A stretch of DNA of 51,428 nucleotides from a virus (Duplodnaviria > Caudoviricetes). Each line of letters begins with the position of its first letter. Within the stretch, counting starts at the first letter, position 1. The translations under genes were made by a program, and so were the position numbers. Below are positions 1 through 51,428 of this stretch, piece after piece. The notes under the pieces are model-generated. The model did no database searches and had not been told where the DNA came from. It worked only from the letters and a program-made list of their open reading frames with translations. The DNA is taken from the IMG/VR virus record IMGVR_UViG_3300012929_000023, positions 1-51,428 of that record; one strand, written 5' to 3'.

Positions 1-83
1 TAAGGCGGTATACAGACCTTACGCAACCACCCAATACTGTTAGTGATTTCCCAACTTAAGGGCTGCGCTACAGCGGTAACCGC

Positions 84-299
84 TCAATGCTTCGTGGCTT
101 CCTCGGCCGGAGCTTCCGCTGCGGGGTCGACGTCGTCCCAGACGACTGTGTCGTCGAAGGCGACTCCTTCGAGGTAGTCATCGGACTGGACGACTCCAGC
201 GTAAGCAGCTGGATTGATGGCGTATCCGTCAGTATCGACGTATACTGTGGGGTTGACGGGGGTGGGTTCAGCCACTGGCGTATTCTGTTGAACATTCAT
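84..299 (-). CDS. small acidic hypothetical protein
   Basis: ATG ORF with a purine-rich RBS (aaggaaag) and host-like codons; followed by a structured region and terminator across the window junction. Confidence 0.75.
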   Translation of the reverse strand: MNVQQNTPVAEPTPVNPTVYVDTDGYAINPAAYAGVVQSDDYLEGVAFDDTVVWDDVDPAAEAPAEEATKH

Positions 300-561
300 G
301 TTTCTTTCCTTTGGGACAAAATGTCCTAATTATAGGTGGTGTTTTAGTTCTAATAGAAGTTCGCGGAGTTTAAACCGTTCTCCTTCCATTCGCCACTTGA
401 GATATGGATCATACGAGTATGTCTCATATCCGTTGAAAGTAGTTGGGAAGTACGAAGGGTAGTAATCTCTGCTGAACTTATAATGAGAATCTCGTTTCAG
501 TTGACAGTAACTACAGTCGCAACCTTTACGAATTCCCTGTCGACAATGGAAGTCGACTGCC

Positions 562-972
562 TTAGAAATCAGGTGTGGAAACTGCTTCTTCGCTATCTCC
601 GTCTCGATCCGACTTCTTATGGTCTCCAGTTTGCTTGTCGAGGTTGTAGACATCAGAGAAATCACTGTTCTCCAAAGCCTTAGCGATGGCTTTGGTAAAT
701 TTGCCAATCTTCTCATTCAACTTCTTGTACTCTTCGGACTTCACCTTCGAGTAGCTCTCGCTTGCAACCTTACCGTTGATATCGTAGGTCACAACGTCAG
801 GCTTGATCTTCTTTAGATCAACCTCTAATTTTGAAAGCTTGTCCATAGCTTGGACTAAGGAGTCTGATCGACGGTTCAGTTCACGAGAAACTAAAGCGTC
901 GACGACTTTGTCTTCGACCTTCGGAGCGATGTTAATGATTTGTTCTGCAACTTTTGTTTGTACTGAATTCAT
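562..972 (-). CDS. hypothetical protein (Lys-rich, helical)
   Basis: 136-aa ORF on the arm's coding strand with protein-like composition. Confidence 0.75.
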   Translation of the reverse strand: MNSVQTKVAEQIINIAPKVEDKVVDALVSRELNRRSDSLVQAMDKLSKLEVDLKKIKPDVVTYDINGKVASESYSKVKSEEYKKLNEKIGKFTKAIAKALENSDFSDVYNLDKQTGDHKKSDRDGDSEEAVSTPDF

Positions 973-1001
973 TTACTCGGTCTTTCAATGATTTGTTTTA
1001 G

Positions 1002-1235
1002 TTACGATCTCTTGGGTTGTCTGATCCTGTTGGCGTGACGGCTGACAACACGGACAGCAACATGATCCAAAGAACCTGTCCGGTGGAAGCCGACATGGTC
1101 GAGTTCCTTAGCGTCACCTTTATGGACCTTGCCTGCTCGGATTGCTTTTCGTCTAGCTGTGTTACGAGCTTCTCTTCGTTTGACTTGCGCCGGAGAATTC
1201 TCATAGGCAGTTTCTTTCGCGTAATTCCTAGCCAT
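1002..1235 (-). CDS. small HNH-like endonuclease
   Basis: MARNY..E start, RxARNxARR, and KGDAKELDH...VVSRHANR pattern typical of small podovirus HNH proteins; aggagg RBS. Confidence 0.7.
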   Translation of the reverse strand: MARNYAKETAYENSPAQVKRREARNTARRKAIRAGKVHKGDAKELDHVGFHRTGSLDHVAVRVVSRHANRIRQPKRS

Positions 1236-1284
1236 ATAGTTAGTAGTCCTAACCTCCTTCTAAAGTGATCTTAATAATTTAAGA

Positions 1285-1506
1285 TCATGATTTTGTAAAT
1301 ACTCTTAATTTGGTATATTCAGTATCGCTCGATCCGAATAGATCGGAGAATTGAATGTTGGTTATGTCTTGGCTGTCCTTGACAGCTCGGGTTGCGTGAA
1401 GCCATGCAGCCATGCAATCAACGATCGTCTGGCGTGGCATCGTCACTTCCTGATATGGATAACCTAGGAAGTCCTTCTTCCGACGGATAGTCAGCTTTCT
1501 TACCAT
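1285..1506 (-). CDS. hypothetical protein
   Basis: 73-aa ORF in a packed minus-strand cluster. Confidence 0.55.
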   Translation of the reverse strand: MVRKLTIRRKKDFLGYPYQEVTMPRQTIVDCMAAWLHATRAVKDSQDITNIQFSDLFGSSDTEYTKLRVFTKS

Positions 1507-1919
1507 GGAAGGTGTCCTTACGACGGTCTTTCTTGGCTTTGATACGCAGGCGTTCTGCGCGATCAGCCGGGTGGTGTGTCTTATTCATTTCAAATAAGCG
1601 TAAATTAAAACACAGACTATTGCACCTAGCATTAACATCGATGCAATTTCTAAGTTATAGATGTGTTCAGCTGTGCTCATCTTAAAACTCCAGCGGTTTA
1701 ATTTTAGGAAGGATTAAGAACTCTTCTTCAACTAAGTAAACTAAAGCATCGGCAGGAGTTAAATCGTTGTAGTTAAGGATGTCTTCTAACGTATATGTAT
1801 CAAGCATATGTTCGGCTTCTTCGTAGGTAATTACGGCGGTCCTATTCCATTAGCCCATAATGCTATGTACTCTACAACAAGACACGAAAGAAAGCCTAGC
1901 CCGAACCAAAATGTCTTAT

Positions 1920-2237
1920 TCATTTGCGTTTCTTCCGTTTACGTTTTCTTGGTGGGATGATCCATCCAATTCTTCCTGCTCGTAAATATTCACCAGCTCT
2001 TTCAAAAATTCCCGCGTCTCGGTGGCGTCCGATAACACGTCTATTGCAGTAAGTACAGAGCAGTCCCCTGATTTCTCCAGTACGATGGTCATGGTCAACG
2101 CACAATCGGCTTTTGAAGACTCCGTGAGGTCTGCGACATATTGCGCAGCAGCCGCTCTGTTGGAGAAGTAAGTCAGCATATTGTTGCTCCGTTATCCCGT
2201 ACTTCTTAAGTAAGTAATTATTTCTGGTATTGTTCAA
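1920..2237 (-). CDS. recombination endonuclease VII family protein
   Basis: KYGIT...Q.G.CAIC...LCVDHDH.TGEIRGLLC..CN signature. Confidence 0.9.
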   Translation of the reverse strand: MNNTRNNYLLKKYGITEQQYADLLLQQSGCCAICRRPHGVFKSRLCVDHDHRTGEIRGLLCTYCNRRVIGRHRDAGIFERAGEYLRAGRIGWIIPPRKRKRKKRK

Positions 2238-2314
2238 GGTATCCGTTACGGATTAAACGTTGTAACGCTAGGATAGCAACGCCTGTCCAATAGTCTCTAA
2301 GTTCATCATCAAAC

Positions 2315-3184
2315 TTAATTATAAACGATCTTGCCATTTTTGTCAACTTCAACGATATGAGGGAGTGGATGCTTTACGACTTTAACGAAGTCAACGGGTC
2401 CGGAGGCGTAGAGGAAAGTGCGAAGCCCCGGAAAGCAAATATGCTTGAAGTCCGAGTAGCTAGCTTTCGTATCAAGCGTGATATTACCGCTTTTTCCCTC
2501 GGCTTGAGTGCCGCAAGTACATGCGGGGGCATGATCGCGTCCGACAATCTCTTTGTAAGTACGGACTCGGTCTCTAATGTTTTGTAGTCTAAGGTGGTGT
2601 TCATATAATGCTAAGTGTCCCAGAGTTTTATCCACAGCCAATAGAAAGGCAGATTGTTTATTCCGAACAACGTCGTCATCCAAGCTGCCACCCAGATAGC
2701 CGTCCAGTTGATCCAGATAACCGAACGGATCGTCCGTTGCGATCGACTTATCTTTGAACTTCTTAAAGCCAAAGCTGCTAGCAGACTTGACGTCCACAAG
2801 ATTACCATCAATAACACAGTCACGATGACCTTCGACCCCATCAAAAACGATAGCATCTTGCTCTCCTGTGACTTCGTGGCCAGCTGCCTTTGCTAAGGTT
2901 ATAACTAACGCTTCGATGATGTGTCCGTATCCGTACTTGATCTGCGCCCATGGAGGAAGGGGTTGGGCAAGATGAGGGGTATGGATGGAGTGCCAAAGTG
3001 CTTTCGGACAGCGCGGTCCCATCTGTGACAGACGGAGGCGAGGCGCTGACCTTGGACCCATACTTGCCATGAGCGCTGTAGATATAGTTGCTCCAAGCGT
3101 GTCGGATATCTGTGTTGTGAGCCAGCCATCTTTACTCCCTATGAGTTTGTAGATGTCAGGAATTAACGAATGTATGTCTGAAAT
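2315..3184 (-). CDS. PD-(D/E)XK (Cas4/RecB-like) exonuclease
   Basis: LRLSQMG..CPKALW, GHIIE, GHRDC.IDG.LVDVKS and GYLDQL motifs. The frame stays open upstream of the first ATG (3070) to a stop at 3200-3202; start placed tentatively at ATT 3184. Confidence 0.85.
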   Translation of the reverse strand: MSDIHSLIPDIYKLIGSKDGWLTTQISDTLGATISTALMASMGPRSAPRLRLSQMGPRCPKALWHSIHTPHLAQPLPPWAQIKYGYGHIIEALVITLAKAAGHEVTGEQDAIVFDGVEGHRDCVIDGNLVDVKSASSFGFKKFKDKSIATDDPFGYLDQLDGYLGGSLDDDVVRNKQSAFLLAVDKTLGHLALYEHHLRLQNIRDRVRTYKEIVGRDHAPACTCGTQAEGKSGNITLDTKASYSDFKHICFPGLRTFLYASGPVDFVKVVKHPLPHIVEVDKNGKIVYN

Positions 3185-3205
3185 GTGTTTGCTCGACTGC
3201 TAATA

Positions 3206-3273
3206 GATAGGTGTTTAAATGGCCTACGGAGGCCCGTGGTGCGTTTAAATCTTACAAGGCTACCTAAGTAGCC
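3206..3273. repeat. copy A of dyad-symmetric dispersed element
   Basis: gatag-gtgtttaaat...tggtgcgtttaaat-N7-ggctac ctaa gtagcc; similar to 9518-9595 and 22793-22910. Confidence 0.8.
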
Positions 3274-3430
3274 TTTGGGCAGATTTCTCTTGTTCTTCGA
3301 TGTATTTCTTCAGCATTGGCCTGTTGTTCAGGTCAGGCGGAGCGTTGATGATCGCAGCGGTAACTGGCTTACGATCACAGTCGCACTTCGGATACTGACA
3401 GTGTTCTTTGAACGTAGCTTGACAATCCAT
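3260..3430 (-). CDS. small Cys-containing hypothetical protein (56 aa, MDCQATFKEHCQYPKCDC...)
   Basis: manual translation; ATG overlaps the upstream TGA (TGATG coupling). Confidence 0.6.
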   Translation of the reverse strand: MDCQATFKEHCQYPKCDCDRKPVTAAIINAPPDLNNRPMLKKYIEEQEKSAQRLLR

Positions 3431-3741
3431 CAGTGTGCTCCGAAGTAAGTTGCTACAGTCTTGGAGATCATTCCGTAGATAATGAACTGAAGTCCACCGA
3501 GTGGCATAGCTGAAAGGAGAAGTAGCATCACGGTTTCACGGAATGTAAACGTCCACTTCTTCTTCTTATCGTCTTCCTTCTTCTCCGGGGTCTTCTTCTT
3601 AGCTGCTTCGGCTTTCTTCAAAGCCTTCGCTACCTGCTTGCTGATCTTCTTATAGATCGCGACTTCATCTGGAGTCTGCGGGGGTGGAAAACCATACTGC
3701 GGCGGCGGTGGGTATCCATAAGGCGGAGGATATCCATACAT
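3430..3741 (-). CDS. membrane-anchored protein with Pro/Tyr-rich N-terminus and Lys-rich linker
   Basis: YGYPPP repeats, basic stretch, C-terminal hydrophobic helix; gagagga RBS. Confidence 0.75.
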   Translation of the reverse strand: MYGYPPPYGYPPPPQYGFPPPQTPDEVAIYKKISKQVAKALKKAEAAKKKTPEKKEDDKKKKWTFTFRETVMLLLLSAMPLGGLQFIIYGMISKTVATYFGAH

Positions 3742-3767
3742 GATGTTTCCTCTCTTGTTAGTGGAGA

Positions 3768-3793
3768 CTGGGGCCTCGGTTAAGAGGCCCCAG
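3768..3793. promoter_or_regulatory. perfect 10-bp GC-rich hairpin at the left border of the non-coding region
   Basis: ctggggcctc-ggttaa-gaggccccag; no U-tract, so possibly a stabilising or processing hairpin rather than a terminator. Confidence 0.55.
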
Positions 3794-3799
3794 CTCGAT

Positions 3800-5625
3800 C
3801 TCGGCCCGCGATAACCGGGCGTCTGTTGTGCCTCTTAGGGAGGCTGCGAGAGCTGCTGGTGGTTGAGGACGCTGTTACACATCGCCTTCCTCCTTCTTCT
3901 GCCTAGGCGGCTTTCTTCAAAGCCTTTGCTACTGGCTTAGTCACGCTAGTCCGGCGTGTGAATAGATTGTGGTTTGGACTTGGCCTTCGTCAGGGCAAGG
4001 AGGGTATAGTCTACAGAACCCCTAGAATTGCGCTCGCCGTGTAAAGTCTTACTGTGAATGGCCGTTGAACTCCAGTTAGTGACTGTAAGGTCACAGGTAT
4101 GGGCACAGTCCCCTATGTATTTCAAGGTCAGACGGTACATCCACTACGCTTTGTACGCGCCATTGGCCAACGCTTCCGTTACTGCCACGGCCGACACGGT
4201 CGTAGTCTTGTGGTCCCTGAGTCAGGGAAGATAGACAGACGGTAGACTACCGTCCCATCTAGCATCAGTTTCCGTTAGACATCCTATATGACTCTAAAGC
4301 AGCTACTTTGTCCGTAACCCGGCTCGTCGTGCCGACGCGTCTCCGTCATAAGAATGAACGTCTCTCTATGTCTCCCTTCAATATCGGACTCATGTGGCTG
4401 CTAAGCTTTGGTCCTTCTATCCAGAACGATCCATACCCATCACGGTATGTCCTGAGCCATAGTCTTATATCCCGCTACAGAGCACTTACGTGCGCCTCTC
4501 ACCGATTACAGTGGTTTGCTTCAGGATACGACAGCATCTGGGGCTAGCTTCAAAGGCCGCATTTCAGATCATCGCCTCGGAGTTTGGTTACGACCAACGA
4601 CTCCGTACCTTAGACTAATTCCAACGGTACGTCAACTGCTTCGGAGGGGTCCGTACTTCGTCAGTTTAGTCGCAACCGGAGGTTGCTCTATTACCTGCCG
4701 CTACTATATCCACTTGCTGCTGCCTCAGTACGAAGGAGTCGAACCTTCACGCCTGAGTGGATGGGTTTCAGTAGAAGACCTTCCTCTTCTCTAGCTTTGT
4801 TCGGGCTGTTTATCCTAACGGCGGAGAGCCGTTGGAAGATGTACCGGACGTACTTCAGGCAGGCTATACCCACCTTCGGTTCAGTCTCTTACGTTTACTC
4901 ACAGTCACATCCCCACGGGAGAGCCTTCTGCAGCCAAGACAGGTTTTCAACGCGTCTTCTTAAAGCTTATACCGACCGGGTCGGTTGGTGTCGGACATCT
5001 CCCTCACTCACCGCGACTGTTACTCTACCGTTTCGAACGGCGCTTCCTTGTCCAGTAAGCTTAAGCTTTTTAAGCTTACTCAGAAGTGTCCCCTCGCGTG
5101 TATTGTACGTATGTTTAATGTGGTTGTCTCCCACAGAGATATCGGTCAGAACCTTAAGGTATCTTAAGGTTCGTTATACACACCTTAGTTTGCTTGATTT
5201 TAGCCTCCATCCAAGCTCACGGGCATCTGTACGCCTTTGCTTTTCAGGGCCAGTCTCGCCTTGCAGGGCATCGTACAGGCATTACCCCCTACGGGGCTGC
5301 AGAACTACAGTTCAAGGAGGGTGATCTTTACCTACATGTCTTGTAGTCTGGGAGCGCTTCACCTTGTGGAGGGGGCGCGCACACACCAAGCTCGGATCGC
5401 AACTCCGATTACAGCTGTATCGGCTGACACCAAACCATGCGTTTAATGCTACTTGGGATTACGTAGGTGGGTTCAGGCTGACTGCCGCCACACTGCGAGG
5501 ACGGCGGGAGAATAAGAAGCTTTATGCCGCAACTCCCACTGATCATGCTCCGCATCCCTTGTCAGGTCGAGCAAGCCACCACTGTGATGTTGATTCTGTC
5601 GTCAGACTATCCTGCACCACAGATA
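3800..5625 (+). ncRNA. candidate very large, highly structured non-coding RNA (antisense to flanking genes); boundaries and strand approximate
   Basis: no credible CDS in ~1.8 kb of an otherwise gene-dense genome; dozens of adjacent and nested stems; most G-U pairs work only on the + strand. Confidence 0.65.
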
Positions 5626-5661
5626 AAAGAAACAGGCGACACCGTTACTGATGCCGCCTGT
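5625..5661 (-). terminator. intrinsic terminator closing the pol-SSB transcript
   Basis: minus strand acaggcggcatc-agtaac-ggtgtcgcctgt (two G-U pairs) followed by ttctttt. Confidence 0.8.
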
Positions 5662-5758
5662 GTCCCGGTGCTCGGAGAAGGAGGGCGTAATAAGCACCGG
5701 GTAAAGTAGCCAGAGCTATGGGTAATTGCTTACCTCTTCGTTGGCTCTGGAATAGGTG

Positions 5759-5902
5759 TTAACAAAACGAACGAATCTCTTTCAATCCATTAATCATCTG
5801 TTGATACTGATAAGTCCAGTATCCGTAAAACGCAACGATAAGAAACAGTGTTGCAATCGTTGTGCCGATCATGTCGGCTTGGGTACATGTACTCAATTCC
5901 AT
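5759..5902 (-). CDS. small single-TM protein (47 aa, MELSTCTQADMIGTTIATLFLIVAFYGYW...)
   Basis: manual translation; aagga RBS; start overlaps the end of the SSB gene. Confidence 0.6.
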   Translation of the reverse strand: MELSTCTQADMIGTTIATLFLIVAFYGYWTYQYQQMINGLKEIRSFC

Positions 5903-6402
5903 AGTTCCTTCTGTGGCGGAGTAGCCATTGTCTCAGCGACTGCTGCTTGCTCCGCTGGTGTGTAATCCTTATGTGGGGTAAATGGATTAAGCTTGTCGAC
6001 ACGTACGGCCTTCAATCGAAGGGCACGTCCTTGTCCTTGTGCTCCGGGTATCCTGTGTTGGTAGCATTCGACAGTCAAGGTAAGATCACTGCCATGTCCT
6101 ACGAGCTGGTCTACTAACGGCATACCATCTGCTTTCATAACAAGTGGAGGAGCTAGTGGAGTGTTCTTACCCTTGACCCACATCTCGGGTTTACGGCTAA
6201 TTTGCATATTGAAGCCGTCTTCGTCCTTCTTGAGTTGGTTCTTAATTCCTTGTATCTGACCAATACCAGTCTGCAGTTCCCGAAGAATACCAAGACTCTT
6301 ATCGTCTGGGTAGAACTTCAATCCCCACTTACCGAACTGATCGAGTGCTACGAAGTGACAGTGCTGCCCCTTGCCTTGAAGGGTAACTAGTTCTGTGGCC
6401 AT
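5893..6402 (-). CDS. single-stranded DNA-binding protein (T7 gp2.5-like)
   Basis: position after the DNA polymerase; PP.V...DG......VGHGS..TLTVE.Y...LRLKAVRV pattern. Confidence 0.7.
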   Translation of the reverse strand: MATELVTLQGKGQHCHFVALDQFGKWGLKFYPDDKSLGILRELQTGIGQIQGIKNQLKKDEDGFNMQISRKPEMWVKGKNTPLAPPLVMKADGMPLVDQLVGHGSDLTLTVECYQHRIPGAQGQGRALRLKAVRVDKLNPFTPHKDYTPAEQAAVAETMATPPQKELWN

Positions 6403-6575
6403 TACTTATTAACAATCTCTTTCACTGTGATAATTTCTACGTCTGAGACATCCAAGAACGTCTCTTTGACGTACTCTCTAGCCACAGTCTCCGCGTGTTC
6501 AACGTTATCGCCTTGGATGGTTACAACACCACCGTCACGAATTGTATAATCATATTCGACTTCATAAAAAGGCAT
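6402..6575 (-). CDS. small hypothetical protein (57 aa, MPFYEVEYDY...)
   Basis: manual translation; start/stop overlaps with both pol and SSB. Confidence 0.7.
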   Translation of the reverse strand: MPFYEVEYDYTIRDGGVVTIQGDNVEHAETVAREYVKETFLDVSDVEIITVKEIVNK

Positions 6576-8512
6576 CAGTGTATCTCACTCCAGTTAAGTC
6601 CTACCCCGCCTGAGCCAGCTAAGGGACATTTTAAATTCAACTTCTTACCAGCGTTGACGATTTCTTCTTCGAACACATGCTGTATGTATTCAGCATATCG
6701 GATATCGTTGCGGGTCTCTATGACAACTTCGTCATGTACTATATTGGTTAATATATATTCAATTTCCTCCTTTGTCAACCTCTCTGAGGCAGAGATTGTC
6801 GCTTCTTTCATGATTATTTGTTCGCCGTTCTGCAGATATCCAGACATGCAAAGATGTCTCCTGAGTCCCACGGTATCCCCCGGTATAGCGACTTTTCGTC
6901 CATCAAGACCCACAAACCATCCCCGTCTTGCATCAGCGGGAATGACATTCTCTTTGAGCATCGCAAACCCTTCGTACCGGGATAATAGACGGTCAAGTGC
7001 GCCTTTAGTTTCATCCGTGGATGACGAAAGGATCTCTGCCAATTTCGAAATGCCTGCTCCCAACAAGAGAGCAAAGATGAACCGCTTAGAGGCCGCCCTA
7101 GTCTTGCAGACAGGACCAAGTATTCTTTGGTTGAGGCTATGGGGGTCAGTGCCATCTTCTTTCCTTCCATCGACAAGAGCTTTGGTAAACTCTGCATCGT
7201 CGATGTAATGTGCAAATATTCTTAACTGAATTCCTTCGGCGTCGACGCCAACCAATAGTCTGTTCTTCGGCGCACACCATAAGCTTCGGAGTTCTTTGCC
7301 GAGAAGCTTTGGTCTACCTTCTAAATCAAGATCGACGGGGATGTTAGCTGTGTTGGGCTTCTGATGAGCCATCCGGTGCGTCCATGCACCGATGCCAAGG
7401 AAGTCACCGTGGATGCGGCCATCAGGTTGAACAAGACCAATCCATTCAACTAATGTTCTTCTACGACTTTCGTAGAGAATTCTCTGCGCTAGAGTACGGG
7501 CGGCATCCGGAGCCGAGGTAGGGAGAGTCTCTAGGTTGGCTTCGTTGACTTTCCAGCCAGTCTTTCTCAATTCTTGAAGCTTAGTCTGACATAGTTTCAA
7601 GTCTGCGTCAAGCGCAGCAGACCTAGCTTTCGAGAACTTAAGTTGGTTAAGCGTTCTTTCGGTATCTATGTGAGTCTGCGTACGATCTACAGGAGCCCAG
7701 CCTGCATGAGACAAGACCTCAATGATTTGCTTGTGACTATTAGGGTTAAAAGACTCCCAACTGCACCGGCAGAAAGGCCCACCATTAAACTCACTAAGGT
7801 CACCATGCCCCAGAAACCTAAAGTCCGTCTTAGAAAGCGTTCCATGCTTTGTTACCTTCGGTGTGACTTCTCTGATTAACTTCAATCGATCAGGGAACAC
7901 CTTAAGTATCTCTTTATCTAAAGTACTTAACACTAGAGTTACACTAGTAAGATATTCTAGTGCTTTACTCTTGTTAAAGAAAAAGCCATTAGTATTTAAT
8001 GTATTAGTAATACTTACGAACTTATGTTCTCTTTCTAAAGAGTTCTTATGTTCTTCTTTAGATATATACTTAAGGTACTTAAGGTATATCTTATACGTTA
8101 TGTCGACATCACGTACGCAGTACTCCTCCATCTCTGGAGAGTACTTACTCCAGTCGGTGTACTTGCCCTTCAGAAGTCCGAACTCTTCGCCGTAACTCTC
8201 GACACTATGCGATTTTCGAGAGTAGTCAACGAGCTTGCTAACAAGATACGTATCGAGGCATTGTCTTCCAACATCTTCGAATGAGACCCCAAGAAGATTT
8301 TTAAGTACTGGTGCATCATAACCAAGCAGATTATGTCCAATGAAATACTTACAATGTTTCCAAAAATTAACAAAGCGTTCTCGCTCTTCTGGGTCCGTAG
8401 TTACATTTCTAAAAATGTGCTTATGACAGGTATCGATGTCCATACAGACGATCACCCAGACCTGCGTCGGGTTGACTAATCCATTGGTTTCTAAATCTAA
8501 GACTATTCTCAA
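6575..8512 (-). CDS. polA: family A DNA polymerase with 3'-5' exonuclease
   Basis: Exo I DLETNGL, Exo II GHNLLGYD, Exo III YC.RDV; motif A VDAEGIQLR, motif B R.ASKRFIFALLLG, motif C VHDE. Confidence 0.97.
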   Translation of the reverse strand: MRIVLDLETNGLVNPTQVWVIVCMDIDTCHKHIFRNVTTDPEERERFVNFWKHCKYFIGHNLLGYDAPVLKNLLGVSFEDVGRQCLDTYLVSKLVDYSRKSHSVESYGEEFGLLKGKYTDWSKYSPEMEEYCVRDVDITYKIYLKYLKYISKEEHKNSLEREHKFVSITNTLNTNGFFFNKSKALEYLTSVTLVLSTLDKEILKVFPDRLKLIREVTPKVTKHGTLSKTDFRFLGHGDLSEFNGGPFCRCSWESFNPNSHKQIIEVLSHAGWAPVDRTQTHIDTERTLNQLKFSKARSAALDADLKLCQTKLQELRKTGWKVNEANLETLPTSAPDAARTLAQRILYESRRRTLVEWIGLVQPDGRIHGDFLGIGAWTHRMAHQKPNTANIPVDLDLEGRPKLLGKELRSLWCAPKNRLLVGVDAEGIQLRIFAHYIDDAEFTKALVDGRKEDGTDPHSLNQRILGPVCKTRAASKRFIFALLLGAGISKLAEILSSSTDETKGALDRLLSRYEGFAMLKENVIPADARRGWFVGLDGRKVAIPGDTVGLRRHLCMSGYLQNGEQIIMKEATISASERLTKEEIEYILTNIVHDEVVIETRNDIRYAEYIQHVFEEEIVNAGKKLNLKCPLAGSGGVGLNWSEIH

Positions 8513-8679
8513 ATGTATTTTCTTCTAATCAAGCAGCCGTAGTGTGGTGTAAGGGTGCAGCCTTAGGGAGGGACGATCTCCCATTCACCCTAGCGTCCGT
8601 CGACTTCCACAATCTAAGCAACCCGCAGGGTTGCGCTAGTCCGGCGCCTTACCTCACCGTCTGATCACCGGCGAGGAAG

Positions 8680-8814
8680 CTAGTGCCAGCTGGCGACGCA
8701 GAACTTCACGAAGAAGTCGTTGCAGTCCAGCGTCGTGTGGTTATAGATCACAACGAACATCGCCGCTAAGAAGGCGAGTGAAACGATGTATACGATTTCC
8801 CGAATAACTCTCAT
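8680..8814 (-). CDS. small membrane protein (44 aa)
   Basis: manual translation MRVIREIVYIVSLAFLAAMFVVIY...; ATGA overlap with the upstream ORF. Confidence 0.6.
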   Translation of the reverse strand: MRVIREIVYIVSLAFLAAMFVVIYNHTTLDCNDFFVKFCVASWH

Positions 8815-9008
8815 GCTGCTGCTTTCTGGGGTTGGTTGTCATTGGCAGGGAGATACTTACCAAGGATTTGCTTATAGAGATCTGCCTCCATCTCCAGCGC
8901 CTCAGCGAACTTTGGTTGGTTCTTCTCGCGGTAATAATCGACTGATCGTTTCAATTGTCCGATCGTTCTCCAATCACCTAATGAAATAGGTCCGATAACT
9001 ATAGTCAT
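8811..9008 (-). CDS. small protein with ssrA-tag-like C-terminus
   Basis: ends PANDNQPQKAAA; ggag RBS. Confidence 0.75.
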   Translation of the reverse strand: MTIVIGPISLGDWRTIGQLKRSVDYYREKNQPKFAEALEMEADLYKQILGKYLPANDNQPQKAAA

Positions 9009-9484
9009 ACGTGCTCCGCTTCTATAATCGTAAAGAATTCGTTATCTGTGCTGAACCTAACCGGATCAACCCAACGGAAAGTCGTTTCCTTCTCTCCGAT
9101 TTCTCCGATGAAATACGCCTTACCCGCATACCCTACTACATATTGACCGAGGACACAACCGAAGTAATTCTTCGGTCGAGCTAGGAAGCGTGCTCCATGC
9201 GTTAGCTTCAACAGCCAGTCGTCTTTCCCTCCGGTGGGAGGTCCTTTGCCTCCGGTGAGGACCTTGAGGAAAGGAGTCTTCGTCTCTCGGAGTTCTTCTT
9301 TGCCCAGAGCAGCATCCTCTTCCGTCTCTGCTGTACCCTTGTCCATGTCTTCCGCTCTTGTTCTGGTAAAAGATTTAATAAGCATTTGATATCGAAGTCT
9401 CGCTCCATAATTATTCCAGCTTGAAGCTGGTTTAGTTCCGAGATTTCTCTTGCTTTCGTGAGTTGGAGCTTCCACCACTCCCAA
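9005..9484 (-). CDS. hypothetical protein (true start may be ATG 9346)
   Basis: protein-like C-terminal half; ATGA overlap with the next gene. Confidence 0.6.
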   Translation of the reverse strand: MGVVEAPTHESKRNLGTKPASSWNNYGARLRYQMLIKSFTRTRAEDMDKGTAETEEDAALGKEELRETKTPFLKVLTGGKGPPTGGKDDWLLKLTHGARFLARPKNYFGCVLGQYVVGYAGKAYFIGEIGEKETTFRWVDPVRFSTDNEFFTIIEAEHV

Positions 9485-9517
9485 TCAGGGTGTTTTTGCA
9501 TTGCTCCACCTTTATTA

Positions 9518-9595
9518 GATAGGCCCTAGGATGCCCTAGGAAGGCCGCTGGTGCGTTTAAATACATGCGTGGCTACCACCCTAGCTCTCTAGTAC
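9518..9595. repeat. copy B of dyad-symmetric dispersed element
   Basis: intergenic aaggccgctggtgcgtttaaat-N8-ggctaccaccctagc; aligns with the reverse complement of 22836-22910. Confidence 0.8.
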
Positions 9596-10124
9596 TCAAA
9601 AGCAAATTATTGCCTGTTTATGGTAATAGATTTGTAGCTGAAAGACCGTCTAAAGCGGTAGGTTCTTTGCTGCTCTGCGTCGAAGCCTATTACCTTCGGG
9701 TATCGGCGCTGGATGTATCTGATTATCCGAGGCGACGATGGTCTTGCTAGAATTTCCTCGACTGTCGGTTTGATTACGAATCCCCTGATTTCCATACCCC
9801 CTCCAGCAATAGGAAATTCGAACAGGCGAACTATCCGTCCAAATTTTCCAGACAATTTTTTTATAACCATATTCAGTTCGACTGACTGCGAAGTACATCG
9901 TCATCTCCTGCGCAGGATACCGATAGCTCTTAAGAGGCTTATAATACTCCATCGGATATCCGCCCCTGCTTCTGGGTTGTATTCATCAGCTTCAGGTAGT
10001 TCGAGTTCGAGTTCCTTCACGATCCGTTGTAATTTCTCGGCCTTCTTGTGTTTCTGATAATTCATGGCGACACCTTTCCGGTGTTCTTATTGCTTCTACT
10101 ACGTACCAGACTTGACCGTTGTAT

Positions 10125-10820
10125 TCACGTTTTACGAGCAGCTCCCTTACCGTCCCCATCGTCAAGTCTCCAGTCTATTGGCGCATCTCCTTGAGTTGCC
10201 AACTTACTGTTAATAGTGCTGAACAACCGGCTTCCGAAGAATGGATTCCTAGCTGCGATACTCGCTCTCGGAGATGGATGCGACAGTTCGATGACTTCGC
10301 ACCGTTCTTGGTCTATGTATTTAACGAAACTTCTTGCCTTCCCACCTAAAAGAACTATAATACAACCGAGGTTGTTAAGCTTCTTAATGATCTCTATCGT
10401 CAATGGTTTGTATTCTTCCCAGTCATGAGATAAAGACTTATCTTCAGTGCACGACGGGATGACATTCCACAACAACACCCCTTGATCCGTCCATTTCTTT
10501 AGGTTTCCGTGAGGCGGCTTTGGGTAATGGAGGTCATCTTGGTACTCTTTGAAGATATTAATCAGAGTTTGAGGAAATATATCCAGATCAGCAGGTATGC
10601 TAAAGGCAACGCCACTGGCATAATTGTGTTGGGGGTAAGGGTCTTGACCAAATATCGCCACTTTGACATCTTCTTCCCTCACTGCTGATAAAGCCTTAAA
10701 GAGATTAACTCGCTTAGGGTTCATCTGTCTGCCGGTAATCTTCAGGTCTTCAAGGTGTTCTTGGACTACTTGCCATTCTCCTGTCTTCCAATAAGACAAA
10801 TCACTCCACGGATAAGTCAT
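10125..10820 (-). CDS. ung: uracil-DNA glycosylase (family 1)
   Basis: VAIFGQDPYP, G.AFS, W..QGVLLWN and HPSP motifs. Confidence 0.95.
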   Translation of the reverse strand: MTYPWSDLSYWKTGEWQVVQEHLEDLKITGRQMNPKRVNLFKALSAVREEDVKVAIFGQDPYPQHNYASGVAFSIPADLDIFPQTLINIFKEYQDDLHYPKPPHGNLKKWTDQGVLLWNVIPSCTEDKSLSHDWEEYKPLTIEIIKKLNNLGCIIVLLGGKARSFVKYIDQERCEVIELSHPSPRASIAARNPFFGSRLFSTINSKLATQGDAPIDWRLDDGDGKGAARKT

Positions 10821-10840
10821 TGTTTTTCCTTTGTTGATGG

Positions 10841-11083
10841 CTACGCCATCTTAGATTTATATATTAAAAAGTAATTACCCGCTACGGTTCCTAGTAGCCA
10901 ATGCTCTTGAAGATGAATACCCGGAGGGTAATGCGTAAAACTACTGTACGTAACAGTCACCCAAGCGTGATCGCGGTAGAGTTCTGAAGTACTGTCTTTG
11001 ACATACCCAGACACTCGATAGTGTTCGTCGTCATGCGACCATCGAGTCAATTCGGCTGTTATCATTGGCGGGCGCGGCATCAT
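10841..11083 (-). CDS. hypothetical protein
   Basis: 80-aa ORF with ggag RBS, overlapping the primase end. Confidence 0.65.
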   Translation of the reverse strand: MMPRPPMITAELTRWSHDDEHYRVSGYVKDSTSELYRDHAWVTVTYSSFTHYPPGIHLQEHWLLGTVAGNYFLIYKSKMA

Positions 11084-12653
11084 AGATATTCTCCGATAGC
11101 GTATACGTTTGAGGATCGAAGATCAATTGTCCCGCTGGACCAGTTCTCCCGCAGAACCTATTCTTACTGACTAAGACATTCATCAGACTTCTGACCACAG
11201 GATCACTGTGCTTCAGGTCACGGGTAAGATCAATACGGATATCCGCAACCTTGGATATGTTACGACTACCCCGTGTCAGACCATCATCGTTGACATGAGA
11301 GACGATAATCAACGAGAAGTCTAACTCCTTCACCATCATTTCGAGTCTGGTGGAGAGGTAGTCAAGTGCACGGCGTTCGCTCTCGCCTGCGAGGCCGCTA
11401 ACCGCCATAGTAATATGGTCGAGAATAACGAACCTACAAGCACGGGCAGCAACGAGGAACCTAATAGTGTCAATAAGATCGTCTGGATCAGCACTACCAA
11501 AATGAGAATAAATATGAAGACGGTCATCGTTGCCCACAGCAGTGGCGAGAGCAGCAGCAATCTCACTAGCTGAGCAGCCGCTATCCGGCAAGTGGACAGG
11601 CTTCCTGAGCTGAAGTCCCGCAATAGCTTGGAGATGCCTTCGTTTTGGCTCTTCAAGAAAGATTGCTCCGACGTTGTCTTTGGTTTCCTTAAGGATGTGG
11701 TACTCCAAAGCATGACATACCTCAGTCTTTCCTACGCCCTCTTGGGCTGTCAAAAGAATTGTCTCTCCGGTACGGATACCGTATGTCATATACGTCAATG
11801 TAGGAAACGGATAAGACACACCTGACTTCGGAACTTCCGCGAGGATTTTCTCAAATATATGTTGCGATGAGATAATCGTCTCTGGGAGAAACCGTTTAGC
11901 GTTCCACCAAATCTGTCTTAGTTCAGAGGCGGCTCCGTGGGTGAGGAAGTCATTGGCGTCTTTTCGGTCTCCACCGGGGAAGTTGAGCTGGTAGACTTTG
12001 TTGTAGTCAAAGAGCTTAGCCACGCGAGATGCGGCTTGACGGCCTGCCTCATCTCCGTCGAAAGCAAGGTAAATCCTTTCGAATGAATTAAGATAGGCCC
12101 GATCAACAGCACAATCAGACACAGCAGAACTGCTTGATTGAACAGAAACAACAGGCGACCTAATGACTTGATGAAGGCTGACAGCATCGAGTTCCCCTTC
12201 TGTGATTGTCACATATTTGTGACTACCGGCCGGAAATCTGTTACGACCAAACAAACCAGCTTTACCGATATCGCCTTGAGTATAAAATCCCTTCTTGTCT
12301 AACGTCCTTATTTTATAACTACCATTACTATAAGCAAAGCCAACAGAAAGAGGTTTACCCGAAGCATCCACTTTTGTCTTGACATCATAAAATTGTAATG
12401 TCTCGCGGTCAACACTACGGTAGGGTATGTATTCGTAAGTATATTCTGCATCCATAAATTCTTTTCCGGTGGCTTTGCCACCTTTTTTATCTCTAGGTTT
12501 ATAATAATTACATGCGAAACACCAACCATGCCCATCATCGTAGGTGCAAAACGCATCACTAGATGTACAGGACGGACACGGTTGATGTAGCTCGGTGATC
12601 TTACCCTTTTGGAGGTGGGTGGAGTTTAAGTCCGGGATGGAGTTCGTAGTCAT
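11031..12653 (-). CDS. T7 gp4-like primase-helicase (start uncertain, ~12599-12653)
   Basis: Zn finger CPSC...CFAC, TOPRIM ITEGELDA and FDGD.AG, Walker A AQEGVGKT, ILDHI, VSH, KNRFCG.TG. Confidence 0.95.
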   Translation of the reverse strand: MTTNSIPDLNSTHLQKGKITELHQPCPSCTSSDAFCTYDDGHGWCFACNYYKPRDKKGGKATGKEFMDAEYTYEYIPYRSVDRETLQFYDVKTKVDASGKPLSVGFAYSNGSYKIRTLDKKGFYTQGDIGKAGLFGRNRFPAGSHKYVTITEGELDAVSLHQVIRSPVVSVQSSSSAVSDCAVDRAYLNSFERIYLAFDGDEAGRQAASRVAKLFDYNKVYQLNFPGGDRKDANDFLTHGAASELRQIWWNAKRFLPETIISSQHIFEKILAEVPKSGVSYPFPTLTYMTYGIRTGETILLTAQEGVGKTEVCHALEYHILKETKDNVGAIFLEEPKRRHLQAIAGLQLRKPVHLPDSGCSASEIAAALATAVGNDDRLHIYSHFGSADPDDLIDTIRFLVAARACRFVILDHITMAVSGLAGESERRALDYLSTRLEMMVKELDFSLIIVSHVNDDGLTRGSRNISKVADIRIDLTRDLKHSDPVVRSLMNVLVSKNRFCGRTGPAGQLIFDPQTYTLSENIYDAAPANDNSRIDSMVA

Positions 12654-13311
12654 AATAATGGTTGAGCCATGGACGTTGGATCTTCGTGCTAATACGCACT
12701 GGATCGAAGGATAAAGCATCAATCTGATCTCCCCAATATTCAGGGACGCCGATGTACATCCACGCCCAAACACCTTTGATGTGCTCAGCTGTGACTGTTA
12801 TAGCTCGGCCGGAGAATGAGTTGGGATCGCGTTCCTTCAAGAATTGTTGGTCTTGGAAAGGAACCGCGACGAAGATGAGTTTTCGATAGAATTGTACCGT
12901 ATTCAGCCTGTGATTGTCAAGATCAATGAAAGCTCTAGGCCGAATTAACCACAATTCTCCCTTGATTCGTGCTGGTGGTGCTCCGCGTTGCTCAGCCCAT
13001 GGATGGAACTGTAGAGAATTCTTTCTAGAAACGCTCAAGATCGGGACTGGGAAAGATTTTTCTCCAAGATTTTTCTTCCAGAACGAGAAGTGATCGTTGG
13101 AGAATGCGACAGATCGACGCACGGAGTGCGGACCTAGCAGATGCCGGTTGGGGAAACCAGCCTTCATATCGTCAGCTACGAAGATATGGTGGAATTCTTT
13201 CTCTTGGAGCGTGCAGTAGTCAGGCGTGTGCTTAGCGAAGTCACTAGCCCATTGCAACCACTCTCCGGTTGGAGCCTTGATATTCTTCTTCCGAGACCAG
13301 TTCATCTTCAT
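12601..13311 (-). CDS. gamma-glutamylcyclotransferase (AIG2)-like protein, divergent active site
   Basis: IFVADDMKAG.PN.HLL, IKGELW, LD....N...FYRK and AWMY.G correspond to the GGCT pattern FVYGTLK.G..NH / I.GE.Y / LD..E / AW.Y. Confidence 0.7.
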   Translation of the reverse strand: MKMNWSRKKNIKAPTGEWLQWASDFAKHTPDYCTLQEKEFHHIFVADDMKAGFPNRHLLGPHSVRRSVAFSNDHFSFWKKNLGEKSFPVPILSVSRKNSLQFHPWAEQRGAPPARIKGELWLIRPRAFIDLDNHRLNTVQFYRKLIFVAVPFQDQQFLKERDPNSFSGRAITVTAEHIKGVWAWMYIGVPEYWGDQIDALSFDPVRISTKIQRPWLNHYYDYELHPGLKLHPPPKG

Positions 13312-13407
13312 CTCCCATAGGTTCCCCGGAGACCAACTTTGTGGACATTCACGGTGCTAATCTCCGGGGTTCCTGCTAAGCTACAACGTAGTACGCAGTA
13401 TTGGGGT

Positions 13408-15147
13408 CTACGCTGCAGCCCCTCCTCGACGAGACCCGAACGGCGCTCGACGCCTTGGTGCCCCAATAGTTGGGGCTTCCAAAGGAAGAGTCGTTGCTTC
13501 GGGTTTGCCGAGAAGCCTGTTGGCTTCGGTAAGTTCCTTGTGTGTATTCTTGACTTGGAGTTCGAGGTTCTCGGCGTACTTCCAGAGATCGCGGAACGCC
13601 GTAGCCATCGCTTCGTCGGCGTTGTGCGCGAGGTCTTTGATAACCTCCCACGGCCATCGCCGTGTAACTTCGATGCCGACAATACCTGCAGTCTTAGCGA
13701 AGGATGGAAGCTTGGCTTCGGCTTCGGCAAACTTCCTCGGATCGTCGATTTGACCGTTTTCGTCAAGACTTGCTACGACAATCTTATTCATCATCAACCT
13801 CTCGTGCAGCCACTTCTTCTGCACCGCAGTTATGACAGGTAGTCCGGCTTCTACTTGCGTCTTCTCGGCCTCACGTTCAGCCCGCTGTGCCTTGATCTCT
13901 TCACCGCTCTTCGGTGCGGCCACCGCAGTCATCTTCGGTGCAGCTTCAGCGAACGATTTCGCTGTAATTGGCTTGCCATCCTTGGAGAACAAACCTTTCT
14001 TGACCTTCACCGGTGGATACTGCATGTAGTTATCAGGGAGTTTAACTCCCAACCCCTTGTAGAATTTCTTGACATCCTGTCGATGCCCCCGGACAGAAGC
14101 AGGCGGGTAGATCAATTCGTAATCATCGTCGACGACATTCTGCAGGACGACGTTCTGCGCAGTCACCGCCGGATCGGCATCCGGATGTGGCGCAGCAGGT
14201 GAAGGTGCAGGAGGTGCCGTAGGCTTCGGCTGTTCCACAGGCTTCTGCTCAGGGGCAGCCGGTTTGTTAGTGCCGAACTGATGTCGTCTCTTACGTTCCG
14301 GCGCAGGAAGTGGTGCTTCCAACCCAAGTTCCTGTGCCTTCGCCTTGAACAACGAAACCCATTCAACGTCATCCATGTCGTCATCGGTAGACATGACGAT
14401 GTCAAACAGTTGTTCGTCGGAGAACATCTTCGTCTGATCTGGAAAGTCCTGCCGATACTTCGGCATCTCCAGTGCGACGTATTCCTCTGGCGTGTACTTC
14501 GCGACCTTGCCGAGTTCTTCGGCAGTCTTCCCCCAGTCGAGATGGTTGGATGTCTGACCCCAGTCGAAAGAGCCTTCGAATTCGGTATCGGAGATGTTGA
14601 TGACCGGGCCTTCGGTGGAGAGAAACGTAAACGTCGTCGGCCCCGTAGAGTTCATAAGCAATTCTTTGTGCAGAACAGTGTTCGCGAGTTCTTCGTCCAT
14701 CTTCTTGATGTCGCCGCCGAGCAGGTTGAAGAGATGATCGAACTTCGGCTGCAAGACTTCATCGACGAAGTGGAAGATGCTGCTATGCGCTGACTCCTTC
14801 TTCTCGAAACCTGAAAAGACACCGTCGATCATGACGCAGAGCAAATCCTTTTCGTCTTTGCCGACGACTAGACCGAACGGCATGACATCATCTTCGATGA
14901 AGCCTTCAGGGTAATCATGGAATATCATGACCAGCTTGTTCGGAGCTTCATTCCGCTGGAGATCCATGACTTCCTTGATGTCCGGTGTCGGGATTGAGTA
15001 GTCAGAGAAGAGGACGTTCTTGCCGTCCTCCTTGTCGACTACCATATACCCGAATGCTGAGCTGTACCCTGCACAGCATAGTTCGATGTAGTCTTCCGGA
15101 GCTACTTGATCCGGGTCTACGGTTACGATGACTTGGTTATGCGCCAT
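13408..15147 (-). CDS. large protein: degenerate class II glutamine amidotransferase-like N-domain, Pro-rich linker, helical C-terminus
   Basis: order of SSAFG, MIFH, VMPF, VMIDG and SSIFHFV..VL.P mirrors DGxG, HxR, HPF, HNG and SDT motifs of Ntn GATase-II; adjacent to the GGCT-like gene. Confidence 0.6.
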   Translation of the reverse strand: MAHNQVIVTVDPDQVAPEDYIELCCAGYSSAFGYMVVDKEDGKNVLFSDYSIPTPDIKEVMDLQRNEAPNKLVMIFHDYPEGFIEDDVMPFGLVVGKDEKDLLCVMIDGVFSGFEKKESAHSSIFHFVDEVLQPKFDHLFNLLGGDIKKMDEELANTVLHKELLMNSTGPTTFTFLSTEGPVINISDTEFEGSFDWGQTSNHLDWGKTAEELGKVAKYTPEEYVALEMPKYRQDFPDQTKMFSDEQLFDIVMSTDDDMDDVEWVSLFKAKAQELGLEAPLPAPERKRRHQFGTNKPAAPEQKPVEQPKPTAPPAPSPAAPHPDADPAVTAQNVVLQNVVDDDYELIYPPASVRGHRQDVKKFYKGLGVKLPDNYMQYPPVKVKKGLFSKDGKPITAKSFAEAAPKMTAVAAPKSGEEIKAQRAEREAEKTQVEAGLPVITAVQKKWLHERLMMNKIVVASLDENGQIDDPRKFAEAEAKLPSFAKTAGIVGIEVTRRWPWEVIKDLAHNADEAMATAFRDLWKYAENLELQVKNTHKELTEANRLLGKPEATTLPLEAPTIGAPRRRAPFGSRRGGAAA

Positions 15148-15182
15148 AGTCTTGCCTTCTCCTAGGTTGTCTTGATACGCAG

Positions 15183-15692
15183 CTAAAGCTGCTTATTGCG
15201 CCTATTGGCTAACAGACGCCGAGGTTCCTTCACTCCCGGAATCAAAACGATCTTGTCGTAGAATGGTTGTTCACCAGATGGCACGCGCTCCCGACCCTTC
15301 CGTATCTTCGGAACGGTATTCAAGCGACGTTTGATCTGCTGTTTAATAAACGGCTGACTACGTCTGCTTGGTATTAAGTCACCCAAACCGAACGCAAGGA
15401 ATAAATCTTGGTAGTATTCGTTAGCTTCTCGGTCACAGATCACGCCATCTGTAACCATCTTCTCGACCATCTCGGTTAGATAGTCAGCCTTCACCCGTCG
15501 TAGTTTCTCGTTCCGCCCTGCGACCGCCATTCGCGTAGCCTTCCCCTTGATGTACAGGTTTAACCCGTATCCTACCCCTAGAATTACGCCTAGGGCAACA
15601 AGTCCTCCCAACAAATCAACCAACAGTTGCTGGTCAATCCAGAATTGATACCAGTCTGCCGGCGTATACAACTTCCTGATAAAGTAGTCCAT
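15183..15692 (-). CDS. hypothetical membrane-anchored protein
   Basis: N-terminal hydrophobic helix; ggagg RBS. Confidence 0.75.
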   Translation of the reverse strand: MDYFIRKLYTPADWYQFWIDQQLLVDLLGGLVALGVILGVGYGLNLYIKGKATRMAVAGRNEKLRRVKADYLTEMVEKMVTDGVICDREANEYYQDLFLAFGLGDLIPSRRSQPFIKQQIKRRLNTVPKIRKGRERVPSGEQPFYDKIVLIPGVKEPRRLLANRRNKQL

Positions 15693-15808
15693 TTAGCTTC
15701 CTCCAAGTAATCTAACCAAGATAGTAGAAGATTAAGATCACCATCCCTAGCATAACTCCCCAGACTACTGCTGAAGCTAATACACAACCGCGTTCATTCC
15801 CCTGCATG

Positions 15809-16228
15809 CTATCCTCCTAAGAGACTGTCTATTCTTTGGAGTTTCTTAAGCTCCAGCCCTCTAACTTCAGAAGTCTGAACTAAGAAAGGTCGCTGCTCTT
15901 TAAGAAATTCAGACGGAGTGTAATCATCAAGGATTACGTAACGTTCGGGTTTATGGATTTCTAACGAAGCTTCGATCTCACTACCACGTTTTCTAAACGG
16001 CATGTGTGGTGTTGCACTTATCCATGTTATTCCGTTACGTGTGAGTTCTTCCGTGAACTCCACGTCAGTACGCCATGAACTAGACAGTACAATGCTGTAA
16101 GGCTTGTCTTCCAACCATCCGAGAAACATATCTCGGAGTTTCTTATCTATGCCTGTGAAATTCTGGAACCTTTCTTTTGTATAAGCGTTGTTCAACACAC
16201 CATCGATATCTAGATATATAATATTCAT
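15809..16228 (-). CDS. HAD-superfamily protein (type associated with RNA-repair 'Swiss Army Knife' proteins)
   Basis: IIYLDIDGVLN, IVLSSSWR, RGSEI, YVILDD. Confidence 0.85.
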   Translation of the reverse strand: MNIIYLDIDGVLNNAYTKERFQNFTGIDKKLRDMFLGWLEDKPYSIVLSSSWRTDVEFTEELTRNGITWISATPHMPFRKRGSEIEASLEIHKPERYVILDDYTPSEFLKEQRPFLVQTSEVRGLELKKLQRIDSLLGG

Positions 16229-16238
16229 GGTATCTCCT

Positions 16239-16278
16239 AAACAAAAGCCCCCGGCAGAGGGCGGCTCTGCCGAGGGCT
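16239..16278 (-). terminator. intrinsic terminator
   Basis: minus strand agccctcggcagag / ctctgccgggggct stem followed by tttgttt. Confidence 0.85.
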
Positions 16279-16554
16279 ACGCTGCTGACCTGTATGCGAA
16301 GGGGGAGGACGCCTTCAGGCCGCGCGATTCGATTAACTATCTACGTATTCCCAGTTATAAACGGCGATTGCCATCCCCCTGAGATGCCGCTGTTTCATCC
16401 AATCGGCGAAGTCGTGCCAATCGGCGAAGTGCTTCGTCTCGATTACAGCGAACACCCATCTGTCCAGCCGCAGTCGATGCGTATCTTGCGCATCTTCTTC
16501 TTCGGACAGTTTGCTGCTATAAACCAATCAGGTATAAAGTCCATCTTTTCCTCC

Positions 16555-17004
16555 CTAGAGTTGAACCGGCTTGTCCCAAACTACTTCGTTGTTTTCGAGG
16601 CGTTCCAGAGCTAGCCATTTATACCGATAAACACGCGACTTACGCACCGTAGCCATCCGATGGTTCTCTTCCATGAAGAACCAATGGTCTTTACTTGACT
16701 GAAAGTACAGCCATATCCTGATGATGTTCCCCTCTAATACAAGAACACGCATCTCATGCGGAGTTTCCCCTAATAGTTCATCACGCTTCTTCAGCGCAGC
16801 TTTACGGCGCTCTGAAGTCATTAGCGTAGCGTGGAACCCGAGCGATTGCTTCTCGGCTTCGACGTTGAAGTTGCCGTTGAAATCCTTCAACGATTGGTAG
16901 TTAGTGCCCGGACGTGACGCTCTAGTGTGGATTACCGATGAACTCCAACGTCCCTTCTGCCACGGCGGCTTCCGTGGTTTCTTTCGTCGACGTTTGCTGC
17001 CCAT
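16555..17004 (-). CDS. hypothetical basic protein
   Basis: 149-aa ORF with TGATG coupling to the upstream ORF. Confidence 0.65.
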   Translation of the reverse strand: MGSKRRRKKPRKPPWQKGRWSSSVIHTRASRPGTNYQSLKDFNGNFNVEAEKQSLGFHATLMTSERRKAALKKRDELLGETPHEMRVLVLEGNIIRIWLYFQSSKDHWFFMEENHRMATVRKSRVYRYKWLALERLENNEVVWDKPVQL

Positions 17005-17285
17005 CAGAAGCCCGTCCTTGGATTATTCCACTTCGGAAGACGGATCCGAACCCGTGGTTTACGCAATACGGGTTCATAATTGTGTGTTGCCAGACGATGC
17101 CGAATCTGTCCCTTCAGCCGCTTCTGTTCCTTCTCTGGCAGCTTCTTGTTGGCTTCCATCACCAACCACCACCGGCGTAATCTTTCTCTCCACATTGTTT
17201 CCTCTTTCTCATTGTCCCTAGATGTTAGCACAAATTCTCTCCTACGTCCACCGATGTAACTCTTTAGAAGTCCCTCGATGGACAT
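17004..17285 (-). CDS. hypothetical basic protein
   Basis: 93-aa ORF coupled to the next gene. Confidence 0.55.
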   Translation of the reverse strand: MSIEGLLKSYIGGRRREFVLTSRDNEKEETMWRERLRRWWLVMEANKKLPEKEQKRLKGQIRHRLATHNYEPVLRKPRVRIRLPKWNNPRTGF

Positions 17286-17435
17286 AAGTCGTTAGCGAGG
17301 TATCTAGCGGGGTCTACGCCGCCTCGTCAGGAAGTAGATTGTCGCTGATCCGCAGATAATGATCGTAGCGAAGACGATGAGAGCGTCTGCCATAATCGGA
17401 TCCATACTAGTGCTCCATGTGCGTTGTGATAGGTG

Positions 17436-17774
17436 CTAGCGAGTCTTAACCAAACGATACCCCGTACGCGGGTTACCTGTATTCAGAGTAATGGTGTACC
17501 CTGTTGGTTCTAAGAGAGTACGTATTTCTCTTAGATGGTAGAAGATCATATTACGTTCTTGCCAAGTTGGTGATCCGTACACCATCAACGCCAACTCTCT
17601 CCCATTCTTTATCCCACCTCCGTTGCGCCTCAGCCATATTACATCGAAGACGCGACTCCTTGTAGTACTAAGGTAGACGGCAATCCCTCCGCCGATGAAT
17701 GTCCTCCGTTCTAAGTCCCACACTACGAGTTCTTCAGGCAGCGGTGATCCGCAAGTTGGACATACTTCAGCCAT
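17436..17774 (-). CDS. OmpR/PhoB-type winged-helix DNA-binding protein with N-terminal CxxC
   Basis: MAEVCPTCG; V.LST....VFD.IW; ELA..VYG; HL..IR..L; GYRL wing. Confidence 0.75.
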   Translation of the reverse strand: MAEVCPTCGSPLPEELVVWDLERRTFIGGGIAVYLSTTRSRVFDVIWLRRNGGGIKNGRELALMVYGSPTWQERNMIFYHLREIRTLLEPTGYTITLNTGNPRTGYRLVKTR

Positions 17775-18129
17775 CAGTATGCTTCGTATGTACTGGATTG
17801 ACAAGACCGAGTGATGCAACACGTTCGATGGACGCTCGTTCGAAGCGAACCCACTTCTCGATCGAGACAGGCAGATTGTACCCGGCCTTTTCAAGTTCAT
17901 CGCCTTCGGCGTCGAGTTCATCAGCTACCTTACGCAGCATTGTAGCTCGATGCCTAATGCGAGCGACGGTGTCAGTGAACTGCTGATCCATCGTATCGAT
18001 GAAGTCACGCGCCCGTTGAGGCAATGCGTCTGTGACTTGGATGGTAAGTGCCGACATATCCTGAACATTCAGGTCTTTCACCTGTTCGCCCAGAATCTGT
18101 TCAGCAAACGTAGGATACTTCGCGTTCAT
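17767..18129 (-). CDS. hypothetical helical protein
   Basis: ATG 18129 with aagggg RBS. Confidence 0.65.
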   Translation of the reverse strand: MNAKYPTFAEQILGEQVKDLNVQDMSALTIQVTDALPQRARDFIDTMDQQFTDTVARIRHRATMLRKVADELDAEGDELEKAGYNLPVSIEKWVRFERASIERVASLGLVNPVHTKHTDG

Positions 18130-18173
18130 GTTATTCCCCTTCTGGCGACTCAGTCGCCTTTGTTTGGTGCCTT

Positions 18174-18398
18174 CTAGGCACCTTTGATATGCCAGTAGCC
18201 ACCGAGTGCATCGGTCCACTGATCTTCGAATCTATCTGCATCGAATTCATCAACATCACCACCGTAGAAGTCTACGATGATGGTCTCTGGTATCGGAATG
18301 TCATCCGTCTCATCGTCCATCAAGACGGTACGGATGATGCCGTTAGCATTAGGTCGATCGCCGATCCATACTCTGTCGCCTTTCGTTGGTATCTTCAT
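18174..18398 (-). CDS. hypothetical protein
   Basis: 74-aa ORF with gagggag RBS. Confidence 0.65.
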   Translation of the reverse strand: MKIPTKGDRVWIGDRPNANGIIRTVLMDDETDDIPIPETIIVDFYGGDVDEFDADRFEDQWTDALGGYWHIKGA

Positions 18399-18957
18399 AC
18401 TCCCTCATTATTTTAGGTTTGAGTTCGATTAAATCTACGAACGTATCAGCTTGACGGCGGAGTTCATCCGCAATCATTGGCGAGCGTTGTCTGCCCCGTC
18501 CATCAGGCAAGCCTTCAAGCATAGTGCTCACGATAGTTACCTTCACCCCGTACTTCAACTGAACAGCGGAGACTAACTTGCGATAGTCACCATCACCACT
18601 GAACAACACCATATGGTCGATGTGCTCAGCGAATAGCATCGCGTCAACGGATAACTCACCGTCCATATTACCCTTTACTCTCGTTCGCCCCGTCTCCGGA
18701 TCGAAGAATTCTTTCGTTGGCTTAGTCACTACAGTATACCCGTGATAGTCCAGCCAGTCTACCAACGGACGCAGCTTACTGACTGGGTCACTAGTCACCG
18801 CAGTGTAATAGAAGATACGCAATAGGTTAGTTGTGTCTTGGTAATACTTCAACAACCTACTGTAGTCGACGTCAAAACCCAACGCCTTAGTAGCTTCATA
18901 GAGATTACTGCCGTCCAAAAATACAGCAGTCCGTTCCTTCTCACGTCGCAGCATCAA
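18349..18957 (-). CDS. NYN-domain (LabA/DUF88, PIN-like) ribonuclease
   Basis: FLDGSNLY, KGNMD.EL.VD, LFSGDGDY, ADELRRQAD.F.DL; acidic catalytic residues present. Confidence 0.92.
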   Translation of the reverse strand: MMLRREKERTAVFLDGSNLYEATKALGFDVDYSRLLKYYQDTTNLLRIFYYTAVTSDPVSKLRPLVDWLDYHGYTVVTKPTKEFFDPETGRTRVKGNMDGELSVDAMLFAEHIDHMVLFSGDGDYRKLVSAVQLKYGVKVTIVSTMLEGLPDGRGRQRSPMIADELRRQADTFVDLIELKPKIMREYEDTNERRQSMDRRST

Positions 18958-19660
18958 CCCTCCTTAAAGACACTCCGATTGTGGAGTTTCTGCTTCATAA
19001 ACCAAATGTGCCAGACGTTTATTTCTTTCTGACACCACAGAGAAAGCATGGCAGTGTCGGGTAGTACAGGCATCGGGAAGTTAGGCGGTCCGATGCCTAC
19101 CGCATAACGACTGCACAACCTGCAGTGATGTATGTGCCCACCGCAGTACGGTGCATCGAATGGACATGGCCCATCGACTTGTGTTTGAATTGGCTTAGGC
19201 ATCATTTCCTCCTGAGCATTAGAGGACGGCCCATGCAACGCATCGGATGGACTTCATGGCGGTCCTTCGATGCCAGCCAGACAGCAGCGAACTGACCGCA
19301 GTGCGAACACTTCGTGTCAGTCTCCTTGCCATTGCGTAGATGGACGATCTCGTGAGCTTCGGCCTCACGGATGCCGTCGGTTTCCCCGATCACAACAGTC
19401 TCAGGTTTGTTAACTAATGCATGGGATAATAACCTGACATTGAAGGTCATTCGTCGCTCCCAAACACGCTGTCTTGGCAGGACTGGCACATGCCGGAGAT
19501 GCTGAACTCTTTGATGGATAGATCATCACGGAACTCGGTCACCTCGCCTGAACACGTCGGACAACGGCCTGCCCCTAACGCATTATGACCGCCGATAGCC
19601 TTGGCAGCAAACCGTGTAAACGGACGTGATCGTGGATCGCCGTACTTATATATGCTCATG
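18954..19660 (-). CDS. cluster of three small Cys-rich (Zn-binding) early proteins
   Basis: ORFs ending at 18954, 19202 and 19447, each with CxxC motifs and ATGA overlaps. Confidence 0.65.
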
Positions 19661-19914
19661 TTATTCCCCTTCGCTTCAACCAGAGATTTCTGATTGTCCC
19701 TAGAGTCTAACACGTTTGGGTTGCTACGTCCAGCGATGCAACTGTTAGTTAATCGATGTAGTAACGTAAGTGATTATTCATCTAACCAGCCCATGCGCGT
19801 ACAAGTCACCTATCATAACTAATAAGGTTTTTGTATAACAAGTGTATGTATGTACTTAAGTACTTAATACAGACCGGAACACGCGACACGATAGCACCTA
19901 TCACATGAATTAAA

Positions 19915-19993
19915 TTGTGCACTGCAATAGATAGTTGTGCATCGCACAACAGTACATAACGGCAACGCAACAAATCTATTGTGCGGTGCACAC
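19915..19993. promoter_or_regulatory. three TTGTGC-N3-GCA palindromic boxes (PhaR-type operators)
   Basis: ttgtgcactgcaa (19915), ttgtgcatcgcacaa (19935) and ttgtgcggtgcaca (19979) in an intergenic region. Confidence 0.65.
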
Positions 19994-20014
19994 AGACGAT
20001 GGCGAGATGTAGGC

Positions 20015-20049
20015 AAAGAAAAACCCTCGCCTTTGTCTGGCGAGGGCTT
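20015..20049 (-). terminator. intrinsic terminator after the large early gene
   Basis: minus strand aagccctcgcc-agacaaa-ggcgagggttt followed by a U-rich tract. Confidence 0.9.
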
Positions 20050-20068
20050 GGTTTGCGCCGCGCGTGGA

Positions 20069-21202
20069 TTAAGCGGCGTTCTTTTCGTCGGCCTGTTCGA
20101 CCGTCTCTTGCATCGCGGTGTAGCGTGCCTTCCAGTCCTTGTTGCTGGTTAGCCGGTCAAGGTCGAAAGACAGCAAGAACAACTCCGCGAGAAACTCGTC
20201 ACTATCCGCGCCATTGACGCGGGTGAGCAACTTGGCCCGGAACTTCTCCGGATCGCCCTTCTTCTGCATGTCCTTCATGAAGTTGCGGATTGCGTAAACA
20301 GCGCCTTCAAATACTTCGACGCTATCGACATTGATACCTTTGACAGGCTCTCCGCTTTCCCGGCTGATAGTCGAGATCAAAGCTTGCCACGTCCCACCTT
20401 TCTTATTGGCAAGCGGAACATCCAGCGTCAGGAACGTAGGCACGCTGAACAGCTTGCGTTCATCCGTATTGCGAGCATTGCCGATACGGATAGGCTTCGG
20501 AGTGTTCTTGCGAGAACGGATATCCTCCGATCCATCCTCCGGAGCATCGCCTTCCAGCAGGAAGGAAAGGTTGATGTTTCGCATATTCTCGACGCGCGTC
20601 CATTGCTTATCGATCTTGAGCGCTTGCACTAACGCCTTACGGCCGGCAGACTTGCGTCCGTTGATACGGTTGCGCTCGGCGACCAGCCAATCGTCGCCCT
20701 TGGTCTTGTACTTTGCGGGCGTTGTCGCTGCACCGTTCTTCGCCTTTGTCAGGCCGTCGAGATCATGATCAAACGCCTTGCAGATCGGAGTAAGACTGTA
20801 CAGATAATCGACAACTTCGATGTTGGTGAATTTCGTCAGCCCGTCTTTGTCCTTAGACGGGATAGCAAACGTATTCAACAATGTCTTGTTATCCACATCC
20901 TTGACACCCGGCTCCGGGATTAAGTGCAGTTGTTCCGGAGACATGATATCATTGAGGTAGTCGAGCATAGCCAAAGACGCCATGTCTCTGACTTCCTTAG
21001 CATCAGCCGCTTCATTAACGATAGTTTCAAAGCCATCGTCAAACAACTCGGCAATGAGTTTGATACCATCGATCGTGATAGGTATCAATTCGACTTCCTT
21101 TGCCGGGATCACGGCGGGAACCTGCGCGGGAACAACGGGTGCCTGCGCTGCATCAGCGGCCACGTTAACGGGCCGATGGGTACGGTTAGGACGGTTAGCC
21201 AT
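20069..21202 (-). CDS. large early protein of unknown function (377 aa)
   Basis: ATG 21202 with aaggaag RBS, host-like codon usage, own terminator; ends in AA. Confidence 0.85.
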   Translation of the reverse strand: MANRPNRTHRPVNVAADAAQAPVVPAQVPAVIPAKEVELIPITIDGIKLIAELFDDGFETIVNEAADAKEVRDMASLAMLDYLNDIMSPEQLHLIPEPGVKDVDNKTLLNTFAIPSKDKDGLTKFTNIEVVDYLYSLTPICKAFDHDLDGLTKAKNGAATTPAKYKTKGDDWLVAERNRINGRKSAGRKALVQALKIDKQWTRVENMRNINLSFLLEGDAPEDGSEDIRSRKNTPKPIRIGNARNTDERKLFSVPTFLTLDVPLANKKGGTWQALISTISRESGEPVKGINVDSVEVFEGAVYAIRNFMKDMQKKGDPEKFRAKLLTRVNGADSDEFLAELFLLSFDLDRLTSNKDWKARYTAMQETVEQADEKNAA

Positions 21203-21297
21203 AGTAGTCTCTTCCTTATCGGACACACGGAAACCGAATGGTTTCCTACATGATTGTCCGCCTTTGCCCTGACTTTCGAGAGGGCAATGGCAGATAA

Positions 21298-21761
21298 TCA
21301 AAACCAATCTGTTCTACCGTCCGAACGATAGACAGTATGCCAGTAACGCTCTTGTTCAATCATCACCGGATCAACGGCCATTGTGCCGATGATTATAACC
21401 AATGGATCAGGATAGTACTCAACCTCAAGCGGGATAGCAGGCACGGAATAGTGAGGCGCTTCGCAACCATAGTGGTACGAATTACTCACCTTGAAATGGT
21501 AGCCAAGGTGTTCATTGTATCGGTTAAATCCGTTGTTGTGACGGACGGTTATTGTATGCGTCATGTGTCTCCCCTTTTGTTCATAATCCGTGCGGCATCC
21601 ACGCCCCCGACCGCGCAAAGAACTAGCGCGATGACTTCATTGCCATCAACGTTGCCCATGATGGTTAGCAACCTTTCGTATTCCTTCACGATGGCCGGGT
21701 ATTCAGATGTTAAGATAACATCAGCCATCGCTTCTTCGATCTCAGGTATTGTATTGAACAT
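21298..21761 (-). CDS. two small early hypothetical proteins (21561-21761 and ~21298-21564)
   Basis: strong RBSs (aggggag) and ATGA overlap. Confidence 0.6.
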
Positions 21762-22792
21762 CGATCTCCCCTTTTCAATTCACCAAAGAACAAGGTTAGC
21801 ACATGATCCGACCTAACACCATCACGAAATCGTGATATACGATGGTTTTCATCACAACTCCGTGATCGGGAGGTATGCAGATTTGAGGGCACTCGTTATG
21901 TTGCAGTGCCGAAAAGCTCTGCGCTGGCTGCATACGTGTTGCGGTGCAACATTCATTTAGAAGGCCGTGGATTGATCGGGCTTGCCCATGACCGGATGAT
22001 ACACGGATTTGAAACGCTATCCCTTGGCCATCACAAGTCCAGCAATCGGTAGAATAATATTCTCTTTTTCCATGGTGCACTGCACCCAATATGTACCTTT
22101 TGGTAGGGAAGTCACACTCGGGCGCCCGGGCAACTCGCCCCTTATGTATAACGTATGTTAAACGAGCGAGACTCGCTTGAGGTATACGTTATTAGGAGTA
22201 TCTTCTTAGGGGTAATACGCGAGAGTAGAGTATTCTCGCGTTACTCTTTCTTACTCTAGAGTACTCTAGTACTAAAGAGAACTCTATCGTATTCTTAAGG
22301 TAATTATTGCTATTGAGAATCAGTTGCAACAAGGTTTCGCTCAAACCGGTTGTGGGGGTCGAGGGGTCGAATTGCAGCAATGAACTCCACCTAAAGAATT
22401 ACTCGTAGAAATTTCTACACGGAGAAAGTATCGGATAATTTTTTCCGGTATATTTTTACGATACCTTCTTCAAACTCTTTCTGGATTCGGTCTACACACG
22501 GAATGTACCGAAGTTTGTTAACTTCAACTAAGAAAGTAGAAATATCTTTATCGAACATCACATATCCAACTCTGGTCTATTTCGGTTGCTGTTATGTTTT
22601 CTGTCACAAAATCTCCTTGATCTGACGGATTTTCAAATCATAGTCATCGAAGACTAAATCGTAGCTTTGGATCGGACTCAGTCCCGGACCAGCAATGACT
22701 ACCCAGTTTATCCGTTTTGGCTTGTCTAGAATGTAATCTACATCGCTAGATTTCGTTTTAGTTATTTTCATCGAAATATCCTTATTTTACTC

Positions 22793-22910
22793 GATAGGCG
22801 TTTAAATGCCATTAGAAGCCCACTGGTGCGTTTTGTACTTTCGAAGCTAGGGTGGTAGCCAGTGGTACATTTAAACTCACCCACGGCCTTCTAATTGAAT
22901 CCTAGAGGCA
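22793..22910. repeat. copy C (complete, two-armed) of dyad-symmetric dispersed element
   Basis: attagaag..tggtgcgtttt-core agctag ggtg gtagcc-atttaaactcaccca..cttctaat. Confidence 0.8.
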
Positions 22911-22912
22911 TT

Positions 22913-23251
22913 CTACGGTACGTCGATGGTATGAATTGGAATATTTGCTAATTTAGCTAGTTTTACCATATTTGCTGTCCCTTTTCCTCCGGGGAAGGCT
23001 ACTACTAAATCTGGCTTGCCTTCCGCCAACATCTGCTTATTTCGGATATATCCAGCAGACTTGCTGTACTTTCCCCAATCAGCGGGAAAAGGCATGACGG
23101 GGACTTCATTAGCTCTAGCCCAATTATCGGCTAGATCATCCGCTCCTTTAGCGTTCCCGTGTATAATACTACTAGGACCTAAAGAACTAAGTACTTCAGA
23201 GACTTTACTCTGATTACTATAGTCTCTTCCTCCGCATACTAATACTCTCAT
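22913..23251 (-). CDS. DUF2493 / YspA-like SLOG family protein
   Basis: MRVLVCGGRDY, IIHG.AKGAD, FPADW..Y.KSAG.IRN.QML, VVAFPGGKGT.NM. Confidence 0.9.
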   Translation of the reverse strand: MRVLVCGGRDYSNQSKVSEVLSSLGPSSIIHGNAKGADDLADNWARANEVPVMPFPADWGKYSKSAGYIRNKQMLAEGKPDLVVAFPGGKGTANMVKLAKLANIPIHTIDVP

Positions 23252-23473
23252 AGTTCCTTAGTTCCTTCTGTATCCTTTAGTATATTACTCATTTAAGATA
23301 TATCCTTAGGTTCTTTAGTTCTTAAGTTACCTTAAGTTATCTATTATAACTCTACTACCTTCTATAACTATATACAGAAAATATATAGTACCTATGAAGA
23401 CTGCTGGTATACTCAGTAGTATCAACAGACAACCCATGTTATTTCTATTAAACATCTCCTATAATCCTCGTAT

Positions 23474-23503
23474 TTGACAAACGAAGTACTTTAGTGGTAT
23501 AAT
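23474..23503 (+). promoter_or_regulatory. consensus sigma70 promoter for the structural arm
   Basis: TTGACA (23474-79), 18-bp spacer, TATAAT (23498-503) with extended TG. Confidence 0.85.
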
Positions 23504-23516
23504 ATGCAGATGTCAA
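23488..23516 (-). promoter_or_regulatory. overlapping divergent sigma70 promoter
   Basis: minus strand TTGACA (23516-11), 17-bp spacer, TAAAGT (23493-88). Confidence 0.55.
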
Positions 23517-23854
23517 GTCTTATTACGGTCTTAAGCTGTCTTAAGACCTTTATTACCCTTAAGAAGGTACTAATCCTTTTTCTTCTAACAAGTTTAATCT
23601 ATGGATTGGGAACTCTTGGTCTTCATGCTCATGATTGGTATCCCGCCGCTTGTTGTAGCGGCGTTGATTGTCATCCTATAGCAAGTTGTTCAGAGTTGAC
23701 AGAAGGGTTGAAAGGAACGGTAGATTGGGGGAAGTACCACTTTCAAGACTTCCAAGTCCATCCTTCATTAGACAATCAATGTCATGTCTGTATTCACCCT
23801 TATACGACTATAGGGGAGAAACCTATGTGCGTCTTCATCCAACAAGGGAGCTAA
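23510..23854 (+). CDS. signal/TM-anchored Cys-rich protein (HDWYP..CCSG.DCHP type)
   Basis: hydrophobic N-terminus followed by a Cys-rich domain; start at 23504 or 23510. Confidence 0.7.
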   Translation: MSSLITVLSCLKTFITLKKVLILFLLTSLIYGLGTLGLHAHDWYPAACCSGVDCHPIASCSELTEGLKGTVDWGKYHFQDFQVHPSLDNQCHVCIHPYTTIGEKPMCVFIQQGS

Positions 23855-24100
23855 AATGTCTTCTGTCTTTCATATAATTAAGATAGCCGTCTCTGTCATC
23901 GCAGGCGTAGCCGCTTGTGTCTGTCTATTTGTCGCGATGGGCTTAGTTGTCCCGTTGTCTGCTGTCTCGATAGCATTCTCGCTTATGCCTGAATGAAGCG
24001 TCTTCCGAAGCAAGCGCAGATGCAAATCTCGCATATCAACAACAAACTAGATTTAATACTGAATCTTCTCATACACGTAATCAATAAGGAAAACTACATA

Positions 24101-24334
24101 ATGGCTAATATTCAAGATGTCTCCGCCGCAGTCGCTGCTGAAAGCTCTGTCGACGATTCAATTATCACTCTTCTGAACGGTATCGTTCAGCAGCTCAAGG
24201 ATGCCCAAGCATCTAACGATCCTGCTGCTCTTGATGTCGTTGTTGCTAGCATCCAAGCTAACACTAAGAAGCTCCAAGACGCCGTAACAGCTAACACGCC
24301 TGTTACCCCTGTACAGGCTGCTGCAACTTCATAA
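24101..24334 (+). CDS. small Ala-rich helical protein
   Basis: ATG 24101 after an aagga RBS. Confidence 0.7.
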   Translation: MANIQDVSAAVAAESSVDDSIITLLNGIVQQLKDAQASNDPAALDVVVASIQANTKKLQDAVTANTPVTPVQAAATS

Positions 24335-24456
24335 TGCCCTTCAAGAAGCAATCAAACGGTAAGTACAAATCTCCTTCTGGGAGGACCTTTACTAAAAATC
24401 AAGTAAAGATGTACTACGCTACAGATGGCTTCAAGAAGAAACCTAAAGGAAAATAA

Positions 24457-24765
24457 ATGGCTAAACTATACATATCTGAATACCCCCAAGCAGGTGTGAT
24501 GGGAGTTGGTGGAGTTACAGAAGTAGCTAGTTTACCATCCTCCGTCGAACAAACACCCGTCGTTATCGGAGCCGGTAGTCTACAATCTGCTGTCTTCAAT
24601 CCCGGTACTACCTTCCTCCGTCTTCACACCGATGCTATTTGTTCTGTAGCCGTAGGAGTTAATCCTACCGCTACAGCTAACAGCTTCCGCATGGCGGCTA
24701 ATACTACTGAATACTTTGGTCTTCAAGCGCAAGGCTTGAGGCTTGCAGTTATTACTAATACATAA
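24457..24765 (+). CDS. putative virion structural protein
   Basis: aagga RBS; beta-rich composition. Confidence 0.7.
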   Translation: MAKLYISEYPQAGVMGVGGVTEVASLPSSVEQTPVVIGAGSLQSAVFNPGTTFLRLHTDAICSVAVGVNPTATANSFRMAANTTEYFGLQAQGLRLAVITNT

Positions 24766-24773
24766 GGATAAAA

Positions 24774-25181
24774 ATGTCTGTCGTCTACAGCAATACCGTC
24801 AAGGATAACCGACTCAATGTCGCCAATGACGCCGTTAATTCTAAGACCTACGCCTCTGGTACAGGAGCAGGGTCTGTTGGTTCGCTAGTCATTGGTACGT
24901 CTTCCCTATCGGGTGCTACTGGTGTACTAGCTACTATTGTTCTTCAAAATCCAGCCTTTACAGAAGCTTCGCAAGTACTAACTCTTGCTGGTGTTCCGTT
25001 GTCTGTAGCGGCTTCTGCTAGCGGTACTGCCGCTAAAGCGGAACTCCGTAACAATGCGGGTACTGTCGTAGTCTCCGGACTGACTGTCGGTACTTCCGCT
25101 ACCGATATCATCCTCGGTACTACTACAATTACCTCAGGTGGTACGGTTACGATTACTGCTGGTACGATTACACACGGATAA
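24774..25181 (+). CDS. putative virion structural protein (Gly/Thr/Ser-rich)
   Basis: GTAAKAELRN..G..VVSGLTVGTS.TDIIL..T.IT.G..VTIT..TITH pattern seen in phage fibre/decoration proteins. Confidence 0.75.
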   Translation: MSVVYSNTVKDNRLNVANDAVNSKTYASGTGAGSVGSLVIGTSSLSGATGVLATIVLQNPAFTEASQVLTLAGVPLSVAASASGTAAKAELRNNAGTVVVSGLTVGTSATDIILGTTTITSGGTVTITAGTITHG

Positions 25182-25184
25182 CAA

Positions 25185-25478
25185 ATGGCAAGAGATTTTA
25201 TTAAAATAGATGTTTCTAATCCTTCCGTTGCAACTCAAGCAGCACTTCTGAAAAACTATGTTGCTGTCTTGCGGCAGGCGTATGAAACCGGCACTCGTGT
25301 CAAGGCCATCATGACCCATAACAACGACGGAACGGTTTTTACCGACATTGAGACTTATTTTGGTTTACCCGCTGGGAAAGGTCAAACTATGTTCAATCTT
25401 GTCAACGGTTCAATTGGTTCGATGGAAGGGACGTTTCAGGTTTCCGATGCTAAGACAATTACGGAATCGGTTGGGTAG
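25185..25478 (+). CDS. hypothetical protein
   Basis: 97-aa ORF in the operon. Confidence 0.7.
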   Translation: MARDFIKIDVSNPSVATQAALLKNYVAVLRQAYETGTRVKAIMTHNNDGTVFTDIETYFGLPAGKGQTMFNLVNGSIGSMEGTFQVSDAKTITESVG

Positions 25479-25480
25479 TC

Positions 25481-26176
25481 TTGGCGATAGCCCTAGTTGC
25501 CCACGGTGTTCAAGGGTCAACCGACAGCAACGGATTTACTAGTAGTTCAATAGATACTACTGGCTCAAACTTTCTTGTCGTTTGTCTTGCTTCTCAAGTG
25601 TTCGGCACAGGGACAATCTCAGATTCTAATAGCAATACTTGGACTGCACTAACAAATCAAATTGGATCATTCGCAGATCGATGGTGTCGTGTTTTCTACT
25701 CTGAGAATCCTACAGTCGGATCAGGACATACATTCACAGTCACCGGCACGAATATCTTTCCTACTATAGCATACGCAAGTTTTAGCGGTGTTGCAACGTC
25801 ATCATCATTCGATGTTGAGAACGGTCCGGGTTCAACTGGCTACGGTACTAGCACCGATACTGGCACCGTTACTCCGAGTTCAACCAATGAATTAATAGTC
25901 GCTGGTCTTAACTACGATGATAATTCAGTCTCAACGGTAGATTCCGGTTTTACCACGATAGATACGATTTCTCGTTCTGGTTTTGGTTTCTCAGGAATTC
26001 ACTTCGCATACATAGTCGAGACTTCGATTGTTGCAAAAGATCCTACGTTTAGCTGGTCAAACAACGATCGTGCTGTTGCAGCGATAGCTTCTTTTAAACC
26101 GGGCGGTGGTGGCCCGGCCTTCATTGCTAAACAATACGAAATCTTACAAGCAATCAAACGTTCTTCTTATATTTAG
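25481..26176 (+). CDS. putative virion-associated beta-sandwich protein
   Basis: Ser/Thr-rich; DSNSNTWT motif; TTG start. Confidence 0.7.
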   Translation: MAIALVAHGVQGSTDSNGFTSSSIDTTGSNFLVVCLASQVFGTGTISDSNSNTWTALTNQIGSFADRWCRVFYSENPTVGSGHTFTVTGTNIFPTIAYASFSGVATSSSFDVENGPGSTGYGTSTDTGTVTPSSTNELIVAGLNYDDNSVSTVDSGFTTIDTISRSGFGFSGIHFAYIVETSIVAKDPTFSWSNNDRAVAAIASFKPGGGGPAFIAKQYEILQAIKRSSYI

Positions 26177-26183
26177 GATTCTA

Positions 26184-26693
26184 ATGGCACTTTATCTACT
26201 TCAAAATGGCGCGGCCGGTACAACTGCAGCTCCTGTTGCAGTTACTACAGGTACAGCAATCAAAACATTAATACAGTTTAAACCCTCAGCTACTATAGCT
26301 GCTAAGATTGTTGAGTGGGGGATTAGTTTTGATGGTTCTGCCGCAGCAACTCCCGGTAAGGTAGAACTAATGGAAAGCGATGTAGCAGCGACAGTTACTG
26401 CATTGGCAGCGGCCGATATCACAAAATACGACGGCGATGCTCTTGCAGGCGGCGACCCAACTACAAATCTTATACAAGTAGGTACTACTTCAACAGGCTT
26501 TACAGCTTCATCTGAAGGTACGACTACTGTATCTAGAATGTTTGATCTACAGTTACTTCCTCCTACAGGTCCTTATGTGAAACAGTTTCCGTTGGGTCGA
26601 GAACCAATTCTTCAAGTAGGTAAATTCGCTCGTATTAGAGTTACATTCGGCACCGCGATTAATGCTTATTGCTACATGATCGTTAGTATCTAA
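26184..26693 (+). CDS. putative structural protein
   Basis: ATG 26184 after an agga RBS. Confidence 0.7.
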   Translation: MALYLLQNGAAGTTAAPVAVTTGTAIKTLIQFKPSATIAAKIVEWGISFDGSAAATPGKVELMESDVAATVTALAAADITKYDGDALAGGDPTTNLIQVGTTSTGFTASSEGTTTVSRMFDLQLLPPTGPYVKQFPLGREPILQVGKFARIRVTFGTAINAYCYMIVSI

Positions 26694-26709
26694 TAAAGGA
26701 TAACAAGGC

Positions 26710-27642
26710 GTGTCAAGATTAGGTCGCGCCTATCCGGCAAAAGGTGTTCAAAGTAAACTCCTCCCTTCAGGGGTCGTATCAGGTACACTAGCAGCAACTG
26801 AAACCGCAGACGTTGCAGCATTCACCGGCACATTCTCGGATCAAGGCATTCTTGCGGTAACTGAAGTTGCAGATACTGCTGCCTTTACTGGAACATTTGC
26901 TGATACAGGTGTATTAGCAGTTACAGAAGCGCAGGACATTGCTGCGTTTACCGGTGCGTTCTCCGACCAAGGTATTCTAAGTACTACCGAAGCGCCAGAT
27001 GTTCTCGCCTTTACAGGCACATTTAGCGATCAAGGTATACTAGGTGTAACTGAACCTACAGATATCGCCTCCTTTGTTGGAGGAGGTATAATCACCGGAA
27101 CACTGGCTGTTACGGAAATTCCAGACGTCTCAGCGTTTACTGGAGATTTCTCTGATCAAGGTATACTATCAACCACCGAAACAACTGATATTGCTGTCTT
27201 CAACGGTAACACAGTTGTCTCTGGAACGTTGGTTGTAACTGAAGGTGTAGACACTGCAGCATTTGCCGGTGCCTTTGCTGACCAAGGTATACTGTTAGTT
27301 ACAGAAGCGGCCGACATCGCCGTCTTTACTGGGACTTTCGCAGACCAAGGCATATTGTCAACTACAGAACCTACAGACATTGCCTTCTTTAACGGCAGTA
27401 CTGTTGTTGGAACACTGGCCGCTACAGATCCTCAAGATACTGCGTTATTCATCGAGCAGCTACTGTTCGGTGGTAGGTGGTGGGGTCCTCCTTCTAAGAT
27501 TAAAGTTAACAATCATGCAGAAGATGTAAAGAAAGCTGCAGCCGTCCTTTCTAGCCTAGGTGGTCATGCAAGAGCTAAGGCATTAACACCAAATCAGCGT
27601 TATAATATAGCCTTAAACGCCGCTAAAGCGCGGTGGAAGTAA
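26710..27642 (+). CDS. 22-aa repeat protein with basic C-terminal GGxARA.LT...R..IA..AA.ARW motif
   Basis: about 10 repeats of DQGIL.xTE..D.A.F.G.F. Confidence 0.8.
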   Translation: MSRLGRAYPAKGVQSKLLPSGVVSGTLAATETADVAAFTGTFSDQGILAVTEVADTAAFTGTFADTGVLAVTEAQDIAAFTGAFSDQGILSTTEAPDVLAFTGTFSDQGILGVTEPTDIASFVGGGIITGTLAVTEIPDVSAFTGDFSDQGILSTTETTDIAVFNGNTVVSGTLVVTEGVDTAAFAGAFADQGILLVTEAADIAVFTGTFADQGILSTTEPTDIAFFNGSTVVGTLAATDPQDTALFIEQLLFGGRWWGPPSKIKVNNHAEDVKKAAAVLSSLGGHARAKALTPNQRYNIALNAAKARWK

Positions 27643-27760
27643 ACCAGTAAGCATAGTCTTAGATTTAATCCATATCCAGCAAGCATTCATGAAAACACCA
27701 ATTAAAACCAGCAAGCAAGCCGCTAAACCCAAGTCAAAACCTGCAAGCATAAGTAAGCAC
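27641..27760 (+). repeat. imperfect AAACCAGCAAGCA repeats, overlapping a 40-aa basic ORF (27689-27811)
   Basis: copies at ~27641, 27675, 27706 and 27737. Confidence 0.6.
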
Positions 27761-27803
27761 GCTAAAGTGCTTGGCAAGCTAGGTGGCAGGCCAAAAGCTA
27801 ATT

Positions 27804-28097
27804 ATGGATAGAATTCCAGACACAGTGATACTAGCAGTTAGTATAGCCGTTTTTGTAGGTGGCTCAGTATGGGGGCTGGCTTGGTGGTTATCAGGACAAT
27901 TTTCTTCATTGAGACATCTTGTTTACGAACAAATCACTAAGACTGAAGCGTTGATTTTAAGTAAGTTAGAATATCATGAGCGGCATGATGACACTAGATT
28001 CGAAAATATGCGCAAAGATATGTTTACTATCCAACTTAGGCAAGCAGCGGGTAAAGGCTTAGAAAAAATACTGAATGGCCAGTCGTCGACTTCCTAA
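27804..28097 (+). CDS. single-TM membrane protein
   Basis: VILAVSIAVFVGGSVWGLAWWL helix followed by a coiled coil. Confidence 0.7.
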   Translation: MDRIPDTVILAVSIAVFVGGSVWGLAWWLSGQFSSLRHLVYEQITKTEALILSKLEYHERHDDTRFENMRKDMFTIQLRQAAGKGLEKILNGQSSTS

Positions 28098-29658
28098 ATC
28101 AGAGATCGAACAAGCCCGAGACGCGAGAAGACAACTTGCTGAGAATTCCTTAGAGGAATTCATCAAGCTAGTTCATCCTAATAGGTGTCTAGGCAATATC
28201 CATAGAGAAGTCATCACTTGGTGGACTGGCAGTAATGCTAGTACTCACCAACTACTGCTTCTACCTAGAGATCACATGAAGTCAGCGTTGATCGCTTACC
28301 GTGTGGCATGGGAGTTGACAAAGAATCCGACACTACGAATTCTTTATATATCCTCAACTAGAAACTTAGCTATCAAACAATTAAAGTTTATTAAAGATAT
28401 CCTGACTTGTGCGCGGTATACTGCACACTGGTCGGATATGGTAAACAAAGAAGAAGCCAAACGCGAGAAGTGGACAGAAGGTGAAATCTCTCTCGATCAC
28501 CCGAAAAGACGGGAAGAGTCGATTAGAGATCCTAGTATCTTCACCGCCGGGTTGACTTCTAACATAGTTGGTATGCATTGCGACATTACTGTCTTAGATG
28601 ACGTAGTAGTTGCAACTAATGCTTACATAGAAGAAGGCCGTGTAAAAGTTCTAGACCAATACGGTTATCTATCTTCTATCGAAGGTACAAACGCCAAGGA
28701 ATGGGTCGTAGGAACACGATATCATCCTAAAGATCTATACTCTAGTCTGTTAGACATGGAGATCGAAGAGCACGACGAAGTCGGCAACCGTATCGGTGCC
28801 CAACAGTTGTTTGACAAGTTCGAAAGAGCTGTCGAGACCATCGGTGACGGTACAGGCGAGTTTCTCTGGCCCCGCCAGAACCGTGGTGATGGTGTATGGT
28901 TCGGCTTCGATGCCAAGATCTTATCGACTAAGCGAGCACAATATAAGAACAGAGTTTATTTTAGAGCACAGTATTACAATGACCCGCACGATGTTGACTC
29001 CTCTCCAATTGGCCGAAATCTATTCCAATACTACGATTCCAATTATCTCGTCCGTAAAGATTATGTCTGGGCGTACAAGCGTGAAAGACTTAATGTCTTC
29101 GCCGCTGTGGACTTTGCTTACTCCGTGGGAAAAAGGTCGGATTCGACTTCTATCGTGGTTGTTGGGGTCGATGGTCACAGTAACTACTATATATTGGAAA
29201 TCGACAGGTTCAAAACAGACAAGATCTCAGATTACTTCAACCGTATCCTTAAGCTTTATGAAAAATGGGGGTTTAGGAAGATACGCTGTGAAGTATCAGT
29301 CGCCCAAGCCGTAATAGTCAAAGACCTTAAGGACAACTACATCCGTCCACATGGGTTGTCTTTGTCTGTAGACGAATTCAGACCTACTCGTTGGATCGGT
29401 TCGAAGGAAGAACGGATCATGAGTGTTCTAGAACCTAAGTATTCCAATGGTCAGATTTGGCACTATCAAGGCGGTAACATTCAATATCTTGAGGAAGAAT
29501 TAATCTACCAAAACCCAGCCCACGACGATATCAAGGACGCACTAGCTTCTGCAATTGATTTTGCACAAGGTAAGGCTCCGATGAGTGTATTTGCAATAAA
29601 GAGAATTCAAAATAACGATGAAGTTCAATATCACAGTCAATTCGGCGGTGTCGTGTGA
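28075..29658 (+). CDS. terL: terminase large subunit
   Basis: LLPRDHMKS Walker A variant, GMHCDITVLDD Walker B, VGTRY, AVDFA nuclease motif, HDDIKDALA. Confidence 0.95.
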   Translation: MASRRLPKSEIEQARDARRQLAENSLEEFIKLVHPNRCLGNIHREVITWWTGSNASTHQLLLLPRDHMKSALIAYRVAWELTKNPTLRILYISSTRNLAIKQLKFIKDILTCARYTAHWSDMVNKEEAKREKWTEGEISLDHPKRREESIRDPSIFTAGLTSNIVGMHCDITVLDDVVVATNAYIEEGRVKVLDQYGYLSSIEGTNAKEWVVGTRYHPKDLYSSLLDMEIEEHDEVGNRIGAQQLFDKFERAVETIGDGTGEFLWPRQNRGDGVWFGFDAKILSTKRAQYKNRVYFRAQYYNDPHDVDSSPIGRNLFQYYDSNYLVRKDYVWAYKRERLNVFAAVDFAYSVGKRSDSTSIVVVGVDGHSNYYILEIDRFKTDKISDYFNRILKLYEKWGFRKIRCEVSVAQAVIVKDLKDNYIRPHGLSLSVDEFRPTRWIGSKEERIMSVLEPKYSNGQIWHYQGGNIQYLEEELIYQNPAHDDIKDALASAIDFAQGKAPMSVFAIKRIQNNDEVQYHSQFGGVV

Positions 29659-31526
29659 CGGGTAAAGTTTTAGAGCTACAGGCAGTATTAGTACCAGATT
29701 TATTGGCTACACGAATTACTGAACGTTGGTTAAGCTGGGAAGGATTGCGCCAACCAAAGAAAGTCGACTGGGAAGAAGTCCGTAGATATGTCTACGCTAC
29801 TAACACCCGTCAGACTAGCAACAGCAAGAATCCGTGGAAGAACACAACTACAATTCCTAAGTTGTGTCAAATCCGTGATAATCTCTACAGCAATTATACA
29901 GCAACTCTCTTTCCGAAGAGGAAATGGTTGATCTGGGAAGCTAACGAAGCTGACTCCAACAGTCGTGACAAGCGTAATGCTATTGTCAACTATATGAGTT
30001 GGTGTATCGAACAGCCTACATTTAAGCATGAACTCGATAAAATCATCCAAGATTACATCGATTTCGGTAATTGCTTCGCTACCGTAGAGTGGACTGATCA
30101 GCGTGTCCAGCAGCCCGGTTATATTCAATCAGGATATGTCGGCCCATCTGTTCGTAGAGTCTCGCCACTAGATTTAGTGATGAACCCAACGGCAGAGAAC
30201 TTCATGTCTTCGCCAAAGATCATTCGTTCTATTATAAGCCTAGGAGAATTGAAAGATCTTCTAGAGCGTATGACTAACGACGAGAATAGAGATACATACC
30301 AAGAACTCTACCGTTATCTACAAGACCTCCGTTTCCAAGCCAGAACCTTCTCAGGTGACTGGATGCAGCGCGATCGGCTATTTGCGATGGATGGCTTCGG
30401 TTCCTTCCGTGACTATTTGTTGTCAGATACTGTCGAAGTCCTTACTTTCTATGGAGATTGGTACGATCCGTATACGGACATCTTTGAAAAGAATCGTGTA
30501 GTAACTGTTGTTGATCGTCATAAGCTTATTGGTAATAAGCCTAATCCTTCTTTCTTTGGGTATCCACCGATCTTCCACGCCCCTTGGCGTAAGAGACAAG
30601 ACAACCTCTGGGGAATGGGTCCATTAGACAATCTAGTCGGTATGCAATACCGGATGGATCATGTCGAAAACATGAAAGCCGATATCTGGGATCTGACTAC
30701 TTATCCAGTTCAGAAGATCAAGGGCTTTGTCGAAGATTTCGTTTGGCGTCCGGGTGAGAAGATCTTTACCTCCGAAGAAGGAGATGTAGAACTTGTCCAG
30801 CCTGATGTCAACATCATGCAATCAAACTCAGAGATTGCTTATATAGCAAGTCTCATGGAAGAGATGGCTGGTGCACCCAAGGAAGCCATGGGCTTTAGAA
30901 GCCCCGGCGAAAAGACTAAATACGAGGTCCAGCGATTAGAAAACGCTGCCAGTCGTCTGTTCCAGAATAAGATCAATCAGTTTGAAGAGCAAGTCGTAGA
31001 GCCTATTCTCAACGCTATGCTAGAGCTGGCTCGTCGTAATCTCAACGGTGTTCAAAGCATCCGTGTATTCAACGACGATCTGAAGTTCGCTACCTTTCAG
31101 ACATTGACTGTCGAAGACATTACAGGCGTAGGCCGCATTAAGCCTATCGCCGCTCGACACTTCGCAGAACAAGCTGAACTAATCCAAAATCTTACATCAT
31201 TGACCGGGTCAGGATTGTGGCCGATTGTGCAGCCTCATTTCTCCGGTATTGAGAGTGCTAAGCTCATCGAAGACATCTTTAATCTAAAAGACTACAGTAT
31301 TGTCGTTCCCTTTATCTCTTTGCAAGAACAAGCAGAAGGACAGCGTCAAATCCAGCTACTGCAAGAACAACTCCATCAGGAGATGGGCACTGCAACAGGT
31401 ATGGGGCATGACCATGACTTGGGTCCGAACGGACAACCTGCAACTCCTCCCCCGTCACCGGGAATGGGGCTACAGAGGCAGCCTCCTGCTAACGCAACAC
31501 CGACAGGAACAATTGGAACACAATGA
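29655..31526 (+). CDS. portal protein
   Basis: size and position after terL; DYIDFGN, RVSPLD, LWGMGPLD, PGEKTKYEV. Confidence 0.92.
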   Translation: MTGKVLELQAVLVPDLLATRITERWLSWEGLRQPKKVDWEEVRRYVYATNTRQTSNSKNPWKNTTTIPKLCQIRDNLYSNYTATLFPKRKWLIWEANEADSNSRDKRNAIVNYMSWCIEQPTFKHELDKIIQDYIDFGNCFATVEWTDQRVQQPGYIQSGYVGPSVRRVSPLDLVMNPTAENFMSSPKIIRSIISLGELKDLLERMTNDENRDTYQELYRYLQDLRFQARTFSGDWMQRDRLFAMDGFGSFRDYLLSDTVEVLTFYGDWYDPYTDIFEKNRVVTVVDRHKLIGNKPNPSFFGYPPIFHAPWRKRQDNLWGMGPLDNLVGMQYRMDHVENMKADIWDLTTYPVQKIKGFVEDFVWRPGEKIFTSEEGDVELVQPDVNIMQSNSEIAYIASLMEEMAGAPKEAMGFRSPGEKTKYEVQRLENAASRLFQNKINQFEEQVVEPILNAMLELARRNLNGVQSIRVFNDDLKFATFQTLTVEDITGVGRIKPIAARHFAEQAELIQNLTSLTGSGLWPIVQPHFSGIESAKLIEDIFNLKDYSIVVPFISLQEQAEGQRQIQLLQEQLHQEMGTATGMGHDHDLGPNGQPATPPPSPGMGLQRQPPANATPTGTIGTQ

Positions 31527-31810
31527 AGAGTGTATGGACCAAGCACTTAAAGAATGAACCTGAAGAAATACAAGAACGTTTTCGCAATACTATTCTCGGC
31601 AGTCGTACAGCGCTAGATCGCCTATCACAGCTCCTAAAGGAAGACGAAGACAGTCTTGGTAGAGCCGAGATAAATCCAGACGTATACAAGTTACCCGGCT
31701 GGGACTACAGGCAAGCAGATGCGAATGGATACCGCCGCTGTCTCAATAACATCCAATCACTAATTAACCTAGACCAAAAGGAAACCCATGGACTTGCTCG
31801 ACCAGAGTAA
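31523..31810 (+). CDS. conserved small head-module protein
   Basis: between portal and scaffold; W.Y.QA..NGY. Confidence 0.75.
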   Translation: MKSVWTKHLKNEPEEIQERFRNTILGSRTALDRLSQLLKEDEDSLGRAEINPDVYKLPGWDYRQADANGYRRCLNNIQSLINLDQKETHGLARPE

Positions 31811-32534
31811 TCAAGCCGATAAGGCATTCGAAGAACAAACTCGTGCTAAGTGGAAAGACAAGCCACTTGAAGAGGTGTTAACCGCCAAAGTAGAATCTGA
31901 CCGATACATTAGAACTTTGGAAACCCAGAAGGATGAACTCCGGACGGACTACAAGAAGCTCTGGGATGAGAACCAGAACAGAGCTAAAAACGAAATAACT
32001 GAAGCAAAACTACAGGCGTTGGTTGACCAACTAGAAGCCCGAAGTCTAACACTTGATACGCGACAACCCAATGCGGACGGTGAGAAAAAGCCAGTGATCG
32101 ATCCTATTGAACTACAAACCTTAGTCTCCAAGCAATTCGACGAAGTCGTAAAGCAGCGGAAGGCTAGTGAGAATTTCAATAAGGTTCAAGAAAAGTTAAA
32201 AGAAACTCTCGGCGGTAATTATGCCGAAGTTCTTAAGGATAGAATGAATACCCTTGGTATTTCAAATGAAAGCATGAATGCTCTAGCTAAGGAGTCTCCT
32301 GATGCGTTTTTCAACACATTCGGTATTAATCCTCCGCAGCGAGTAGACAGCTTCCAGCCCCCAGTACGCTCCCAGCAACGGATGGACACATTCGCACCTA
32401 AGACTGAGAAACGTAACTACGCTTATTATCAGGCGCTAAAGGCGAAAGACCCAAGAATATATCATGATCCTAAAATCGCAGTTCAGATGGATAAGGATTC
32501 CCAAGAGTTGGGAATGGCTTTCTTCGAGAACTAA
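31788..32534 (+). CDS. capsid scaffolding protein
   Basis: charged coiled-coil protein immediately before the capsid gene. Confidence 0.8.
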   Translation: MDLLDQSNQADKAFEEQTRAKWKDKPLEEVLTAKVESDRYIRTLETQKDELRTDYKKLWDENQNRAKNEITEAKLQALVDQLEARSLTLDTRQPNADGEKKPVIDPIELQTLVSKQFDEVVKQRKASENFNKVQEKLKETLGGNYAEVLKDRMNTLGISNESMNALAKESPDAFFNTFGINPPQRVDSFQPPVRSQQRMDTFAPKTEKRNYAYYQALKAKDPRIYHDPKIAVQMDKDSQELGMAFFEN

Positions 32535-32577
32535 TATTCACTAACTCGTGTCTATTTAGACACTAGGAGATTACTTT

Positions 32578-33537
32578 ATGGCAGGTTTTACAGACCTCAC
32601 ACAAGCAAATCTCATCAGGACAACTTTGTGGTCAAGTAACCTCAAAGAACTCCTGCTTGACGATTTGAACGCTATGAAGTTTGTCAAGATCCTCACCGAC
32701 TTCCCCGACGGGTACACAATTAACATTCCGTCGATTGGTGAAGCAGAAACTGCCGACTTCAATGAAGGTCAGGCAATCAAGTACAATCAGATGGACACTG
32801 GTAACTTCCAGTTCTCGTTTGACCAGTATAAGTATTCTGCTCATGCAATCAGCGAAAAGTTTAAGCGTGACTCCTTCTACGCGAACCAAGTTATCTCGGC
32901 CTTTGTGCCGCGCGAACACCGGGCGCTAATGGAAGCTGTTGAGACTCGCATCTTTGCTCAGGCAAATGCAGGACAAACTGCAAGCTCCCCTAACATCATC
33001 AACCTTGCGGATCACCGCTGGGTGGGTTCTGGCACAGGCCAGAGCATCACTCTATCGGACTTCGCTCGTGCTCAGTACGCTCTGACTAAGGCAAACGTGC
33101 CTTTGACGAACCTCTGTGCTGTGGTTGATCCCTCAGTTGCTTATACACTACAGACTCAAGCCAACCTTGTCAACCTCATGACTCCCACACCTATGTGGAG
33201 TGATGTTGTGGGCACAGGTCTTGTGACGGGCTTTAAGTTCCGTTTCAATATCTATGGCTTTGATATCTACGTTTCTAATTATCTCCCGGCGATTGCCTCG
33301 GAAACAATTAACAGCGTTGCTGTCACTTCAGGTGTTTGCAACTTCTTCTTCTCAGCCGCTCCCGGAGATACTACTCCTTGGATCGGTGCTTTCCGTCAGC
33401 AACCTACTGTCTATAATAAGTTCAACATGGACTTGCAGCAAGACGAGTATCTGACGATTGCCGAGTATGGCTTCAAGCTATACCGCCCTGAGAATATGAT
33501 CACCATCATCACCGCCCTCGGCGTTGTTCCCAGCTAA
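32578..33537 (+). CDS. major capsid protein
   Basis: LIR..LWS..L, DFPDG.T.NIPSIG, YGFDIYVSN.L, YG.KLYRPE; aggag RBS. Confidence 0.92.
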   Translation: MAGFTDLTQANLIRTTLWSSNLKELLLDDLNAMKFVKILTDFPDGYTINIPSIGEAETADFNEGQAIKYNQMDTGNFQFSFDQYKYSAHAISEKFKRDSFYANQVISAFVPREHRALMEAVETRIFAQANAGQTASSPNIINLADHRWVGSGTGQSITLSDFARAQYALTKANVPLTNLCAVVDPSVAYTLQTQANLVNLMTPTPMWSDVVGTGLVTGFKFRFNIYGFDIYVSNYLPAIASETINSVAVTSGVCNFFFSAAPGDTTPWIGAFRQQPTVYNKFNMDLQQDEYLTIAEYGFKLYRPENMITIITALGVVPS

Positions 33538-33551
33538 AGGAGACTACTATT

Positions 33552-34094
33552 ATGGTTTCAGGTAATTGGATGGACAACGATGGAAAGTTTCGTCAGTTCG
33601 GAACTTCCAAGGCTGTCCCCGAAACAGGTGGTGAGTATTTGTCTTACGGAGATCTCCGTGTGGCAGAATTCACTATCGATCTTACTACACTGACGACTTC
33701 GCCTTTGGCACAGTCGTTTACTACAGTCTTCCCGACGGGATCTCAATCATTTGTTGAACAAGTGGTTATTGATGTCGAAGTCGGTGCAGTTGGTGGTACT
33801 TCAGTAAGCGTTGGTACAGGGTATATTTCCCTTACTAGCACTACTAATCCGCCTACGATGACTGCTATTTCTAATACAGCTTTTGTCAATGCTATTATTA
33901 CAGCTAGCATCGATACAGCTGGTAAGAAAGTCACGCTAACTAATGGTTCTACCTCTGCAGGTGGCATCATTGGCAGCAATTCGACTGATACAACCCATAA
34001 GAATCTCGTAACCGCTCTTGCCGCTGGTACTTTCAGTGCCGGTCGCATCAAGGTGCGTATCTATTGGCGTGGTATTGGTACAATCACTCAGTAA
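33552..34094 (+). CDS. capsid-associated (decoration/minor) protein
   Basis: follows the capsid gene; W.D.DG....FG start; strong RBS; followed by a terminator. Confidence 0.7.
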   Translation: MVSGNWMDNDGKFRQFGTSKAVPETGGEYLSYGDLRVAEFTIDLTTLTTSPLAQSFTTVFPTGSQSFVEQVVIDVEVGAVGGTSVSVGTGYISLTSTTNPPTMTAISNTAFVNAIITASIDTAGKKVTLTNGSTSAGGIIGSNSTDTTHKNLVTALAAGTFSAGRIKVRIYWRGIGTITQ

Positions 34095-34098
34095 GTAT

Positions 34099-34126
34099 AT
34101 GGGGAGCCTAAAAACTCCCCATTTTA
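34099..34126 (+). terminator. intrinsic terminator after the capsid genes
   Basis: atggggag / ctccccat stem followed by ttt. Confidence 0.75.
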
Positions 34127-34140
34127 CTAAAGGATAATAA

Positions 34141-34652
34141 ATGGTACAATCACAAGTTCTTGATTTTACAGGGAACAGTAATAAGTGGGATAGTGCGCAG
34201 ATTGCGTATGATTCCATGACTAATGTTCCAATCCCTGCAGCGAACCAACCTCTTATTACCGCAGGTACTGGTGCACCCACCTTTACTGCTCCTAAAGGTT
34301 CGATGTACATTCGCCTCGACGGTGGTGCTGGTACTCGTCTATATATGAACAGTACAGGTTCTACTACTTGGATTGTTGCAGGGAGCGCGGCTTAATGGCT
34401 TTTAATCCCAGCAATCTTTCAATATCCATAGAGTCAGGTTTACCCGGACAACCTAATTGCATGGATTACACAACTTCTGATACAATAGCTACAGCAGAAG
34501 GCAGTAGCTATTTTTCAGATAATAGATTTTTTAGAACATACAATCTATTAAGAATTACTGCTAATGATGGTAAAGGTATATACGACATTGTTTCACTAGA
34601 TCCTGTGGGTCTAAGGAAATTAGCTGTTGTTACAAGTTTTTCGAGTTTATAA
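34141..34652 (+). CDS. two small structural proteins (34141-34395 and 34395-34652)
   Basis: GTGAPT..APKGSMY.R.DG motif in the first; TAATG coupling. Confidence 0.7.
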
Positions 34653-36931
34653 TGAGCAAAATAGTACTTACAGACTTAGCTAATTTACAGAATGAAACTA
34701 CAGCTGTAAATGCTATCAACTCTAATAGTGCAGCAATAACAGCTGCATTCGACAATACTCTATCCAGAGATGGGACTGCTCCTAATACGATGCTTTCCTC
34801 TCTGGATATGAATTCTAAGAGTATTATTAATCTTCCTGTGCCTGCCAGCAGCACAGAACCCATTCGTGTTTTAGACGCCGCTCTTCTCAATGGCGGGGGA
34901 AGCATCACGATTCAAGGCACCCCTACAGGAGGTCTTACTGGTCAGGTTTTGACTAAAGCCAGTAATACTAACTACGATACGACTTGGACAACTCAATTAA
35001 GTAATATTACTCTTGAGCAATACGGTGGTGGTATAGCCAAAACTGGTGCTCAAAACGTAACTGCTTGGAATAGTTTAGTCTCCGCGAATCCTAATGGTTT
35101 TCAAGTAACCTTCAATGCGGGAAACTACGTCTTTAATTCAACATTAACTGTACCTCAGAAGGTTGTTTTACAAGGTTCAGCTGTTTACGGATGTACACTT
35201 CAATTTCAACCCACTAGCAACAGTTCGTTCTTAAGTTTTGGCGCAGCTAATTCATTAGATTGGTCTAGCTTTGCTTTGAAAGATATATCAATTTATTCTT
35301 CGGATACAACCTTTACTAAGGTTGCTGTAGACTTGATTGACTTCAATGGAGTTATGTTTGAGAACACCATAATTTATGGAGCAGGTGGTTTTGGCACTTG
35401 GTCCGGGGGCACTGGATCAGGAGCGGTTAGAACCCGTGGGCGACAGTTTCTTAAATGTTATGGGTTTAATACTTGGGCGGCAGATAAACCTCTTCAACAT
35501 TCTCTAAATCCAAATGTCAACATCGCAGCAGATAGCTTTGACTTCAAAGGCGTCTATTTCTTAAGCAGTGGTACTACTTTCCCACTTGTAACTGTAGACC
35601 CCGGTGTTATTACTTACGATACTTATTACGAGGAATGTAACTGGGTTACTGGTTCTTATGGGTATTACTCTAACGATACTTCTCCGTTTAACTTAGTTAA
35701 TGGGATTGTTGCCGGTGGTAGTGGTTATGCGATAGGAGATATAATCTCTATAGCAGGTGGGACTTTTACACAGCAAGCTCAAGTAAGAGTTGTTTCTGTT
35801 AGTGGTGGTGCTGTAACTACAGCCGTCTTGTTTACTCCGGGTGTTTACAGTGTAAATTATCCTAATCTACCTGCTACACAAGCAAGTACTTCAGGTTCTG
35901 GTACAGGTTGTACCTTTAATATGGCTAACTTGGTTAATACGTCGAGTTTAACACTTGGTGGACGTAGTGAGCAAGGTAATCCAGCCGGTGTAGATTATAG
36001 CGTTTATATTAATTGTAAAGTAGGTAGTTACGGATGCGTTAATTTGCGTAACTTTACTTTCGATAATGCTCGTAAAGGTCTTTTTGCTAAAGGTATCAAA
36101 AATCTTAACCTTTACAACTGTTCTTATGTCTTTAGTATCGGACCTTCCGAAGCTTTAAATATCGATGCCAATATAAACCATTTTAATATAAGTGGTTGTT
36201 ACTGGGGCTTAGGAACTACAGCGGTAATCGGTTTATTGCCGTACTGGTACTGTGCTTCTCCTTCAGGTTCTTCAGTTACTATTCCTCCTTCTGCTTTATA
36301 TGGAGGTTCAGGAGGTTTTGCTGCCAGTACAGTTACGACAAATAGTGTTACTTACGTTGGTGCTACTTCAGGTACTTCGTTTGTACATGCACCAACAGTA
36401 GCTGGAAGTGGTAGCTTTACTTTACCAGCATCTGCTACAGATACATTAGTAGCTAGAGCTTCTACAGACACGCTGACTAATAAGACGCTGACATCTCCTG
36501 TTATCACTTCACCAGCAATTACTCTACCTACAATCGATGGTGCTTCCCCTGCACAACGAATGGTAGTAACAAGAGGGGTCAACTTTAACTTAGCTAATAC
36601 CGATACTACTATTGCAATACCGCTTCCTTCCGGGTTCACCCGTTATCAAGTTCAATCGATTGTAATTGGTAATGCAAGCTCAACTTTAGTAGCCTCAACC
36701 TTTGGTGTATTCTCTGCTGCTGCTGCTGGTGGTACAGCTGTGGTAGCGAGTGGAACGGCTTCTGCTGTTACTGCTTCAGCTGCTGAGACTGCTGCTAACT
36801 TCCAATCGGCTACATTGACAGCTACCGGCGCTACAGCATTAGACTTTGCTAATTTGTTCTTCAGAGTTCAGACAGCTAAAGGTACTGCTGCTACTGCAGA
36901 CGTAACTGTAATTTACTATCCACTTTCTTAA
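34652..36931 (+). CDS. tail spike/fibre with probable beta-helix (depolymerase-like) domain
   Basis: N-terminal anchor (INSNS..I..AFDNTLSRDG), LEQYGG...V.F.AG.Y beta-helix start, TLTNKTLTSP fibre motif. Confidence 0.8.
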   Translation: MSKIVLTDLANLQNETTAVNAINSNSAAITAAFDNTLSRDGTAPNTMLSSLDMNSKSIINLPVPASSTEPIRVLDAALLNGGGSITIQGTPTGGLTGQVLTKASNTNYDTTWTTQLSNITLEQYGGGIAKTGAQNVTAWNSLVSANPNGFQVTFNAGNYVFNSTLTVPQKVVLQGSAVYGCTLQFQPTSNSSFLSFGAANSLDWSSFALKDISIYSSDTTFTKVAVDLIDFNGVMFENTIIYGAGGFGTWSGGTGSGAVRTRGRQFLKCYGFNTWAADKPLQHSLNPNVNIAADSFDFKGVYFLSSGTTFPLVTVDPGVITYDTYYEECNWVTGSYGYYSNDTSPFNLVNGIVAGGSGYAIGDIISIAGGTFTQQAQVRVVSVSGGAVTTAVLFTPGVYSVNYPNLPATQASTSGSGTGCTFNMANLVNTSSLTLGGRSEQGNPAGVDYSVYINCKVGSYGCVNLRNFTFDNARKGLFAKGIKNLNLYNCSYVFSIGPSEALNIDANINHFNISGCYWGLGTTAVIGLLPYWYCASPSGSSVTIPPSALYGGSGGFAASTVTTNSVTYVGATSGTSFVHAPTVAGSGSFTLPASATDTLVARASTDTLTNKTLTSPVITSPAITLPTIDGASPAQRMVVTRGVNFNLANTDTTIAIPLPSGFTRYQVQSIVIGNASSTLVASTFGVFSAAAAGGTAVVASGTASAVTASAAETAANFQSATLTATGATALDFANLFFRVQTAKGTAATADVTVIYYPLS

Positions 36932-36939
36932 GGTAAAAC

Positions 36940-37593
36940 ATGAAACAAAATTATGACTTCTTTATAAAGGAAGTCCTCAAGTCAGAGGGTGGTTATTCTA
37001 ACGATCCTAATGACAAAGGTGGTCCGACTAACTTCGGTATCACTATCGCAGACTACAAGAAATATATCAACAAAGCTGGTACTGCCGAAGACGTTAAGAA
37101 CATGACGGTAGACCAAGCTAAAGCAATCTACAAGACGAGGTATTGGGATGCTGTCAATGGTGATACGCTGGCTTCGGGTCTTGATTATACTGTCGCTGAT
37201 TATGGCGTTAATAGTGGTGTGGGCCGAGCTAATTCAGTATTAGCTCAATTCAAAGATAAGAGTACTATTGACCAGATCAACGGCATCAACGACGAACGAT
37301 TACACTTCCTCCATAACATTCGTAATGGATCGGACTGGATGCACTTCGGTAGAGGTTGGCAGTCACGGGTAGATCGTGTTCGTAAGGACTCTCTTGCATT
37401 AGCTAATCCGAAATCTTCAGCTCCTGCTGCAACTGCTGCTACAGCTACTGTAGTTGTTGGTACAGCTACTATCGCAGCTACACCAGTACATCACTGGGCT
37501 TGGCTAATCCCAACAATATTAATTACAGCATTCGTGGCGTTTATCGCAGTCGAATGGATTGAATTCAGACGTCAGGAAAAACAAAATGGATGA
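36940..37593 (+). CDS. glycoside hydrolase family 108 endolysin with C-terminal TM segment
   Basis: EGGYSNDPND.GGPTNFGIT, IYK.RYW, D.GVNSG, FGRGW..R. Confidence 0.93.
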   Translation: MKQNYDFFIKEVLKSEGGYSNDPNDKGGPTNFGITIADYKKYINKAGTAEDVKNMTVDQAKAIYKTRYWDAVNGDTLASGLDYTVADYGVNSGVGRANSVLAQFKDKSTIDQINGINDERLHFLHNIRNGSDWMHFGRGWQSRVDRVRKDSLALANPKSSAPAATAATATVVVGTATIAATPVHHWAWLIPTILITAFVAFIAVEWIEFRRQEKQNG

Positions 37594-37876
37594 CAAAATC
37601 GTAATAACTCCGGCTTCGGCTGTTCCCGTCAGTACTTGGTGGGATGAAGTAAAAGCTTTCTTCAAGTATTCAGAGACTATCTTACTAGCACGTTTAACCG
37701 CTATTACAGGTTTGGTTACTACAGCTGTAGGATATATGGATTGGAGTCCGTTGCTAGGTCTTGATCTAAATACCGGATTCTCCAAAGCACAAGTTATGTG
37801 GACCGGCGGTATAGTCTTTATCAAGGGTATCATCGACGAAATCGCTCGTCGTAGGAATGCTTTGGATCTTAAGTAA
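37586..37876 (+). CDS. putative holin/lysis membrane protein
   Basis: two hydrophobic segments, directly after the endolysin. Confidence 0.6.
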   Translation: MDDKIVITPASAVPVSTWWDEVKAFFKYSETILLARLTAITGLVTTAVGYMDWSPLLGLDLNTGFSKAQVMWTGGIVFIKGIIDEIARRRNALDLK

Positions 37877-38247
37877 TGCTTAGTTGGCTCCCTATTGTAG
37901 GACCAATCATTGAAGGTTTGCTGAATACGGTATCTTCGATCTATAATAAGAAACAAGATACTGTATTAGCCCGCCAACAGGACGATAATAAAACGGATGT
38001 CGCTGTTATTCAAACGCGGGCTCAAGTAGCTATAGCGTTTAAAGATGACCTCGGTGTCCGTCTTGTTCGTGATTTCATCATGTTTCCAGTAGGTGTGTGG
38101 ACAGCCTTGAAGGCTTACTACCTTTGTATACACGGATATGCTCCTGAATATACATGGGAAATCATGAATTGGCCTTCTGAGTTAATGTACATTCCTTACG
38201 CCGTTGTAGCTTTCTTATTTGTAACAGCTTGGAAGGGTAGAGGATGA
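37876..38247 (+). CDS. putative holin-like membrane protein
   Basis: amphipathic N-terminus and two hydrophobic segments. Confidence 0.6.
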   Translation: MLSWLPIVGPIIEGLLNTVSSIYNKKQDTVLARQQDDNKTDVAVIQTRAQVAIAFKDDLGVRLVRDFIMFPVGVWTALKAYYLCIHGYAPEYTWEIMNWPSELMYIPYAVVAFLFVTAWKGRG

Positions 38248-39350
38248 AATACAATCTTCTCGAAATGACCCAAACCATCCTCTCCGAGATGAGTTCGGAT
38301 GAAGTCAATAGTATTTCAGATACTGCAGAATCTCTGCAAGTAGCCAACATCATACGTTCTAAATACTTCGACATTGTCTCTAGAGCAAAGCTTCCAGATA
38401 GTAGCCAGCTAATTCAGCTAGAACCTTCTTTGAATGTTCTGCAGCCTACGCTGATGACAATCCCAGATGGAGTAATCAGTATTGACTGGATTAAGTATTT
38501 CAATAGTAATATTCTAGACGGTACTGGTCCTAGTGATGGTCATGACGTAAATACAGATATCAACAGTAGTACTTGGTCTACGTCTTCGGTTACTTCTAAT
38601 ACAATCGGTATTGGTACTAAAACCTTTATTGTAGCAACAGGATTGCTGATACATACAGGTGATCCTGCTCTTGCTGTAGCCGGTGTCAATCAAATGTCCG
38701 GTACAGTTACAAGCTATACAGGAAGTACATTAGTACTTAATATAACTTCTATTATAGGATCAGGTACGTTTACAGCTTGGATTATCTCCAAGATCGCTGG
38801 ATTACTCGCCCCTCCGGGATACGCGGATATCCAGATACTATCTGTCCGCCAATTACTTGATTATGTCGAAGGCTTCAATCCTGCTGATAGCAACGTACAA
38901 ACGATGTTTTCTCCGCAAGGATATACAATTTACTATATGAACGATAGACAGCCTAAGTGTTGCGCTATCTTCGGTAATGAAACAGTAATCTTCGATTCTT
39001 ACGACAATACTCAAGACTCAACACTACAGAGTATTAAGACACAGTGCTACGGACAGACTCTTCCAGTTTTTAATCTTGTAGATACTTTCATACCTACTTT
39101 AGATCATCAAGAATTTCCTTTGCTTCTAAACGAAGCCAAGGCATTGGCCTTCTACGTTCTCAAGCAGCAGCCACATCAATTGGCAATGCAGGAGACTAAG
39201 CGGCAGTGGAGTTCAGTATCGAAGAACAAGTCAGTTATTAATCGACCGAGTTACTTCGATGAACTTGCGAACTTCGGTAGGCTAGGAGGTTCGCTATATA
39301 GCACCAGAGGGTTCAACAATGACGGTAACCTTAGAGGAATAAATGGCTGA
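38244..39350 (+). CDS. tail tubular protein A (adaptor) with inserted domain
   Basis: LLEM.Q.ILS.M.SDEVNSI.DT.ES.QVA.II...YF N-terminus typical of podovirus adaptors. Confidence 0.8.
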   Translation: MKYNLLEMTQTILSEMSSDEVNSISDTAESLQVANIIRSKYFDIVSRAKLPDSSQLIQLEPSLNVLQPTLMTIPDGVISIDWIKYFNSNILDGTGPSDGHDVNTDINSSTWSTSSVTSNTIGIGTKTFIVATGLLIHTGDPALAVAGVNQMSGTVTSYTGSTLVLNITSIIGSGTFTAWIISKIAGLLAPPGYADIQILSVRQLLDYVEGFNPADSNVQTMFSPQGYTIYYMNDRQPKCCAIFGNETVIFDSYDNTQDSTLQSIKTQCYGQTLPVFNLVDTFIPTLDHQEFPLLLNEAKALAFYVLKQQPHQLAMQETKRQWSSVSKNKSVINRPSYFDELANFGRLGGSLYSTRGFNNDGNLRGING

Positions 39351-39639
39351 AGCAGCTGAAAGTAAAATGCGTTCACAAGACAGGGTTCTTGTTTTAGAAG
39401 TTATAGACGGTAAGAAGACTTTGTCTTCCGCTGGTATGGTAGACTCCGGATTATTCTCTGGGAAGAATAAGCTCCATGCTATTCAAGATCCTAGTTCGAC
39501 TATGTGGTACTTCAAGTATGACATGGGTATCGTCCCGCCTATTCTTAAAGGACAGTTTACAAGTTTTAAAGCATTGAAGAAGTTCGCTGATGTTTACTAC
39601 GAGCGTAGGAATATGCGGATTAAGGAAGTACTCGATTAG
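39343..39639 (+). CDS. conserved hypothetical protein
   Basis: G.VPP.LKGQFTS motif; gagga RBS. Confidence 0.75.
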   Translation: MAEAAESKMRSQDRVLVLEVIDGKKTLSSAGMVDSGLFSGKNKLHAIQDPSSTMWYFKYDMGIVPPILKGQFTSFKALKKFADVYYERRNMRIKEVLD

Positions 39640-41948
39640 TGCCTAATGTTCCTGTAATACAGAACAACTTCACTAAAGGGTTGATGACAGAGTTCACTGG
39701 GCTTAACTTCCCTGAGAATGCTGCTACTGATGCTGATAATTGCGAGTTCACTCTTATTGGAGATGTTCTACGTCGTTCAGGCATGGACTACGAAGACAAC
39801 TTCGCAATGACTAGTATTATTAGTAATTCTGTAGTTAATACCTATAAATGGAACAATGTAGGTGGCGACGGTAGTACTCAACTAATAGTAGTTCAAGTAG
39901 GCAATTTTCTTAGGTTTTATAAAGCTAGCAGCGCTACTATTGATAACCCTCTGTCTACTTGGAATCTTCCAACTACAGTAGATCTTACTTCTTATATAAC
40001 TACAGGCGGGAGTTTAATTCAAACTGAATGTACTTTTGCGGATGGTAATGGATATCTTTTCGTTTACAGTCCAACTACAGAACCTGTGTATTGCAGCTTT
40101 GATCCTGTTACCAACGTAGTTACTCCTCATGTAATAGCAGTAAATATACGAGATTTCTCAGGTATGCCTGATGGTCTCACAGTCAATCAACGTCCTGCAG
40201 TATTCTCTGCTGAACATAATTATAATCTTTCTAATCAAGGGTGGACTGCAGGTAGTAGTTGGGCAACTAACTCTACAACCGTAGCAGGATTGTTTGTAAC
40301 TTCTCAAGTATTCACAGTACCTGCTGGAATGGGAGTTACTCTAGGTGACTTAGTAGTACTGACTTATACCGGAAGTAGTTTTGTTATTCCAACTGGAGTT
40401 ACTTTAGCATGGGGTACAGTCACAGCTTATGTAGGAACAAATTTAACTGTTAATATAGCGGCTATTAATACTACTTATGGAGGACAAACTATTAATGGAT
40501 GGTTTATCTCGCCAACTAACCACGGTTATATAAATACTTGGTTTAGTGCTGAAGGTAATTATCCTAGTAACGCTGACGTATGGTGGTATTTTAAGGACGA
40601 CACTGATACCTTTAATCCAGCTACTACCCAACCTAAAGTAACGTTATCTGCAGGACAAGCTCCGCAGGGACATTATATTATAAATGCCTTTGCACAGCAA
40701 CGTAGTCTAGTTTCTTCTATATCAGGCTTAACTGATGTTACTACTAATTTAAGACCTAACAACGGAGCATGGTTTCAAGGCAGGACTTGGTTTACAGGAT
40801 TAAACTCTGGTCAGCAAGCAAAAGGCGATGCAGCCGCTTATATTTGGACGGAGAATATATATTTTTCCCAAGTCAATGTCGGTAGTCAAACTAACTTCGG
40901 TAATTGCTATCAAGTCAACGATCCTACTTCCGAAACACTCTTCGATCTTCTTCCTACTGATGGCGGTGTAATAACCGTCCAAGGTTCCGGTCCGATTTAT
41001 AAACTCTTTCCTATTCAGAATGGCATGCTTGTCTTCGCTGCCAATGGTGTATGGTTTATCACAGGTAGTCAAGGAATAGGTTTCAAAGCCGATGACTATA
41101 CTATAACTAAAATATCTTCCGTACAGAGTATTTCAAGTACATCCTTTGTAGATGTAATGGGATTGCCTTATTTCTGGAATGAAGAAGGTATTTATTCGGT
41201 CCAACCTCAGCAGCAAGGCGGACTGTCGGTAGAACCTATTACGGTCGGGACGATATTATCGTTTTATAATAACATTCCTATACAAAGTAAGAAATATGTC
41301 CGCGGAGCTTACCATCCAATCGATTACGTTATTCAATGGATTTATAAGTCTGAGATTGAAGTAGCCTTCGGAGATCGCTACAGATTTGATAAGATACTAA
41401 ATTATAACGTCTACAACAAAGCGTTTTATCCATACACAATAACTAGTATCCATAATTGGATATCAGGTATTAATTACGTACAAGGACCGGGCGGAAGTAC
41501 TTCACCAGATCCTGTATTTAAGTACCTTACCAACGCTAATGATAAAACTACATTCTCTGAATTAAACGACGACGTTAATTTCAAGGATTGGGTTTCTAGC
41601 GATAACGTCGGTGTGTCCTACGAAAGTCACTTCGTAACTGGGTTCAGTCTATCAGGTAAATCATTATTGAAGTTTCAAGCTCCTTACATCTATGTTTTCT
41701 CAAGAAACGATCCTCTAGGTAGTTATAAGATACAGAGTATCTGGGATTACGCTACGAGTGGAAACTCCGGAAGATTCTCTTCTCAACAGGTAATTAGAAA
41801 TATTAAGCCTAATTATGGATTCAGCTTTGCTAAAGTAAGACTGAGAGGCAGAGGATTGGTAATGCAAATCAAAATATCTTCATGGGTCAACGAACCCTTC
41901 GACATCATGGGCTGGAGTCTTATGGACACGGTTAATCAAGGCGTATAA
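39639..41948 (+). CDS. tail tubular protein B (nozzle/stabilisation protein)
   Basis: NNF.KGL.TE...L.FPENA..D..N; FQGR.WF.G; IYFSQ; LVFA.NGVW. Confidence 0.85.
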   Translation: MPNVPVIQNNFTKGLMTEFTGLNFPENAATDADNCEFTLIGDVLRRSGMDYEDNFAMTSIISNSVVNTYKWNNVGGDGSTQLIVVQVGNFLRFYKASSATIDNPLSTWNLPTTVDLTSYITTGGSLIQTECTFADGNGYLFVYSPTTEPVYCSFDPVTNVVTPHVIAVNIRDFSGMPDGLTVNQRPAVFSAEHNYNLSNQGWTAGSSWATNSTTVAGLFVTSQVFTVPAGMGVTLGDLVVLTYTGSSFVIPTGVTLAWGTVTAYVGTNLTVNIAAINTTYGGQTINGWFISPTNHGYINTWFSAEGNYPSNADVWWYFKDDTDTFNPATTQPKVTLSAGQAPQGHYIINAFAQQRSLVSSISGLTDVTTNLRPNNGAWFQGRTWFTGLNSGQQAKGDAAAYIWTENIYFSQVNVGSQTNFGNCYQVNDPTSETLFDLLPTDGGVITVQGSGPIYKLFPIQNGMLVFAANGVWFITGSQGIGFKADDYTITKISSVQSISSTSFVDVMGLPYFWNEEGIYSVQPQQQGGLSVEPITVGTILSFYNNIPIQSKKYVRGAYHPIDYVIQWIYKSEIEVAFGDRYRFDKILNYNVYNKAFYPYTITSIHNWISGINYVQGPGGSTSPDPVFKYLTNANDKTTFSELNDDVNFKDWVSSDNVGVSYESHFVTGFSLSGKSLLKFQAPYIYVFSRNDPLGSYKIQSIWDYATSGNSGRFSSQQVIRNIKPNYGFSFAKVRLRGRGLVMQIKISSWVNEPFDIMGWSLMDTVNQGV

Positions 41949-42505
41949 TGGATCCTTTTACCTTAGCGCTGACTGCAGTTAGCGTAGGAACTCAACTCTT
42001 TTCTGCCTTTAGTGGTGCTTCCGATGCTAAAGCAGCCTACGGTGTCCAGCAGGACATGGCTAAGCAAGAACAAAACATCAATGATCAGAAGCAAGCGCAG
42101 ATGGAATTGTCAGCTAAACGTCAGAGCTTAGAACAGTTCAGAGTAGCCCAGAGGCTTAGAGCTCAAGGCGTCAATGCTGCTGTTAACCAAGGAGCTTCAC
42201 TAGGTTCAGGACTACCGGGCGGAGAAGCTCAGAACAGCGGACAATTGTTTACTAATCTTGCAGGTATCAATCAGAACCTACAGTTCGGAAGAGATATCAA
42301 CCAGATCAATAGTACGATCAGTCAAGACAAGATTAGACTTGGAGGTATCCAAGGCCAGATGGCTACAGACCAAGCGATTGGTCAAGCTGGAAGCGCTATT
42401 GGTAAAGCTGCAGGTCCTCTTGGCAGTATCTTTGGAGGTTTCGGTAAGTCAACGGGGAATTACTCAGGTACGCCGGGAGCATTCAACACAGGTGGTCTAT
42501 ATTAA
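41948..42505 (+). CDS. internal virion protein
   Basis: MDP.T start; Ala/Gln/Gly-rich; position after the nozzle gene. Confidence 0.75.
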   Translation: MDPFTLALTAVSVGTQLFSAFSGASDAKAAYGVQQDMAKQEQNINDQKQAQMELSAKRQSLEQFRVAQRLRAQGVNAAVNQGASLGSGLPGGEAQNSGQLFTNLAGINQNLQFGRDINQINSTISQDKIRLGGIQGQMATDQAIGQAGSAIGKAAGPLGSIFGGFGKSTGNYSGTPGAFNTGGLY

Positions 42506-45500
42506 TGGATCCTGTAGAACAAGTCTCTATCGATACAACTCAGCCTGAAGTCAACCAAGTCTCTGCTAATCCTAACGCAGTAGGTGATCCTGCTCCGTCA
42601 TCGGATACTGCGCAAAAGCTTGCTTCTAAGACTTCATTCGGGCTAGGAGATATCGTTGGTAAGACTCCTACTGAATTATACCAGATGTATACTCAAGGTC
42701 AGGAGCAAGGCATCCGTCAGGATGCTGCTGCTCAGCTTGATCGACAGGCTAGCATTGGTAACGTCAAAGCGATTACAGATCTTGCTAATCAAAAGCTAGG
42801 TCCACTTAATCTCGCTGAAGTCCAGAAGCTCGCCCAGTTTCCTAAGACTGATCCCGGTTCAGTTGTAGAGTCTGCTTACGCTAAGCAGTATATGAACCGT
42901 GCTTATAACGCTGCATTCAACATTCAAGATACTTGGATGGATGAAGCAATGGAAAAGATGCCGGATCAAGTCGCTAAGACTAAGGCTATTGCTGAAGACA
43001 AGCTGACCCAGCGTGAGTACGCTGAGACTGTCGCTAATCGTTTGGCAGATGTCAAAGCTAACCAACCTTTCATCGAACACCTAGGTGGTATGGTTGAATC
43101 GATGGTTCCTTTCTACAATCCACTGAAGCTTCAGGCTGCTATGGAAGCTGTAGATGGCAGTCTTATTGGAAGTATCCTACCCGGAGAGAATCTCTATCAG
43201 AAGACACGGGCTCTTCTGCGTATGCCATTTCCTGAGTTCAAAGACAAGTTCGACGCTGTCGTCGACCAGCTCAAGGGTACTCATCTCCATTTAGCACAGC
43301 AGTTCGTTGAAGCTGTCTTAGGTATGTCTACATCTGACCGTGTCATCAATGACGTAATGCCATTAGTTGATACGACAGTAGTTGCTGCTCCTTTGATCGA
43401 TAGCGCAAGGCTGTTCAATCAAATGCGCACAGGCTTCAGACAAGGTGTCCGAGGTGGGCGTCTACCCGGACCTGACGCAGCCAGAACTGCAGATACGTTT
43501 GGTGACGCAGCAGAAGCTGCTGTTCAGACAGTCACTCCTAATCTACGCGCTGACATAGACGGGGTGTATCGTCCTACTGCCCAGCCATTCGTAAGGACTG
43601 GTAAAGACCCTATTAGTCGTGCCACAGACAGTCTACCTACAGGATTGAAGGCTGACAAAGATGTCTTCTCAGACGATGCTGTTCAGACAGGCAGTCTATC
43701 TCGTGAGTTAGTTACCCGTATCGAAGCACAGTTTGATAACTCAGCTACCAATATCGTTGATACGATTGTCAACACTGCTAAGGTTCAGAGAACAGGCCTG
43801 CAAGAAGCTACGGAAACTCAAGTACGTAAAGTCCTAGAGGAAGTCCGTAACAGCAACCCAACGATCCGTAATATGATCTTGGACATCGGTAGTCCTATCC
43901 CTAACCCAGTATCTGGTGAGAACTTTGTCCCAGTCAGGTTAGGTAATGAAACAGGTGAACAGTATTCTAGTGAAGAACTAGCAAGGACTGCAGCCAGAGT
44001 ACACGGTATTCTTGAGTACGATCTCAAGGGTAAAGAAGGATTACGCCAGTACGTTCCTGAGGCAGCTCTACAGCGCCCATGGGAGACACAGTCACGTCTA
44101 CAGGAAGTACGTGTAGAAAATGGCGAAGCCCGTATCTTTACTGACGGTGGAGTTGAAGTAGCTACAACTACTCGCCCTGCTCTTGGACATATTCCAATCG
44201 AAGTCAAGGGTACTAAGGTAACCTTCCATCCAACAATTAAATCAGAGGACGACCTAGCTAGAGCTACAATCGAACAGCAGGGCTTAGGCTTCCATCTGAT
44301 TGTTTACAAAACCTTGCCAGAGAATAGCACTCTGGCGAAGGATCTTCTGCTTAATCTTGATACCGCTAGATCTATGGCTGGTAAGAGTGGCTTCGGAGAT
44401 TGGTTAAAGACCATCCCCGGTGTCGGTTACGCGCTGGGCTCAGATGAAACGTTGAGCGTCCTAGAGCGTCAAGCTCGTAAGACCGCTACGTTTAGTCTTT
44501 CTAATTACCACAAGATGTTTCAGGAAGAGATGCGGTACATCAACGATGTCTACCGTGGTGTCGAACGTGTTGACCAAGTAACTGGTATTCCGTACACTAA
44601 AGCTGAGATGTACGATAAGAATTCTCTGCAAGATAGAATACCACGTCGTCAAGTCTGGAAAGACTTCCAGCGTGCGTTAGAGGCTGGACCCCATACACCT
44701 AACCCGGAGATACCGGGAACTAAAGGTTATTACTACAAGACCGCTACAGAGATCAACCATTTCTGGCTGAGTAACTTCAATCGTCTGCCGACGTTCACCG
44801 AATTACAAGGTTATCTTGCTTGGGGCAGAGCGTACGAGATGGACAGAGTTCTTCGTGCCAATCGTGAGGCAACCAACAAGCTTCGTCTGGCTGTAGAACA
44901 ACATCAGTTCAGTGTCACAGACACCAATGGTGTCACTACTGACAGTGGCTTCGTAGAAGGTACTACTCGTAAGGAGCTACCCGGCGGACGATACCCTCTA
45001 CTTGTAGTACGTCCTGATGGTAAGCTCGATCTTAGACTGGCTTCCAACCTTGGTGGGTCTTATAAAGATCTCGTCGAGCAAGTACGCTCAGGTCGTATGG
45101 CTGCTATCGAAGTCTACAACCCAGAACGCTTCCCTTACGCCAAGATGGGACTAGGACGCCAGCTCGTACGTTACGTAGTAGCGCCTAAGTTTGAGATGAA
45201 GTCTCTAGACTATAACGATCAAGTCAATCGGCTGAGTGGCGGTCACTTCGACTATGATTTCACCCACGCTGTCAAACAAGCTAAGATGGTACGTACTAAA
45301 GCTGGTGGTACTGTCTTGGACAGTTATGTTGGTGATACTACAGTGATGCTTACCAGCAACCCAAGGGCTGCTGAAGACTTTACTAGGGGTCTCAACCAAG
45401 TTATGCAACTGATGGTCAAGAAGGATATTGCAACAGCTAAAGCTCTGCTGAAGACCATCTGGCCTATCGAATGGAAAGACTGGGCTGTTAAGTTCAAAGA

Positions 45501-47847
45501 GACTAAGAATCCTACTACAGGGGAGATGGTTCCTCCGGAACTACATCTGCCTAAGAATCCCGGCGATGTCTTCGAACCGTTGAGCGTTGTTCCTAAAGGT
45601 AGATCTATTATTGACATGGGTGATGCGCTTAACAAGCGTTACCAGATTACTCGTCCTAATGGTACTGTTATCGATAGTTTCCAAGATGAAACCAAGAACG
45701 GTAGTCTCGCACGCCAGTATCAAGTCGGTTACACTCAAGAGCGTGACAGTCACGATCTCCAGAGTTTGAACGTCAAGGGTACTAAACACAATCCGATCTT
45801 TGTAGTAGAGCCTGCTAAGTTCGTAGATCCTATCACAACGATGAGCCGTGCTATAAATCGTATTGCGCAGAGCACGCTTATGGATGATTATAAGCTACTC
45901 ACCGTAGAGCTATTCCTTCGTGAAGCCGGTCCGTGGATGAAGATGGATGAGAGTCTCATCAGATCTGCTCCATTCCGCGCCTTCCACGAAGCTAACAATC
46001 CCGAGGCGTACAAGCCCGGTATGCCTGCTGGTCTTAAACGCCAGATCATGGCGAATAGGTTTAAAGCTCAGCAGTTCATCGGTATGCCTAGTCCATTCGA
46101 TACCTTTGCTCATGAGACAGCTGTCAGATTGGCTGGTTGGAGTTACGATACCTTCGGTCCTAAGGGACCCATCGTACCGCTGTGGATGCTTAATAACTTC
46201 ACTAATCCGGTATCCATTCTAAGAAGTTACGCCTACCAAGTAACAATGGGATTGTTCACGCCTACTACTATTCTTACACAAGCGCAAAGCTTCGCCACTA
46301 TTCTCGCGGTAGCTCCTAGGTCAGCTGGTGCTGGTACCGTGGCAAATCTTCTTTATAACTGGAGTCGTGGTGCTAGGAGTCCGGGGTACTTAGATCTATT
46401 AGATGACTGGGCTACTAAGCTAGTCATGCCCGGTATCGGCTCCCACAGATGGAAGCCCGGTGAGTGGAAAGAAGCTACGCTGGAATTAGAACGTCGTGGG
46501 TTCGCGGCTACGGGCGGCGGGGAGCATGCACCATTAGACGTTCAATTGAATAAGCGCTGGGTTGGAGGTGATCTCCACGCAGCGCTAGAGATGGGCACTG
46601 TCTTCTTCAAAGGCATATCCCACCAGATACGTCTAGGTGCTTGGTATACAGCGTGGAAGGAAGCTCGCGTAGCTAAACCTTACGGTGCATTCACCGAAGC
46701 TGAGACAGCGGCTATCCTCGATCGGGCAGACATGATGGACGGTAATATGTCCAGAGCTTCTGCTAGTATTATGCAGAGCGGAGTACTCAGTCTACAAGGC
46801 CAATTCTTGACTTATCAGCAACGTCTCGCTGAGCTGGTTTGGGGTAAACGTCTTGCTGACACAACCGGCGAGCGTGTTTTAGCTCGGCTTCGAATGCTTG
46901 GTATATACTGGGCAATAGGCGGTATCGGTGCTCTCGGTATAGCAGGTTTACCTATTAGCGATTACTTCCGCAAGGCTGCTATCGAACAAGGTTATGTTGT
47001 CGGGGATAACTACGCTACGACGTTATTGATGGAAGGGCCTACGTCTCTCGCTTTAGCTTGGGCTACAGGCGGTGGAGATGCTCAGAAGGGTAACTTCTAT
47101 AATCTAAATAACAAACTAGGTGCCAGTGGGTTGTCTCAATTGAAGGATATGTTTAAATCAGACACTCCTTGGTGGCAGTGGGTAGGTGGTGCCAGCACTT
47201 CTATTCTAGCTAACCAAATCAGAGACTTCTCAGGCTTCGTCCATGCTATGTCTTCAATGATGACTAACAAGCCTGAAGATGAACAGTTTCCCCCGACAGT
47301 CGAAGACGCTATCGATATCTTCAAAGAAATAGCTGTAGTTCGCCAGTCATGGAAAGCTATCGTCGCTGCTAATACTGGTAAGTGGTTGAGTAAGAACGAA
47401 GCCCATCAGGCTGACGTCTCTCGTTGGAATGCTGTCACTATGGCAGTTACTGGACTTAATCTACAAGAAGCTGATGACAACTATCTCATTGGTCAGATAT
47501 TAAAAGATCGTAAAGACCTTCAAGCTTACGCTCTGAGTAGGTCTATCGAGGAAGCTAACAGAGGCTTCGACGCCCAAGACAGTTCTCCTAAGACTAGCCA
47601 CGCCTTCTTCCAGAGAGCTTGGGCTTGGTTGAGGTTCAGCGGATATCCGGAAGACAAGTACGGTACGGCTGTGTCTCTATGGGCTAATGGTAATGAAACA
47701 CGTATTGACGATGCACGGTGGAGTCTGACTAAAGACGCACCAACGCAGACTTCGTATCTAGGAGGGTTACTTACCTTCAAGGGTACTGATCAAAAGAACA
47801 GAGATGCCTACGAAGCATTCAAGAAAATACAAGGTAAAAAAGAGTAA
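42505..47847 (+). CDS. large internal virion (ejection) protein, 1780 aa
   Basis: size, position and helical composition; no recognisable enzyme motif. Confidence 0.8.
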   Translation: MDPVEQVSIDTTQPEVNQVSANPNAVGDPAPSSDTAQKLASKTSFGLGDIVGKTPTELYQMYTQGQEQGIRQDAAAQLDRQASIGNVKAITDLANQKLGPLNLAEVQKLAQFPKTDPGSVVESAYAKQYMNRAYNAAFNIQDTWMDEAMEKMPDQVAKTKAIAEDKLTQREYAETVANRLADVKANQPFIEHLGGMVESMVPFYNPLKLQAAMEAVDGSLIGSILPGENLYQKTRALLRMPFPEFKDKFDAVVDQLKGTHLHLAQQFVEAVLGMSTSDRVINDVMPLVDTTVVAAPLIDSARLFNQMRTGFRQGVRGGRLPGPDAARTADTFGDAAEAAVQTVTPNLRADIDGVYRPTAQPFVRTGKDPISRATDSLPTGLKADKDVFSDDAVQTGSLSRELVTRIEAQFDNSATNIVDTIVNTAKVQRTGLQEATETQVRKVLEEVRNSNPTIRNMILDIGSPIPNPVSGENFVPVRLGNETGEQYSSEELARTAARVHGILEYDLKGKEGLRQYVPEAALQRPWETQSRLQEVRVENGEARIFTDGGVEVATTTRPALGHIPIEVKGTKVTFHPTIKSEDDLARATIEQQGLGFHLIVYKTLPENSTLAKDLLLNLDTARSMAGKSGFGDWLKTIPGVGYALGSDETLSVLERQARKTATFSLSNYHKMFQEEMRYINDVYRGVERVDQVTGIPYTKAEMYDKNSLQDRIPRRQVWKDFQRALEAGPHTPNPEIPGTKGYYYKTATEINHFWLSNFNRLPTFTELQGYLAWGRAYEMDRVLRANREATNKLRLAVEQHQFSVTDTNGVTTDSGFVEGTTRKELPGGRYPLLVVRPDGKLDLRLASNLGGSYKDLVEQVRSGRMAAIEVYNPERFPYAKMGLGRQLVRYVVAPKFEMKSLDYNDQVNRLSGGHFDYDFTHAVKQAKMVRTKAGGTVLDSYVGDTTVMLTSNPRAAEDFTRGLNQVMQLMVKKDIATAKALLKTIWPIEWKDWAVKFKETKNPTTGEMVPPELHLPKNPGDVFEPLSVVPKGRSIIDMGDALNKRYQITRPNGTVIDSFQDETKNGSLARQYQVGYTQERDSHDLQSLNVKGTKHNPIFVVEPAKFVDPITTMSRAINRIAQSTLMDDYKLLTVELFLREAGPWMKMDESLIRSAPFRAFHEANNPEAYKPGMPAGLKRQIMANRFKAQQFIGMPSPFDTFAHETAVRLAGWSYDTFGPKGPIVPLWMLNNFTNPVSILRSYAYQVTMGLFTPTTILTQAQSFATILAVAPRSAGAGTVANLLYNWSRGARSPGYLDLLDDWATKLVMPGIGSHRWKPGEWKEATLELERRGFAATGGGEHAPLDVQLNKRWVGGDLHAALEMGTVFFKGISHQIRLGAWYTAWKEARVAKPYGAFTEAETAAILDRADMMDGNMSRASASIMQSGVLSLQGQFLTYQQRLAELVWGKRLADTTGERVLARLRMLGIYWAIGGIGALGIAGLPISDYFRKAAIEQGYVVGDNYATTLLMEGPTSLALAWATGGGDAQKGNFYNLNNKLGASGLSQLKDMFKSDTPWWQWVGGASTSILANQIRDFSGFVHAMSSMMTNKPEDEQFPPTVEDAIDIFKEIAVVRQSWKAIVAANTGKWLSKNEAHQADVSRWNAVTMAVTGLNLQEADDNYLIGQILKDRKDLQAYALSRSIEEANRGFDAQDSSPKTSHAFFQRAWAWLRFSGYPEDKYGTAVSLWANGNETRIDDARWSLTKDAPTQTSYLGGLLTFKGTDQKNRDAYEAFKKIQGKKE

Positions 47848-50000
47848 TGGCTTTATTTAACCCACAAGTTCCTAGTACTCGTGATCCTATCTGGACTGAT
47901 GTAACGCGTCCTATATCTACTACTCCAGTAGATGTTAGTACAGCTACAGCATTGAAAGGAACTACAGATGCTTTCGGAGATCTAGTCTCAGGTATCGATA
48001 CAAGTATCAAGAAGGGTTTAGAGAATAATATCTTCAAGGATGTCGATAGTCAGCGTGAACAATATCAAGCAGCATTAGAGACTGTTAAGAACGCTCAGAG
48101 AGCGTCTACACCTACACAAGACCTAACCCAAGGACCTACTACACCTGATAACATTCCCGTTCCTTTGCAGAACGGAATGGACCAAGTTAAAGCTATCGGG
48201 CAAGCTGTACAGATTGGTGGAACGGGTAAGGTCAACGACACAGATTATACTTTTGAATTGCAGAAGATTGCTAAGAAGTACAGAGCACAATATCCCGGTT
48301 ACGTTTCTTATATCGATGATCAAGTATCTAAGGCTAGCGGTATCCCAGTAGCTAATGCCTATATCAAGAACCTTCTTGAAGATATCAACCGTAATTCTAC
48401 TGAAGGTAAGACTGAGTTAAACGCTACTAGAACTCAGCTTAGACAGATGAACATGGAAGGTGCGCCTCATGCTGCGGATATGTTAAATGCATTAGACGCA
48501 GGTAGAACTACAATTCCTGCTGTGAATCTTTGGATCGGAGAGCAAAATAAACTCAAGTATACTCTTAAGAATTACCAAGATCTCAGAGCAGCTCAGAAGG
48601 GACAGAGCGAGGATGCAGTAGACACAGGCAAAACTGAGCTATCCGATGTTACTGCTAAGCTTGTAAATAATAAAATCAATACGATGCTGGTTACAGCTGG
48701 AAGTGGAGAAGGTGGGGAACTTCCTCTGAAAGACTTTTTACAGAAGTACGCAGGTACTGGTAAGGTCTCTGATGAAGAGATGCTGGCTAAGGGGCAGGCT
48801 TTACAGGCATTACGTAATAACATTGCTACAGACGCCTTTACTTATGCTAACCAAGGCGGTGCTAACTCTGTCATTAATAAACAATTCAAGGGCGATGCTG
48901 AACTGGCTAAGAAGACTATCGAAGGTCAGATGTACTCTCTTGACATGGCAATTCACAGCATTGCAGAAGACAAGGATCTTAAGGCAGCGTTCAGTCATTT
49001 GAACTTCAATAAAGCTATTGCAGCAGATACAACTAATCTACTATACAATGCACCTGATCCAGTAGTACGTAACTACAACCGTTTCGTTGGTGCTCTTCAG
49101 CAAATCAGTCCAACAGATGCTAGCAAGTTCTTTAGCTTTGCAATCAGTCGTGATGTTCCTCAGAAAGAACGTGAATGGTTGAAGCTACAGAACTTAGACG
49201 TCATGACACAGACTGGCATCAGTACAGGTCGCGTAGCTAACGTTAAGCAGCAAGTTCAAGATGCTAAAGCACAAGGTGTTACTTCGCCTAAGTCTTATGG
49301 AGCTTTGCTAGCTCCGATAGATACACTGAACGATCCTAAGACTGATCCCAAGATCAAAGAGAATATCGCTAATGGTTTCTTCAGCGACGCTACTCATGGA
49401 TTGCTCCATGAATATAAACCATCTTCAGAAGACCCTAAAGGTGGCCAAGGCCATGTCTTCACCAAGTTGACGTCTCCAGAGACTACCCAGACTATGTGGG
49501 CTCTAGGCCAGAAGAAGCCTCAGTTGTGGCAGAACTATAGGACATTCGTTGAGCGTGAATTCGGTGAACAGCTCTTCAGTACTGAACTACACGACCTTAA
49601 TGTCTCCCCATTCGCTGGGTGGATCACCGAACAGTTCGGCGGTGGTAAGCAATACCACCTACACTTCGACGACAAGAATAATCGCTTTGAGCTGACAGAT
49701 CTTAAAGACCAGCCTATGACCAACCTCCAAGCGCTATACGTTCATGCGCCAGTGCAGGTAGTTAACCGAATTAACACCGGGCTGTACAGTCTATCCAATG
49801 TCTACAAGCAAGAAGGCCGTGGGGATGTCGGGTCATATCTGATGTCTACTATGCAACGCTATGGCTTCGATCCTAATGCTAAGGGTAACGAGAGTATGTC
49901 TGACATCGTTAAGATGTTCTGGAGTTCTATAAGCAACTCAGCTCCGCCTCCTAAGCCTAAGCCTACTGACTCTAAGGTCAAGCCTCCGGTATCTCAATAA
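47847..50000 (+). CDS. internal virion protein
   Basis: 717-aa helical protein with TAATG coupling. Confidence 0.75.
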   Translation: MALFNPQVPSTRDPIWTDVTRPISTTPVDVSTATALKGTTDAFGDLVSGIDTSIKKGLENNIFKDVDSQREQYQAALETVKNAQRASTPTQDLTQGPTTPDNIPVPLQNGMDQVKAIGQAVQIGGTGKVNDTDYTFELQKIAKKYRAQYPGYVSYIDDQVSKASGIPVANAYIKNLLEDINRNSTEGKTELNATRTQLRQMNMEGAPHAADMLNALDAGRTTIPAVNLWIGEQNKLKYTLKNYQDLRAAQKGQSEDAVDTGKTELSDVTAKLVNNKINTMLVTAGSGEGGELPLKDFLQKYAGTGKVSDEEMLAKGQALQALRNNIATDAFTYANQGGANSVINKQFKGDAELAKKTIEGQMYSLDMAIHSIAEDKDLKAAFSHLNFNKAIAADTTNLLYNAPDPVVRNYNRFVGALQQISPTDASKFFSFAISRDVPQKEREWLKLQNLDVMTQTGISTGRVANVKQQVQDAKAQGVTSPKSYGALLAPIDTLNDPKTDPKIKENIANGFFSDATHGLLHEYKPSSEDPKGGQGHVFTKLTSPETTQTMWALGQKKPQLWQNYRTFVEREFGEQLFSTELHDLNVSPFAGWITEQFGGGKQYHLHFDDKNNRFELTDLKDQPMTNLQALYVHAPVQVVNRINTGLYSLSNVYKQEGRGDVGSYLMSTMQRYGFDPNAKGNESMSDIVKMFWSSISNSAPPPKPKPTDSKVKPPVSQ

Positions 50001-50512
50001 TGGGTATCGGTAGTAGTTCAGGAGCATTTTACGAAGACGAACGGGATCGTATCTTAGGACGCGGTCTCGGTCAGGATGGTCTGCCTTTCGCACCTAAGGG
50101 TGACGAAGGTATGGTACAGCGTCCTCCGGGTACACAAGACAAGAACGAAGTCGGGCCTGACGAGCAGACTATGCCTCGTACAGATAAGATACTCCGTATC
50201 TCTGATCCTAGTACAAGGATTGACGAAGCCTTCAGGGCACTGCGTGGTGAACCTCCTCTTTTAGATAGTTATAAAGCAATACCTAATTCTATCGAAGATC
50301 TATTAGGACCACCGTCAAGGTACGAACGTTACCGAGAAGACGAACCCGGACCTGCTGAAGTTCTGCGTAGGAGTTCAAAAGAACCTTCTGAAGGAGACGA
50401 TGCTATGGCTAAGAATCCTAAGGATCTCTTAGGCATCGATCCTACTAACGATCATAGCATCTATCCTTACGACATCCTTTACAAGTCTCCTACTCTGCTG
50501 CAAAAGATTTAG
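50000..50512 (+). CDS. hypothetical protein (last gene of the structural arm)
   Basis: TAATG coupling; low-complexity acidic/Pro-rich sequence. Confidence 0.65.
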   Translation: MGIGSSSGAFYEDERDRILGRGLGQDGLPFAPKGDEGMVQRPPGTQDKNEVGPDEQTMPRTDKILRISDPSTRIDEAFRALRGEPPLLDSYKAIPNSIEDLLGPPSRYERYREDEPGPAEVLRRSSKEPSEGDDAMAKNPKDLLGIDPTNDHSIYPYDILYKSPTLLQKI

Positions 50513-50560
50513 ACCTGTCATAGCAGTCCGAATAAGACCTTAAATCTCAAATCGGCATAG

Positions 50561-50601
50561 AAAAACCCCGGCCCTCTCGCGAGGAACCGGGGTTTACTAT
50601 T
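50561..50601. terminator. bidirectional terminator between the converging arms
   Basis: aaaaaccccgg...ccggggttt with an inner cctc/gagg stem, A-tract before and T-rich tract after. Confidence 0.85.
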
Positions 50602-50683
50602 GTCTGGAAACGGTGGGACTCTTACCCACAACCTCCGCCGTTACAGGGCGGACTCATACACTTGAGCTACGAATCCAGATCAA

Positions 50684-51358
50684 TCAGTTGGCAAGGCCAG
50701 TCGGCAGCCAAGCAGCGAACGCCTCGACTGCAGCCAGTCCAGCATCAGCATCCTTGATGACGATGATGTCCTTCACCTTAGTCATGGCTTCCTTCAGGTC
50801 CTTACGAGCCTGATCGAAGCCCTTGCGATCAGGCTGCGGACCATCGAAGTCGATGCCCCAGAACGGACCGCTGTACTTGATTTCGTCGGCGTACTCAGGA
50901 TCGTCCAGCTTCGAAGCCAGCTTGAACTTGCCGCCAGTAATGGCAGCCACGAGGTCCTTGGCGTTCTTCGGCTCGTTGCAGACGTGCAGATGGAACTGCT
51001 CTTCCAGTTTGTAGTCGAGCTGACGGTAGGTCTGGGCCAACCTTTCGCCAAGATACTCACGCTGAATCTGCGTGTCCGGGCGGGCGCCAGTAACCGAAGC
51101 AGTAGCACAGTTGTCGGTATAGTTCTTCATGGGGGTTATCCCTTCTTCTTGATACCCGATGCCATATGGATTGCAGTTATACTTAATCATTGGGCTCGGG
51201 GCACACGGAGATGTGCAAACAATATTGCATGGGCCTTTGATATGAGCTGCGGCTAAAGCCTTCTTTGCTTTCATAAAGTCTTCCACTTTTAAGTCTTGTT
51301 TATACGATTTCTTGGGTGCTTCAAAGCCACAAGAGTTTACTAATCTACCAATATCCAT
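50684..51358 (-). CDS. hypothetical protein (possible internal or true start at ATG 51130)
   Basis: ggag RBS at 51358; second purine-rich RBS before 51130, where codon style becomes more GC-rich. Confidence 0.7.
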   Translation of the reverse strand: MDIGRLVNSCGFEAPKKSYKQDLKVEDFMKAKKALAAAHIKGPCNIVCTSPCAPSPMIKYNCNPYGIGYQEEGITPMKNYTDNCATASVTGARPDTQIQREYLGERLAQTYRQLDYKLEEQFHLHVCNEPKNAKDLVAAITGGKFKLASKLDDPEYADEIKYSGPFWGIDFDGPQPDRKGFDQARKDLKEAMTKVKDIIVIKDADAGLAAVEAFAAWLPTGLAN

Positions 51359-51368
51359 CTAAGTCTCC

Positions 51369-51410
51369 AAAAAAAGAGGAGGGACCGAGACACCGCTCAG
51401 TACCCTCCTT
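51369..51410 (-). terminator. intrinsic terminator
   Basis: minus strand aggagggtactgag-cggtgt-ctcggtccctcct followed by c and a 7-T run. Confidence 0.85.
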
Positions 51411-51428
51411 AGTTATCCGCCTGCTCCA

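Follow-up and report, generated by a model that had tools for sequence, protein, structure and literature searches.

Few large structured RNAs other than ribosomal RNA are known from bacteria and phages (GOLLD, ROOL, OLE, raiA and a few more); their structures have been solved only recently, and to our knowledge none has an established function. GOLLD, a large ornate RNA of phages and prophages, is found near tRNA islands, with tRNAs sometimes situated in its linker, and ROOL is a large structured RNA of phages and prophages that is often located beside tRNA genes and has no known protein partner or function, as given in the consulted part of the source (PMC12286853). For IMG/VR, the consulted part of a study of structured RNAs lists candidates that resemble tRNA; for one of them, every one of its 11 regions coincides with a tRNA-Cys call (PMC10690425). 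A full-text literature search found no description of an RNA in the interval between the genes for a single-stranded DNA-binding protein (SSB) and an exonuclease, which is the interval analysed here.

The stretch of DNA under study (the window, 51,428 nucleotides) is a complete 51-kb soil phage genome and belongs to a family of uncultured phages of about 50 kb. Its polymerase gene (8512-6575) is followed by the SSB gene (6402-5893), the interval, a gene for a 103-residue protein and the exonuclease gene (3070-2315). On the minus strand, which is also that of the flanking genes, the interval probably encodes a long structured noncoding RNA with a body of about 1.7 kb, a divergent member of a family not described so far. 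The predicted family is most likely one of RNAs of 1-3 kb in the relatives, held at the SSB-to-exonuclease position in uncultured soil phages of about 50 kb. The layout of the locus is as follows.

5893-6402, minus strand: gene for SSB, a phage single-stranded DNA-binding protein of the T7 gp2.5/Enc34 type (169 residues); open reading frame and upstream neighbour of the interval.
5622-5661, minus strand: intrinsic terminator-like hairpin with a T-rich tail; 12 pairs, seven of them G-C; about 230 nt past the SSB stop codon.
3900-5621, minus strand: body of the proposed long noncoding RNA, with approximate ends; no coding signal, no Rfam match, and synteny with the covarying RNA of relatives.
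3908-3938, minus strand: 31-nt copy, 90% identical to 3609-3639 inside the gene for the 103-residue protein (repeat family D3); just upstream of the leader open reading frame.
3835-3882, minus strand: leader open reading frame of 15 codons, MCNSVLNHQQLSQPP-stop, with GAAGGAGG just upstream; strong ribosome-binding site.
3770-3820, minus strand: two G+C-rich hairpins (3820-3804 and 3795-3770) between the leader frame and the ribosome-binding site of the next gene.
3430-3741, minus strand: gene for the 103-residue protein, family unassigned; downstream neighbour; its product is rich in Pro and Tyr at the start and in Lys in the middle, and its end is hydrophobic.

The SSB protein has no match in Pfam or PHROG, and a profile of its family found nothing significant among PDB sequences (best E = 0.086). 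Its look-alikes in the atlas bear Phage_ssDNA_bind, Enc34_ssDNA-bd or SBB_T7 (feature score 0.96-0.97; structure TM 0.67-0.69), and SSB homologues adjoin an interval free of open reading frames in the relatives. On the other side, the start of the gene for the 103-residue protein is conserved among relatives (motif profile E = 0.0022; also found with nhmmer). The interval is higher in G+C than its flanks, not A+T-rich; the sense strand of the RNA body is purine-rich (A 27.2%, G 27.7%, C 24.1%, U 21.1%) and the plus strand of the interval is pyrimidine-rich. A second assembly of the source run covers 1900-6156 without any difference, so the interval is not an assembly join.

The initial annotation had described the interval as having no credible gene. 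This holds in that no open reading frame in 3742-5892 shows any coding signal, with the exception of the leader frame of 15 codons at 3882-3835. The longest open frame, of 236 codons from stop to stop, lies on the plus strand (4614-5324); its translation is rich in Arg, Ser and Leu and has no PHROG match. When the codon usage of the phage itself was applied to the interval, no frame was positive. The same annotation could not assign the RNA to a known family, and the searches agree. In the window's interval no Rfam family, GOLLD and ROOL included, matched at the gathering score or credibly at E up to 10; three listings (a miRNA, a CRISPR repeat and a snoRNA; E 2.5-8.8) were set aside as chance. 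The Rfam tRNA model has no match in 3600-6000 of the window even at E up to 10, and no tmRNA was detected in the interval by ARAGORN or Rfam. Among relatives, no Rfam family was matched at the gathering score (eight examined), and no GOLLD or ROOL match was obtained at E up to 5 (two examined). A blastn search of GenBank phages returned nothing for the window's interval or for the intervals of two relatives.

Relatives were collected by matching the polymerase; IMG/VR yielded 84 and JGI metagenomes at least 405. A query with just the SSB protein recovered no relative from IMG/VR, and the polymerase query recovered four loci from GTDB genomes, all distant. Loci found through the exonuclease were about 40% identical, mostly from other habitats and without a similar interval, and were excluded from later counts. 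The order in the family is polymerase, SSB, 1-3 kb without long open reading frames, one or more small genes and a Cas4-type exonuclease, and the succession of polymerase, SSB, interval and exonuclease is kept in nearly all of 80 IMG/VR loci. In the four or five most distant loci the SSB homologue is absent and merely 400-1100 nt separate polymerase and exonuclease. A stretch of at least 1 kb free of 100-codon open frames is present in 33 of the 80 loci, mostly in the SSB-exonuclease interval.

Related intervals align over 1-3 kb at 68-76% identity, and codon-type conservation, for which a check had been proposed, is absent from them: indels are not in multiples of three and substitutions lack a three-base periodicity. 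For one pair (L124 and L127), 12 of 53 indels are multiples of three and the mismatches per codon position number 179, 171 and 170. The periodicity test is able to discriminate, because short patches inside related intervals do show three-base periodicity. The intervals of five phages gave an alifold z of -2.50 on the sense strand and -2.11 on the antisense strand, whereas their polymerase genes gave -0.53 and -0.75. Two further clusters (1 and 5) resemble this result and are suggested to hold structure with compensatory changes; the strands of cluster 5, with three sequences, were not separated.

The covariation test, which had likewise been proposed for related SSB-exonuclease intervals, was carried out on the 14 sequences of cluster A with 96 consensus pairs, using shuffled and slid-partner controls. 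Changes on both sides are seen in 52 of the 96 pairs, and 95.3% of cells are paired, compared with 82.7% in shuffles. The covariation score of 0.423 compares with 0.187 in shuffles, none of 500 of which reaches the observed value, and falls to only 0.04-0.09 with slid partners. Long-range covarying helices (columns 223-284 with 561-609) enclose a domain of about 390 columns that holds three modules resembling the T-arm of tRNA, and some G-U pairs are invariant in all 14 sequences. The sequence between modules is conserved too. The related intervals are under base-pairing constraint on the sense strand. Gene-free kilobases in the genomes of uncultured phages can therefore be functional RNA rather than assembly noise.

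In the window itself, folding stability is a poor guide. The initial annotation had listed stems throughout the interval, and all 18 of the quoted stem strings are present at the coordinates given for them; the folding comparison that it had proposed does not show the interval to be exceptionally stable for its composition. Windows of 200 nt were folded on both strands over bases 1-7700 and compared with 25 dinucleotide shuffles each. The mean z was -0.89 (plus) and -0.85 (minus) for the 19 windows inside the interval and -0.83 (plus) and -1.02 (minus) for the other 57, so the interval shows no excess stability over its coding neighbours and the strands are not distinguished by z. The one exception is 4901-5300 (z of -3.3 to -4.8).

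The window is instead placed in the family by its position, its noncoding character and two modules, both of which lie on the minus strand.

5192-5216, minus strand: M1 hairpin with stem GCUUGG/UCAAGC (five Watson-Crick pairs and one G-U) and loop AU-GGAGGCUAAAA.
4732-4748, minus strand: T-arm-like hairpin GAAGG-UUCGACU-CCUUC, capping an irregular hairpin of greater length, to which the initially annotated pairing of 4708-4714 with 4756-4762 belongs.

A profile built from the M1 contexts of 23 relatives, with the window excluded, has a single significant match in the whole window on either strand (E = 6.9e-6); the wider match runs from 5224 to 5181 and takes in an upstream GCCCGUG. M1 was found in 12 other sequence clusters, not in all. 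Its stem sequence varies between clusters around the loop ..UGGAGGCUAAAA.., and at least five contiguous pairs are formed in 17 of 24 instances, compared with 24% of 496 mismatched-flank controls. The loop GGAGGCUAAAA is Shine-Dalgarno-like (GGAGG). Pairing of this loop with the CCUCC in the Pro-Pro codons of the leader frame was considered and dropped, as many phages combine GGAGG with a CCACC that would not pair.

The hairpin at 4732-4748 is the only exact match to the T-arm descriptor in the 51-kb window, both strands having been searched, and a motif profile recognizes it with E = 0.0038. It follows M1, the order seen in most relatives that have both modules, and with it the sense strand of the window carries at least one T-arm-like hairpin. 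IMG/VR has no match to an exact pattern of 24 nt around this hairpin. In the window's interval, CM R1, the model of the best-supported cluster A domain, matches the T-arm alone (E = 1.8) and scores the window's real tRNA-Tyr above it; with nothing beyond the T-arm matched, CM R1 was rejected as a link between the window and cluster A. No homology over a whole domain was found between the window and another family member by sequence or covariance model. Among 160 related loci, blastn and nhmmer detected no full-length homologue of the window's RNA body and one weak match (L131, E of about 7e-4), and, of about 70 motif profiles, just two match within the body with E below 0.01.

The ends of the proposed RNA are suggested by the elements that bound the interval. 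The SSB gene's 3' trailer and its terminator take up the outer 270 nt or so (5622-5892). A minus-strand terminator had been annotated at 5625-5661, and our scan recovers it, with a stem at 5661-5632, a tail of TTCTTTTATC and the expected combination of a G+C-rich hairpin and a U run. Because the three terminator-like sites found in the region do not exceed the 3.5 expected from shuffles, the assignment rests on position and quality. A similar terminator within 350 nt of the SSB gene is present in merely nine of 43 sequence clusters under a strict rule. No convincing sigma-70-type promoter was found after the terminator in the window, nor a conserved one in cluster A in a search by eye; a terminator between the SSB gene and the RNA body with no such promoter after it counts against the proposed RNA. 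At the other end, the leader frame is the counterpart of a tiny open reading frame that occurs family-wide and ends in Pro-Pro-stop; in relatives the frame has about 10 to 15 codons and a ribosome-binding site and ends in CC[A/U]CCUUAA. The hairpins at 3770-3820 are a candidate attenuator or processing site: the one at 3804-3820 was also picked up by the terminator scan, and relatives have a G+C-rich hairpin past the leader frame. Leader frame and hairpins together probably control the next gene, and the conserved Pro-Pro-stop leader peptide may be a new device of gene control in phages. Of the extent of 1.8-2 kb that had been annotated, about 1.7 kb (roughly 5621-3900) could belong to the RNA body, with the terminator and the leader/attenuator region at its two ends.

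Variation within the window's own lineage was read from contigs of two other soil studies, which are 90-98% identical across the interval and 92-96.6% identical in the flanking genes. The comparison covers the listed contig pieces, outside which 5147-5219, for example, lies.

4611-5146, minus strand: the block best conserved against near relatives in the other soil runs X2, X3 and X6, with about 97-98% identity over aligned letters.
4666-4690, minus strand: 25-nt segment missing in X2 and X3; holds the complete hairpin GCAACC-UCC-GGUUGC (4672-4686).
4563-4610, minus strand: segment exchanged for 13 letters in X2 and X3, with the net loss of one complete interrupted hairpin (about 4578-4605).

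Over the 536 letters of the block, X3 record 20 differs at 12 and is gapped at 55; the respective numbers are seven and 25 for X2 record 13 (4618-5015) and nine and 25 for X6 record 28 (4624-4936). Both readable indels of the lineage each take out one whole hairpin. The 400 nt or so nearest to SSB are replaced by other sequence in a near relative. Among the listed sequencing runs in which window sequence occurs, none is an RNA run.

The alternative that survives best is that the interval holds a cluster of distinct small RNAs and remnants of tRNAs, as a tRNA island that has decayed or been exapted, and that processing at the tRNA-like modules yields pieces acting separately or not at all. A few relatives have real tRNAs in the interval, so tRNA genes, whole or decayed, may account for some of the T-arm modules: ARAGORN calls tRNAs inside six of 113 intervals (Ile-GAU in L103 and L211, Cys-GCA in L216 and three doubtful), while it finds neither tRNA nor tmRNA in the window's interval or in 14 examined loci, and its sole tRNA in the window is the tRNA-Tyr at 50604-50677. 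T-arm-like hairpins are spaced 65-120 nt apart in several relatives, as a cluster would have it, yet complete tRNAs would not fit into 65-75 nt. Also in favour of this alternative are the cluster A unit, which has a sub-threshold match to the Rfam tRNA model (16.9 bits, E = 3.1), the alignment of CM R1 to tRNA-Tyr and a module content that differs from cluster to cluster as in a mosaic; GOLLD and ROOL likewise lie near tRNA islands, going by the consulted part of PMC12286853. The covarying long-range helices around three T-arms are, however, not expected of independent tRNA-sized genes, nor does a cluster fit the conservation between modules, and we regard this alternative as unlikely.

It is improbable that the interval acts as DNA, as a replication origin or a protein-binding region of the replication module. 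ColE1 RNA II primes DNA synthesis for a family-A polymerase, and the transcript of an origin might prime synthesis here. The interval sits among genes for primase-helicase, polymerase, SSB, exonuclease and endonuclease VII, conserved hairpins could also form in single-stranded DNA, and the GC skew of the plus strand flips sign near 4000-4250 within a block of co-oriented genes, although the cumulative skew of the genome mostly tracks gene orientation. No iterons or notable direct repeats were found in the interval, and its base composition, richer in G+C than the flanks, also argues against an origin. The asymmetry of the strands is of the RNA type: the invariant G-U pairs would be A-C on the other strand, and the T-arm motifs are confined to one strand.

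The same asymmetry bears on the strand. A structured antisense RNA of about 2 kb on the plus strand, as the initial annotation proposed, is very improbable. Certain hairpins of the window do have G-U pairs solely on the plus strand, the energy of that strand is lower in 3601-4000 and 5201-5400, and the 236-codon frame reflects a scarcity of stop triplets on it. Across 4001-4700 and 5501-5700, most windows fold with lower energy on the minus strand, and the plus strand is the pyrimidine-rich one. Inside related intervals, 113 T-arm-like hairpins lie on the gene-sense strand and none on the antisense strand (27 and one, respectively, outside the intervals; many relatives have none under the strict rule), and the consensus energies of relatives are more negative on the sense strand in most windows. 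Since every strand marker at the family level, G-U pairs included, points to the gene-sense strand, as do both modules of the window, the RNA is assigned to the window's minus strand and is neither antisense nor plus. Least credible of all is a protein gene that goes unseen because its code is nonstandard, its frame is shifted or it has decayed: translation with TAG as Gln, or with TGA as sense (table 4), opens plus-strand frames of 358-367 codons and part of the neighbouring gene is copied at 3908-3938, but those frames have no protein-like content and were rejected, the remainder of the genome reads normally in code 11, no frame carries a codon signal, the related intervals evolve without periodicity or triplet indels, and the second assembly agrees base for base.

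If the interval encodes a long noncoding RNA of the sense strand, as we favour, its modules suggest partners. Much less certainly, and with well under an even chance, the RNA may act through mimicry of tRNAs or of a ribosome-binding site. Stacked on a neighbouring helix, each T-arm module would imitate the 'top half' and elbow of tRNA, and the exposed GGAGG loop of M1 would imitate a ribosome-binding site. It would follow from such mimicry that the RNA engages host machinery that recognizes tRNA or mRNA, such as RNase P, enzymes that modify the T-arm or the 30S subunit. Its role could be that of a decoy or sponge, of a processing substrate that is cut into pieces, or of a scaffold of the ROOL/GOLLD type. 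The fullest form of this proposal, in which a single transcript of 1.3-3 kb with several tRNA-elbow mimics and an exposed Shine-Dalgarno mimic docks on host ribosomes or tRNA-processing enzymes, or assembles into multimers like those of ROOL and GOLLD, and so reprogrammes or shields translation in infected soil bacteria, is unlikely; were it true, no longer structured RNA would be known from a phage, ribosomal RNA aside. The family is common and long, occupies a fixed and recognizable genomic position and has modules (T-arm mimics and the GGAGG loop) that suggest partners, and it is a good new entry point to the role of large phage RNAs.

Of the known tRNA-like structures, which include viral TLS and mascRNA-type processing signals, the interval RNA shares the T-arm consensus, a stem of five pairs closed by G-C and a UUCRANY loop. 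A unit of cluster A has the order of part of a tRNA, with a hairpin in place of the anticodon arm, a spacer of 3 nt in place of the variable loop and then a T-arm, and a model made from this unit aligns to a real tRNA. However, the 'anticodon-like' loop of cluster A is mostly of 6 nt, the T-arm is followed not by an acceptor stem with a free 3' end but by a helix that is either long-range or a closed hairpin, and the window's interval holds the T-arm alone, with no cloverleaf detected by ARAGORN or the Rfam tRNA model. Like tmRNA, the interval RNA exceeds a tRNA in length and unites, in a single molecule, a tRNA-like element and features of an mRNA, but it has no tag reading frame and is several times longer than tmRNA. 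The IMG/VR candidates share its data source and kind of evidence, but span 29-151 nt, with no RNA on the kilobase scale in the consulted part of the study; the candidate that overlaps tRNA-Cys calls could be a piece of the interval RNA family (PMC10690425).

ROOL is likewise a large, structured, tRNA-associated RNA of phages, from which the interval RNA differs in size and motifs and in having no Rfam match. Compared with GOLLD, the interval RNA is longer (about 1.3-3 kb versus roughly 800 nt), has no Rfam match and always lies at one place in the replication module, in soil phages that look lytic. Both are encoded by phages, very long, composed of several domains, supported by covariation and of unassigned function. 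Both are also associated with tRNA, the interval RNA through its tRNA-like modules and, in a few relatives, real tRNAs. Finally, the conserved 3' and variable 5' regions of GOLLD have a parallel in the window's lineage, in which 4611-5146 is conserved and the 400 nt or so nearest to SSB are replaced.

The record is a complete IMG/VR virus genome of 51,428 bp from a soil metagenome assembly, with genes in two blocks.

~23 kb down to 1, minus strand: primase-helicase, family-A DNA polymerase, Cas4-domain exonuclease, endonuclease VII and UDG-superfamily protein
Plus-strand half, plus strand: terminase, portal-type adaptor, major head and tail genes

The polymerase is only 29–38% identical to those of the nearest cultured phages. 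The 169-aa protein encoded next to the gene-free interval (3742–5892) looks like a single-stranded DNA-binding protein (SSB) of the T7 gp2.5/Enc34 type, in line with the initial annotation, and is therefore not a specialized partner of the RNA. Among the window's genes none was recognized as a phage RNA polymerase, which makes the host enzyme the probable one to transcribe the interval. Two early-region proteins (13408–15147, 579 aa; 20069–21307, 412 aa; both minus strand) have no PHROG match, and a tRNA-Tyr-GUA lies at 50604–50677. A motif profile from relatives matches (E = 0.0095) a conserved stretch at 3093–3153 (minus strand), between the exonuclease gene and a 56-aa ORF.

A polymerase search of IMG/VR returned 84 relatives (30–62% identity, many on contigs of 48–53 kb), of which 80 were kept for comparison; C-terminal polymerase alignment found at least 405 in JGI metagenomes, and 80 of these were likewise kept. 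The conserved order in the IMG/VR loci is polymerase, 169-aa homologue, 1.6–4.3 kb and exonuclease, and in a few distant loci that lack the homologue the polymerase–exonuclease spacer is short. A stretch of at least 1 kb free of any 100-codon open frame was present in 33 of 80 loci, mostly within the SSB–exonuclease interval. The 113 intervals fall into 50 sequence clusters, the window being a singleton. Three of the loci (L222, L225 and L227) are one polymerase locus that recurs at ~49.5-kb spacing within a single metagenome contig (142,532 bp). The contig carries almost three genome copies in head-to-tail order, as either a concatemer or the product of assembling a circularly permuted genome.

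These intervals carry a conserved, structured sense-strand RNA element (sense being the strand of the flanking genes, the window's minus strand) with tRNA-like and Shine–Dalgarno-like modules. Consensus folding of five phages in 120-column windows gave a mean z of −2.50 on the sense and −2.11 on the antisense strand, z falling below −3 in 48% and 35% of the windows, compared with −0.53 and −0.75 for the polymerase control (7% below −3). A like pattern was seen in clusters 1 and 5 (−1.62 sense and −2.03 antisense for cluster 5, with −0.19 and −0.15 for its polymerase). Cluster A was enlarged to 14–15 full-length members by iterated nhmmer, and RNAalifold on its 14-sequence alignment A2 predicted 96 pairs, and 52 of these show compensatory changes. 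Paired cells made up 95.3% (82.7% in shuffles), the 52 pairs changed on both sides compare with 26.1 in shuffles, and the covariation score of 0.423 (0.187 in shuffles) was reached by none of 500 shuffles; sliding the partners by 1–3 columns reduced it to 0.04–0.09. Rfam matched no family in relatives (eight searched at gathering score, two at E up to 5) apart from a sub-threshold tRNA score.

The intervals hold hairpins resembling the tRNA T-arm, described by a 5-pair stem closed by G–C and the loop UUCRANY. Cluster A has three such arms spaced 70–110 nt apart. Another hairpin directly follows two of them, and a hairpin and 3-nt spacer before the third give the anticodon arm/variable loop/T-arm layout of a tRNA. 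The units were rejected as tRNAs (ARAGORN, 0 in 14 loci; Rfam tRNA, 16.9 bits against a threshold of 29), and ARAGORN made only six calls in the 113 intervals, including Ile-GAU twice and Cys-GCA once. Real tRNA genes do occur in the family, whose members carry one to three: Leu-UAA and Ile-GAU lie ahead of the replication genes, upstream of the primase (L106, L118, L120 and others), and a few members have Ile-GAU or Cys-GCA within the interval itself (L103, L211 and L216). The spaced arms could also represent a cluster of small tRNA-derived RNAs instead of one long RNA, which we consider unlikely; the cluster A domain of ~390 columns is closed by long-range helices (columns 223–284 with 561–609).

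The link between the family and the window rests on position (polymerase, SSB, interval, exonuclease) and on the following modules.

4732–4748, minus strand: T-arm-like hairpin, the sole exact descriptor match on either strand of the whole window
5224–5181, minus strand: hairpin module M1, one profile match (E = 6.9e-6; next, E = 3)
ATG 3882 to stop 3835, minus strand: leader ORF with GAAGGAGG upstream, 15 codons ending Q-P-P-stop
3820–3804 and 3795–3770, minus strand: hairpins between the leader ORF and the 103-aa gene at 3741

The M1 profile was built from 23 relatives with the window left out. M1 keeps its loop (..UGGAGGCUAAAA..) while the stem varies between clusters; it is present in 12 clusters besides the window's, and 17 of 24 instances form at least five contiguous pairs, compared with 24% of mismatched-flank controls. 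It lies 463 nt upstream of the T-arm-like hairpin, the order seen in most relatives having both. That hairpin forms the tip of a longer one noted initially (4708/4756), within the best-conserved block. Searches with blastn and nhmmer for homologues of the window's RNA body among related loci found none save a weak match to L131. R1, a covariance model built on the best domain of cluster A, matches the window at the T-arm only (E = 1.8), and just two of ~70 motif profiles, M1 and the T-arm, fall below E = 0.01 in the RNA body; the window is therefore a divergent family member, its own fold being predicted only.

Near relatives of the window are present in soil runs of two other studies, and their contigs were compared over 1900–8600. 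Identity is ~90–92% at 4162–4562, 95–96% at 3427–4224, 94% at 5220–5484 and 97–98% at 4611–5146 (12/536, 7/398 and 9/313 differing letters, gaps apart). The flanking-gene pieces listed show 92–96.6%, so the interval is constrained at least as much as the genes. Each of the two readable indels takes out one whole hairpin.

4666–4690: 25 nt, one complete hairpin lost
Within 4563–4610: ~35 nt, one complete hairpin lost

In one near relative the 400 nt adjoining the SSB gene (5485–5892) are replaced by unlike sequence.

For the window alone, all 18 strings quoted in the initial annotation were found in place, and the absence of any assignable RNA family is borne out by Rfam (nothing at gathering score, nor with E relaxed to 10). 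The exceptional folding that it claimed was not upheld: the mean z in 200-nt windows is −0.89 (plus) and −0.85 (minus), close to the −0.83 and −1.02 of the rest of bases 1–7700, to which the comparison was limited (scan end 7500). Strongly negative values are confined to 4901–5300. This patch holds near-perfect palindromes at 5054–5080 and 5149–5172, built on AAGCTT and CTTAAG (HindIII- and AflII-type sites), which as palindromes fold alike on either strand. The source run's second assembly covers 1900–6156 with zero differences, and the interval is therefore not an assembly artefact. That the interval, lying among replication genes, is instead an origin region is improbable beside the family's strand asymmetry. 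Another candidate origin is 22090–22912, at the switch from minus- to plus-strand genes: these 823 nt lack any ORF of at least 70 aa and lie where the genome is most A+T-rich (GC 0.41). This stretch is likely a divergent promoter region.

A plus-strand RNA, as first proposed, is very improbable. The clearest strand marker of the family is the T-arm-like hairpin, with 113 sense and no antisense copies in 242.9 kb of intervals (27 and 1 in 1.42 Mb outside). Consensus energies are lower on the sense strand in most windows, and several G–U pairs are unchanged in 14 of 14 cluster A sequences. A hidden gene is the least probable reading: apart from the tiny leader ORF at the 3′ end, no ORF in 3742–5892 has a coding signal, which agrees with the earlier finding of no credible gene; the plus-strand frame of 236 codons between stops, the longest open one, yields an R/S/L-rich translation with no PHROG match; no interval frame scored positive for the phage's own codon usage; and reading TAG or TGA as sense was rejected, the products not being protein-like. 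Within-cluster alignments (1–3 kb, 68–76% identity) have a minority of indels in multiples of three (12/53, 11/59, 4/28 and so on) and mismatches even over three phases. Strong periodicity with few gaps does appear in short patches of these intervals (p 1e-4 to 1e-9), which shows that small genes can be distinguished from non-coding sequence. Across the five phages of the consensus folding, nucleotide identity is 64% in the interval, close to the 68% of the polymerase gene.

At its 5′ end the sense-strand RNA interval begins after the SSB stop codon (5893) with a ~230-nt trailer containing two hairpins, then the terminator (5661–5622; that annotated initially was confirmed over 5661–5632). Conserved structured sequence in cluster A starts immediately past this stop codon, and only 9 of 43 clusters have a strict terminator there. 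The 3′ motif CC[A/U]CCUUAA is the end of a ~10–15-codon ORF with its own strong ribosome-binding site and a Pro-Pro-stop ending, constant in relatives (for example L099, L090, L118, L133 and L100), where a G+C-rich hairpin comes after the ORF and then the site at which ribosomes bind the next gene. Given its Pro-Pro-stop motif, the ORF looks like a stalling-type leader peptide, a candidate regulator of the small membrane-protein-like gene next to it. Just upstream, 3908–3938 repeats 31 nt of the 103-aa gene (3609–3639) at 90% identity and could be a duplication remnant or a pairing partner.

RNase P, T-arm-modifying enzymes and other elbow readers recognize a T-arm stacked on an adjacent helix. 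The RNA may engage such machinery, binding it or being cut, and the exposed GGAGG of M1 could base-pair with the 16S rRNA 3′ end. Action by mimicry of tRNA and ribosome-binding site is, on this analogy, a tentative proposal held with low confidence; alternatively, the RNA could be a scaffold for a larger assembly.

GenBank phages contain no DNA similar to the window's interval and no matches to those of two relatives, and a full-text search of the published literature found no description of the interval RNA. The excerpted text of a 2023 IMG/VR survey gives only short predicted candidates (29–151 nt), some tRNA-like (PMC10690425), among which pieces of the family RNA may be present. We rate the RNA as a new family of a known kind, the large ornate phage RNA, set apart by its unusual length, fixed replication-module position and embedded tRNA-arm mimics. 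The excerpted GOLLD report describes tRNAs in the linker of that RNA, a likeness to the tRNA-like modules here, and its pull-down with ribosomes (PMC12286853). ROOL and GOLLD are scaffolds of larger assemblies, a role that the family RNA may share.
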